A DNA stretch of 63,914 bases from Octopus bimaculoides (lineage: Eukaryota). The translations under genes were made by a program, and so were the position numbers. Every line of letters starts with the position of its first letter. The first letter of the stretch is position 1. This document shows positions 1 through 63,914 of this stretch, piece after piece. Where the stretch lies: positions 71,478,214-71,542,127 of the forward strand of contig NC_068988.1 in the NCBI RefSeq assembly GCF_001194135.2. The letters are read 5' to 3'. The notes under the pieces are model-generated. The model saw nothing but the letters and a program-made list of their open reading frames with translations, did no database searches and was not told the origin of the DNA.

Positions 1-37
<37 letters not shown>

Positions 38-3000
38 CATACATGTGTGTGTTTGCTGTATGAGTGGGTTATGTATACATGCATGTCTTTGCATACACTT
101 GTCCATATACAGTTATGTGTGTGTGTGTATGTGTGTATAAGTATATTAACGTTTGTTTTGTGTTCAGTTATAATAAAAGCAATTTTCCATTAATCTGAAT
201 AGTTAGTCCATACTTTTGTAGATTACATATTTATTATTCTTTAAGAAGAATAGTAGTGACTTCGAAGTTTAGGCCAGCTAAGGCATCATTGGATAAACCG
301 ATGACTGCTTAGGTATTAATATTGATATTAAATTCCGTTGACTCTGCCTACTATAAAGATGCAGCAACACACATCGACACAAACTTCATCCAGTAGATCA
401 GAGGTAGATTGATGATGGATGTGACAACTTTACTGTTCGTAACAAACCGCTGCAAGAAAACTCAGACGAAAATTTGAGGAAACCATGATAAATGACAAAC
501 ATAGTTATATTTTTAATACCAAGAAAGCGCGTGCCCACGCACAAAAAGACAGGCACACACACACATACACACACTCTCTCTCTCTCTCTCACTCACACAC
601 CCCCACACGTATACATACAGACGCAAATAAATAGATGTGTACGTGCGTATAATTTACAGATATTCACTGCTAATCAAATGTAAAAGTATGGAATGCAGAT
701 AAACAAAGAAGTGGATTTAGCCGCATCATAAAGTGAACTTTAAAATTACGTTAATACTGTACGTTTATATGTTCATATGCACAACCTATACACACGTGTG
801 TGTGTGTGTGGAATATGTGCATGGATTTGTCGTGTGCATGTGATAATTTGAAATGGATTATATTCTGTTCACCACAGTCGTGAATATATGTGCTAAAGAA
901 ATAATATATTGAAGTACAATGAATCAACTAAAGAAGCATTAAATTGTACAGAAGAAAATCTATTTCCCAATTCTATACTAGAAGAGAATAAAGAAAAATG
1001 TAATTTACCGAAAAGTGGCCCGAGAGTCGTTTTGGAAAAAAATCGATAAACATAGCAGTTTCAAGTCGAATAAAGAAGCTGCTCAATGTTATTTAAAAGT
1101 AATGAGTAAATAATCAGATTTGTAATGAAATACTGCGTATAAATATAGCTTTATTTGAATTGATCGAAATTTTATTACTAAAGTGTATCATAAAACTCAT
1201 CAGATAAATATCACATTTTATCGTTTGTGCACTGTTTTGAGAAAATCTTAAGCGAAATAAAAGTAAAACTACGTCTGTTTGTGATATATATTTGATATTT
1301 TATAAAAGAAAATCACCCTATGCAATGTAAGCATATAGGAAATTGACAACAACAATTGCAAGAGAAGTGATTATATTACATGGCGATGGAAGTTGCAAAT
1401 GAAAAATAAAACTTAGGTAAATAACAATGTTCAAGTATACTACCAGAAATAAGGATTCACTGTTGTGTAAGAAATTGGTGATTGTGACCTCTTCACTTTT
1501 AAGAGGAGGGTAGAGTATTATCATAGTTACACGTCTGCTCAATCTACTAGTAATAATAGCTAAATTTCTGACAAAAAAACCGCACGTCTTAAAAACGGTA
1601 AGTTACATTGTATACTGTTGTACGAATTATACTAACGGGTGATTCAGTCAGGGCAGGAACGCGTTCGATCTTAATGCTACAAGATCGAAGCTGATAATAC
1701 TAAATGATAGCAGCAATTATGAATAAAACATCTTTCTCATATTTTCAGTTCTTCATAATAAATATTCCATAGGTTCACGTGAGTTCATGTATGTGTCGAT
1801 GTTAAATAAAGTTTCAATCAGTTAGACATCCAATGATTTTGAACTAGTTTCAATTTCTAATTGGGTTCTGTACGATAGTGTTCATGTTGAATAAATTGGT
1901 CATGTTGACATGCAGCATCGAAATCCTCACGCATCATCACAGGTAAATATTTAGATGCTGACATGTGTGCAATGTCGGTAATTACAACTATAAATAATTA
2001 AAAAGTTGCATTCTTTGTATCGGATTGTGTTCATGATAAAAAAAAAAGGTCTTTTAATAACTCTAGTGTTGATATGTGCAATTAATGTTGGCTTAATGAA
2101 AATTTTTCATGAGCAGCAGAGAATTTATGACTGACGAAAATTGAAGCTGTGCTTTTGACAGCTGAAAGCCAAAGGACAGAAGAATTTGATTTGTTCGAAG
2201 TGTACGAATAAGAAAAATAATCACACTTTCAAAATGTGTGAGTGTCCTGTTTCTCCATATATTTATCTACTGTCATTCCCAAATGTCGCATCGGGTCAAT
2301 ACTTAGCGAAGCATTAAAATGCTTCTGCTGAACGGGGATTTTGCACCAGCTCAATATCTTCTTTCCTACTGCCTAGTGATGACGACCATAATCTTGGTAC
2401 AGGGTGTAACTAAAGTGGATCATCTCAAACTGCTGTTCAACTTGCATTGCATTTTCACTTACAACGAGTGAGTATGATAACACACAATCACTTGCGTCAA
2501 ATTCAATATAGAAGGCATAAAATTCCATGCAGAATATTCAAACATGTTTTAATGCAATTATATCCTGGTTTGTTAAGCTAAATATTCAGCTTACTTTTAT
2601 GTAGATTGACATAAACAACTTATCCTGAAGGCGTTCATCTATAAAAACTGGTGTCGAAAGTGTAGAAAGTGTTAACAAATACTCATTACAGATATTACCA
2701 ACAAAAATGAAAAAGAATCGTGACATTTATCGAAAGTTGTGTACAGTTTCGTAGACTCCTTTCCTACGACCTTTCTTTTGAACTTTTGCTACCGCACTTT
2801 TGCATTTACTTATCAAATACAGAAGACGTTGTAATAAAAGTCTAATGCGCCGTGTAAAAAATATCAGGAAACCTAAATTTGACAATAGCAGACATATATA
2901 GAATTACTTGCGATACACATTATTACATACTAAGATGTGCTATCTGATGGGCTTTACGTTATAAACAAATACAAACTACAATAGGAAAGAGAAGCAAAAG

Positions 3001-3460
3001 AAATGTCTCGGAAACTAGAGATAACCGATATCTGTTTGCTAAAAGAGATATTGGTATTAGATATTTGTTCAAAATATCACGTGAACTGAGACTCCAGATG
3101 CTAGAGAGTTATGCGCCTTAAATACGTATTTATCTGTTTTATATTGCACTTTGAAGATGACAAATATCCAAGGAACTAATCGCCAGTTCAATGCATTTAT
3201 GAGAGTAAGTCTAAAAAAATAATTGTTACGTTTCTTTTTTGTCATTCTTTGTTCTCTTAGCATTCTGTCGATGTTTATATATATATATANNNNNNNNNNN
3301 NNNNNNNNNNNNNNNNNNNNNNNNNNNNNNNNNNNNNNNNNNNNNNNNNNNNNNNNNNNNNNNNNNNNNNNNNNNNNNNNNNNNNNNNNNNNNNNNNNNN
3401 NNNNNNNNNNNNNNNNNNNNNNNNNNNNNNNNNNNNNNNNNNNNNNNNNNNNNNNNNNNN

Positions 3461-3501
<41 letters not shown>

Positions 3502-3806
3502 GTTCACCCATTTGCAACAACGAAAAGTTATTACACATAAATAAATGCATACAACTTCCAGTAGTTTCCACAAAATTTCCGTCAGCTAAATTTCACTCAC
3601 AAGGCATTAGTCAACAAAGGGTTATGTAAGGAGACATTTTCCCAAGGTACAGTAGATGGTACCCAGAACTACATGGTTGTCATGCAAACTTGTTAACGAC
3701 ATAGACAAAAAGCATTTTAGAAAATATGCAATCCTCGGCTCATTTTCTCACTGTTTGAGGAGAGATTGGTGTTATTTATAACGAATTCTCTCTATATAAT
3801 AAACTG

Positions 3807-4180
3807 TGGATGGCTATGCTGTAAGAAGCTTGCTTCCCAACTACATGGCTCCGGGTTCAGTCCCACTGCGTGGCACCTTGGGTAAGCGTCTTCTACCATG
3901 GCCTCGAGCCGACCAAATACTTGTGGGTAGATTTGGTTGACAGAAACTGATGGAAGCCCGTTGTATATGTGTGTGTGTTTGTGTGTGTATGTGCGTGTGT
4001 GCGTTTCTTTAAGTCTAATCCCCCATCGTCGCTTGAGAACCGGGTTTGGTGTGTTTACGTTCCCGTAACAGCGGTTCTGGAAAAGAGATCGATTGAATAA
4101 ATACCAGTGTAAAAGAAAGTACTAGGGTCGATTCATTCGACTAAAATTCTTCAAGGCGGTACCCCAGTGTCCTCAAGTGA
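3807..4180 (+). mobile_element. tRNA-derived SINE, family A
   Basis: A/B-box-like head (tggctatgctgt...ggttcagtccc), internal GT microsatellite and tail shared with other copies in this window. Confidence 0.85.
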
Positions 4181-5369
4181 AAGAGAAATGATATGTGTGT
4201 GTGGGTGGGTGTGTGGGTGCGCGCGTGTGGGTGTCTGTGTATGTATGTGTATGTGTATACATGAGTGTATGTGTGTAAGAAAAAGAGAAAGCTTAGTTCT
4301 TGCAGATTATTATTTATTTATTGTTGTAATTCTAGATACAAAAAAGTTCTTCCACTTTGTACATGCTACCATATTTGCATTTGCTTTTGTAATGATTTCA
4401 TTTTACTACATTAAGCAAATTCATATTGCCTTAAGCATTTTGTAAATTGTTGTCTTTTTCTTGGTTTGTTTCTTTGCTTTGTTCCAGTTTATCTACTATA
4501 GCAAATTCTGGTTATTTCTCGAACATTTAAAAAGCTGCAGTTGGGTTAGAGCAAATTAGAAATTAAACATCAAATATTAGGAGTTCCAAAATGGTAATTC
4601 AAATAGATTATAGAAAAATAAACAACAAAACACTAATCTGTTCATTTGAAGCAGCACACTAAAAGGATGAAAATCAATTTTAAATAATTCAGGAGAAATA
4701 CCAGCTTTTAAATGTACTTATGCTCTTTGGCAATAGGTTACCATTAACCTGAGTTTTCCTTCAGTGGATGCGAATACCAGTGCTATTTATTGTTAATACA
4801 ATTTGATTTTTTTATAGTGGCAGTGGTCACAAATATGTATTCTGTTTTTGGTTTTATTTCACTTAGCCAGTGCAGCGTTCTTAGCACATGCATGTTTAAT
4901 ACGTATTTTTCCTCCAATATAAAAATAAATTCTTTACATGACCGTTTCACTTGAAAAAAATTCCCCACGTCTAATGCAACCGTATTATGGTGGAGAGACC
5001 GAGTGCCACAGAACCGAGAGTTGAATAAGCATAAGTCCGCTGGGTACAATAATTGTAACTAATTAAAAATTTGGGAAACAACCTAAATTATCACAATCTG
5101 TTATCATAAACTTACGAAATATTGTTTACTGTTCGTCGGTAATTATGTGGTCGGGTCACATTATCAAATTATATATCCTTCTCAGCGTACATAGCCAACG
5201 AATGTTACGCGTCTTACACTATCTAATGATTGTGTTACTTTTAAGGTCGAAATACAGCTGATATTCTTGCTTCTCGCTGATGGGACGAATTCCGTCTCCC
5301 TCTAATATTCACAGTGTTTTTAACTGACCACATCACTAAGCGATGTTACACACGCACGCACACACGCAC

Positions 5370-5406
<37 letters not shown>

Positions 5407-5720
5407 TAATAAGCATTATAACAGACAACTCTGAGTAATGGCAATCGGAGCCTTTCAGTTATATATTAAAAAAATACTCTACTTTTGTATTCATAGCTTG
5501 TACTGAGTATGACACTAATCTGCATCCAGTGGTGAAGCACCTGTTTGGGAGTTCTAGAGTAGTTGGGAGCGTGGAAATATCCCTTAATTACCATTACTGC
5601 CATGTCCCTTCTGGCCGGAAACGGTTGTACCTGTCAGAGTCCCAACTACGAGTTAAATAGATTTCCCAGGACAGAGGAGGCTCTTTTCGCTTTTGACAAA
5701 GTTGTAGGGAAGGTAACTGA

Positions 5721-6658
5721 TAGCTGTCGTTCAAATTGCATATGTTAACTTTTCCTCTATTGGAATTCTTCCTTCTTTTCTTCATCGCTGGCAAATAATA
5801 CATTCTAAGCAGAAGCAATGTGTCATAGTGTTCATGTCACTGAAGTGGTGTAGGCTGCCCCATATATGCAGATGGTTACACATTGTTTACGGAGATGTCA
5901 TTGACAACAATGTGCACAGATGAAAGACGTATAGAGAAGTGAAAACCAATAATGAAGACTGACTACAAGGCAGAACTCATGAGCTTGCTGCCCAACTAGA
6001 TTGCAGTCAGAAAGTATTACTGAAGACTTTTGGAAGGGCAAAGTTAATGCAAATTGGGTGTCTCGGCAGTCGACACCTGTTTTCAAGGAGAGAACATTGG
6101 AATAGACTCACACCTGACCAATGCCTGAGAAGGTCAAGAAATCGACAAGGCATCACATGAGGGAGGTTGTTGGAGATAATTGGGACGTCCTGGCGTCCTT
6201 CCCTTTGATATTCTAGATTCTGGAGAAATTAAGACATTAAGACATTGAAAAAGCTTACAGAAGCCATTAAAAGGAAAATTGCCGAACAAGAATTTGAAAC
6301 GACACACTATGATAGAGCGTTCCCCCCCCCCCACACACACACACACATTTGGCAAGAAATCAGGTAGTGGGAAAATGGGAATAATCAATGTCATTTGCTC
6401 ACTATGCGGCTTGGACTTTGCCATTCCACTCCACATATTCTGTCTAATGACGAAAAGACTTCGGAGACAACGATTTGATGATACAAACAAAGTGAAAGTC
6501 GCTGTAAGGAATTGGGATCAATAGTGGACTCGGAAAAGGATTCATGAGTTGGGTTCAGCGATTGCGCAAAGGCGTCACTTCTTATGGAGGCTATGTTGAG
6601 TATTATCTTTGCGTAGGAGAATATTTACTCAACCTACATATGCAATTTGAACGACCTA
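5721..6658 (+). mobile_element. Internally deleted mariner element
   Basis: TIRs gtcgttcaaattgcatatgt (5726-5745) and acatatgcaatttgaacgac (6636-6655) with flanking TA; remnants ELAAQLDCSQ, ANWVSRQ (WVPHEL-like), LRRQRFDDTNKVKVAVRNW, GGYVE. Confidence 0.8.
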
Positions 6659-7159
6659 TGCTGTCTGATAGAGAAAGCTTACTTGTGCATTAATTTCAGT
6701 AAGACTTTCGCTATATTATCGCTATGTGTGTTTGTGTGTTTGTTTGTTTGTGTGTATGTGTGTATGTGTATGTGTGTATAAAGTTATAAATAACGAGAGA
6801 GATATAGTATGATAAAATTTATTTAACCACTGGAAATTCTTATTTAATGACAATTGTTTCCGAACTTAAAACATTATAGATATTTAATTTTATTATATTT
6901 GATAATAAGAAATAAATTACTTACATGTTTGCTTTAATATAAACAATTTAATGCAGATATTAAGCTTGTTCTTCTGGTTAAAAGAAATCCATGTTAAAAA
7001 ATAATCCCTCGTCATAACATTTCAAGAATGCAAAGTTAATATTTAAAGAATAAATAAACTTAAGAAATATGGAAGACAATAATATAAAATTAACAAGACA
7101 GTTTTCTGAAGAAGAAAAAGGGAAATTTAGTAAGGATTTCGCATTTTGCCAGATGAGTG

Positions 7160-7285
7160 AACAGGAGCAACGTGAAATTAAGTGTTTTGCTCAAGAACAC
7201 AACCCGTCGCCTGGTCCAGGAATCGGAACCACAATCATACGATCATGTGTCCAACTCCCTAATCACTAAGCCACGAGCCTCCTGC
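7160..7285 (-). mobile_element. SINE family C head fragment
   Basis: gagcaacgtgaaattaagtgttttgctcaagaacacaac...cactaagccacgagcctcc. Confidence 0.75.
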
Positions 7286-7621
7286 ATATCATTAATAACC
7301 TAGAAAATAAAAGGTCGTAAAGATAGAAAAAAGAAATAACAAAATGAAACTTAGTAAAAGTTCTAACAGATAATGTTTACGAAATATAGGGATTGATATC
7401 AACAAGAGAACTTTGAACAATTTCAAATCAAATATTAGAAGTTTAAAGATATAAGTAAGGAAAGGATCTTAAACCGTATGGAAGACAATAAAAATAGAAC
7501 TAATAGAAATTAATAAGAGAAGGGAAATTCAGAAAGATATTAATTTAAAAAGTAACAACTAAATAATTTAGGTTCAAGAAAAGGAAAATCATATATTTAT
7601 ATATATATATATATAAATATG

Positions 7622-7760
7622 ATTCTCCCTTTTCTGCAGGGACTTGATAACATCAAGATACCAAATTTTGTCGATTTTCAAGAGAAATCACGACTAGTTA
7701 CATTTGCAGTCTTCTTTGAACAGTTAGCTGTCAGTTTACCTGAAGGGAATTAATTCAGTT
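7622..7760 (-). mobile_element. Mariner 5'-end fragment related to 39155-40410
   Basis: ccaaattttgtcgattttcaagagaaatc...gtcagtttacctgaagg aligns with 40229-40315. Confidence 0.5.
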
Positions 7761-8516
7761 ATTAAAAAGAAGTGAAGAAATCAATGCATGCAAAATCTCA
7801 CAGCCCTAAAATAACTTCGTCATAGTAATCCATAAACTTTTCAGCGCACACTCGTATATATATATATGTATATTAAAGCTTGTGACGAATAGTTCTGCGT
7901 TTTACCAATTTCACAAACGAAAATAATTGTATGCAAAATTCATTAAATAAAAATTGTAAATACAAAACGAAATCTATTTCATGTAATGGCAACGTTATTG
8001 TGTAAGACTATTTGACATTGTCCAATTGTCTTTTAGAAATATATAAGAAAAAATGGAACATCTATATTTTTATTTTCTTCTGGAAATATTTTGTTTGTAC
8101 GTATGCTTTTTTTTTATTGAGAATTTGTGTTATGCGACTCATCGATTTTTCAGTCACAAGAAAATTTGAAACAGTTTAACATATATTCATTTATTGCTAC
8201 AAAACCAAACCAATTTTGCGAAAGTTTGTTCAGGAGGTAGCCGTTATAATGCAGAATATTTATTTTTTGAGATACATAAGTCACAAATATCATTACAATG
8301 TTATAAAAATCCCTAAAATGTGGTAGTCCTTAATATAATTGCTTTAAAAACCAAATATATTTTGAAAAACTCGAAAGTATATAGAATTGATTACATCGAC
8401 CATAAAAGTATAAAATCATATATATATAATTGTTTACACTCACACATATACACACATAGATACACAGCTATATATATATATATATATATATAGCTGTGTA
8501 TCTATATAGAATTGAT

Positions 8517-8548
<32 letters not shown>

Positions 8549-8699
8549 CACGCTTTCGGTGCGAATATTTTTTTTTAATACGGTGCCGTATTTTACAATC
8601 CTGTAAATAATAATAATAATGGTATTTTTATATAAGCTTAAAGCTTATGGCGTTCACCGTGCAATGACTAATGGAAACAGTCATATAAACGGGCATATA

Positions 8700-8790
8700 T
8701 ACAGCAATGCCTCGATATACGAGTTAATTCGTTAATTCCCGTTAATGCGAAAACTCGTAAAGTGGGTCCTCGTAAATTGAGGTATAACTA
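8700..8790. mobile_element. Degenerate Tigger/pogo-like mini-MITE
   Basis: cagcaatgcctcgatatacgag at the left versus ctcgtaaattgaggtataacta at the right (imperfect inverted repeat), TA flanks. Confidence 0.4.
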
Positions 8791-9371
8791 TATATGCATA
8801 TATACATAGAAGGTATATAATATATATATGCATATGTAATCAAATTATTTATTTTTGTATATGGTTTATAGTTATAAAATATTGGTATAATCTATGCGCA
8901 TGTATACACGCACGCGCACATATATTTGGAAGTATATATTTACATCTACCTGTGTGTGAGTGTGGTGGTGGTGGTGGTGGCGGTATGTGTGTGTGTGTGT
9001 GTAGTCTATATTATCCAATATTATTAGATGTTATAAAGAAAAGATACAGCTGGTATACAAGTTCTATAGCCACAAAAAAAAAAACGAATATAAAAATAAC
9101 CTTACATACAACGACCTACCACACGTTTCCACAAAGATTCAAAGAATAAAGAATTGTTTAAATGATATCAAACTAAATAACAATCTCAATTGGTTGGAAG
9201 TATCAGCCGCGACGGAAAAAAAAAAGTTGAAAAACGAGGTTTGGGAATTGAAGTGTCGGAAAATAAAACTAAACTAAAGTAATGTAAAAGAGAGAAACAG
9301 AGGAGGGAGAAGATAAAACAAATGTTATGTTTGTGTCTGTATGTACGTTGGGTGTGATAATACATATATCA

Positions 9372-9594
9372 GAGAGACAGACAGGCAGACAGACAGTCAG
9401 ACAGACAGACAGACAGTCAGACAGACAGTCAGACAGTCAGACAGACAGACAGTCTGACAGACAGACAGACAGTCAGNNNNNNNNNNCAGACAGACAGTCA
9501 GACAGACAGACAGACAGTCAGACAGACAGTCAGACAGACAGTCAGACAGACAGTCAGACAGACAGTCAGACAGACAGTCAGACAGACAGTCAGA
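9372..9594 (+). repeat. (GACA/GTCA)n compound tetranucleotide satellite
   Basis: Direct reading; contains a 12-nt cagacagacagt higher-order unit. Confidence 0.95.
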
Positions 9595-9796
9595 GAGTGT
9601 GGGAGAGGGAGAGCAATGGGGGAGTATTTAACAGATGAGCTGCAGAGATTCTCAATATAGAAAACATTCATTAGATTTGAGCTTACACTCGGAAAACCAC
9701 TACTGAAACCCACCTATGAGGAATCCAGGTGAGTAGAAATGGAGACAATGATACAAATAAACAAATAAAACTGCTTGGGTCTTATATGTATATATG

Positions 9797-10115
9797 CGAA
9801 GTATAGTTCAGTAAGTTAGAGCGTCGAACCTCCCAATCATGAGATAGTGAGTTCGATACAAGTACCGTGCTGTGTGTTGTGTTCTTGAGCACAATACTAT
9901 ATTTCACGTTGCCCCAGTTCACTCAGCTTCCAAAAATGAGTTCAACATCACTGGTGTCAAGCTGTATCGGCCTTTGTCTCTCCCTTGGATAACATCAGTG
10001 GCGTGGAGTGTATGGGCGGCTGTTGGTCTCTCACAAAGAAATTTGCCCGGACTTTTGCCTTGGAGGGTAACTTTCTAGGTGCAATCCCATGGTGATTCAT
10101 GACTGAATGGGGTCT
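9797..10115 (+). mobile_element. tRNA-derived SINE, family C (CORE-like centre), tail type 1
   Basis: Head gttagagcgtcg...gagttcgata; core gtgttcttgagc...tttcacgttgccccagttcactcagc; repeated after the gap at 10187-10392. Confidence 0.8.
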
Positions 10116-11553
10116 GTACACACACATACACGTATATATATATATACATATATNNNNNNNNNNNNNNNNNNNNNNNNNNNNNNNNNCCCCAGTTCACTCA
10201 GCTTCCAAAAATGAGTTCAACATCACTGGTGTCAAGCTGTATCGGCCTTTGTCTCTCCCTTGGATAACATCAGTGGCGTGGAGTGTATGGGCGGCTGTTG
10301 GTCTCTCACAAAGAAATTTGCCCGGACTTTTGCCTTGGAGGGTAACTTTCTAGGTGCAATCCCATGGTGATTCATGACTGAATGGGGTCTGTACACACAC
10401 ATACACGTATATATATATATACGTAGTGGATATATATACACGCAAACATATAGAGTGAATGAGAGAGAGGAAGACAGTAAAAGAAAGATAGAGGTAGGAG
10501 TGGGGGATGACAGTGTAGGTAATACACTGTGTAGTCAGAGAGCACACGTCTTATTTAATTGTAATATAATTATGAAGTTAAAATCACCATCTCTGTGTAA
10601 ATACTTAATGTATATACACCGTGGAAAAGTATGATGCTGTTTTCGTATGAGACAAAATCTGCATTATACCAGTGGCATAGTCCAAATCTTATGGGAAAAC
10701 AGTTTGGCGTCAGTAGTGGGTAAATTCAAAGGCCAGTATGTGTGTGCATTTATGTGCATGTATGAGTGTGTGTGTGTGTGAGTATGCGTGCGCATATATA
10801 ACTTCAAATTGTAGACTGATTTTTTTCCATTTGTTACCTTTGTCTGTAACTCTACTCTCTATTCAAGCCTTAAGTTTCTTTTCTTCTTCTTTTTTTTTTC
10901 TTTTTTTTGTGAGATATTACATATATAGATATCATCTCTGATGTGCAGCAGGGTTTGGATTTGTTCCCACACGCTTATTTCAATACATCAATAATCTACT
11001 TTCCGTCACATCTTATGGGGCCCACATTCATGGGGATAAAATAATCCTTCACTTGTTCCTGACCCTATCTGAGTAAGCAAAATTCACACTTAAACCACAG
11101 GTCAAAATGTATTGACTCCTCTAACGGAAACCTTAAGAACATTCCTCGGCATAAACATACAAATCTTGCCTCTTTTAAGAAAAAATAATCTTCAACATTA
11201 TTCAGTCCAAGAACATACACTCACACTAAAAAACACTAAATATGAGCGACACTCAGCTAGAGGCCTTGACGGTTGTATCAAAATACTGGTCTCTTGTTAT
11301 CATAGCTAAGACTACATCCTAAAGCCTGGCCTCTCTCTTCAGGCCAAAAAATTTCAGCCACGAACTTCATTCACTAACATACAGGCTCTAACCTCTGAAA
11401 CACAAGCGCAATGTCTCCTCTTTCTGTCTTTTCTAGCGTTACTATAGAACCGATACATTCATCCCTTCCATTCTCATGATATTTGCTGCGTGCAGTGCCT
11501 CAGCTAAGTTATTCCAGTCAAGATCATCGGCTTTCTGGAATTTCGTTGTTCAC

Positions 11554-12759
11554 TAGGGTGGAGCGAAAAATGCAACTTTCAAAAGTGGTAATCAAGAATC
11601 AATATTTTGTTGCAAGTTAAGGTTAGCAGCAGGGTGTATAAAGAACTTTGCAGTTAAGTATGTTTTTTAGACTCCGCAACGCATTTGAAAATTTTACATA
11701 TCTCTATTTTTGGTCGAATTTTGGATTTCATGGATTATAAGTCGTACGGAATACATATCTCCGCATAGAAGAACGCAAAACAGTAAATATAGTATCCTTA
11801 CGAGGCTGCATACGATGTGTCAATACAATTGACTAATATCTCGGAGTTCCGCATTGAATATAAAGAGAATAAGAGCACAACTTCTCAACGGTCGTTGCGT
11901 GTGGGCGTAAGTCGTACGTATATGAAGTCTCTGCTTTGTACCTTGAGTTTAGGTCATTGTATTAAAGTGTGATGTGTTTAATGTTTGATGTGTTTGTGAT
12001 GTGACAAAAGATTTATTTCACATTTCCTGTTGCAAGCGCAACTCCTTTAAAAACTGCGGTTGTAGTAGAGACAAAAAAGTATCACAGAGAGAACAAGATC
12101 AACGAACAACTCGAAAAATGATCATTGGCGAAATAGATCAAGCAGTATCTAAACAGAGCGTTCAGAGGCTGTTTAGAAAGAATCGGCCAGATTACAGACG
12201 CCCTTCTACGTCAGCAAAAGAAAGTTTAAAATTTTCGGTTGAATTGTCTCAATCGTAACACAAAGTATGTATGCCTTTTGGCAAAGAAGAATCACCTTTT
12301 CTGCTACAACCTTGACAATTTGTTCAATTTATTTTAATGTGTGTGTAATCTAGACCCCATGTAACATGTATTCGGTGGTCCAGTATTAAAAGTGATAAAG
12401 AAAACAAAGTCGAAATATCTATTAATTTCACATAATTTCGAAATTTCAGTTACGTTGCGGATCCTAAAGATATAAATTATAGAACTTAAGATTTCCAATC
12501 TCTTGTTTTCAACGGATTTAGCAAAGGAAAATTGATTCGTAATAATGAATGCAGAAATAAAATGAGGAACGGTAAATGTGATATAAATTGATTTTTTGCT
12601 CATTAATCAAAATTTCAAGTGGGCTGTGAAACCTAAAGATGTAAATTTAAGAACTTCAGATTTTAACGCAGTTGTTTTTAACAGACTTCGCAATAGAAAG
12701 TATATTCCTAAAAACATATTTCAAAAAACTGTAAAAAGTAACTTTTTTGCTCCATTCTA
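11554..12759 (+). mobile_element. Possible DNA transposon derivative with degenerate TIRs and Tc1-like HTH remnant
   Basis: tagggtggagcgaaaaatgcaacttt at 11554 versus reverse complement of the 12759 end (tagaatggagcaaaaaagttacttt); peptide EIDQAVSKQSVQRLFRKNRPDYRRP resembles Tc1 VS.STVRR.L...G...RRP. Confidence 0.4.
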
Positions 12760-14588
12760 CTCTTCATGTCAAACCAGCAGATGATCTGCAACAGTTTAAA
12801 CGGAACGTTAGTGGTATCCGACTCATCGCGCTCTCAGAAGTGCCTGTTTCTCATGTAGGCGCCTGCTGCATAAAGGCACATGCATACATTCTAACTGACG
12901 AGAATATGCATATCACGTAATTTCATCGTCTGGAAAAAAATTAGTGCGAAGCGTCCGGTCTCTGTGTACCAGTGAAATCTGGCTGCTACGATTTATGAAA
13001 TTTCAGCATCATCTTGTCAGGTACTGCTGTCGAAAATAGCCAAGCAGGCTTATCAAAATTTACTTTTTAGCGGCGGAAGTAGTGTTAATATTAAAAGGTA
13101 ATCTTATTATCCAACTTAACAGGGATATTTTGTTAGAAAACCGAATATTACGTTAATAGTCTTTAGAGATCTTCGCGTATAGGCTTTTGGTGCATAAAAG
13201 CACAAACATAGACCAAAGCAGAGAAGAATCATGTCATGAGCGCCGGAATTGCCATATCACGCGATTTCATTCTACTGGAAATCATCAGTGGAAAGCATGC
13301 TACTCAATTAAATCTCGCTGATATGATTTATAGAATATTAGTATTTTTTCAGACACTGATATCTCAAACAGCCAGCAGTTTTATTAAAAATGAATTACCG
13401 GTGACGGAAGTAGTATTAACAGCAAAAGGTATTAATATCAAGCACCGATACGAGAGGATCTCCCAAGGCTAATAACGATGTAATCAATGTTCTAACAAGA
13501 CATTCATGTTATGCTGGATACAGAAATTACCTTTTGGTATTAATTTTGCTTCCGTCACAAATAACAAACACACACTATATATATATATATATATATATAT
13601 ATNNNNNNNNNNNNNNNNNNNNNNNNNNNNNNNNNNNNNNNNNNNNNNNNNNNNNNNNNNNNNNNNNNNNNNNNNNNNNNNNNNNNNNNNNNNNNNNNNN
13701 NNNNNNNNNNNNNNNNNNNNNNNNNNNNNNNNNNNNNNNNNNNNNNNNNNNNNNNNNNNNNNNNNNNNNNNNNNNNNNNNNNNNNNNNNNNNNNNNNNNN
13801 NNNNNNNNNNNNNNNNNNNNNNNNNNNNNNNNNNNNNNNNNNNNNNNNNNNNNNNNNNNNNNNNNNNNNNNNNNNNNNNNNNNNNNNNNNNNNNNNNNNN
13901 NNNNNNNNNNNNNNNNNNNNNNNNNNNNNNNNNNNNNNNNNNNNNNNNNNNNNNNNNNNNNNNNNNNNNNNNNNNNNNNNNNNNNNNNNNNNNNNNNNNN
14001 NNNNNNNNNNNNNNNNNNNNNNNNNNNNNNNNNNNNNNNNNNNNNNNNNNNNNNNNNNNNNNNNNNNNNNNNNNNNNNNNNNNNNNNNNNNNNNNNNNNN
14101 NNNNNNNNNNNNNNNNNNNNNNNNNNNNNNNNNNNNNNNNNNNNNNNNNNNNNNNNNNNNNNNNNNNNNNNNNNNNNNNNNNNNNNNNNNNNNNNNNNNN
14201 NNNNNNNNNNNNNNNNNNNNNNNNNNNNNNNNNNNNNNNNNNNNNNNNNNNNNNNNNNNNNNNNNNNNNNNNNNNNNNNNNNNNNNNNNNNNNNNNNNNN
14301 NNNNNNNNNNNNNNNNNNNNNNNNNNNNNNNNNNNNNNNNNNNNNNNNNNNNNNNNNNNNNNNNNNNNNNNNNNNNNNNNNNNNNNNNNNNNNNNNNNNN
14401 NNNNNNNNNNNNNNNNNNNNNNNNNNNNNNNNNNNNNNNNNNNNNNNNNNNNNNNNNNNNNNNNNNNNNNNNNNNNNNNNNNNNNNNNNNNNNNNNNNNN
14501 NNNNNNNNNNNNNNNNNNNNNNNNNNNNNNNNNNNNNNNNNNNNNNNNNNNNNNNNNNNNNNNNNNNNNNNTATATATATATATAAAC

Positions 14589-14648
<60 letters not shown>

Positions 14649-15010
14649 TCTCCAAATCTAAACGGAATAAACTTAACAAGAGATCAATCATACAGAGGAA
14701 GAACAAGTTCGCGTGGTTTTAAAGATATCGTAGTAAAGTTTAGAATTCTTCTGATATAGATATGGATACGGCAGGGCTATGGATACATGTATATCATACA
14801 TACATCTAAATGCTGTTCACTTCTATTCAACCAAGTTGCTATCTTTCTTGAGAGGAAATTTTATCGGACAACATTCATTCTGTCTTAAAGCTATGATTAT
14901 GAAACACAACAACCTGACGGCTAGAAATGCATGAGTAATTACTAGTTACAGGTGAAAAGAGAGTAAGTGAACATAATATTTTATAGAAATGAAAAAAATG
15001 CTTGAATAGA

Positions 15011-15324
15011 TGTTCGTGCTGCTGATCGAGGTGAGAGGGGTAACTTCCCTTGGCAAACAGGACACAGTCGTGTGTCGATAAGCCAGCTGGAGGAGATGTC
15101 CTCCTGGGGCTAAAAGCAACAGTAACATCCACCCCTAGGGGTCAGCCACACTTAAGTGGCAATATACTACACTTTATCGTGCAGTTACTGTTAATACTTC
15201 ATTTAGAGAATTAACATTGCTTGTTTTCACCTTTTCAATATCAGTGAAGAATTTCACTGGAAAAGAAGATATAAGTTTGCCAGGTTTTTGTCTCTCTCAC
15301 CAAGGTCATCAGCTGTCGAACGCC
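15011..15324 (+). mobile_element. Hammerhead-containing ~345-nt repeat, copy 1, truncated by gap inside the ribozyme core
   Basis: Starts tgttcgtgctgctgatcgaggtgag (equals the post-cleavage sequence of copy 2) and ends gtcgaacgcc at an N gap, i.e. stem I plus the first two core bases. Confidence 0.7.
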
Positions 15325-15463
15325 NNNNNNNNNNNNNNNNNNNNNNNNNNNNNNNNNNNNNNNNNNNNNNNNNNNNNNNNNNNNNNNNNNNNNNNNNNNN
15401 NNNNNNNNNNNNNNNNNNNNNNNNNNNNNNNNNNNNNNNNNNNNNNNNNNNNNNNNNNNNNNN

Positions 15464-15522
<59 letters not shown>

Positions 15523-16399
15523 ACAACGGGCTTCTTTTCATTTACCATCACCACTGACGAAGTTTTATAGCGCCTGAGGCTATGATAAAACCCAGAACTA
15601 TGTGGTTTTGAAGCTAACATTTTATCACCTACCCACCTTTTAATTATGCTTTGATCCCCATCTACAGCAATTTTGAAATTCATCTCTTTGAATAAGTGAT
15701 GAAATCCATTACCTTGTTTTACAAAACGTGTAGTTCTTCATAACAAAGAATGAGAAACACTGCAGAGAAGAGTCTCGAGCAAAATAAGTCTTAGAGTACA
15801 ATTCTGTTAATTCACAACCACAGTTCCATCGTGCAATCTCTTATCTACATAAAGTAATTTATAGCCACTATGTTTAACCTCAAAATAATCGTGATATACT
15901 AAAACTTGTTCAGCACCCGTAATATGGTTTGAATGTTTAAATATATTGAAAGAATTCTGATCCTTTCTGCAAAAGTGATTTAGTGAGAGACATTATCGAT
16001 TTTAAGAATGTTAAGCGATATAAATGTATAAATGGGCTTGTTAACTACATTACTGATGTGTCTGGTAACCGATCAGCTATTATTACATAGCAGGAAGAAA
16101 TTTAACTGTCGAGTGCTGAAAATTAGAGAATCGAAAATATTTTACTTGCACTATCTATTTAATTTTCTCAGATTTTAAACTGGTGAATGTTTTAAAATGC
16201 ATATTGTATGAAGCACTAAATTTCCTACTCTACTATCTGTTTTAACCAAGTTGCTATTGCTTCTACTTCTAAATGAATAGCTTGGTAACTGATAGAGCGG
16301 ATATCCTAATAGCCATACGTGATGTTTATGATGTGTACAACTATTAGTTTCATACAGAACTTTAGAATATTTTGTGTGAAGAAACATGAATTTGTTAAA

Positions 16400-17281
16400 T
16401 ATGAGGTCTGATCAATAAGTATACGGACTGTTGCCATAGTAACGAAGCTAAAGCACGCAGAGTAAGCCGCTTGGCACAGTCTCACCTTCATTTCTGTTGT
16501 GCATGCGCACTAAGTTTTAATGTTGTAGTTCACTTTCATTGTTTGCAGCAGTGCTTGAAAGCAACGTTTGTCGCGTGTGATCGTCGCATTTAACATGACA
16601 GAGAAAGTTGTCAGAGACTTACGCAAAGTTACAGAAAGTGTATAGAGAGGGGTTTATGAGCCGCACACAAGTGTACGAATGGTTCAGACATTTTCAAGAT
16701 GAATGAAACAATGCCGATATTGATGAACATTTTGGGAGACCTGTAACCAGCAGAACTGAGAAAAACATCGCAGTTGTGCCTGCAGCTGTGAGCGGAAATC
16801 GACGAATCATCATCTGTGAGTTATCAGAAGATGTGCAGATTAGTTACTGTTCAGTTCAGTTCATTATCCCTGGAGATTTGGGTATGAGACGCGTGTCTGC
16901 CAAGTTTGTGCCAAAACTGCTTTCAGCTGACCAATAAGACACTCGGGTTTCAGTTGCACAAGACCTCCTTGATCGTGTCGAGAACGATGAAAACTTTCTG
17001 AAAACTTTGCGTAGGCTTTTGATCAGGTATTGCCAAGCTTTTGGCAAAATTTGACGAAGATTCTATGCTCAACTTTCTTTGTCTTGGTCAATGCAACGAT
17101 CACAGGCTACACGCCTTCCCTCAAAGCACTGCTGTAAACAGCGGAAGTGAGCTACAAAGCTAAAACGTAGTGCACATGCAGAATAGAGTTCAAAGTCAAT
17201 CTGCACCGAACGCCTTTACGCTGCGTGCTTCAACTTCGATACTATGGTAACAGTCCGTATACTTATTGATCAGGCCACGTA
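16400..17281 (+). mobile_element. Mariner-derived fold-back element with ~250-bp inverted arms
   Basis: tatgaggtctgatcaataagtatacggactgtt at 16400 and its near-perfect complement ending 17281; N-terminal transposase remnant MRRVSAKFVPKLLSADQ*DTRVSVAQDLL; catalytic region replaced by an inverted copy of the 5' end. Confidence 0.85.
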
Positions 17282-17369
17282 TTTGTGGAATAAGTTCTGA
17301 GAATTGTTTCAAACTCAACTTTTCATAGTTAATTGTGATTAGTTCTTTCTTACAGATAACATTGAGACA

Positions 17370-17700
17370 AAACATTACATTTGGCTCAATAAATTTCCTT
17401 GAAGTTTCTCACAACATATGTAAACTATTCAGGGACGTAAAACGCCATTCTACTATTTCACTCTTTCTATAGCAACCAGCGATTGAGGCACAATACACTT
17501 TCCCAGCCTGCACGGAATGCTAGCTAGATCTCTTTCAAAGCACAGCCTGCCGCCTAGAAATAGAGGCATTGCTCTTTTGTTGTCCTGAGTTATCTGCACA
17601 TAGACGGGTACGAGAGGGGTACGAATAGAATGCTCGGTCAGAGATGATCTGACATTAAACAACAAAGACTACTATTTAAATATATCTGAAATTTATAGAA
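17370..17700 (-). mobile_element. Possible decayed mariner C-terminal fragment
   Basis: Weak LGGRLCF and RW..C...G.Y-like remnants plus a TIR-like end; very degenerate. Confidence 0.3.
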
Positions 17701-17958
17701 TATTGATATTAGAAATTATAACTTTCGGCCCATTATAGAATACGCGTCATTATCCTTATTGACTTCTGAAGGGATTATTTCCCTTTCGCAGAAGGATAAC
17801 TTTCGATCACAACATTTTGCTATTTTGAATACAAGACTACATGACAAATAAATAGTGAAAAGTGTGTGCGCGCGCACACACACACACACAAACACACAGG
17901 AACACATGCACGCACACACATATATATGTGCACATATATATTTATATATATACACTTT

Positions 17959-18024
<66 letters not shown>

Positions 18025-18155
18025 NNNNNNNNNNNNNNNNNNNNNNNNNNNNNNNNNNNNNNNNNNNNNNNNNNNNNNNNNNNNNNNNNNNNNNNNNNNN
18101 NNNNNNNNNNNNNNNNNNNNNNNNNNNNNNNNNNNNNNNNNNNNNNNNNNNNNNN

Positions 18156-18203
<48 letters not shown>

Positions 18204-18934
18204 TTATATATATATATATAAAACATAATTGAGATTCAGTTGAATTAGGTACTTAAGTTGAAGTACCAAGTCATTCTGGTATTGTCCGCACATCTCGAAG
18301 GTGAATAAAATCAAAATAAGCAACAAGATACCAAGTAATGATGCAGTACGACTGTTTCAAGCGACTCCATTTAATTGCACAATGCAATCATTACACCAAT
18401 TTAAATGCAATGCCATCATCAGCTGAACAAATAAATAGATAAGTAGAATTTTAACCTGTTGGACTTTGCGTGTTTATTGTACTCTGCAGCTCATATCCAG
18501 TCACAATAAAATGAGTTAGGGATTATTTGGTTGACTTTGTATTTGCAAGATATTACGTCTAGTGTTCGAAGTTATTTTTCTACTCTATGTTTTCTTGTCT
18601 GTTTTTCATTTCATTAACAATATTCTTAATGTATGTATCGAAGTAGACTTTTTTATTTTTTGTATAAATGATATAAATAATTTAAACAATTACAATTCTA
18701 GGCTTTTTAAAATTAAATTTGATCTAATTTGCCCGAGCAAATTAATTAACTAAACTGATATAGGAATAATAATCTGTAAGCAGGGTTTTCGTAAATGAAA
18801 ACCTAAATTATTGAGATAAATTGATTTAAATTAAGGAAGGTTTAAAACTCATATTCAGCTTTTCACTATTCACAGATAATTTTCTTTCATAAACAAAATG
18901 TTTAAACGAACTATATTAAAATATAAATAATAAT

Positions 18935-18995
18935 AAAATAGAATTGAATTAAACAAAATAGAATTGAATTAAACAAAATAGAATTGAATTAAACA
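18935..18995 (+). repeat. 20-bp minisatellite aaaatagaattgaattaaac x3
   Basis: Direct reading. Confidence 0.9.
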
Positions 18996-20844
18996 ATAAT
19001 TATTGAATTCTTCCATTATGAGGTTTTTCATTTTGACTTTCGTTTACAATTTTGTTTCCAATTAAATGAGGTTCAGATTTTATTAATGCAATATTAATTA
19101 TTCCGATTTCCTTCTCCACTTACTATTTATAATTACTTTTCCATGTTTAGAACAAGTCTGAAAGTTAGAAATCTCACATATCTTGCGGCCAATGTAAGCG
19201 TTTATACAAGCTGAGTCGCTTTTTTAGAGAAACATCATTTTTCATACTCTGTCTTACGTAGATGTTTATAACACTTATAATATTTTATGGCAAAAATTTT
19301 AGTAGTTCCCATATTTATAATTTATAATTTGGTTCATGGAATTATTTGAATCGCTGTGAAGAGCCTTTCTTTATTAGAGATTACTTCATAAAATTTACAA
19401 TTGGTATTTAACTGTACTAGCAATGACGTTGATAACATCAGATATGTTTCAGTTTTAGTGATTCAGTTTAGAGCAACGTTCTATTTCTTTCCTTGTTCGC
19501 TAGACAGTAGACTGTGGATCTCACTACCTCTTGTCACGATAAAGATAGCACAGTTAAAAAAATAATGGCAAACAAAAAGGATTTGCCTATATAACTTGAA
19601 AGATATGAGTTGTGTCGTTAATCAAGTTGGCAGGTATTTCAGAAACACTAACTTAACTGGATCCTAGAGTTTTATGATAATTTTTTTTATGCACGATTAT
19701 GGCTACGATTTCTTCAACTGAAACCATTATTGTTACCAAATATACTAAGGACAATGAGTGGTTGTCCAATGGAAGAACCATTTGTGTATAAGACTTAATC
19801 ACATGCGTCTTCACCTTAAAATAAATTATTGTCAAAGTATATTTGTTTCAATGGGCGATATCCTTCTCCCACAATATTTTCGTACCGATAGAAGAGATCA
19901 ATATTATATTCTTTACAAATTGTTGGGTTTAAGAATTTGTAGACAGGCGGAGTGATGAGTTCAAATACTACCGATGTAATACTACAGTAATCATGCTCTG
20001 AAGTAAATATATCGACTAAACGTTGTGAAGAATTATATAAACGGTATGGAGTAATTGAGTCTACAATACAAACTCTATTCTATTCTATACTCGTAGCTAA
20101 GATATCATTGTACCACTTCTGCTTCTTGTAGCCAGTATTTCTAGCTCCAGAAATAAACTTGCGGTGAGAAAGACAGATTTGTTATTATATCGGTATAATA
20201 AAACTTTCGGTAAAGGCTAAGAGCCGTTTCTTTTTAAGTTCTTAGAAAACCTAACTCAACACAGAGTTTTAATTTCAGTTTGAAGCTTTTTCTATACACT
20301 AATATTGATGATGTCCTTGAGAGAGGACAATTTCTTTAATGATTTGTCCAGTTTAAATATAATCCTCTTGCCTTGTGAGTAAGAATTAATTATAAATTAA
20401 ATATTACAAATGGTATACGCTAGATAGTGTTAAAAATACAAATCAAGTTATTGCTTGAAGTTCAAAGCAACTTATATAATGTTATTGTAACAGAACTTTA
20501 GAACACTGTGCAACGTATTAGTAGTTCTATATGGCATGTTCAAATTTGTGTCATTCATATCTTAAGAGAATTACTAAAAATAATAGATTTAAAATCGTGT
20601 CGTGAGCATGGTTTATTGTATTCTATTCTTATTTAAAATCACGTTTGTGAAACATAATCGTTGTCGGTTACATAACGCCAACTAACCAGGCGCTGGTTCA
20701 CTGAATTTCTGTGAGTTAGAATGAAATCGGTTTGTTCAGCTCAGAGAAACAATTACTATAGAGGGAGATTTAATTCTAAATCACTATTCTGATGTTATTT
20801 TGGATTTAGGCGCTGATCTTAACATTTTGCAATGGTATACGGCC

Positions 20845-20865
20845 ACGCGCACGCACGCACGAACG

Positions 20866-20945
<80 letters not shown>
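20845..20945 (+). repeat. (CA)n microsatellite with CGCA leader
   Basis: Direct reading; similar (CA)/(TA)/(GT)/(GA) tracts at 1-33, 5348-5403, 14589-14643, 17963-18024, 40902-41028, 55080-55257 and at most gap edges. Confidence 0.95.
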
Positions 20946-20952
<7 letters not shown>

Positions 20953-22179
20953 TAGACGTTGATTTTCTGTTCTCCTGAACGATGAACATTTATTTATTCA
21001 GCAACTTCAACTCCTCCTCATAAAACTAGTAGATATTGTGTATAAATAAATATATACGTGTAACATCAACAGAATTCTTACACCTTTGACGTATATTTAT
21101 GCAGGACATTTTAAGTGTATTTCTATGTTTATTCGTGTATATACACAAGTATAGTAATATATACATCTATGCACATACGGACGTATTGCATATAATATAT
21201 ATATCTTTTAGAAAATCATAAATCCGGAGAAGCACACTCAAAGAAGTGGAGCATTCTATACTTATTACTGGTGAAGGCCTTCACCAGAAATATATATATA
21301 CATACATACATATATACATATATATATATATTTATATATATATNNNNNNNNNNTTTTTCACAGAAGAGCTAAGAAAAGGGGGAGAAAGAACGGTGATCGA
21401 AGAACGAGGGGCTGTGTGTGTGGGAGATAGAATGCTGGTGATCTTGACGTATGTGTGTGTGTGGAAATGGGGAAGGGAGAAAGGAGTTGGTCAGTTGTCG
21501 TGTGTGCGTAGTGTGATGTGAGGGTGTTGGTGTGATGTGATGTGAGGGTGTTGGGAGGTGGAGAAGGCATGGGTGGAGTGTTGGTTAGGCTTAGGGTGGG
21601 TGTAGAGGTGGGGGTATGTGGNNNNNNNNNNNNNNNNNNNNNNNNNNNNNNNNNNNNNNNNNNNNNNNNNNNNNNNNNNNNNNNNNNNNNNNNNNNNNNN
21701 NNNNNNNNNNNNNNNNNNNNNNNNNNNNNNNNNNNNNNNNNNNNNNNNNNNNNNNNNNNNNNNNNNNNNNNNNNNNNNNNNNNNNNNNNNNNNNNNNNNN
21801 NNNNNNNNNNNNNNNNNNNNNNNNNNNNNNNNNNNNNNNNNNNNNNNNNNNNNNNNNNNNNNNNNNNNNNNNNNNNNNNNNNNNNNNNNNNNNNNNNNNN
21901 NNNNNNNNNNNNNNNNNNNNNNNNNNNNNNNNNNNNNNNNNNNNNNNNNNNNNNNNNNNNNNNNNNNNNNNNNNNNNNNNNNNNNNNNNNNNNNNNNNNN
22001 NNNNNNNNNNNNNNNNNNNNNNNNNNNNNNNNNNNNNNNNNNNNNNNNNNNNNNNNNNNNNNNNNNNNNNNNNNNNNNNNNNNNNNNNNNNNNNNNNNNN
22101 NNNNNNNNNNNNNNNNNNNNNNNNNNNNNNNNNNNNNNNNNNNNNNNNNNNNNNNNNNNNNNNNNNNNNNNNNNNNNNN

Positions 22180-22233
<54 letters not shown>

Positions 22234-22861
22234 GTATATATATACATTCACACACACACTCAAAGATATCTCTATAAGTACATGTTTATATCTATGCATA
22301 CATACACACACCACCCATGCATAAGTGCATATTATGCTTTTTTTAAATAATTAATTAATATAATTAAAGATTCATCTCCGTGGTTAAATAGATTGGGAAA
22401 GGGTTGGTCAGTTTAGCCACTACTCATGAGTATTTGTCCTTCAGACTACAAAAAAAGGAATTTAAAAAGAAAAAGCAAGTCACAATGCTCTCACAATTAT
22501 ATTTCCAAGTTTATCTATTTCTGGTAGGCTATTTTGTTTTGAATGTATTTTAAAACTCCAACCTGGAATTTTCTAAAAGAAAAGTGAGCCAAGTACAGAA
22601 GAGGGAAAACAGCTGTTCTTACAGAATTTCGGAATCTAGAGTAAGGTCCAACAACAATGTGGTAAAAAGGTTTTAGCAACAGTTTGAGATCATCTTTAAC
22701 ATATATACAATCAAATCCATATAGAATTCTTATAGGTGGAATTTCAAAAAAAAATATATATATAGTTATGTAAATTTGCTGTGGCCTTTTATTGTGAAGT
22801 ATAGTTCTGTTATTTTTCGGAACTTTGAATTTTCCTTCATTTTCCGAATGTTTCCTTTTTT

Positions 22862-23091
22862 TCAAGCGTTTAGTTTTGGTGTGAACTTCTTTATGACGTG
22901 TAGTCCCATTGTTGTCCGGAAGTTTAGGTCGTTCCTCGAGTATTTGTAGAAGGGGAACATTTTGAATATTCCTTCTTCCACATATTTCCAAATGTTTGCT
23001 CAGTAGAATTTTCCGTAGCTCCTCTTGTCGGATGCGCTGTCTGGATTCTTGCACGTTGGCAAAAGAAATTGTTGGTTTCTCCAATATAATG
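22862..23091 (-). mobile_element. Penelope-like element GIY-YIG endonuclease C-terminal fragment
   Basis: HYIGETNNF..RARI, IRQEELRKILLSKHLEICG, LRTTMGLHVIKKFTPKLNA* after two frameshifts; matches the YIG.T...R...H...SKH...C...R...I.K..P.LN pattern; probable 3' UTR continues toward ~22500. Confidence 0.7.
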
Positions 23092-23191
23092 TGTATGTGT
23101 GTGTGTGTATGCATGTGTGTGTATATATGTGTGTGTATGTATATGTAAGTATATATATATGTACGTGTGTGCATGTGTGTATATGTGTATG

Positions 23192-23233
<42 letters not shown>

Positions 23234-23279
23234 CATACACATATACACACATGCACACATGCACACATATACACACATG

Positions 23280-23310
<31 letters not shown>

Positions 23311-24240
23311 NNNNNNNNNNNNNNNNNNNNNNNNNNNNNNNNNNNNNNNNNNNNNNNNNNNNNNNNNNNNNNNNNNNNNNNNNNNNNNNNNNNNNNNNNN
23401 NNNNNNNNNNNNNNNNNNNNNNNNNNNNNNNNNNNNNNNNNNNNNNNNNNNNNNNNNNNNNNNNNNNNNNNNNNNNNNNNNNNNNNNNNNNNNNNNNNNN
23501 NNNNNNNNNNNNNNNNNNNNNNNNNNNNNNNNNNNNNNNNNNNNNNNNNNNNNNNNNNNNNNNNNNNNNNNNNNNNNNNNNNNNNNNNNNNNNNNNNNNN
23601 NNNNNNNNNNNNNNNNNNNNNNNNNNNNNNNNNNNNNNNNNNNNNNNNNNNNNNNNNNNNNNNNNNNNNNNNNNNNNNNNNNNNNNNNNNNNNNNNNNNN
23701 NNNNNNNNNNNNNNNNNNNNNNNNNNNNNNNNNNNNNNNNNNNNNNNNNNNNNNNNNNNNNNNNNNNNNNNNNNNNNNNNNNNNNNNNNNNNNNNNNNNN
23801 NNNNNNNNNNNNNNNNNNNNNNNNNNNNNNNNNNNNNNNNNNNNNNNNNNNNNNNNNNNNNNNNNNNNNNNNNNNNNNNNNNNNNNNNNNNNNNNNNNNN
23901 NNNNNNNNNNNNNNNNNNNNNNNNNNNNNNNNNNNNNNNNNNNNNNNNNNNNNNNNNNNNNNNNNNNNNNNNNNNNNNNNNNNNNNNNNNNNNNNNNNNN
24001 NNNNNNNNNNNNNNNNNNNNNNNNNNNNNNNNNNNNNNNNNNNNNNNNNNNNNNNNNNNNNNNNNNNNNNNNNNNNNNNNNNNNNNNNNNNNNNNNNNNN
24101 NNNNNNNNNNNNNNNNNNNNNNNNNNNNNNNNNNNNNNNNNNNNNNNNNNNNNNNNNNNNNNNNNNNNNNNNNNNNNNNNNNNNNNNTCATTCTGACTAC
24201 TTTAATACTCTATATATGTATATATATATATATATATATA

Positions 24241-24683
24241 TACTCTTTTATTCTTTTACTTGTTTTACTCACTTGACTGCGACCATGCTGGAGCACCGCC
24301 TTTAGTAGAGCAAATCGACCACAGAACTTATCCTTTGTAATCCTAGTAGTTATTCTATCCGTCTCTTTGGCTGAATCGCTAAGATACCGTGAAGTAAACA
24401 CTCCAGCATCGGTTGTCAAGTGATGTTAGGGGGACAAACAGATACATAAACATGCACACACACAAATATACACGCACATATATATGTAACCCTGTCGTAT
24501 ATATATACGACGGGCTTTTTGCAGGTTCCATCTAACAAATCTACTCACAACCCATTGTGAGTAGATTTGGCCAGCCCAAGGCTATAGTAGAAAAACACTT
24601 CCCCAAGATTCCACACTATAGGTCTGAACCTAGAACCATGTGGATTGTAAGCAAGCTACTTACTACACAGCCACTTCTGCGCT

Positions 24684-24685
<2 letters not shown>
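24241..24685 (-). mobile_element. SINE family A, full length, with internal inverted duplications
   Basis: Aligns with 49358-49898 and 57276-57480. Confidence 0.85.
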
Positions 24686-24744
<59 letters not shown>

Positions 24745-24748
<4 letters not shown>

Positions 24749-24846
24749 GAAGGCAGACACTTTCTCAAGTTGTTATGCAACAACACAGTGAATCTGGAAC
24801 CATGTGGCTACAAGCCAACTTCTTTTCACATAGCTACGCTTGCGCA
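24745..24846 (-). mobile_element. SINE family A head fragment
   Basis: ggaaccatgtgg...cacatagctacgcttgcgc matches the family A 5' end. Confidence 0.65.
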
Positions 24847-24937
24847 TATATTTTTTTCATATTGGAAGATACAGACCGGCACGAAGCCACATGTTCCCAG
24901 AATAAATGCTATTAACCTCAGCACACACCCACAAACC

Positions 24938-24973
<36 letters not shown>

Positions 24974-26297
24974 GTACACATACATACATAAATGCATACA
25001 TACATATTTACATAATATATGTACGCATGCGTATATTCATTTATGACGAGATCCTCCGTACAGTTTCCATCTAGTCTCCGAAGTATGGTAGAAGACGTTT
25101 GTCAGATGTGCAATACAGTTGATGGAGGCGGGAACTACGTGGCTGCGGTGCGAATTTCTCAACAAAACAATTATGGCCGCTTAATGGTACGGTACTGGCT
25201 TGTTTTGCATATGTCTAAATAAACAAAACCGAAACTGTCGAGAAAGATGAGACGAAAATTAAGAATTGCTAGAAGAAACAATTATTGAAATTTTATTAAT
25301 CTTCGACAAAACTCATCGTACACTTTTGTTGCAGAAAAATAGTTAACACAAAAGAGACATAATTAGGGAAGGAAATAAGAAGTACTCTGACAATCAATGG
25401 GATATAAATAGCTTTAAATAGTTTTTCGTGTCTAGACAATGATTAAGTCATCACTTTTAAATTGTATTTGCACTAGATAAGAACGCTTCGGACGTAACCC
25501 GAATATGTTATGTGTTATAACCACAATGTATGCTGCAATTCATTTGGTATTGAATTTTATTACCGTCGATTTTTTACAAAGTTGATTTTTATCTAATTTT
25601 GAGAAGTAAAATAATAAAACAGCATTAACATACTGTGACATTTCAGTAACATATTTATTTCAGTTAAAAAATGTCTTGGAAAATGGATAATAAAAGAATA
25701 TTGAATTTTGTGTACAGAACATAAAGTATCCTAGAAGTATTAATACAAAAAACATTTACGTTTTTCATGGCAAAAAATCCTTTACCTCAGTGTAAAAACA
25801 ATTACACTAATACATACATATATAATAAGGAAAATCATTTCCATGTACGCGCGCACACATACACACAAGCACACACATATTCGTTAATTAAGCATAGTAA
25901 TGATGGTTAATATCGAAAATATTGGCGGATGATTATAAGAAATGTGTTTATAACTAATAGCAGTTTCTGTATCTTACTTAATATGGATGTTTTATAAGAG
26001 TGCCGTTAGACTTCAGAATTCGTGCTGAGGAAATCTCACGTATAGACATCTAGTGCACAGCAGCACAAGGATATGGGCAGTAGACAGGAAATGTCCAGCA
26101 ACGATATAAGAAACTACTATATCAGGTACTTTCAGCGTGTTTTGCGCCTTCTCAGCAGTAGATTCGACTAACCGCATGCTAGTTAAATCTCCCTTCCATC
26201 GAGATCCTGAGAAAGAACATCTATTCAGTAAGTGCTGACGCTATCAGCCGACAGGCCTGGCGAAAACACTACGATATCACGTGAACCTGTTAAATCA

Positions 26298-26375
26298 CGA
26301 ATTTGAACTTAGAATGAAAAGACGGACAGAATGCCGCTAAGTATTTTTCCGGCATACTAACGATACTGCCACCTG
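26298..26375 (-). mobile_element. SINE family B head fragment
   Basis: gaatttgaacttagaatg...ctaacgatactgcc. Confidence 0.6.
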
Positions 26376-26383
26376 GTTACTTC

Positions 26384-26463
<80 letters not shown>

Positions 26464-26474
26464 TAATAATAATG
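26384..26474 (+). repeat. (AAT)n microsatellite
   Basis: Direct reading. Confidence 0.95.
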
Positions 26475-27419
26475 CGGGATGTTTAACATGTGAGAACGGT
26501 AAAACACTGCACCAAAATCAATCCCAAAACATCGGGAATAAAACAGTAAATGGAACCTAAAATAACTGACAAGGTGTTGGACTATATCCGTGTTAGTAAT
26601 ACTCATTAAAATATATTTTTATTTTCCAAATGAAATGATGTACTATAATTGTGTACCATCTCTGTCACTCGCACAATACGTATAACTATGCTCGCAATAT
26701 TACGGTTCAAATGAACAACAGACTGTCTCCGTCTCCAACCATCATACACAAAAAAAAAACAGGAAAATAAATTAAATAGCACCCGTATTATTCAACCCAA
26801 GAATGACAAACGAAAATTGCGTACTTCAAACTTATTACACAAAAAGTACGAAAATCTACACGTGCAAAACCATTTAACACCAGAAATGAACGGACTAGTC
26901 CCTTAAGAAAATGATGACCACCAAAATAAAGGGTTGGACGTTACCCCTGATGTCCCGCAAATAAAATCAAAAAATCATAAATGGACATAAGAGTAATATA
27001 TTTCTATCATCTATGCTTATTTCACAGCAGTGCTCTACTCACAGAACGAAAGCACAGCAATATATACATATAAAATATGGAAGGAAAATAGCCTAGATTT
27101 GGATATGTTGATGAACCAACATAAGAAGATACATTTGTAAAAAAAAAAGAAATATCAGAAATTGAAATAGAGCATTTGAAAGAAGAAGTGCACCAGGAAA
27201 ACGTAGACCGTGACCATACAACAATGCCAAATAATAACATAAGTCCTGCGACTGTAAAAGATAGACGTAACATGTGCAACGGAAACGCAGTAAGTAACGA
27301 AGCACAACAAACATAAACTGTACGAATGCATGATGATGAACAAAATACACCAAACCAAAGCACCAGAGACAAAAATATATAATCGTGAAAGTATGCGGCA
27401 CAAACCTAAAATCTGGAAA

Positions 27420-27652
27420 AGGTGCATTAAGTATGATTAAAAAAACATTCAGACAAATACATAAGCAAAGCAGCACGACATACAAACGTATATAACATAC
27501 AGAAAATAGCACTACTAGACACCGCGCACACACGACGTAAAGCACTAACAATACTGGAGCAAAAAGAGCACCACAAGCCACAGAACATACCCAAGCCACA
27601 CACAGCTGCGTTCGGTAGTGCAGTGAAAGCACGTGATAAAAATACGACTGCG

Positions 27653-27683
<31 letters not shown>
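27420..27683 (+). mobile_element. R4/Dong-like non-LTR element 3' end with (AAT)n tail
   Basis: GALSMIKK...NVYNIQKIALLDTAH matches the C-terminal QK.AL.GTA.ILR motif after a restriction-like endonuclease, then a short 3' UTR and (aat)n. Confidence 0.7.
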
Positions 27684-27684
<1 letters not shown>

Positions 27685-27689
27685 GGGAT

Positions 27690-28019
27690 GACGGGAGAAT
27701 GACAGCGAAACGGGCTGATTACTACCTAGCTCATATACCAGGAAACCCCAAAATGGCTGAAGTTCAAAAGATAGTGCTCATGGGAACTGCCCATATCCTA
27801 CGTAAAATACTGTCTATGTGATCGCAAATTTTAAAACAAACACATAATTTTATTATGGTTTCATAAATATTCTCTAGAACAACACTATGTACAAATCGAA
27901 ATATATGGTACTCTAGACATAACACCTACATGAACTTCTAACTTGTTGTCTCTTGAGGTCTCTGGGTGAGACTTGGATCCAACTTGTACAAATGCAAAGC
28001 AAAAGTCAAACATTAAATG

Positions 28020-28083
<64 letters not shown>
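27690..28083 (+). mobile_element. Second R4/Dong-like family 3' end with (TAA)n tail
   Basis: ADYYLAHIPGNPKMAEVQKIVLMGTAHILRKILSM* (to 27821), ~200-nt UTR, then (taa)n at 28019-28083. Confidence 0.75.
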
Positions 28084-28339
28084 GGAAACCGTAGATAGTG
28101 ACCATAACACAATGACAAATAATGACATAAATACTGGGACTGTAAAAGATACACGTAACAGGTGCAACAAAAGCGAAGTATGGATATGAGGTGACGGGTG
28201 CTTGATACCAACGTACACCGAAAATGCAATGGACGAAACGATGGAGGCAAACATCTTATCAAACGGGTAGTCATGATAAGTATACTAGGCTTCGTATATT
28301 TTACCCCCAGTGTCCTCCATCCTTCTTTGTTTTGTTTTT

Positions 28340-29620
28340 CCGCTTATTGGTGCATGATTAAACAAGCTCCATTCATTCAGGTCATTCTTACTACATTCGC
28401 ACACGATTTTACAAATTTACTGAAGAACGGCTCCGTTGTCTCTGCCCTTACTTTCCTTTCCAAGTGGAACTTGAATGAATCGATGTAGTCTTGGCCGAAA
28501 TGAGAAGTGTTTACCTTCAATCTTTTCAGTTTAGTCCATTACACAACCTCTTTCTACATAGCTACCAGCCAGAGGAAAACTGCCTGCTCGGCCAAAGGAA
28601 GAAGGCGAATGATCTTCGCGATGGTACTGGCCAATAGCTAGATCCGTCCTACACTTAATAGTAACTGTTCTAATTAACTCCACACGTCATCTATATCCAG
28701 CACTGCACGAGCGCGTGCATGATGGCTTCGTAACTTTGTGCGAATCTTGGGCAAGCCCGACTGACGGCACTTCCATGCCTGAAGAACTTCTTTCGAAACA
28801 GCAATGCTCCTTTGTAGCAACGCCAACTCAGGAATTTCTGGAAATTATCTATAGGTCCTGACACGAAAATCTTCCGAAAAAGAACAAGTGAGACATTTAT
28901 CATTGGCTCCCAGAATCTTACTTCTCTAAGCATCCACCGATTGCATTGCCCGACAGGCAGAGGGCTGTGAGCACGTGAGAGTATTCTAAGTGCCAGATGC
29001 AACTATACCAACTCACCGTCAAGTAAACCTAAGCGCATGTTTGAATGTCATTAGCAACGGCACTCCCAGTCCTTCACGTGGCACATGTTGACAGTAAATA
29101 GACTGTCAGACTAGCAGAATGCGTCCCCAGATCAGAAAACGGAAGGACAAGCGTTCCTTTCTGATCAGCTATTATTCAGGGCAATGAACGACGGCCAGGT
29201 AGTTGCGGATAACGGATCAAACATAGGGATTTGACCTTCCACGGATAGTTTCCTCTCCGCCCACTTCTTGATGAAACTAGCCACAGTGCCCGTCAACTCT
29301 TCCCCGTTCTTGTCCATCTGGAAACTGAGAGGAAATTTAATCGGATTGTCTGTCCAACGCCCTACAACACTTTTTGGTTGCATGTATTTGCTCCCAGGGG
29401 CCCGAGCTGAAGGCTTAACGACTTCTTAAATTTTCCTGTCACCGCCTCATATGCGGTGTCGACAAACTCGATGTCGACAAACCCGGTGTTTTCCTCGTGA
29501 AGCACTATTAGGGTGTTGTCTTCTGCATATGCAAACACGGATCTTCCGTATCCTAGTTCTCGCAGGATGCTCCTGGAAGCCTTTTGGTTTGTGGTTGTCG
29601 CTTTTGGTAGTACGTTCAAA
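28340..29620 (-). mobile_element. Tx1/L1-clade non-LTR retrotransposon, 5'-truncated decayed ORF2 (RT C-terminal half onward)
   Basis: Minus-strand peptides SVFAYAEDNTLIV (YADD-like), AYEAVTGKFKKSLSLQLG, QMDKNGEELTGTVASFIKKWAERKLSVEG, FKFHLERKVRAE resemble Tx1-type RT and downstream domains; frameshifted; GC-richer than flanks. Confidence 0.75.
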
Positions 29621-30779
29621 ACAAAATAAACTTAAGATCTGAACATAGGGAAAATTACAACCAGTTTCATAAATCTGCCACCTATATCACTTCCTCGTCT
29701 GAAAATACTTGCCGGATCGAAACCACTAGATTCTGAAGATGGGGAAAATGAGAAAAACAGCATTTAAATATTTCAGAGAGTGCGTAGATTCATAATGAGA
29801 AATATTCATTCCTCAACACTAAAACAGAATTCATGTAATTTATATATATACTAAATGCAGAAAAACGGAGTGCAGTACACACAAAACACTTGAACCCTCA
29901 TAACACAATATTAATGAACCCAGAATGAGTAATATATCTTGACAGGACCAACGTACATCGACCATAGCAACATAACAAAACAAAACTCAGAGAAATAAAT
30001 AAGAAATGTGAAAATAGCTTCAAGATAATTCCACAGGTGATCAGGAAAGTGGCCATGCCATTAGATTTCCAAGCTTACAGAGCTTCATGACAACAGGAGT
30101 AACAAATGCACAGTTGCGTAAAATTGTCCATACAAACATAATATGTGAATACAAATAGTATACAAGAACATGTATAAGTAAAATACAAGCGGGATCTATA
30201 ATATATTCTTTGAAATGACGCTCAAAATCAGTAGGACAAATAGCATAATTCAATCAATAACCATGTCAGTATGGAGAGAAAAGATTCGAACTTAATAGTT
30301 AAAGTTTTCCTGTGTCTAAGCCCACACACCCAAAAGTGAAAACGATAGATAATTTGGAAAAAATATTCGTGTTATTCTTCAGAAACCAACTCAAACAACA
30401 CAAAAACTATAAAATCAGGAATAGAGAAGACATCCTGAAAGCAAAGAAAACTTGAAAAGAATATCTGACAGCTGCGACATGATGGTTAAACTATTCGAAA
30501 AGGGTGAGCGCCATGTCGACCAGGATCATGCATTTAAATCGAATACAAAATATCCTACAGGGACATCAAGTAAAGAAAAAAATAGTTGGTTGAATGATTT
30601 ACCAATTTTAACAGGAATACAAACACATTAGAAATACATACAGAAAGAAAATTCCGAGCCTAATAACATCATTGAAATGGTTCTACAACTAACGGTGAAC
30701 TGGCAAATGGAAAGCTTCCGGAATTAATGAATCTTCCAATTTTTGTTTAAGTTATATACATGAAGCTGAAACAATATTA

Positions 30780-31750
30780 TTCAATGAGTTGGAGTTGCAA
30801 CTGATAGCAAAGCCAACATCCGATTGATTAGTTGAGGAGAAAACAACTTCAAATTCCAAAGTAAAAACACCAAGAAACACACAACCTGTTAACCAAAAAT
30901 AAACAATACTAAGTTCTATACTCTCCAATAGGCTGACTAGCCATCTTGAAAATAATATCTAAATATAAGAAATCAAATATGTCGGAGAAAGATATATGGA
31001 GGAAAAGAAGAGACATTGGTGTCCCGAACATTTACTGGAAAGACTATGCAAAATATACGACTATATGCATACCAGACTCCTGCATATCAGTGATAGTGTA
31101 CACAAGGGAGATAGCAGTAATACTAAGACGATATATAATAGACGCCATGTCAAACTAGAAAACATTAATTGTAACTCAACTTAAAAAGATGATAAAACCA
31201 ATCCTTTTCTTATAACAAAAGATACCATTCGCTTAACTGATTTATTTTTGCTTCAAATTCATTAACAAATTTGTTGAATCAAATTAGCAAAGAATACAAA
31301 TGCTATATGGAAAAGCTGTACAGTATCTCATTCATATTGATAATCTAAAACTACTGGCAAAACGATAATCGGCTATAGAACTATTTTCTCCATTCGAAAA
31401 CCAACCAGAATCAGAAAACTTATATAAGAATGAAAACTATAGTAGTTACAGGCAAGAAGGAGCCTGGTACTGAAAGCAATCTGTTAGAGGGAAACCTAAG
31501 TAAGTCTAGAAAAATACGTAAAACCTTGCCCAGCATAAAGATAAACATAAAATAAAAACGAGAAGCCAATTAACCCCGGGAAAATATTGATAGTGACAAA
31601 ACAACTGTAAAGGTACTTAAAGAAGGAAACATAAAATCAAGGAGACTCAAGATTATACAAAGAAGAAATGGGAGGGAAAGGATCTCTCTAAAGTAAAAAC
31701 CCTGCAAATTTGGAATAGAGAAAGGGGACCAATATAATATCAACAATATT
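30780..31750 (+). mobile_element. Heavily decayed R4/Dong-like RT region
   Basis: Fragments ILSSILSNRLTSHLENNI, CRRKIYGGKE, YWKDYAKY...IPDSCI (cf. AWIDYKKAFDSVPHSWI), IDNLKLLAK (cf. YxDDLKL) and a RLY...EGG.G-like stretch in RT order; may extend upstream to ~29900. Confidence 0.5.
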
Positions 31751-32598
31751 TTACGTTACTAAATGTATTTCTATTTGACTAGGGACACAAAAATGACTTG
31801 TTTTACAGGAGATATTAAAGCCTTGTTGTTATTAATTTGTATAGTAGTAAATAAAGTAAATTTGCTTCAAATTCTAATCGAATATACACCAATTATTCGG
31901 TTAACTGAGAAGCTCTTACTCTAAGACCCAAACACAGACTGATAACAAGTAAAACTTGTCTTTGACACGGTACTATATTTCCCGGGTAGCACATATGATT
32001 CATTAGGAAGTCATGCTTTATTTATCAAGTGCTGAAAGAGTTAGTCAAATATTTTCTTTATTGTTACTCAGCGAATTGAAATAAAGTTTATTTTCTGAAA
32101 TTTAATGCCATTAGCCATGTGATTTCGCAGAAGCTGTATTTCAGATTCATCTTTAAACCATTGGACTGCACTGCATATTTTTTGTTAAATATACAATGTA
32201 ATAGACAGGAAGAAAACACTCAACAAAATATCCAAATATCCTGAGAGATATGGTTATGTCATTCAGCTAAAGTGTAAATGTTTTTCATTGCACTGCATTT
32301 GCCGTTCCCTAAGCGAATGTAGAGATGAAAGATGAAATGAAAGCTTGATCGAATAGGAGTTAATATATGCTTTCTCAGATATGAAGTTTGACACTTTAGT
32401 GACACTTCAATGGATATTCGAATCTGGCAGACCTCAAAAAAAAATATACTGAATTATATTATTTTAAAGGAGTTCTATAGATTTCTCTTGCTGGCTAAAT
32501 GTATTGAATTGAAGTTATTCAGTTGATGGTGCATTATAAATGAATTTTGACATCTTTCATATTATTCTTATGTTTTTTTTATTATTATTAATATTATT

Positions 32599-32812
32599 AA
32601 GGTGGTGAGCTGGCAGAAACGTTAGCACGCCGGGCGAAATGCTTAGCAGTATTCCGTCTGTCTGTACGTTCTTAGTTCAAATTCCGCCAAGGTCGACATT
32701 GCCTTCATCCTTTCGGGGTCGATAAATTAAGTACCAGCTGAGTACTGGGGACGATATAATCGACTTACCCCTCCCCTAAATTTCAAGCCTTGTAGCTATA
32801 GTAGGAAGGATT
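32599..32812 (+). mobile_element. SINE family B, full length
   Basis: aaggtggtgagctggcagaaacgttagcacgccggg head; catcctttcggggtcgataaattaagtacc core; a second degraded copy follows at ~32850-33050. Confidence 0.9.
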
Positions 32813-33029
32813 ATTATTAGTAGTAGTCGTCGTAGTAGTTATAGTAGTAAAATGAATCGTTGGCACGCCGGTCAAATTGATTAGTATTTCGTCCGTCTTC
32901 ACGTTCAGAGATGAAATACAGGCGAGGTCGACTTTGTCGTTCATCATTTCGGTGTCGGTGAACTAAATATTAATTGAGCTCTGAGGTCGAAATAATTGAT
33001 TTAACCCCTCCCCGAAATTGCTGGTTTTG

Positions 33030-33760
33030 TGCCAAAATTTGAAATTATTATTCTTTAATTTTAATCTGCATTTTTGTTACAATCACTCGCCGAGACACCC
33101 ACCCTCCTAGATCAAGTAAAGGATAATAGATGTTACAGTATAACTGAAAGCTTTTTGAGTGGCAGGGGCAGTAGCGAAATATCTGCATGTAATACAACAC
33201 ATACATTTAAATTGATAGGAGCATTCTAAGTTTGTGGGTAGTATTTATCAGCACAATCTTTGGATTTCTTTCAGACATGGTTCTCCTATGATATTATCAA
33301 GACGTTTCTGACATCCCTTTCTCATCATACCTAGGACACCCACAATCACTGAAACAGTTCTCGCTTTAAGATGTTACATCTTTTGTATCTCAATTGCCAG
33401 GTCTTTAGAGTTACTTAATTTTTATCAGTGGTAACATTTACATCTATTAGTCTACAAGTATTTTCTTCGCAGGCGTTAATTATCATGTATGGCAGAGTAG
33501 CATGGATCGTTCTGTCAGTGTTGACTGGAAAATCATAGAGGATAGTGACATTTCAACGACTAGCCCAGGATGATGTTCATACCAGTAAGCAGGAGTGCTG
33601 ATTTTGCAGTGTTTGAATATTTTCCAATGTAAATACTGTCCTGCCCTATCGTAACGATTTTTGTATTCGTTTGGTGTCAGCACAGGATGCTCCGTTGCTT
33701 CATCAAATGTATCGCAGAATCCGCATTCAATAGCATTTGCCTGGTAGTTTTTGGTATGCA
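33030..33760 (-). mobile_element. R4/Dong-like 3' fragment (CCHC region + REL endonuclease)
   Basis: CGFCD...EH.PVL..NEY..RYDRAGQYLHWKI...WYEHHP; DFPVNTDRT; RLIDVNV; IVGVLGMMRKG; KLRMLLSI*. Confidence 0.7.
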
Positions 33761-33774
33761 AGCTTTGATATTAT

Positions 33775-34690
33775 TATTATTATGGTTGTTGTTGTTTTTG
33801 TTGTTGTTGTTGTTGTTGATATTCAGTACTCTTACTTTTATAAGAGCTTTCACTGAAATACCGAGCGGTATGTGCTGTGGTGCTGTTATTTTCATTGTAT
33901 TGAAAATGTATTACTAGGATGTGTGCGGTGTCTGGGAGTGCTATTTTCTGTATATTATATATACATGTATGTCCCGGTGATTTTGTTATGTATTTGTCTG
34001 ATTTTTTTTTTTCATACTTAATGCGCCTATTATGATAGGAATTGTTTTTGTTTTTAGGCTCAACATTCGAGTTACCTCTTTTTCCAGATCTTTGTATTTT
34101 GATAGTTTCTCCGTTTCTTTCATCTGTCGAAAATGATACATCGATTAGACGCATTTTTTTCTTGATCTCGACAACTTTATCCGGCCTATTGGCCTTAACG
34201 TCTCTAGCTGTGTGTATTGGCATATCCCAGAATATGGTTGTTTCTCATTTTTTGTGTCCTTTTCAGGGGTGTGCCTATACCATCTTTTTTCTATTGTTAT
34301 TCGATAATGTTAGCATAGCTTCCAGTGTATATATGTCCCAACTCTTTCGTGTCTGTGAATATATTCCTTCTTAGCCAGGACTGGGCAGCCAGAGACAATA
34401 TGATTTATTGCTTCTTCTACATCACCACATATTCTGCAGTTACTTGTATTTCTTTTCATTATGTATTCTTGGTGATTTCTAGTAGGAAGGCTTTGATTTT
34501 GTGCTGCAATTAAAAATCATTCAGTCTCTGCTTTGAGCCCTGAGCTTCTCAACCATTGTTGGGATTTTGATCTATGTATTTCTTTTCTGTTTAGCTTGAT
34601 TTTATGTGCTATGTAACGGCTTTTCTTGCCATCATTTTATCACGATACGTTGCTGTTCCAGTTTTTGTTTGGATTTCGGTTGTTTTGCCG
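33775..34690 (-). mobile_element. R4/Dong-like 3' fragment with (AAT/AAC)n tail
   Basis: SQQWLRSSGLKAETE*FLIAAQNQSLPTRN, CRICGDVEEAINHIVSGCPVLAKKEYIHRHERVG, MPIHTARDVKANRPD...LIDVS, YNIQKIALPDTAHIL; tail at ~33775-33820; same family as 27420-27683. Confidence 0.85.
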
Positions 34691-35331
34691 CTTTTGTGGT
34701 TTCTTCCTTCTCTTCGTAGTTGTTAAGGACTATGATGTGATTGGCTTACCCCTTCCCTTCGAAATTGCGTGCCTTTTTGCCTAAATTAGAAATAATTTAT
34801 TATTCGGGTTGAGGATATGGACTAACCCGCTCACCTCGAAATCGCTTGTTTTGAGCATAAATTAGAAGAAAATATTGTTCTTTTATGCAGCACTTCTTCA
34901 CAGTAATCATGTAAATGCAGATAAGATTTCTGAACAATATATGAATCATAAAGAAAAAAGCGAAAAACAGGACAGTAACTGTGCTTCGTTCTTTTCATCT
35001 ATCGTATGCATGAAACGGCAAACGCGATAAGACATGGCACAGTTCCTTCATGAGCAATGAGTTCGAATATACAGTTGATCACACTTTGTTTCTCTGGACA
35101 CTTTACTTTACGAATTACACCGAACAACAATTTCTTTAAAATTTTCCGTTGCTTGAGATGTTTTTACTTATTCTGTCGTTTTGTGTTAATATCAAGTCTG
35201 TAATCAATTTTGCTGTCCATGCTCTAGTTTTCTTGCAATTTGAAGATTAACTTTTTATACATTTATAGTTAAATTTTACATATTGCGATACATATATAGT
35301 CGTTACAAAGATTTGACAATTGTGTTTTATC

Positions 35332-36430
35332 ATGGCTTCGTAACATTGACACAGATGTGTAAATAATCCTGATGGCTTCTGCAATGTCTATAGTTTCTTC
35401 AAATATATTCGTCAAATGATCAATGCCACATTGTTTGTGAGACGGTATTATAAAGCCCATTTTGGAATTGAAATTCTATTAAATGACCAAGACCAAAAAT
35501 TGGCTCCTCATCTTGTATATCATATCATGAAGAAATGCTTCGTGACTGGATAAAAGGAAAACGGTTTGACGAGAGCCCAGGGAAGACACAAGTCACTGCA
35601 ACTATTGTATAGTCAACATAAAATGCATCGGCAAGAAAAAGAGGCGTAAAAATCTTATCCCAATATTCCTTCAGGAATTAGACCTATTATGCACTCTGAG
35701 ACACTCCTGGTTCCGGTTTTCCTGGGTTTACCTCTTCAGAAAATGAAGCTAGCGAACAAGATGATAACGAAGATCAAGTAATTACTTCAGAGTTTTTGCG
35801 GTGCCGAAAGAATTCAACTCCTAAACAGTTTAGCTAAACAGAACTGAACGATATGAGACTCTCCAAGGCTACAGCTAAAGTTTTAGCGTCCAGGCAGCAA
35901 GAAAAATATCTACTTGACCACACTGCAAAGATCTTTTATTTTCGAAAGCGAGACCAGATTTTTATGTCATATAATTTTTTTTTTTTTTCAGAAGAGAAAC
36001 ACTTTGTTTACTGCCATGATATTCTCAATCTTCTCCAGAAATTAGGAATCCCTTCGTACAGTTCAACTGACTGGCGACTATTTCTAGATAGTTTAAAGCG
36101 CAGTCTAAAGTATGTTATCCTACACAATGGTAATGTTTATAGAGCTGTTCCTGTTGGTCAGTCAATGTGTTTGCAAGAATACACTGACATAAAAATAGTT
36201 ATTGACCGACTACAATATCATGAGTACTAAACTCTATTTCCTACATAGTCACCTCGATCAATTCCCTGAAGACCTTGGAGTGCTGAAGAAAGAGAGTACT
36301 TCCACCAAGACTATGGAAGAGCGTTATCAAGAGTGATAGGACATAAACATGATGGTAGACTACTACTGATGCATTAAACGGGATTTTCCTGAGAAAGTCT
36401 ACAAACGCAAGAGCTCCAAGCGCAAATTCT
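35332..36430 (+). mobile_element. Decayed, internally deleted Chapaev3-like (CMC) DNA transposase
   Basis: MAS..CVNNPDGFC, DQDQK.APH, REP..DTSHCNYC, YPNIPSGIRPIMHS, DWRLFLDSLKRSLKYVILHNGN, LHSHLDQFPEDLG, MEERYQ...MMVDYY...KRKS; family assignment from recalled motif pattern. Confidence 0.7.
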
Positions 36431-36915
36431 ACTTGACCATACTGCAAAAAGTTCTTATTTTCGAAAGCGAGACCAGATTTTAATGTCATTTTTATGCCTA
36501 AATAAGATCTATTCGTGTTTTATCTACCTTCCTAATCAGTTTTTCAAATATGTACACCTATCATTTGTTTATAATAAACATTTTCAACTGATAAGAAGAT
36601 GGTGCAAAAAATGGGAACGTTATAACATTTATTTTACTCAGCATCGGAATAAGAAATATCATTTTTATAGCCTGATTTTTATTATATATTAACTCGTATA
36701 TATGAATAAAATTAGAATCTCAATGCATAGACTTTTGTTATTTTCCACCTAGTTTGAAGATAGTATAACTAGAAAATTATCAGATGGATTACCTCATATC
36801 TCGGGAAATCGAAATTTGGAAAACATAAAATCATTAATTGCCAAAAAACTAGAGCTTACGGAGAAAAACTAACTTCATTTGAATTCAGCACACTCAGATT
36901 TGGTAATACCAACTG

Positions 36916-38048
36916 TTGGTATCAACATTTTTGCCAGTGTTATTTATTTTGTTTATCATATATAATTGTTTCTATATTCCGTGTCAAAATGCACTTTGGT
37001 TAATTCCACTACCAGGTATATGTTTCAAAACTACTGGAAAAGTTATCAGGGGTATAATATTTGAATGCATAAATAACATTACGAAAATCTCTAGAAATTT
37101 TATATTGAAGTCCGATTTGTAGTTCCGCCAACACATTAACCCTAATTGAGAAAAATATGATAATGAATAAAATAAAATTAAAAGGTTGAAACAAACTTTA
37201 ATTTTCCTTTTCAAGTTGAATTTCTAATTATTTTGCATAGTTTAGAAATTTCACGTAGCACATGCGAGAGAAAGAGAATTAATGATTATTAAATTTGGTA
37301 ATTATTCTGTGATTCGAAACGTGAATATTAAGTAAAGAACGAACGTAAGAAAGAAAACTGAATAATTCATCAAGTTTCATGATATATTCTTTATTGGCAT
37401 TTTCAGATTACAGGTTAAATGTTGCTTAATGGTAAATGAGAGATGCATTGTGAAATATAGCTGCCTATATTCTCTCTGAGAAATTTATTAAAATGTTTTT
37501 ATGCAATGAAATATAATCCTTATAAAGTTGGCATTATTGTGACTTCTATAAAGTTTGAAAATAAACTAAATGATTTAGAAATATTAGATTTACTGACAAA
37601 TTTGGAACAACTCGATATACATGCGATTTAATATGAAGATCGATAAATATAATTAATGAGCTTTCTTAATAATTTTTCAACTCTAGCTCGTTTGAAGAAA
37701 TTACAATTAAAATTCATCCACCCATTTATATTTTCATAAGGAACATGCATATTATCGAAATCAGTGTAATAAATTTTCATTTTTCTATTGCTTTTGCATT
37801 TGTTGTTAAGAATCGAATATTGTGCAATAAGAGGAAGCAAGTTTAATGGGAAGTGCTGTTGATTGTTTTTGTACACAACCGAAGGAACAATGGCGGCAAT
37901 TAGAAAAAATAACACTATTTATATAATAATGCCTTCCATTATTGCAGAGAAAGTTTTTTAAAATAGTCCATGTTCATTCATGTTCCTAGTTAGACATCTT
38001 TTGCTCAATTTAAAATATCAACACACTTTCTTTTTTTATGGAATGACC
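36916..38048 (+). pseudogene. Possible decayed leucine-rich-repeat gene
   Basis: Frameshifted fragments: hydrophobic leader then CINNITKISRNF; FENKLNDLEILDLLTNLEQLDI; FSTLARLKKLQL; WRQLEKITL. AT-rich, so chance LxxLxL is possible. Confidence 0.25.
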
Positions 38049-38379
38049 NNNNNNNNNNNNNNNNNNNNNNNNNNNNNNNNNNNNNNNNNNNNNNNNNNNN
38101 NNNNNNNNNNNNNNNNNNNNNNNNNNNNNNNNNNNNNNNNNNNNNNNNNNNNNNNNNNNNNNNNNNNNNNNNNNNNNATTGTTTTTGTACACAACCGAAG
38201 GAACAATGGCGGCAATTAGAAAAAATAACACTATTTATATAATAATGCCTTCCATTATTGCAGAGAAAGTTTTTTAAAATAGTCCATGTTCATTCATGTT
38301 CCTAGTTAGACATCTTTTGCTCAATTTAAAATATCAACACACTTTCTTTTTTTATGGAATGACCCTGTTTTTCATAAAT

Positions 38380-38530
38380 CTTTTCTACTCTAGGCACAAG
38401 GCCCGAAATTTGAGGGGAGAGGGCCAGTCGATTAGATCGACTCCAGTACGCAACTGGTACTTAATTTATCGACCCGAAAGGNNNNNNNNNNGCGTCCCGC
38501 GTGCTAACGTTTCTGCCAGCTCGCCGCCTT
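38380..38530 (-). mobile_element. SINE family B spanning a small gap
   Basis: ctggtacttaatttatcgacccgaaagg and gctaacgtttctgccagctcgccgcc. Confidence 0.85.
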
Positions 38531-39154
38531 CCTGTTGTTCATAAATGAATGAGACTGATAACTCTGTTTGCTAACTCCAGAGAATGGGTGCCTAAGGTCT
38601 TTTTGTTTTTATTGACTTATCTATAGAGTATCAGTGAACGAATTCGTGTGACGGCAATGCGAACGTTACTTTCTTGATCCAGATACATAGCCGGTGGAGA
38701 GTTGACAGAATGAGTTGAAATCACCCCACTTTTTATCGAGCTTGAAGAGAGAATAGGAAAGTTGCCTTTGGAGGTCCCTGAATTCCGACTGCAGAGACCC
38801 AGAACAAATACCGTAAGGCATTGTATTTGACATTCTAACGATTCTGCCAATTCGCCGCCTTAGTGGTTAAGGTGTAAAGTATTTAACTTCAACGTTGGGA
38901 TATTTGTAGACTGCCCAAATTGTCTTATTGTAGAAGACAACAGCGGACATATATATATATTAGAATATAATGGAAATGCCATAAAGAAATTTATGTAACT
39001 AGCGAGATGTTAAGGAGTTAATATTTCAGAGAAGGACTCAGGAACTTGGCCACGTATGTTGTAATTTTGCAAATGTATGAATTACAAAATGTTTAGTTAA
39101 TCCTCCTACATCAATACTTCTGAATTTAGCATCCATGAACATAGATATAAGAAA

Positions 39155-40410
39155 TAGATAATGCGAAAAGTCCATAGGCCGACCATGATAAAACATGGAA
39201 TGTAACCAAATGACGATAATTTTTCAACATTGTTGGCGTTATGGTCCGCACACTTCTTCCATCGGTGTTGCAGTGCTTGAATTCCATTAGTGAAGAAGTG
39301 TTCATCCCCTTGGTAAAAAGAAGTCATCGGCAGCAGATATGACATCATCATCAATGTGAGACTGCTTCCCTGCCAAGTGGTTATTTTACATATTGGGGAA
39401 TAGATGATAGTCAGGTGGATCCAAATCAAAAAATCGGGAGGTTGATCAATCAGCTCAAAGTCACAGTCACACACAGAAGCTATTGAAATTAAGCACTTGC
39501 GGGCTGGAGCATTGTCCTGTTAAAATAAGATCCCTTTCGTCAGTTTTCCTTGGCGTTTGGTCTTGATAAACTTTTGTAACGGCTTCAGCAAGTTGACATA
39601 ATATTCTTCATTGATAGCGTGACCTTTTTCGAGATAGTCAAAACACAATGCCTTTTGCTTCGCAAAAGGCTGAGGCCATCACCTACCCTGCAGTTGAAAC
39701 GATGTTGGCTTCCGTTGATGCAGGTGGTGGGGAAGGATCTTTTTCACTGCATGAATCGTGTTTTTATCTCTAGCTGAAAGTGATTAACACAACACACATC
39801 CTGGACTAGGAAACGCTCCAGCTGGTTGCTGGATCGTCCTGAAACAAAGTCAGACTTCCCCATGATGTAATCAGCCGGGTATACATTTTATCAGGTATCA
39901 GAAGACATGACACCCTGGAACTTTGGTCATGCCAACTTCATTCTCAATTCTCTCATGGGATATGCTAAAAGATTAGTAATGTGATTTATAGTCAATCGCT
40001 TTTCTTTTCATCAGTATGTGGTGAATGTGATCACTGTTTTCCTCGGTGGTGGCAGTTGCAGGACGTCCAGACCTTATTGAAGACTCTCACTTCCCCTCCT
40101 AAATTCAGCTGCACACTTTTGCAACGTTGATAATGCTGGAGCATCATCTCCTAATGTAGCAAGCATGACTGCAAGAATATCGTTGTGTGCTAAACCTTTT
40201 TTCTACAGGTTCATGATAACACCACAATGCCAAATTTTGTTGATTTTCAAGAAAAGTCGTTATCAATTACTTTCGAAATTTTATTTGAGCAGTCAAATGT
40301 CATTTTACCTGGAAAGAAACAATGTAGATTTAAAATTAATATATGGAAGATTTCACAGATCTAGCATTGCTTCGTCGCAGCCAGCTCTTGAACTTTTCAA
40401 TCCACCCTGA
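39155..40410 (-). mobile_element. Near full-length decayed mariner element
   Basis: C-terminal QGDEHFFTNGIQALQHRWKKCADHNANNVEK, YSPDL-like region, HSR.KNTIHA/G.VMAS region and N-terminal HTH remnants; gaaaagttca-type TIR remnants at both ends. Confidence 0.8.
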
Positions 40411-40900
40411 GAGGCTGAGTTTTTCTTCCAGCTTTGTTTCGGAAATTTTCATCTACGTTTTGGAGATTTACTTAATCCGATTCATTTTTTGTTGACTTAT
40501 TTAAAGCAGACATGAATTTCAAATTTCTAATCAAGTGTTTCGGGTGCTTCCATTCCGTAAATAGTGCAAATGCGCTCTAAAATAAGCTCGAGAAGTTTAC
40601 AAAGCAAAATAGTTTTTACAAATCAAGAAACTTTAAATATTTACGATATCTATGTACTTACCAGGCACAGCATCTGTATATGTTTCAAACTATACTACAT
40701 TATATGTTTCTTTTTTAATATGAAACGGTGTTAAGTAGCAACAATAACACGCTGAATATTCCTGATACCAACGTTAAAGGTACGTGTGCCTGTGAGGAGC
40801 TCAGCCACTTGTACGGTAATTCCAAGAGTAAGCTGCTCCGTTGATCGGATCAACTGGAACCTTCACCGTCGTAACCGACGGATTGGCAGTGTGTGTAGAT

Positions 40901-41031
<131 letters not shown>

Positions 41032-43581
41032 TGACATCCCAGGTACATTTCCATACTCAGAAAAGTGATATAGCCATAAGATGGCTATATAATATGTACA
41101 AGTACTAGTTTTTTTTTTGTTTTTTTTTTTAAATTGATGGAACTCTCCTCTAAAAGTTTAAAGTATGCTCCCGTATCATCGTTTAATAAGACCGAATAAA
41201 TTCGTCATGGATCGTCTTTGAACTACCAAACAACGTACCACACCCAACTTTACATGCCCACATCTGCATAACTTATCTGATGATTGTTATTGTTGTTCAA
41301 ACATCGATCTAAGTATTTCTGAATTCTAAATATCCAGAAATGAAACCCTCTACAATTCCCTTTTAACATTTGCCCTAGAACCATTTACATAAACATCTGT
41401 TGCATCGATCTCACCAATCTCCATAGTATTTATTTACAATAGTTTAGATCGAACAGTTTCTGTGATGCTTTTAATTACAGATGTACGCTGATAACAGAAA
41501 CGTATTTTTTACAATTCTAAGCTCAGAAATCTACAAACTAAATTAATGATCATCGGTTTATATATTAATTATTCATTACAAATATGCAATTTTATATTTG
41601 ATCCCCAACATCTGTTAGCATATTGTCATTCCTTGAATTATAGAGTCCTCTCAATATGAATTAGTTGAGATGACTTGAAACGCTTTCTCTCGTTCTTTAT
41701 CTTTCCATTACTCTCACATCAAATTTCCTCCAAACTTTGACAGTAAAACGCCAGTTGTTGCCAGGTACAAATGGTTCTCATTTGCGCTATTCATGATCAT
41801 CCTAAAATATACTTTGTAATTTTAGAAAAGCATAATCGAATATTTACCTATGGATTCGATAATCTATTCATGGGATTGTATAATGAGAACAAATGATTGA
41901 TCACCTACAAGCATCGTTTTCTGACTTCACAAATTATTTTACAGCCACCGTTGTGTCTGCCTGTGAACATCTACAATTCATCACTATGAAAATGCCAAAG
42001 GAAGGCTTGGTTGGGGAAAATGTATCAATGATAATGCTCCCGTCTGGTGTTAGTTCAAAGATTGGAAACTGTATACTATATTAGCAATACGAACCAAGAA
42101 GTATATCACTACGCTGTCACCGGATCTGGTAGAAATACCAACCATATACTTCTTGAGATACACGATACTATCTTAGAAAACCAAAGACAAAATAGATAAT
42201 GTTTCTGGATATGTGTTTAGAATGTATCTGCTGCCCAAAGCCATGACACTAATGATGATAGGTGTCCTTCATTAAGGCTGCTTTGGGACAAAACAACAAT
42301 AACCTTGATTATACTATAGTGAAATCTGATTTTAATTAATTCAGAATATATAATCTGTGACAATGTTAATAAGAAATAATCCACCAACACATAAATTCTC
42401 TTAGGAAACACATGGGTTTAAGAGGGATCACATTTGATTTAATGCCTTCAGTGGGATTGTATTTGTATTTTTTGTATTTGCATTTTTGAACGTGCAGTTA
42501 TATACAATCAATCAACTCGAGATTATATGTAACTCGATACTCAAAATCTCTTTCTTTGCCTTTTCAGTGTTGGTTTCCGACTGGAGATAGATGCATGTTA
42601 TATTCCAAGGAGACGTGGAACCTATTCTCAACAGAAAATCGGACTCAGGCGATGTAGTAAAATGGTTGTTGTTTAGAAAAACAGTAAACACCAGCACAAG
42701 CCAAATGAAGATGTATCTAAACAGATATAGAAACAAATCTCTATCACATCACCAGAGACTGTTTTTGTTTTTTTGTTTTTTAAGAAGGAAAAACACATTG
42801 GCAAACGTGGGCTTAGGTGTGCTCTAGCTGGAAAGAATGACAAGATGCTAATGGGTAAACAACATATTTCTTTTTTATATATCAGGCATAGGGGTAAATA
42901 GCACCAAAAGTAAAATCTAGCGGCTTATCTGAAGCAATAGTGGATTATGTAATATTTCATTATGAGATCTCGCCACTATATACTGATACTTGATAGAATA
43001 CTTGTATGCATACGTGAAATATATTAGTTCATACCAATTCTTCCATAGATACGCTCTTGTAACATTATAATTACGTCTAGGATAATTACTAGATGGGATA
43101 GATAATGTTCGGAATTAGGTTATTTAAACATTAAACTGTTTGTAGATTACAAAAGGTAAGGATATTAAGATACACACACACACACACAGACACAGCACAC
43201 ACACACACACACACACAATTTTAGTGACTGTAAAACATATGTTGAAGTACATTTTAAAAAATTGGAAAACTTCCGCCTATATCTGATTAACTTGTTGGTA
43301 ACTTTCCACCCTTATAATTTAAGATCTCCTTACTTTTTAATTTTTACTTTTTCGTTTTCTGCTTTTCGTTTTCCGTTTTTTAACATTCTACGTTTTCTAT
43401 ACGCTTCCTTCACGTTTCTGCTCGCATTTCTTCTCTAATTCAATTTTTAATTCGTTACGATATGTGGTTTGTGCCTGATGAATATATATTTGAGGTATTT
43501 CTCAACATATGAAACTATTAGTAGCACATAAAGACATGTACTGTGTCTATTGAATAATATGTATGTGTGTGTGTGTGCATA

Positions 43582-43632
<51 letters not shown>

Positions 43633-43777
43633 NNNNNNNNNNNNNNNNNNNNNNNNNNNNNNNNNNNNNNNNNNNNNNNNNNNNNNNNNNNNNNNNNNNN
43701 NNNNNNNNNNNNNNNNNNNNNNNNNNNNNNNNNNNNNNNNNNNNNNNNNNNNNNNNNNNNNNNNNNNNNNNNNNNNN

Positions 43778-44030
43778 TTAATAAATACGCAAGGTGAATG
43801 CAACGAATATAACAAATTAGAGTTACCTTGTATAAACTACAAAAGCAAGAAAGAGATACCCCTGATATCAACTGATTTCACATTTTGTATCTTCATACTC
43901 AAGGATCGTCAGCCAGTCTCACTGTATTCATTTATTTTTTTAAATATTCAACACATTACACCGTGCGCGTTTGTTCATCTGTTAATCCGGTGTTGTTATA
44001 TTTCTTGCATTCACCGTGCGTATTTATCAA
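43778..44030. mobile_element. MITE-like element with ~37-bp inverted repeats
   Basis: ttaataaatacgcaaggtgaatgcaacgaatataaca (43778-43814) is complementary to 43994-44030 with few mismatches; left end abuts a gap. Confidence 0.6.
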
Positions 44031-44289
44031 TATTGAGACATTTGTAGTTTTGGAGTGTTAGCTCCTCTTTCTAGCAAGTGATACTCTGATACCCGACTTT
44101 ATTCATTTGTATATTTTACCTATATAGATTAAAACCTGCTGCCACTTTATTTAACTTTACACACACACACACATAGTTAATGGTAGTTAGATAAATAGAC
44201 AGACATATATAGTGGCTATCGACTCGTTAGACGAGTATGACCATGACTGGTAAATTATCACATTTCTATTTTATGTTCATGTTTCTGGG

Positions 44290-44660
44290 ACCATGAGGCA
44301 CAATGGCTTTCAAAAACCAGCAAGTGACTTGCATCTTTTGTTGTAGATACGACATTTATATTCATCTACATGTGTTGCAATCACGTTCTGAACGCTACAT
44401 TAATTGTTCGCTCCAATGTGCCATGTTAGTCCAGATCGACTGGAAAATTCGCTACCACATACATCGCAAATCAGACTAGCTGTTAGAATTTGATTGTATT
44501 CAACATGAGGCTTTCCAGTGTGTTTTCGTAGGTGACTTGTGAAGCCCGGTCTGGAGAGGCAAAGTCTACTCCATTCACCAAACTCAAACTGAGGGTTGTC
44601 TGCCCATTGTGATTTACGTGGCTGAAACTTCTGATCAGTTTTAGGCACATGTAGCGTGAA
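44290..44660 (-). mobile_element. Three degenerate C2H2 fingers, probably an RTE-like LINE ORF 3' end
   Basis: RLCLSRPGFTSHLRKH, CDVCGSEFSSRSGLTWH, YKCRIYNKRCKSLAG(L)KSH; no TGEKPY linkers. Confidence 0.5.
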
Positions 44661-44662
44661 AG

Positions 44663-44960
44663 CAGGTGAATTAGTGGTTAGGGTATTCGGCTCACGATCG
44701 TAAGATCGTGAATTCGATTCCCAGCGGTGCTTTGTGTCCTTGAACAACTAACTTTATTTCACGTTGCTCCAGTCCACTCAGCTGGCAAAATGAGTAGTAC
44801 TCATAATTGAAAGGGCCAGACTTGTTACATTTTGTGTCACGTGGAGACTCCCTGAGAATAACGTTAAGGGTACACGCATCTGTTGAGTTTCATTCACAGC
44901 AGGCTGTTCCACTGATCGGAACAATTGGAACCCTCGTCGTCGAAACTGACGGAGTACAAT
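44663..44960 (+). mobile_element. SINE family C, tail type 2
   Basis: Core gtgtccttgaac...tttcacgttgctccagtccactcagctggc; tail ...ggaaccctcgtcgtcg; tail fragments also at 40765-40890 (+) and 54635-54720 (-). Confidence 0.8.
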
Positions 44961-45499
44961 AAGATGAAAGGAGGGTCACGATCTGGTATCCACTGTCTTG
45001 TCCTTCTGCTTATGTGCGATACTTTTTGAACTTCCTCGAAACAATCCATAGGATAATATACACTTTAGTGGCATTTAATTGATCACTTTTACCTCCGATG
45101 TCTTTTTTCCAATAAATGTACTTATGTAAGGATGTGTAGATCAATTCATGTGTGGATCAGTTCATTCAGTATTTGGAATCTGTCAAAATCGGTTTTCAAG
45201 ATCAAAAATCTAATACCCCCGCACCATCCAGTAAACGAAAGCCGATGATATATCATGTAGCTAAATGTTTGTGCATGTGTTCTCTTGTGTTTTGAATTAT
45301 TTGAATTCTTCCTTTGAGGAAGAAGCTGATTTCAAATAAACATACAAAATTTCATCGCGAGAACGTTGATAACAAAATAAAGTTACATTTTAAACTTTGG
45401 AAATGTGCGTGCGTAAAACCAATATTTTTTTAACATCATTTAAAAAAAACCCAAAGAATAAACAAAATTTTGCCGATATGGAAGTATTTTATATAACAA

Positions 45500-45685
45500 A
45501 AAGGTAAAGCTAACTTCTCGAGTTCTTCACCTGGATGGGACGTCGGTCCGTCGCAGGGTTTCTCACTTTTGCTAGCTGAATGGCTTGGAACAACTCTCAA
45601 GGACACAACGCATCGCCCGGTCCAGCGATCGAAAGTACAATCTTACGATCACGAGTCCAGCACACTAACCACAAAGCCACGTGCA
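45500..45685 (-). mobile_element. SINE family C-type head with tail type 3
   Basis: Head ctcaaggacacaacgc...cactaaccacaaagccacg; tail gaaaccctgcgacggaccgacgtcccatccagg on the minus strand. Confidence 0.65.
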
Positions 45686-45818
45686 TCCACATTATATATA
45701 TATATATGTGTGTGTCTATGTATATAAAAGTGTGTGTGTGTGTGTTTGTGTGTGTATATATGTGTGTGTGACTGTGTCTCTGTGTGTAAGCATATATATG
45801 TATATATACGTATATGTG

Positions 45819-45857
<39 letters not shown>

Positions 45858-47210
45858 GTGTTTGTGTGTATGTGTGCGTTTGTGTCTATCTATCTATCTA
45901 TCTATCTATTTATCTATCTATCTATCTAGCTGTATCTATAAGGTTTCGTATTCGACTTGCGAATGCAGCGAGGTCATTTTACCTTTATCTTACAAAGAAT
46001 TCATGCTGTAAGCCAACCTAGACCAATCCTATCAGTGAACTTTTAAAGAGACAGTTTTGATGCGTGATGAATAACAAATGACGTTATAATTCCGTTAATG
46101 AATTCGTAGCATAACGAGTACAATTGAAAACGGTATATAGCGGCTTCTTTGTTTATTGAGAACTTACGATGAAGCGAAGAATGACTGAACAAAATTGTAC
46201 TTCATTCAACAGGCCAGAAGAAATGCCGATTCGGGCGTTTTGCAACACGATATCAATAAAAACTGCAAGCACACAGACACATACACACAAACACACATAC
46301 CCACAAACACGCACACAGACACCTACACATGCGCGCTCACAGACGGTCGCGCGCGTGCACACACATGAACGTATGTATTTACATAGGCTACTTTGAATCT
46401 ATACAAATTTGTCAAAAATTGTACGGCTGCCTTGGCACCTAGTCCTTTATTGAAAATTGTATAATTAGATAGTTACAAATGTAAGTGTCTATGTATATAG
46501 GTATATATGAACATACGTAAATTCATACATATGTAAACATATATATATATAATTATAATTATTGTAAAATCTGGTAATTAGTCATATATTAAAGATACCG
46601 GAGTAAGCCCATGAAATGTGCAACAAGGTGGAAAAAAGAGTACTCAAATACCAGAGGTAGAGTAACATATATATATAATATATATATATACGTCATGGCA
46701 CGTATTTCTATCTATGTGTGTATGTAACTATAAGTATATATACTGACGTGTCCGTTTCACAAACTAAAACTTTGAAACAACTCTCAAACTATTATTGCTA
46801 CATTAGTAAATTACTTGCTAGTAGTGTAGTTGTGTTCGACTGATTCTTTTCTGAAAGAGCCGTATTTCGTAATTCGCATTGAGGCTATGAGTTTCAGAAA
46901 CAATTATTTCAGTAACAACATTGAAGAATCTATAGATTTTTGCTCAGTTAGCCAGAGGCACTTTCATTTCTATTAACATTTGAAGTCCTCTTAACGCCTT
47001 CTGGATAATATTTCACGGGATTCCATGACATTCGACACAATTTTTTACAGAACATTGAATCACTGGTCAAAACGTTTCCAGGCATGACTATCTCTTTTTT
47101 TCACTTATACCACAAAATTTAACGTAATTTTACATATATTCTTATAAAAATTTGGGGTATAATTGAGGTCGATGGTGATGAATATATGCGTTATATACAC
47201 GCGCGCGCGC

Positions 47211-47251
<41 letters not shown>

Positions 47252-48094
47252 ATGATGATGGATATAAATGAATGTGATATATGTGTGATGGTGGATATAT
47301 ATGTATACATATATATATGTATGTATATATATATNNNNNNNNNNNNNNNNNNNNNNNNNNNNNNNNNNNNNNNNNNNNNNNNNNNNNNNNNNNNNNNNNN
47401 NNNNNNNNNNNNNNNNNNNNNNNNNNNNNNNNNNNNNNNNNNNNNNNNNNNNNNNNNNNNNNNNNNNNNNNNNNNNNNNNNNNNNNNNNNNNNNNNNNNN
47501 NNNNNNNNNNNNNNNNNNNNNNNNNNNNNNNNNNNNNNNNNNNNNNNNNNNNNNNNNNNNNNNNNNNNNNNNNNNNNNNNNNNNNNNNNNNNNNNNNNNN
47601 NNNNNNNNNNNNNNNNNNNNNNNNNNNNNNNNNNNNNNNNNNNNNNNNNNNNNNNNNNNNNNNNNTCCTATTGCCAGGCTTCTGCCTCAAAAGTTATAAT
47701 ATAGTTTAATATACTTTTGAACTCAATACTCGTTTATCCTAATAAAAATATTGTTCCCAATCATGTAGATGATAAATCTCTATGCATTCTTATAATTCAA
47801 AAGAAACAAATGCCAGTTTTTGTGTAAAAGAGGTTCTTCCATTAACCAGAGATTATCATGGTTGCATACAAACTTCTTATTCTTTATCTCAATAATCTGA
47901 TTTATAAATTGAAGATAGACTGTAGAGTTTGCATATAGAATGCAAGTAAATAAAAGCTTGAAGAAAATTATAAAGACATACATACTGCAATGTTTATTCA
48001 AGAATCACAACAAACACTAACAATTAAGTATATATTATCATAGTAATGCAACATCTTCATTATAACTATTCATGATCATTATTTATATTATTTA

Positions 48095-48345
48095 CATTTG
48101 ATGGATATTTGTCCTCATCTTGTTTGTTGTTAACACAACGTTTCGGTTGATATACCCTCCAGCCTTCATCAGGTGTCTTGGGGAAATTTTGGGGGACAAA
48201 TTTCAAACTATTCACTGCAATATTTTTTGGTGCCATAATTGCCCTTTAGATATAGAGTTACTCACTGTCGATCGTTGTATTGGTATACACTCAACTGATG
48301 AGACAGGTGTTCGGACTGACGGTGATATGGTAAACTGAGTATGTT
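48095..48345 (-). mobile_element. Penelope-like terminal-repeat fragment hosting the 48132-48177 hammerhead
   Basis: Short non-coding segment with the CTGATGA...CCGAAACGTT arrangement typical of PLE pseudo-LTRs; boundaries approximate. Confidence 0.4.
48132..48177 (-). ncRNA. Minimal type I hammerhead motif of Penelope-like type
   Basis: Minus strand: gacac-CTGATGA-a-ggctg-gagggtatat-caacc-GAAA-cg-T-T-gtgtt; 5-bp stem I with one G:U, stem II with one mismatch, palindromic aacgtt stem III, one extra A after A9. Confidence 0.6.
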
Positions 48346-49357
48346 TTGATTATTAAAATATTCCTTTTGCAATGCATAAGATTACGTTGTAAAGTCTATA
48401 ATGAGATATGCATTGTTGAAGTTTTGTAATACACTTATTCCAAGAACACATACTTAAATTTTATATATCTTGCATGAAAAGTGGATGTATTTGCACTTTC
48501 AAAGGGGCTCTGTCCTGTGTTATAAACCCCTTAGGAGGTGGGGGTTAAATAATATTGTAAGATGGTGGAATGTTGGAAATCATCTTTATTAATACCTAGT
48601 AGTTATGTTGTTATTTTCATTGAAATCAGAGGTTTTTGAAATTTCACACAGGGTGTTTTCCCCGCTTTAAGCCCCCAAATCGCAATGGAAAGTAAATTTT
48701 ATGTAGCTCATCGTCTTTCTCGTAAGCTTTTACATGAGAACACATACTTTGTTTTTATGTATCTTCTATTTCCTTTCGTCCTATAGATGCAGTTACACAG
48801 ACACACAGACGTTGAGCTTTATTATATGATATATACATCTGTGTGTGTGCGTGTGTGTGCGTGTGTGTGTGTGTGTGTGTGTCTGTGCATTCTTCTTATA
48901 ATATCACCAGAAACACTGAAGGGACATGTTACGCACCAGTTGGAACTCATTTAAACCATAAACGTTGGAAAAAGCAAATATCCAAGTAAGAACGCTAGCC
49001 TTATCAACTATATATGCATTAGTTCAAGGTGATAATATCATGTTTTGATGATTGTAGGCTTCTGAAACCTATATTGTATAATAAATTGGTTTCTTATAAG
49101 CAGTCGAATTCAAATTAAGATAGAAAATTTGTAACATCATGAAACAAACCCACAGAAATATCTTGCAATCAGTAAACAGAAATGGAGATCTGTAGCTAGG
49201 AAGCGTTGTTTGCAATTTCGGGGAAAATTAATTGGACATCAAATGGTAAACAAAACGCCCTAAAATTCTAGCATGCTGAGTCCGTATGGTAGAGAAGACT
49301 CAGAAGTGAAAGTATCTCTCTTTATGCGCGTATTATTAGTTTATCAGCCGGTTTTAT

Positions 49358-49898
49358 TCTTTTACTCTTTTACTTGTTTCAGTCATTTATTTGACTGTGG
49401 CCATGCTGGAGCACCGCCTTTAGTCGCGGAAATCGACCACAGGATTTATTCTTCGTAAGCCTAGTACTTATTCTATCGGTGTCTTTTTGCCGAACCGCTA
49501 GCTTACGAGGACGTAAACACACCAGCATCGGTTGACAAGCGATGGTGGAGGGACAAACACACACGCACACACANNNNNNNNNNNNNNNNNNNNNNNNNNN
49601 NNNNNNNNNNNNNNNNNNNNNNNNNNNNNNNNNNNNNNNNNNNNNNNNNNNNNNNNNNNNNNNNNNNNNNNNNNNNNNNNNNNNNNNNNNNNNNNNNNNN
49701 NNNNNNNNNNNNNNNNNNNTATACATATATATACGACAGGCTTCTTTCAGTTTCCGTCTACCAAATCCACTCACAAGGATTTGGTCGGCCCGAGGCTATA
49801 GTAGATGACACTTGCCCAAGGTGCCACGCAGTGGGACTAAACCTGGAACCATGTGGTTGGTAGGCAAGCTACTTACCACACAGACACTCCTGCGCCTA
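49358..49898 (-). mobile_element. SINE family A, full length (gap in internal microsatellite)
   Basis: Head ends ccacacagacactcctgcgcc; tail tttacttgtttcagtcat...ggagcaccgcc. Confidence 0.9.
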
Positions 49899-50169
49899 TA
49901 AGAATAATAATAAGAAGAAAACAGAGGAGCACGAGGTCTCATCACATCCATCCGTTCAGTACTGAAGTAAACACATTTGCAGTGGTCTGAAATTGTATTT
50001 TAGAGCATTAGGAAAATTACAATCTTTGTTGCAGTCTATAATTCTACTACACTTCCAAACGTCAGTTTTGTTATTTTTGGGAGACTACTGGTGGAGAGAG
50101 AAACACAAACTGCTTATAGTGGAACTATAGGCACATAGACGTCTTGTGATTGTCTCCTGCCATATCATC

Positions 50170-53100
50170 TCTCAAGCTTAGCGTAATTATTATTAAAGTA
50201 GAAACTTTTTTTTTTTATACAGCTTTCAGAAAGTATTCGTATCTTCTCAAGAATTAGAAGAAGTTTCAATCCACTGTGGACTGTTCTTTCTCCCATAAGC
50301 AAATCTGCATCTATTCTTGTAGTGGCATAAGAAAGGACAGTTTTGTTAAAGTTAATCAGATAAATAATCAAAGTGTTGTAGAAGTATGTTTTGCCTCAGC
50401 CGCCCGAACCATCCAAATAGAAAAAAATGTTTCCTTAGCACCATCACTTTTTATAACAGTCAGAATATCCTCAAACATTTCACGGTACTTTTTATTTAGC
50501 GTTGCTACGTGCCTATCAGCTTCATCAGTCCAGTCCTTGTATTGGCATTTTCAATGTTTTCTCTAGTTATCTTCATGTGTACGACAGGCAGATTTGAGTC
50601 CTGGCAGCGTAAACCACGTAAAAAGAGAATTGAACCTAAACATTGCAAAGCTTTCTACACATTAATTTCTCTTGTATCTATTCAGGCATATTCTTCAATG
50701 ACGCTTCTTCAAATTGAGAGTACAATTCTGCAGTGTCATTGGGGCTATTAAAACTACAAATTAGGGCAAAAAACAGCCTCTGTTTTGCAGGCATCTGAGC
50801 AATAGCTGCTTCTATCACGCATTTCCTCCGCTCATCATCATTCTGCAGTAAGTTACTTTGATTTGCACGTTCAATATAACTGTTATATTGTACATCATCA
50901 ACTGTCATAAGATCATCAAAAATGCAACCTCCTTTAACATGTAACAATAACAACCTCAGATGAAATCTTTCTTCTTTTGGGCTTACAGAATAAAGTCTTG
51001 AAATAATTTTCTCTCTTTTGCGTAGTTTTCAAAGAGTCGTGTTTTTGTGAAAAATTTAATGGTAATTATATAAGAGGTATCTTGCATTTTTATATTATTG
51101 ATTAGTGACAAAGCATATTGTTACGACAGACGGCTCTATAAATGGATCTTTTTCATTCTCTGAAAGAAGACAGCTTCTTGCTGTCGCAAATTCATTGGCA
51201 AGCATATGATAACTTGAGGTCTGTCGTGCATTTTGTTTTCAAGCAAGTGCCACATCACTTCAGGGGCACACCAATATCTTCCGTCAAGATGGCGCTTGAC
51301 TTCATTGTGTACAACTTCATTGTCTTTTCATTTATATCAAGTTTAATGGTATCATACCCTTTATATAGGTACTTGAATATGCATTCCACTGACTTGATAG
51401 TTGAACATATTTCCATATTTACGTGGATATCGAATTTATAACATTGGTACGTGTTATAGGAAACCACATATTTATTATCAATTGTACAGTTATCAATTTG
51501 TATACTTGTTTCCATGCATACTCATTGTTATTTACGCTTTTTTCCTGTAGAAATTCTTAAGGAATCATTTTTTGACAGTGTCTATTCTCCCTACAAGATG
51601 TTGTCTGGTTTCCTTCACCACCAAGTCCATATTTCGTGCATTTTTGTTTATAATATCCTGAAGCAAAAACTTCAGATTGAACATCAGAAATTTCAACGTT
51701 TTGCAATGTGTCTTTCAACTTATCATCTGGATGTAATATTATCAATATATGGGCATGTAGCAAACCACTTTTTTGAAATTCAGTGGTGTACAAATGAGTT
51801 ATAACTCTACTGGAAACGTACCTTTTTGTAACATCATCCAAAAGTAGTTTTAGTTTCAGTTTGAAAGACCTTTTCTACTGGATATGCTCTGCTTGATGGA
51901 TTTTGTCCATGAAATGAGTTATCTTTAATTTCGGGTCAGTTTGGATTAGATGTTATTATAATGAAAATATCAGGTTTTCCATGTGGAAGTACTTTCGCTT
52001 TTGCGTCATGAGAACATTCTTGCGTGTTTGGTGGGGATCTTTGGAACGAAGGTAGAAGAATAAGTGAGCGTCCAGTCTGAATTCCAGCATCTTTAGCAAT
52101 ATTATTTAAATTAGCAGCTAAGCCGCTGTAAAGATTGTTTAATTTGTTTGTTAAGCAGTCATTTCTTTTGGTTTTTATTCGTCAAAGTTCTTTCGTTGTC
52201 ATTTGCAACCGTTTCTAACAAAACAAGCGACTGACTGTTTTAACCAACAAATTGAATAAACAATCGATTAGTTCGTTGGATATTTAACAAATTGTCTAAT
52301 AATAAAGGAGTGAATTTGATTAATAACTCTCCCTAAACACAACGAAAGTATATGTCATTGAGTCCAAATTTGGACTCAAAATATTGAGATTAACCCATTA
52401 CCTCCCATAATTCTATTAATTGGAATTTCTTTTATGAAACTTTGATTTCTAGCATAAAACAGCCTCAGAAACATGCTGGAATAATCAAAATAACATTTCA
52501 AAATAACATTTTAAAGAGAAATAAGCGAGATATTGGGTGAAAAATAAGCAAACCTCATTTGAATATCAGAGAAATATACCTAGTAGATATAGCAAAAAGG
52601 TTAGATATGTGTAAATATTGACAGATAATTACGAAATTTGTAATTTTTAAGTGACCTCATATGAGATCACTGGTAGGTAATGGGTTAATCATGATATATC
52701 ATGATTTGTTGGAAAAACTCGAAAATCTCTATTGAAAATCTCTCCATCTGAATTTCTAAAAATTATAGAAACTAAATCCACAGCTATATCTTCTCTTAAC
52801 TGTACTATGGTCTCTGTTAAAACAATATTTACTGCAGGTATAGGCCTTCTGTCTTGGCATGCACGTTCTTCTTTCTCAATTTCAACTTCTTTAATAGCTT
52901 TAAAGTTTACTTCATAGACGTTGATTTTTATGTATAACTGTCCAACGTTGCCATTATTTCAGTTATACTTTTTTTATTTGAATTATTCCCTGTTCCTGCA
53001 TAATAAGCTTCTGCAGCATCAACGGTATTTTTTGGCCACTAACTGCCTTCGTTCACCATCAACTGGATGCGTATGTGATGTTCCGTGATACATTTTTCCA

Positions 53101-53760
53101 TCAGCTCTTCCAGGGGGTTCTGCCAAGTGTGCGCCCGTCGATGTAAAGGACAATGCAAAGTCATATGACCTGATATTTCCTTTGAAATTATCGTAATAAG
53201 GATTATTGGGATCCGATAATAGAGATTTCAAGTACGTCTCAAACAGAAGGAAGAAATTTTCCTTTATGACAGCAATTGTTAAAGTTGTCGTCAGAAAATG
53301 TTTGGTCATGCAAAACTGACACAGGAAATTCATATTTCCACAATAATCTTGTTCAAAGTATCCCTCATTGTATGTTGAATTATACACTCCTTCTGTAAAA
53401 TGGTCTTCATGTCGAGTGGCTCTCATTCTTTCGGCATTCTACTGCCTTCTGTTGTTGCACTGATTTTCATCTCGTTTTCATCCTTCTGCTGTTCCTGTTT
53501 AATGCTCCTCCAAGCATATTTCTTGTAATCGCTTGCTCTTCATTTTTCCTTTGGCATCTGAAAGCAACTGTATCTCTGACTTGAACGCTTTCTTTTTCCA
53601 TTTGACTTCTCACGATTAGATTTTCGTTTAGTTCCTAATTGTTCTTGATTTAAATTAGATCTTCGTTTTCTCTGTCTTTCCCTCGCTAATATTCTTTTTT
53701 CAGGTGCTGATTCCATATCAGCAATATAATAAATATATATACACGTACAGTGTGTGAACA
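50170..53760 (-). mobile_element. Decayed Helitron RepHel (Rep + PIF1-like helicase) pseudo-ORF, 3'-truncated in the helicase
   Basis: Minus-strand fragments in the expected order: R/E/Q-rich N-terminus (53540-53761); zinc-binding region and IRSYDFALSFTSTGA...PPG (53019-53426); GKPDIFIIITSNPN (Rep motif 1, ~51940-51990); TEFQKSGLLHAHILI (Rep motif 2, HUH); DNKYVVSYN...KYLYKGYD (motif 3); FDDLMTVDD...LLQNDDE...QMP; DGSGG*GKTY (Walker A, ~50390-50420); ATTRIDADLLMGERTVHSGLKL (motif Ia). Many stops and frameshifts. Confidence 0.9.
52394..52684. mobile_element. piggyBac-type MITE (~290 bp) inserted within the Helitron
   Basis: TTAA at 52390-52393 and 52685-52688 flanking TIRs cccattacct / aggtaatggg; no ORF. 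Confidence 0.75.
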
Positions 53761-53956
53761 ATCAGATATGTTGGTAGAGCTTAACATGGTTTTGATCAAG
53801 CCAGCCTCTTGCTAATCTGAGTTTCATTTGTGACCGCATAAAATCTTCAGGCAAGTTGTCACAACTTATCTTAAGATCCTGTCCACCTGCTGGTGGAACT
53901 CAGAGTAGCGAGTCCAGATAAAGTCAGGCTGACTCCACCAAACATTTATATAAACA

Positions 53957-54570
53957 GGCATAGGGATGGCTGTCTGGTAAGAAGCGGTGAGCTGGCAGAA
54001 ACATTAGCACGCCGGGCGAATTGCTTGGCGGTATTTCGTCTGTCTTTACATTATGAGTTCAAATTCCGCCGAAGTCGACTTTGCCTTTCATCCTTTCGGG
54101 GTCGATAAATTAAGTACCAGTTACGCACTGGGGTCGATGTAATCGACTTAATCCCTTTGTCTGACCTTGTTTGTCCCCTCTAAGTTTAGCCCCTTGTGGG
54201 CAATAAAGAAATAATAAGTTGCTTCCCAACCACATGGTTACAGGATCAGTCCCAATGCGTGGCATCTTGGGCAAGTTTCTCCAACTATAGCATGGGGCTG
54301 ACTAAAGACTTGTGAATGGATGTGGTAGTTGGAAACTGAAACTTTTCGCATGTATGTATGTATACATATGTGTGTGTGTCTTTGTGTCTGTGTTTGACAA
54401 CCGATTTTGGTATGTTTACGTCCAGCAATCTAGCGGTTTGGTAAAAGCATCCGATAGAATAAGTAGCAGGCTTTCAAAAAATAGCTATTAGCGTCATTCA
54501 TTCGACCAAAAACTATTTAGGGCGATGCTCCAGAATGGGTGCAGCCTGATGATTGAAACAATTGAACGAT
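53957..54570 (+). mobile_element. SINE family A copy interrupted by a family B SINE
   Basis: Head ggctgtctggtaagaag at ~53968-53984 resumes as ttgcttcccaaccacatgg at ~54219. Confidence 0.75.
53982..54213 (+). mobile_element. tRNA-derived SINE, family B (Deu/Nin-like central domain)
   Basis: gcggtgagctggcagaaacattagc head; gcctttcatcctttcggggtcgataaattaagtacc core; tail ending aataaagaaataa. Confidence 0.85.
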
Positions 54571-54587
54571 ATATGTATATATGTACG

Positions 54588-54618
<31 letters not shown>

Positions 54619-55182
54619 GTGTGTGTATATAAAAACTAAAGCAGCACTCCTTGGGTTACAAAGGCGAGGGTTCCATTTGATCTGACCAACTGAACAGCCT
54701 GCCTGTGAAATTAACATGCACGTTAGTGAGTACTACGGCTCATACACTCCTCTCTATACACTTTACATATTTACTCCCTTTTTCAAGTATGTACGTCAGG
54801 ATGTTAGTGTTTTTATCCCTGCTGTTTCCTCAACTTGTAAGCTGATGGATATATGCACGTCTACGAATTTCCGTTTGCATGTGCATACATACATATGAAT
54901 ACATGTGTCCCATCTGCCTGTCAAATTTCTTAATAACACACATTAGTTATTCCGCATCATGAATATAACTTGCAAACAATCACTGAAAACAGTCACAAAC
55001 ACTCACACATACACACACAATACAGGCAACACCACACAAGCTTCACTTTCCTTATACAAACACAAAACGTATGAATGTATGTGTATGTGTGTGTAAGAGA
55101 GTGTGGGTGTGTAAGAGAGAGTGTGTGTGTGTGTGTTTGTGTGTGTTTGTGTGTTTGTGTGTGTGTGTGTGTCTGTGTGTCG

Positions 55183-55260
<78 letters not shown>

Positions 55261-55953
55261 TGGCACAAATAGAAATTTGCACTTTCATATACACAGTGGT
55301 TGAATGAGAAACATAAATATTGGCTTAGCTATTTCATTACATTATGGACAGAAAATCAAAGTCTGTGGACAATTAAGTTTCTCGTGTTGTATTTACGAAC
55401 ACAGCGGGTGAGGCACTAAATACTCTCTCAGCGTGTTAGTAATTTTCCCTCAGATCACGCCTTACCACATAAAATAAGGAAAAAACACAAAAATGCAGTC
55501 ATAAATGCCTCGCCAAATGACAGATAGGTTAAGGCCAATACTCTTTGGATCATAGTTGACCTTCTACACGAAGTCTACAAGGAGATGAGTATCCCATAGA
55601 CACATGTATTCCAAACAACAAAAAGAATCGGCGGTAGCCAATATGTTATTAGTCTGGACCTTTGAATCAGAAGTGGATTCTTTCTGACCAGCTTCTTCCT
55701 AATCCCCGCGACATGATTTTAAGCGCAAGGCTGAGATCACCGTACCGCTACGTTAGAGGATATTTGCAAAAGATGGCTCCGACAGGGACTGAGACTGGCA
55801 CATCATGAGGCGAAGCGAATGTTTTCATCATTCAACCATGCCTATATATATATATATATNNNNNNNNNNNNNNNNNTATACATACACACACACACATATA
55901 TGTATGTTCAAATATATATAGATATATAGTCGAAATGTGTATGTAGGTGCATA

Positions 55954-55984
<31 letters not shown>

Positions 55985-56049
55985 CTGTGTGTGTGTGCAT
56001 GTCTATGTACACGCATGCATGCGTATTTATACACGTGTATGTAAATGTA

Positions 56050-56410
56050 GTGGCACTCCGTCGGTTATGACGACGAGGGTTCCAGTTGATCGGATCTACG
56101 GAACAGCCTCCTCGTGAAATTAACATGCAAGTGGCTGAGCACTCCACAGACGTGTACCTTTAATGTAGTTCTTGGGGAGATTCAGCGTGACACAGAGTGC
56201 GACAAGGCTGACCCTTTGAATTACAGGTACAACAGAAAGAGGAAGAAAGAGTGAGAGAAAGTTGTTGTGAAAGAGTACAGTAGGGCCCCTGCCGGAGCCT
56301 TGTGGAGATTTAGGCGTCTCTGCTCAATAAACACTCACAACGCCCAGTCTGGGAACCGAAACTGCGATCCTACGACCGCGAGTCGGCTGCCATAAGCACT
56401 GAACCACTGC
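56050..56410 (-). mobile_element. SINE family C-related, tail type 2
   Basis: Tail ggcactccgtcggttatgacgacgagggttccagttgatc; tRNA-like head near 56330-56410. Confidence 0.75.
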
Positions 56411-56764
56411 ACTTCCATCGTATGTGAATGTATTCAGGTACACACACATACAAGCGTGTGTGAGTGTGTACAATATTGTTCTACTTTAGTTTTGCCCTCC
56501 CCCTCTCCCACAACAATTATGACGCGGTTAACCACCTCTTCGATAATATAATTACGTGCGTGTATATTCCAAATACACGCATGCTTATGGGCGAATTCAT
56601 GTACGTGTGTCTATGTTTGTGGATGTGTGAGTACGAATACACACTCACTCAGTCGTATGTGTGTGTGTATGTGAAGAAAAGAGTTAGAGAAAGAGAGACA
56701 AGAAAAGAAAGGAAAATTAAAGAAAGAGAGGAGGGAGAGAAGTATATACTAGATATTTTTATGT

Positions 56765-56940
56765 TTTATCTTTTTACTTCTTTCAGCCATGTGACAGTGG
56801 CCATGCTGGGGTACCACCTTGAGGAATTTGTAGTCAAATGAACGGACCCCAGTGCTATTTTTTAAAGCCTGTTATTTACGCAAAGTTACGGGAGCGTAAA
56901 CACACAGATACCGGTTTTCAAGCGAGACAAACGCAGACAG
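56765..56940 (-). mobile_element. SINE family A tail fragment
   Basis: ttttacttctttcagccatgtgacagtggccatgctgggg matches the tail. Confidence 0.65.
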
Positions 56941-57275
56941 AAACACACAAGTTTTATTTCATTTAAAATTTGTTCCGCTTCGTCCGTCTGACACTTGAAT
57001 AACTATGTATATATACGTGCATGTGCGTATATAGATATAGATATATGCATGCAAGTGCGTATATATATATAGACATGCACACACGCATATGTGTGAACTT
57101 GTGTATGTATGTGTATTTAGATACACTTATGCACTCATGTATATATACAATTGTGTAGCTTTATAGATGCATCTATTCATGCGTGGATACATACGTGTAT
57201 GCGCGCGTGTGTGTGTGTGTGTGAACCCATAATCACATATGTAGGATCATGAATGCATGCGTATATATGCATATA

Positions 57276-57480
57276 GGCGCAGGAGTGGCTGTGTGGTAAG
57301 TAGCTTGCTTAACAACCACATGGTTCCGGGTTCAGTCCCACTGCGTGGCATCTTCGGCAAGTGCCTTCTACTATAGCCTCGGGCCGACCAAAGCCTTGTG
57401 AGTGTATTTGGTAGATGGAAACTGAAAGAAGCCTGTCGTATATATGTGTGTTTGTGTGTCTGTGGTTGTCTCCCCCCCCC
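57276..57480 (+). mobile_element. SINE family A 5' half
   Basis: ggcgcaggagtggctgtgtggtaag...ggttcagtccc; truncated by gap. Confidence 0.9.
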
Positions 57481-58144
57481 NNNNNNNNNNNNNNNNNNNN
57501 NNNNNNNNNNNNNNNNNNNNNNNNNNNNNNNNNNNNNNNNNNNNNNNNNNNNNNNNNNNNNNNNNNNNNNNNNNNNNNNNNNNNNNNNNNNNNNNNNNNN
57601 NNNNNNNNNNNNNNNNNNNNNNNNNNNNNNNNNNNNNNNNNNNNNNNNNNNNNNNNNNNNNNNNNNNNNNNNNNNNNNNNNNNNNNNNNNNNNNNNNNNN
57701 NNNNNNNNNNNNNNNNNNNNNNNNNNNNNNNNNNNNNNNNNNNNNNNNNNNNNNNNNNNNNNNNNNNNNNNNNNNNNNNNNNNNNNNNNNNNNNNNNNNN
57801 NNNNNNNNNNNNNNNNNNNNNNNNNNNNNNNNNNNNNNNNNNNNNNNNNNNNNNNNNNNNNNNNNNNNNNNNNNNNNNNNNNNNNNNNNNNNNNNNNNNN
57901 NNNTATATTTCACTCACCAGCGTTCGTTTTTATGTGTGTACATATTTTCCTTGTTAATTTATTAATTTACTTATTGAACAAAAATTGAATTATCCATGTG
58001 ACATTGTCTTTGATTTAAAATTTATTTCAGAAGTATCTAGGAAAATGTTATTATTATGGATATATGATCTCCCCCTGGACTTGTAGCTAGTTTGGTACCA
58101 GTTAAACCCTTGGTTCTTGAGTCACTTCGTTATTTCTGCTGAAT

Positions 58145-58362
58145 ATTCTTTTCTACTCTAGGCACAAGGCCCAAAATTTTGCGGTAGGGGGTCAGTCGAT
58201 TAGATTGACCCCAGTACGCAGCTGGTACTTAATTTATCGACGCTGAAAGGATGAAAAGCAAAATCGAAGTCGGCAGAATTTGAACTCAGAAGGTGAAGAC
58301 AAACGAAATAACACTAAACATTTCGCCGACCTTGCTAACGTTTCCGCCAGCTCACCGCCTTA
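58145..58362 (-). mobile_element. SINE family B, full length
   Basis: Matches 38380-38530 and 32599-32812. Confidence 0.85.
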
Positions 58363-58435
58363 CTTCTGCAAAATATTAATAAAAATATATACATACTCAT
58401 GTTTTGTGTTCTATTTTTTCATATTTACATCATCA

Positions 58436-58725
58436 AGCGTGGCTGTGTGGTAAGAACTTGTTTCCCAATCACATGGTTCTGAGATCGGTCCCACTGCGTG
58501 ACAGCTTGGGCTTGTGCCTTCTACTATTGACTTGAGCCGACCAAAGCCTTGTGAGTGGATTTGGTAGACGGAAAGTAAAAGAGGCCCGCCGTCCCCCACT
58601 ACCGCTTGACAAACACTGAAGGTGTGTTTATGTCCGCATAACTTAGAAGTTCGTCAAAAGGAACTGATAGAATAAGTATTAGGCTAAACAAAACAAGTCT
58701 TGGGGTCGATTAGTTCGAAACAGGT
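58436..58725 (+). mobile_element. SINE family A lacking the internal microsatellite
   Basis: Head and tail match other copies. Confidence 0.8.
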
Positions 58726-59002
58726 AAGCNNNNNNNNNNTACACATGTGTGTGTGTGTGTGTGTGTGTACTTATATTTAGAGAACATTTAGACATTTGTC
58801 TACTTATAGGATAGTCAAATGTAAACATGATAAATGGGGAACTTTTATATAAATAATATTTTGTGTATATATGTGTATGTACACTCACACACACACGTAT
58901 ATATACATATATATTTGTCCGTATGCATGTTCAGTCATATATGTGTACGCATGTGTGTAAATGTAAGTATATTTTTGATACGCTTATGTACGCTTATGTG
59001 AC

Positions 59003-59035
<33 letters not shown>

Positions 59036-59139
59036 TTGTTTCGCTTTATAGATATTCCTATGCATGTTTGCATATATGTGTGAATCCAAAATCATGCATG
59101 TATGGACAAAATGGGACAAAATGGCAATAGAGGACAATA

Positions 59140-59510
59140 AAGCATCCGGACAGATAGAAGATACAAAGGCGAACAGGAAAAACAAGAAATAGATGGACAG
59201 GAATAAAAAAAAACAAAAAAACAAGGACGGGTCTTTGCTATCGTACACATCCGCTTGCTTGCGGTACACATCCGCTTGCTTGTCGTACACATCTACTCTT
59301 AGCTTAGACTTTTGATGGGACAACCAGATTTAAACAGTCTCAAGTTTAACTACCCGAATCTATAAGGACAATCTGGAAACTTGACTGAGGAGAGAAAGCC
59401 ACGAATGGCACGTACTTTTTTATCTTGTACCTCTATTTGTTGCTCTTTTCCTGTCCTCCTTTGTATCCGTCCTTTTGTGTCCGCCTTCTATCCGTTCAGG
59501 TGTTTTATTG
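59140..59510. mobile_element. Probable Penelope-like 3' remnant with degenerate inverted arms, abutting hammerhead repeat copy 2
   Basis: gatacaaaggcgaacaggaaaaacaagaaataga (~59158-59192) versus reverse complement of ~59432-59470; contains a 20-bp tandem repeat at 59242-59292. Confidence 0.3.
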
Positions 59511-59514
59511 TCAT

Positions 59515-59775
59515 ACAGTAACATCCACCCCTAGGGGTCAGCCACACTTAAGTGGCAATATACTACACTTTATCGTGCAGTTACTATTAATACTTCATTT
59601 AGAGAATTAACATTGCTTGTTTTCACCTTTTCAATATCAGTGAAGAATGTCACTGGAAAAGAAGATATAAGGTTTGCCAGATTTGTCTCTCTCACCAAGG
59701 TCATCAGCTGCCGAACGCCGACGAAGGGAAATAACCCTGAAATCCGGATACGTTCGTGCTGCTGGTCGAGGTGAG
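59515..59775 (+). mobile_element. Hammerhead-containing ~345-nt repeat, copy 2 (retrozyme-like or Penelope pLTR), tandem junction visible, truncated by gap
   Basis: 59515-59719 aligns by eye with 15119-15324 with only a few differences; after the hammerhead, 59751-59775 restarts the monomer (matches 15011-15035); then a 495-N gap. Confidence 0.7.
59712..59756 (+). ncRNA. Minimal type I hammerhead-ribozyme motif (variant core CCGACGA)
   Basis: Stem I cgaacg (59712-59717) pairs with cgttcg (59751-59756); core ccgacga (59718-59724); stem II aggg/ccct with loop aaataa; gaaa (59739-59742); palindromic stem III atccggat (59742-59749); U16.1-H17 = ta, predicted cleavage after 59750. All junctions are in canonical register except U4>C. 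Confidence 0.75.
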
Positions 59776-60599
59776 NNNNNNNNNNNNNNNNNNNNNNNNN
59801 NNNNNNNNNNNNNNNNNNNNNNNNNNNNNNNNNNNNNNNNNNNNNNNNNNNNNNNNNNNNNNNNNNNNNNNNNNNNNNNNNNNNNNNNNNNNNNNNNNNN
59901 NNNNNNNNNNNNNNNNNNNNNNNNNNNNNNNNNNNNNNNNNNNNNNNNNNNNNNNNNNNNNNNNNNNNNNNNNNNNNNNNNNNNNNNNNNNNNNNNNNNN
60001 NNNNNNNNNNNNNNNNNNNNNNNNNNNNNNNNNNNNNNNNNNNNNNNNNNNNNNNNNNNNNNNNNNNNNNNNNNNNNNNNNNNNNNNNNNNNNNNNNNNN
60101 NNNNNNNNNNNNNNNNNNNNNNNNNNNNNNNNNNNNNNNNNNNNNNNNNNNNNNNNNNNNNNNNNNNNNNNNNNNNNNNNNNNNNNNNNNNNNNNNNNNN
60201 NNNNNNNNNNNNNNNNNNNNNNNNNNNNNNNNNNNNNNNNNNNNNNNNNNNNNNNNNNNNNNNNNNNNNNTATATATATATACTGTATTTATATTCACCG
60301 ACACACTCATCTATGTCTATGTAAATATGTACAAATTGTCTTCATTTATTTATTTATATATTGATTTATTGAACTATGCAACGGGCAAACTATTTCGAAA
60401 ATATGTATTACCCACGTCGTAATGTAAATTTATGCATGATTTGTTCCAGTAGTATCGACGGAAAATGCCATTATCACCATTGTATAAATTCACAACCCTT
60501 GGATCTGTAGCTAGTTTGATAAGTTCAAATGCACCAAATTCTCAGATCTTGTTTGACTGTGTTACTCTTTCCAAATATTAATGATATACATGTACATAC

Positions 60600-60815
60600 A
60601 AGGCGGCGAGCTGGCAAAAACGTTTGCACGCCGGCGAAATGCTCAGCGGTATTTCGTCTGTCTTTACGTTCTGAGATCAAACTGTACCGAGGACTAATTT
60701 GCTTTTCATCCTTTCGGGATCGATAAATTAAGTACCCGTTGCCGTACTGGAATCGATCTAATCGACTGCCCGACTCCCTAAAATTGTCGGGCTTTGTGCG
60801 TACAGTTGAAAATAT
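60600..60815 (+). mobile_element. SINE family B, full length
   Basis: aaggcggcgagctggc head and catcctttcgggatcgataaattaagtacc core. Confidence 0.85.
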
Positions 60816-60836
60816 TATACATATACATACATACAG

Positions 60837-60876
<40 letters not shown>

Positions 60877-61980
60877 GTATATGTATATGCATACATATAT
60901 ACTGCATACATACAGTTATATATATATGCACATACACACACGTACAAACATATATATGTTGTACGCGCGTACCTGCGTGTGTGTATAGGTATATTTACGT
61001 GTATGTGTAAGACCAATATGCCAAAATGCTTTAGAAGCATAAAAAAGTAAGAAGTTCCCGCTTTCGATTTTGCTGAGTGATATATTTGGTAAGTATTAAT
61101 TTCTACAACATCAGGTCGACACATGCCTTCTGAGTAAAAGCTGGAAGTCGGAAACTGTATGTAACACAGTCTGAAGGGTCGTAAATGTAATTCAAATGTG
61201 CAAGCTGACCGCATTCTGTCGCCGTGATTCTACCTGAGAATCACATCAAGAGTATAAATGTATGTGGAATATTCAGCTACTTAATGTATGAGCTGGTAGT
61301 TTATTTGCCCGAACGGTGGAACATATATCGTCAGTACTTCTGACGAGGATCCATCAGAGCTGTATGTACGAGAGCTTGTATATGAGTGTGTAGAGGTATT
61401 TAATATAGTATCATGTATCAGTAAACTCACGTATTGTAAGTAAGAAAGTTACGAGTACATATTTAAAGCTATCCTTGTCGATGCACATGTGCAATATATT
61501 TATCAATCATTCAATCTTTCTCTCTTTTCCTCTCTGTAAATAATATATATATATATATATNNNNNNNNNNNNNNNNNNNNNNNNNNNNNNNNNNNNNNNN
61601 NNNNNNNNNNNNNNNNNNNNNNNNNNNNNNNNNNNNNNNNNNNNNNNNNNNNNNNNNNATATATGTATGTGTCTGTCTGCCTGTTGTCCGTCTGTCTGCC
61701 TGCCTGTCTATCTGTCTGCCTTGTCTATCTGTCCGCCTGTCTATCTGTCTGCCTGTTTGCCACTCTGATTGCCTCATTTCTCTGTCTGTCGTTGCATATC
61801 TTTTACCGTTTATTTGTTTCGGTCTTTTAACTGCAATCATGCTGGAGCTCTGAGTTGAAGGATTTAGTCGAGCTAATCGACCCCAATACTTATCTTTAAG
61901 TCTAATACTTCATTTGGTTGACGGAAACTGAAAGAAGCTTGTCATATATATATGCATATATTTATATATTATTTGTTATG

Positions 61981-62011
<31 letters not shown>

Positions 62012-62440
62012 ACAGGGCATTACCAACAGTAAACAAATGAGTTCAATACGCAAACAACGAGAGAGGCAAATGGAAAACAGGACAAATAACACAATGACGA
62101 CCCTTCATCAGTTGTCAGCTGTCTATCTACCCTAATTTCGACCATTGAACAACAATATGAGTCTTCGAAGACAATTGCTCCCATAAGTACCAAAATAATA
62201 TTTCGGATTTATGCATGGTCAAAGTTGGGAACAAAAAGTGGAGACATACAAGGAAACCACACGAAAACGAACATGGAGGGTCGTAAGACCAGAACAAGGG
62301 TAAAATAGCGAACGCTAGAGAAATATTTTCTTTGGAAAGAGAAAAGATAGAAGAAAGAGATAGAATATGTCCAGTCTTTAGAGCAATCCTGTAGGAAAAG
62401 AAAGACGGGGAGAGACAGACAGACAGAAGACGGTGATATA

Positions 62441-62472
<32 letters not shown>

Positions 62473-63599
62473 NNNNNNNNNNNNNNNNNNNNNNNNNNNN
62501 NNNNNNNNNNNNNNNNNNNNNNNNNNNNNNNNNNNNNNNNNNNNNNNNNNNNNNNNNNNNNNNNNNNNNNNNNNNNNNNNNNNNNNNNNNNNNNNNNNNN
62601 NNNNNNNNNNNNNNNNNNNNNNNNNNNNNNNNNNNNNNNNNNNNNNNNNNNNNNNNNNNNNNNNNNNNNNNNNNNNNNNNNNNNNNNNNNNNNNNNNNNN
62701 NNNNNNNNNNNNNNNNNNNNNNNNNNNNNNNNNNNNNNNNNNNNNNNNNNNNNNNNNNNNNNNNNNNNNNNNNNNNNNNNNNNNNNNNNNNNNNNNNNNN
62801 NNNNNNNNNNNNNNNNNNNNNNNNNNNNNNNNNNNNNNNNNNNNNNNNNNNNNNNNNNNNNNNNNNNNNNNNNNNNNNNNNNNNNNNNNNNNNNNNNNNN
62901 NNNNNNNNNNNNNNNNNNNNNNNNNNNNNNNNNNNNNNNNNNNNNNNNNNNNNNNNNNNNNNNNNNNNNNNNNNNNNNNNNNNNNNNNNNNNNNNNNNNN
63001 NNNNNNNNNNNNNNNNNNNNNNNNNNNNNNNNNNNNNNNNNNNNNNNNNNNNNNNNNNNNNNNNNNNNNNNNNNNNNNNNNNNNNNNNNNNNNNNNNNNN
63101 NNNNNNNNNNNNNNNNNNNNNNNNNNNNNNNNNNNNNNNNNNNNNNNNNNNNNNNNNNNNNNNNNNNNNNNNNNNNNNNNNNNNNNNNNNNNNNNNNNNN
63201 NNNNNNNNNNNNNNNNNNNNNNNNGTGTGTTTCCGTGTGTGACTGTGTTTGTCAGCGAGTGTTTGTGTAGGTGTTGATAGTAGTACACTCTATTGTTTAT
63301 AGCATATCTGCTTGAAGAGCTAACGTTTCATATGAGAATTATTTCACGTTTATAAATACTTATGAAGTTCTTATGCAACTTTCAGGTTTCGTTGATCTGG
63401 TCTTGATTGTGCTGCATGGAATCTTGTAGAATGTGAAGTGCAACATGAAGGGAAATTTATAATGCCACCTTTTTTTACCTCAACTCCACACACACACGCA
63501 CGCACATACACACACATACACACACACACTCACGCACACGCATACGTACATACACACACGTACACGACCCCCCCACACACACACACACATATATGCACT

Positions 63600-63850
63600 C
63601 TGACTTATACATTTATTCTTTTGCTTGGTTCAGTCATTTAACTGCGCCCATACTTTAGCACCACCGTAAAGGTATTTAGACGAAGTAATCGACCCCAGGA
63701 ATTATTCTTTGTAAGCCTAATACTTGTTTTTATCGGGGTCTCATGTCGAACTGCTAAGTTACAGTGACATAAACACACCAGCGTTGATTTCCAAGCTATG
63801 GCAGGGGACAAATACACACAGACGTAAATATAACTACACACACACACAGA
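63600..63850 (-). mobile_element. SINE family A tail fragment
   Basis: ttcagtcatttaactgcg...aatcgaccccagg...gtaagcc...acacacc matches the tail. Confidence 0.7.
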
Positions 63851-63914
63851 CACATGCTTATATATGAATGTATGTTTGTATGCATGCATGCATGCATATA
63901 TATATATATATATA

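What the first reader, a model, noticed from the sequence alone, without database searches (positions are those of the whole stretch)
59701..59775. Complete minimal type I hammerhead fold at a head-to-tail junction of a ~345-nt repeat (candidate cephalopod retrozyme)
Seen: cgaacg|CCGACGA|aggg-aaataa-ccct|GAAA|tccgga|TA|cgttcg. Stem I is 6 bp and extends past a bulge (cagctgc with gctgctg); stem II is 4 bp; stem III is an 8-nt palindrome (atccggat) too short to be stable alone but able to pair between two monomers. Downstream of the predicted cut (after 59750) the sequence restarts the monomer seen at 15011. Established: minimal type I hammerheads with palindromic helix III occur in Penelope-like pLTRs and in metazoan non-LTR retrozymes, which are tandem monomers of a few hundred nt that yield circular RNAs and cleave as dimers. 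Inference: this is a non-autonomous ribozyme-bearing retroelement family, possibly undescribed in this lineage.
Basis: partly seen in the sequence, partly recalled or inferred. Interest (0 to 1): 0.85.

Follow-up and report, generated by a model that had tools for sequence, protein, structure and literature searches.

The report
Hammerhead-ribozyme repeat family, retrozyme-like
The 75-base motif is a real hammerhead-ribozyme fold at the unit boundary of a 345-base repeat that occurs tens of thousands of times in this (probably octopus) genome, a new example of the known "retrozyme" kind of mobile element, unusual in that almost all copies carry a C where the ribozyme core normally needs a U.

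Summary
The motif is real. At 59712-59756 (+) there is a type I hammerhead: 6-bp helix I, 4-bp helix II with a 6-nt loop, an 8-nt palindrome for helix III, and a cut site after A59750. It gave 1 hit in the window and 0 in 300 shuffles. One departure: the core reads C-C-G-A-C-G-A (C, not U, at position 4), and no Rfam hammerhead model matches. It is the consensus of a 345-nt repeat with about 2-9 x 10^4 copies in the source genome, present in DNA and RNA runs of several related organisms. In about 16,000x raw DNA reads only seven hammerhead positions vary at >=1%. All seven are ribozyme-compatible: N7, H17 (A/C), two A>G changes giving G.U, C4>U (4.7%), and a compensatory U-A>C-G pair in helix III. 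About 80% of copies run through the hammerhead into a next unit. Copy A starts exactly at the predicted cut, copy B is 5'-truncated, and both are followed by a gap plus (TA)n. The unit RNA is strongly structured (z = -7). RNA-seq shows no cleavage ends and no circles beyond what tandem DNA explains. Best reading: a non-LTR retrozyme-type family, new for this (octopus-like, unverified) lineage. Whether the C4 core is active remains open.

The parts
15011..15324 (+). Copy A of the repeat, unit positions 1-314. It begins at the position equivalent to the predicted cleavage site (t15011 = C1.1 mutated, g15012 = 1.2) and runs into an assembly gap.
   Evidence: blastn. The upstream 150 nt have no similarity to the unit's 3' end (score 15 against shuffles 16.6+-2.4). 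Reads do not cover 14950-15004.
15325..15463 (.). Assembly gap (139 N) that hides the rest of copy A, including its hammerhead.
15464..15521 (.). (TA)n/(TATG)n microsatellite directly after the gap. It appears to be the tail of a neighbouring reverse-oriented SINE-like repeat (15505-15660). Candidate target of insertion.
   Evidence: The (TA)n target bias of PLE endonucleases is described in PMC8557442.
59515..59750 (+). Copy B, a 5'-truncated unit (unit positions 109-345), ending at the predicted cleavage site.
   Evidence: blastn gives 97% identity to copy A. Read depth starts exactly at 59515.
59699..59711 (+). Distal helix I, 5' strand (59699-59708), plus the 5' side of the internal loop, U-G/A-U (59709-59711; consensus T at 59711).
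   Evidence: MFE folds. Variant shares.
59712..59717 (+). Helix I, 5' strand: CGAACG.
   Evidence: The A>G variants at 59714 (13%) and 59715 (3.4%) keep the pairs as G.U.
59718..59724 (+). Core C3-C4-G5-A6-C7-G8-A9. Position 4 (59719) is C in 95.3% and T in 4.7% of genomic reads. N7 (59722) is C in 80% and A in 20%.
59725..59738 (+). Helix II (AGGG/CCCU, 4 bp, with A10.1-U11.1) and loop 2 (AAAUAA). No variant reaches 1%.
59739..59742 (+). Core G12 A13 A14 plus A15.1.
   Evidence: invariant at the 1% level
59743..59748 (+). UCCGGA. Together with A59742 and U59749 it forms the 8-nt palindrome AUCCGGAU, giving a short helix III as a hairpin or an 8-bp helix between two hammerheads.
   Evidence: Duplex energy is -12.9 kcal/mol. 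Two domains co-fold into a double hammerhead. There is a compensatory variant: T59743C (6.5%) with A59748G (6.2%), with the same read counts in RNA.
59749..59750 (+). U16.1 and H17 (A 78%, C 22%, never G at >=1%). The predicted scissile bond lies between 59750 and 59751.
59751..59756 (+). Helix I, 3' strand: CGUUCG. These are the first six bases of the next unit.
59757..59767 (+). 3' side of the internal loop (U59757) and the distal helix I 3' strand.
59751..59775 (+). Start of the next unit (96% identical to 15011-15035), cut off by the gap.
   Evidence: The junction is confirmed in reads.
59776..60270 (.). Assembly gap (495 N). It probably holds the remainder of a short array.
60271..60283 (.). 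(TA)n directly after the gap.

Best explanation
The motif is the hammerhead of a non-autonomous, non-LTR retrozyme-type retroelement family: a 345-nt non-coding unit with about 2-9 x 10^4 unit copies, dispersed as short head-to-tail arrays.

Proposed mechanism (the steps marked 'inferred' are not shown here):
1. Arrays, or read-through host transcripts, are transcribed. This is shown: the family is present in RNA runs.
2. In transcripts with two or more units, two hammerheads pair through the AUCCGGAU palindrome and cut after A/C59750 (inferred). This releases unit-length RNA with a 5'-OH at C59751. The start of copy A exactly at this site supports the step.
3. The unit folds into a very stable rod in which helix I is extended by the whole rest of the molecule (shown by folding). 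It may then be circularised by a host RtcB-type ligase (inferred from PMC7229834).
4. A Penelope-like element's reverse transcriptase and GIY-YIG endonuclease copy linear, multimeric or circular RNA into nicked (TA)n sites by target-primed reverse transcription (inferred). This would give copies with variable 5' truncation, variable phase, more than one unit per copy, and (TA)n on the 3' side.

The fixed C at core position 4 probably makes the ribozyme slow and dimer-dependent rather than dead.
For: Motif and chance: 1 hit in the window and 0 in 300 shuffles. The analytic expectation is about 2e-4 per window (my own calculation).

Architecture: it equals the 'canonical metazoan type I' form of PMC4209133, namely helix I 6 bp, helix II 4 bp, helix III 1-2 bp plus a palindromic loop.

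Family size: unitig depth is 1.1-2.7 million against 13.8-23.8 on the unique flank. Raw reads give 16,000-32,000x from an estimated 0.7-0.8x genome sample (sampling depth is my estimate).

Variation: of the 45 hammerhead positions only 7 vary at >=1%. They are N7, H17 A>C, 59714 and 59715 A>G (giving G.U), C4>U, and the paired 59743 T>C with 59748 A>G. My rough estimate of the chance of this pattern is 1e-3 to 1e-4.

Tandem continuity in DNA: about 4,100 junction reads against a depth of 8,570, where about 0.6 would be expected if all copies continue. The hammerhead junction is also seen in contigs.

Retroposition signs: copy A begins at the cut site, copy B is 5'-truncated, and (TA)n follows both copies and abuts internal AT-rich positions in reads.

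RNA: the family is present in many RNA runs, including three cyclic unitigs of unit length plus 30 nt (373, 374 and 375 nt). The unit has a circular MFE of -122.6 against -84.4+-5.4 for shuffles, z = -7.1. Two hammerhead domains co-fold into a double hammerhead at -60.5 against 2 x -27.8.

Non-coding and not tRNA-derived.

Literature: non-LTR retrozymes are 170-400 nt, of low GC, highly self-paired and PLE-linked (PMC7229834; bioRxiv 10.64898/2026.07.22.740005). PLEs prefer (TA)n targets (PMC8557442).
Against: - The core has C4 in about 95% of copies. U4C 'considerably decreases activity in vitro' (PMC3088659). A10.1-U11.1 also replaces the usual G-C.
- No Rfam hammerhead hit at any threshold tried.
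- In the raw RNA run there is no pile of read starts or ends at 59750/51 or at 15012, and no coverage dip at the site.
- The RNA/DNA depth ratio is nearly constant (about 0.012-0.014). Junction reads are not enriched in RNA (0.33 against 0.48 in DNA). This looks like passive transcription of many genomic copies.
- The library appears unstranded, so the polarity of the RNA is unknown.
- The number of variable sites in the hammerhead (7 of 45) is not lower than in the rest of the unit. Only the kind of change is informative.
- No PLE was found in the window, and the partner element is unidentified.
- The start of a copy at the cut site rests on one copy only.
Confidence: 0.68

Rival explanations
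1. Relic ribozyme. The family descends from a hammerhead-bearing element, but the U4C change disabled the ribozyme. The 95% C4 lineage then amplified as an ordinary SINE-like or PLE-dependent repeat that does not need self-cleavage. The fold is kept only because the copies are young.
For: C4 is the consensus. U4C lowers activity. There are no cleavage ends in RNA-seq. Per-site divergence is below 1% at most positions, so simple youth could explain much of the conservation. PLEs without hammerheads proliferate well (PMC8557442).
Against: The subfamily-level changes (6-22% shares) fall only on tolerated positions and include a compensatory pair in helix III. H17 changes to C, never to G. Copy A starts at the cut site. 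A canonical U4 subfamily of 4.7% exceeds the C>T level of the other CpG sites in the motif, which are all below 1%.
Confidence: 0.17
2. Transcribed satellite. The unit is a tandem satellite spread by DNA-level processes (unequal exchange, segmental dispersal). Its transcripts are processed by the hammerhead, as was first thought for newt satellite 2, and there is no retrotransposition.
For: Head-to-tail continuity in most copies, cyclic unitigs, and very low divergence that could reflect homogenisation.
Against: There are two separate short loci in one 64-kb window, each with unrelated flanks. One is 5'-truncated and one starts at the cut site. Reads show many different flanks and (TA)n junctions at internal positions. 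The gap sizes suggest arrays of only about 1.3 and 2.2 units (inference).
Confidence: 0.08
3. Ordinary pLTR. The repeat is the terminal repeat of an autonomous Penelope-like element, and the junction seen is pLTR next to the element body.
For: Hammerheads with palindromic helix III occur in pLTRs. Retrozymes and pLTRs are homologous in Xenopus.
Against: After the hammerhead, about 80% of copies continue into the same 345-nt unit. No RT or GIY-YIG ORF is present in the window. The helix sizes are not those of PLE min-HHRs. The copy number far exceeds the PLE counts reported for octopus, assuming the organism is an octopus.
Confidence: 0.04
4. Chance resemblance. The motif is an accidental hammerhead-like string in a SINE or satellite consensus.
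For: Rfam gives no hit. One core position is wrong.
Against: The expectation is about 2e-4 per window, with 0 hits in 300 shuffles. The motif sits exactly at the unit boundary and at the start of copy A. The variation pattern is compatible with the fold and includes a compensatory pair. The architecture is the same as canonical metazoan type I hammerheads.
Confidence: 0.03

Closest known systems
Metazoan non-LTR retrozymes (Cervera & de la Pena 2020, PMC7229834; Li, Clavereau & Pollet 2026 preprint 10.64898/2026.07.22.740005)
   Same: - A unit of a few hundred nt (345 here; 170-400 reported).
- GC of 45%.
- No ORF, LTR or tRNA head.
- One type I hammerhead per unit, at the unit boundary.
- Head-to-tail copies from monomers to short arrays, dispersed through the genome.
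- Highly self-paired unit RNA.
- Transcribed.
   Different: - The consensus core has C4 instead of U4.
- Circular RNA and cleavage are not shown here.
- The PLE partner is not identified.
- The copy number (tens of thousands) is far above the roughly 5,000 reported for the mussel and nearer to the axolotl.
- The lineage (octopus-like) is not reported in those papers or in the 2020 supplement.
Canonical metazoan type I hammerheads of Schistosoma Sm-alpha, newt satellite 2 and cave cricket repeats (as summarised in PMC4209133)
   Same: Helix I of 6 bp, helix II of 4 bp with a 6-nt A-rich loop, and helix III of 1-2 bp with a palindromic loop that allows double-hammerhead dimers. From my own recollection of the Schistosoma ribozyme structure, which I did not check with a tool here, the internal loop with 3 nt on the 5' side and one U on the 3' side after 6 bp of helix I is also shared.
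   Different: There is no sequence homology outside the core. Position 4 is C, and the 10.1-11.1 pair is A-U rather than G-C.
min-HHRs in the pLTRs of Penelope-like elements (Cervera & de la Pena 2014, PMC4209133)
   Same: A palindromic or absent helix III, expected action as dimers, low activity in vitro, and association with (TA)n-targeting retroelements.
   Different: PLE min-HHRs have helix II of 7-8 bp and helix I of 4-5 bp and they flank a RT-EN ORF. Here the helices are 4 bp and 6 bp and the flanks are further units.
Natural U4C hammerhead variant of a viroid (Ambros & Flores 1998, as cited in PMC3088659)
   Same: The same core substitution. It is reported to lower cleavage in vitro while remaining sufficient in vivo.
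   Different: That was a variant in a replicating RNA population. Here C4 is fixed in about 95% of tens of thousands of genomic copies.

Membership tests
Hammerhead ribozyme, type I | Conserved core C3 U4 G5 A6 N7 G8 A9 / G12 A13 A14 | tested here: not met
   12 of 13 core positions match. Position 4 is C in the window and in 95.3% of about 13,000 genomic reads; T makes up 4.7%.
Hammerhead ribozyme, type I | Three helices around the core, helix I open; A15.1-U16.1 pair; H17 not G | tested here: met
   Helix I is 6 bp, helix II is 4 bp, and helix III is an A-U pair plus a palindrome. H17 is A (78%) or C (22%).
Hammerhead ribozyme, type I | Match to the curated covariance models (Rfam Hammerhead_1 and related) | tested here: not met
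   No hammerhead hit at gathering score on the whole window, nor at E<=10 on 491 nt or on 81 nt.
Hammerhead ribozyme, type I | Helices supported by covariation among copies | tested here: inconclusive
   Helix III shows U-A > C-G at equal frequencies in DNA and equal read counts in RNA. Helix I shows only A-U > G.U changes. Helix II is invariant. Distal helix I forms in every haplotype combination, but linkage is unknown.
Hammerhead ribozyme, type I | Site-specific self-cleavage | tested here: inconclusive
   There is no pile of RNA read ends and no coverage dip at 59750/51 in one unstranded RNA-seq run. One genomic copy starts at the site. A biochemical assay is not possible with these tools.
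Metazoan non-LTR retrozyme | Head-to-tail repeats of about 170-400 nt, each with a type I hammerhead; low GC; no LTR, PBS, PPT or ORF | tested here: met
   The unit is 345 nt with GC 44.9%. The longest ORF in a trimer is 54 aa. Junction reads indicate that about 80% of copies continue into a next unit.
Metazoan non-LTR retrozyme | Highly self-paired unit RNA | tested here: met
   The circular MFE is -122.6 kcal/mol, z = -7.1 against 200 dinucleotide shuffles.
Metazoan non-LTR retrozyme | Expressed as unit-length linear and circular RNA | tested here: inconclusive
   RNA reads and cyclic unitigs of 373-375 nt exist. However, the same junction is in DNA and is not enriched in RNA (0.33 against 0.48).
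Metazoan non-LTR retrozyme | Co-occurrence with, and homology to, the pLTRs of Penelope-like elements | not testable with these tools
   No PLE is in the window and the host genome cannot be searched. Octopus genomes are reported to hold Penelope elements, but the organism is unverified.
PLE pLTR min-HHR | Lies in direct repeats flanking a RT / GIY-YIG ORF; helix II 7-8 bp, helix I 4-5 bp | tested here: not met
   Copies show unit-to-unit continuity. No such ORF is present. Helix II is 4 bp and helix I is 6 bp.
tRNA-derived SINE | tRNA-like head with Pol III A and B boxes | tested here: not met
   ARAGORN finds nothing on a dimer. The only box-like strings have 2 mismatches each and lie on opposite strands.

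The most novel reading that the evidence does not exclude
A retrozyme lineage has fixed a non-canonical C4 hammerhead core in about 95% of tens of thousands of copies and still self-cleaves, slowly and only as a dimer. It would be a natural, massively amplified U4C hammerhead that standard descriptors and Rfam models cannot see. Part of what octopus genome papers list as 'unclassified SINEs' would then be ribozyme-bearing, PLE-driven elements that insert into the (TA)n tails of other SINEs.
Probability: 0.3. Interest if true: 0.62.

Novelty: new member of a known kind. Interest (0 to 1): 0.5.

Why it matters
If the reading holds, retrozymes extend to a lineage whose repeat content is dominated by 'SINEs' of unclear origin. 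One abundant family there would then have a concrete mechanism: hammerhead processing plus Penelope-type integration at (TA)n. The fixed C4 core is the more interesting point.
- If the ribozyme still cuts, the natural sequence space of hammerheads is wider than current search models assume, and similar families are being missed.
- If it does not cut, a retrozyme can amplify to tens of thousands of copies without its ribozyme. That bears directly on the open question of what the hammerhead contributes to PLE and retrozyme mobility.

Both outcomes can be tested with a simple C4 versus U4 dimer cleavage assay.

Tried and rejected
- Rfam at gathering score on the whole window, and at E<=10 on 491 nt and on 81 nt: no hammerhead family was reported.
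- Fetching more genomic copies for a proper alignment and covariance test. Exact-pattern scans of metagenome (twice), genome and viral collections found nothing. Covariation therefore had to be read from marginal variant frequencies in reads.
- Covariation in distal helix I. Three 3'-strand and two or three 5'-strand haplotypes were rebuilt from loose ends. Every combination folds into a helix and non-cognate pairs are not worse, so without linkage this is uninformative.
- Measuring what share of copies start at the cut site. The loose-end table of the last read-laying run did not list position 15012, so this remains a single observation.
- Depth profile of the raw DNA run. It is distorted by a linker-based, Hi-C-like library, so it was not used to infer truncation gradients.
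- Organism identification. One ORF gave no homologues and Pfam found only a weak C2H2 finger. A decayed mariner gave unnamed hits plus a Haliotis SETMAR-like protein, which points to a mollusc but no further.
- tRNA-SINE origin: rejected.
- A decayed older unit upstream of copy A: rejected.
- Further copies in the window by sensitive blastn: none.

Full report
**1. What is in the sequence**

Positions 59712-59756 on the + strand read CGAACG | CCGACGA | AGGG-AAATAA-CCCT | GAAA | TCCGGA | T A | CGTTCG. In hammerhead numbering the parts are:
- helix I, 6 bp;
- core positions 3-9;
- helix II, 4 bp with a 6-nt loop;
- G12 A13 A14 A15.1;
- a 6-nt palindrome flanked by A15.1 and U16.1, so that AUCCGGAU is an 8-nt palindrome;
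- H17 = A59750;
- the 3' strand of helix I.

The only departure from the consensus core is C instead of U at position 4 (59719). The 10.1-11.1 pair is A-U.

A descriptor written for this architecture finds this site and nothing else on either strand of the window. It finds nothing in 300 composition-preserving shuffles, and nothing at all if U4 is required. My analytic estimate is about 2e-4 chance hits per window.

Rfam reports no hammerhead family. This holds at gathering score on the whole window, and at E<=10 on 491 nt or on 81 nt around the motif.

**2. The repeat**

blastn of the window against itself gives two copies.
- Copy A is 15012-15324. It then runs into a 139-N gap.
- Copy B is 59515-59750 (97% identical to A). 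It is followed by 59751-59775, which repeats the first 25 nt of copy A (96%), and then by a 495-N gap.

The composite unit is 345 nt, has 44.9% GC, and has no ORF above 54 aa even in a trimer. It has no tRNA-like part and no credible Pol III boxes.

The 150 nt upstream of copy A are unrelated to the unit's 3' end (score 15 against 16.6+-2.4 for shuffles). Copy A therefore truly begins within one base of the predicted scissile bond. Copy B is 5'-truncated at unit position 109.

Both gaps are followed directly by (TA)n. At copy A that microsatellite looks like the tail of a neighbouring SINE-like repeat. That repeat has diverged copies at 49726-49799 and 57285-57445.

**3. The family, seen through public reads**

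Organism names are coded. The repeat is held by DNA runs of 'organism A' from 2015 to 2026 and by RNA runs of organisms A and B. Runs of organisms F and G, whose type is not on record, hold it as well.

Copy number:
- On copy A, unitig depth is 13.8 or 23.8 on the unique flank, against 1.1-2.7 million on the repeat. Taken at face value that is about 9 x 10^4 copies.
- Overlapping short unitigs inflate this figure.
- Raw reads from what I estimate is a 0.7-0.8x sample of the genome give 16,000-32,000x, that is 2-4 x 10^4 copies.
- Two loci in a 64-kb window fit a dispersed family of that size.

Continuity across the unit boundary:
- Raw DNA reads join 15324 to 15012 through the 32 nt GACGAAGGGAAATAACCCTGAAATCCGGATAC (1,566 reads), or the same with ...GGATCC (331 reads).
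- Further reads join 15324 to 15046 in subfamilies with a diverged unit start.
- Together there are about 4,100 junction reads against a depth of 8,570.
- Read geometry allows about 0.6 if every copy continued, so roughly 80% of copies run through the hammerhead into a next unit.

The bulk of the family is therefore unit-to-unit, not pLTR-to-ORF, and not a 30-40 nt 'tail'.

**4. Variation in the hammerhead**

I laid about 13,000-16,000x raw DNA reads on 59696-59775 and listed every variant of 1% or more. Within the 45-nt hammerhead only seven positions vary:

| Position | Change | Share | Effect |
|---|---|---|---|
| 59714 | A>G | 13% | A-U becomes G.U |
| 59715 | A>G | 3.4% | A-U becomes G.U |
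| 59719 | C>T | 4.7% | restores canonical U4 |
| 59722 | C>A | 20% | N7, the free core position |
| 59743 | T>C | 6.5% | together these turn U-A into C-G |
| 59748 | A>G | 6.2% | and keep the palindrome |
| 59750 | A>C | 22% | H17; both letters allowed, G absent |

- The two helix III changes have identical read counts in RNA (9 and 6 in the two orientations).
- All other positions, including loop 2 and five other CpG sites, are below 1%.
- Counting which single changes a hammerhead tolerates (about 27% of all possible changes), five tolerated single changes plus one exact compensatory pair has a chance of roughly 1e-3 to 1e-4. This is my own post-hoc calculation.
- The number of variable sites is not lower than elsewhere in the unit. 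Only the kind of change is telling.
- The very low random divergence means the family is young or homogenised.
- The family consensus at 59711 is T. The window copy is the odd one there.

**5. Beyond helix I**

- The unit RNA has a circular minimum free energy of -122.6 kcal/mol against -84.4+-5.4 for dinucleotide shuffles, z = -7.1.
- In that fold helix I continues, after an internal loop (5' U-G/A-U, 3' U), into a long rod. The rod is formed by the first about 35 nt and the last about 60 nt of the unit before the core.
- Subfamily haplotypes of both strands can all form the distal helix. Without linkage this says nothing about covariation.
- Two hammerhead domains co-fold into the classical double hammerhead through the 8-bp palindrome: -60.5 against 2 x -27.8 kcal/mol.

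**6. RNA evidence**

- The family is present in many RNA runs.
- Three assemblies give a cyclic unitig of unit length plus 30 nt: 373 and 375 nt in two RNA runs (organisms A and B) and 374 nt in an organism G run of unrecorded type. Tandem DNA would give the same result.
- In the one raw RNA run used (150-nt pairs, apparently unstranded), coverage of the repeat tracks DNA copy representation, with a ratio of about 0.012-0.014.
- There is no dip across 59750/51 and no pile of read starts or ends there or at 15012.
- Junction reads are, if anything, fewer than in DNA (45 against a depth of 136, or 0.33, compared with 0.48).
- Many reads run on into unrelated flanks.

There is thus no positive evidence for cleavage or for circles in these data. 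The signal looks like transcription of many dispersed copies. Poly(A) selection could hide circles, and the library type is not stated.

**7. Interpretation**

The features shown here are:
- hammerhead architecture;
- position at the unit boundary;
- fold-compatible variation;
- a non-coding structured unit;
- short dispersed head-to-tail arrays;
- 5' truncation;
- a copy starting at the cut site;
- (TA)n on the 3' side, and (TA)n abutting internal AT-rich positions in reads.

These match the non-LTR retrozymes of animals (PMC7229834; preprint 10.64898/2026.07.22.740005) and the (TA)n target bias of Penelope-like endonucleases (PMC8557442).

The helix sizes are those of 'canonical metazoan type I' hammerheads, not of pLTR min-HHRs (PMC4209133).

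The main uncertainty is the C4 core. U4C is reported to lower activity considerably in vitro yet to suffice in vivo in a viroid (PMC3088659, citing Ambros & Flores 1998, which I could not read).

I put 0.68 on an active or recently active retrozyme-type family and 0.17 on a relic ribozyme in a family that no longer needs it. The rest is split between satellite, pLTR and chance.

**8. Novelty**

Retrozymes are known from cnidarians to amphibians, including a mussel. In the held literature I found no report of hammerheads or retrozymes in octopus or other cephalopods. Recent octopus repeat papers list hundreds of 'unclassified SINE' families without mentioning ribozymes.

That the window is from an octopus rests on indirect signs only:
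- 35.6% GC;
- abundant (TA)n;
- a genome of about 2.1-2.5 Gb by contig totals;
- DNA and multi-tissue RNA runs from 2015;
- heavy A>G change in RNA;
- a mollusc-like mariner.

I file it as a new member of a known kind, with an unusual fixed core variant.

Noticed in passing
window 15012-15324 and 59515-59775 (family-wide, in reads): RNA reads show many low-frequency A>G (22 sites) and T>C (18 sites) differences that DNA contigs of the same organism lack (3 and 1 sites). This is the signature of A-to-I editing of repeat-derived double-stranded RNA.
   Followed up: partly
window 15464-15660; also 49726-49799 and 57285-57445: A different SINE-like repeat, in reverse orientation, carries a (TA)n/(TATG)n tail next to copy A. 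It has three diverged copies in the window. Many of the window's 20 N gaps sit beside such (TA)n or (CA)n runs.
   Followed up: partly
window about 38500-40600, - strand: A decayed mariner/Tc1-type transposase with frameshifts and stops. Relatives carry Pfam PF01359. The best named relative is a SETMAR-like protein of the abalone Haliotis.
   Followed up: partly
window 44400-44747, - strand: An ORF fragment with a weak C2H2 zinc-finger match (22 bits, below Pfam's cut-off).
   Followed up: no
window 59240-59292: Three tandem copies of a roughly 21-nt unit (CGTACACATCCGCTTGCTTG) about 220 nt upstream of copy B. There is also a short inverted match between 59160-59210 and 59416-59467.
   Followed up: no
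runs X37, X38 (organisms F, G) on window 59515-59775: In two other organisms the repeat appears as only a few clean contigs (depth 119-368), one of them a 374-nt cyclic unitig. These are near-identical to the organism A consensus, and the hammerhead is unchanged. This could mean a shared family, low copy number, RNA libraries or cross-sample carry-over.
   Followed up: no
run X46 (raw DNA reads): Reads carry a palindromic linker (GGTTCGTCCATCGATCGATGGACGAACC) at preferred cut sites inside the repeat. The library is therefore proximity-ligation-like and its depth profile is biased.
   Followed up: partly
window 59719 (family-wide): The canonical-core (U4) variant makes up 4.7% of copies, whereas C>T at the other CpG sites of the motif is below 1%. 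It is probably an amplified subfamily, of the order of a thousand copies, that standard hammerhead searches would detect.
   Followed up: partly
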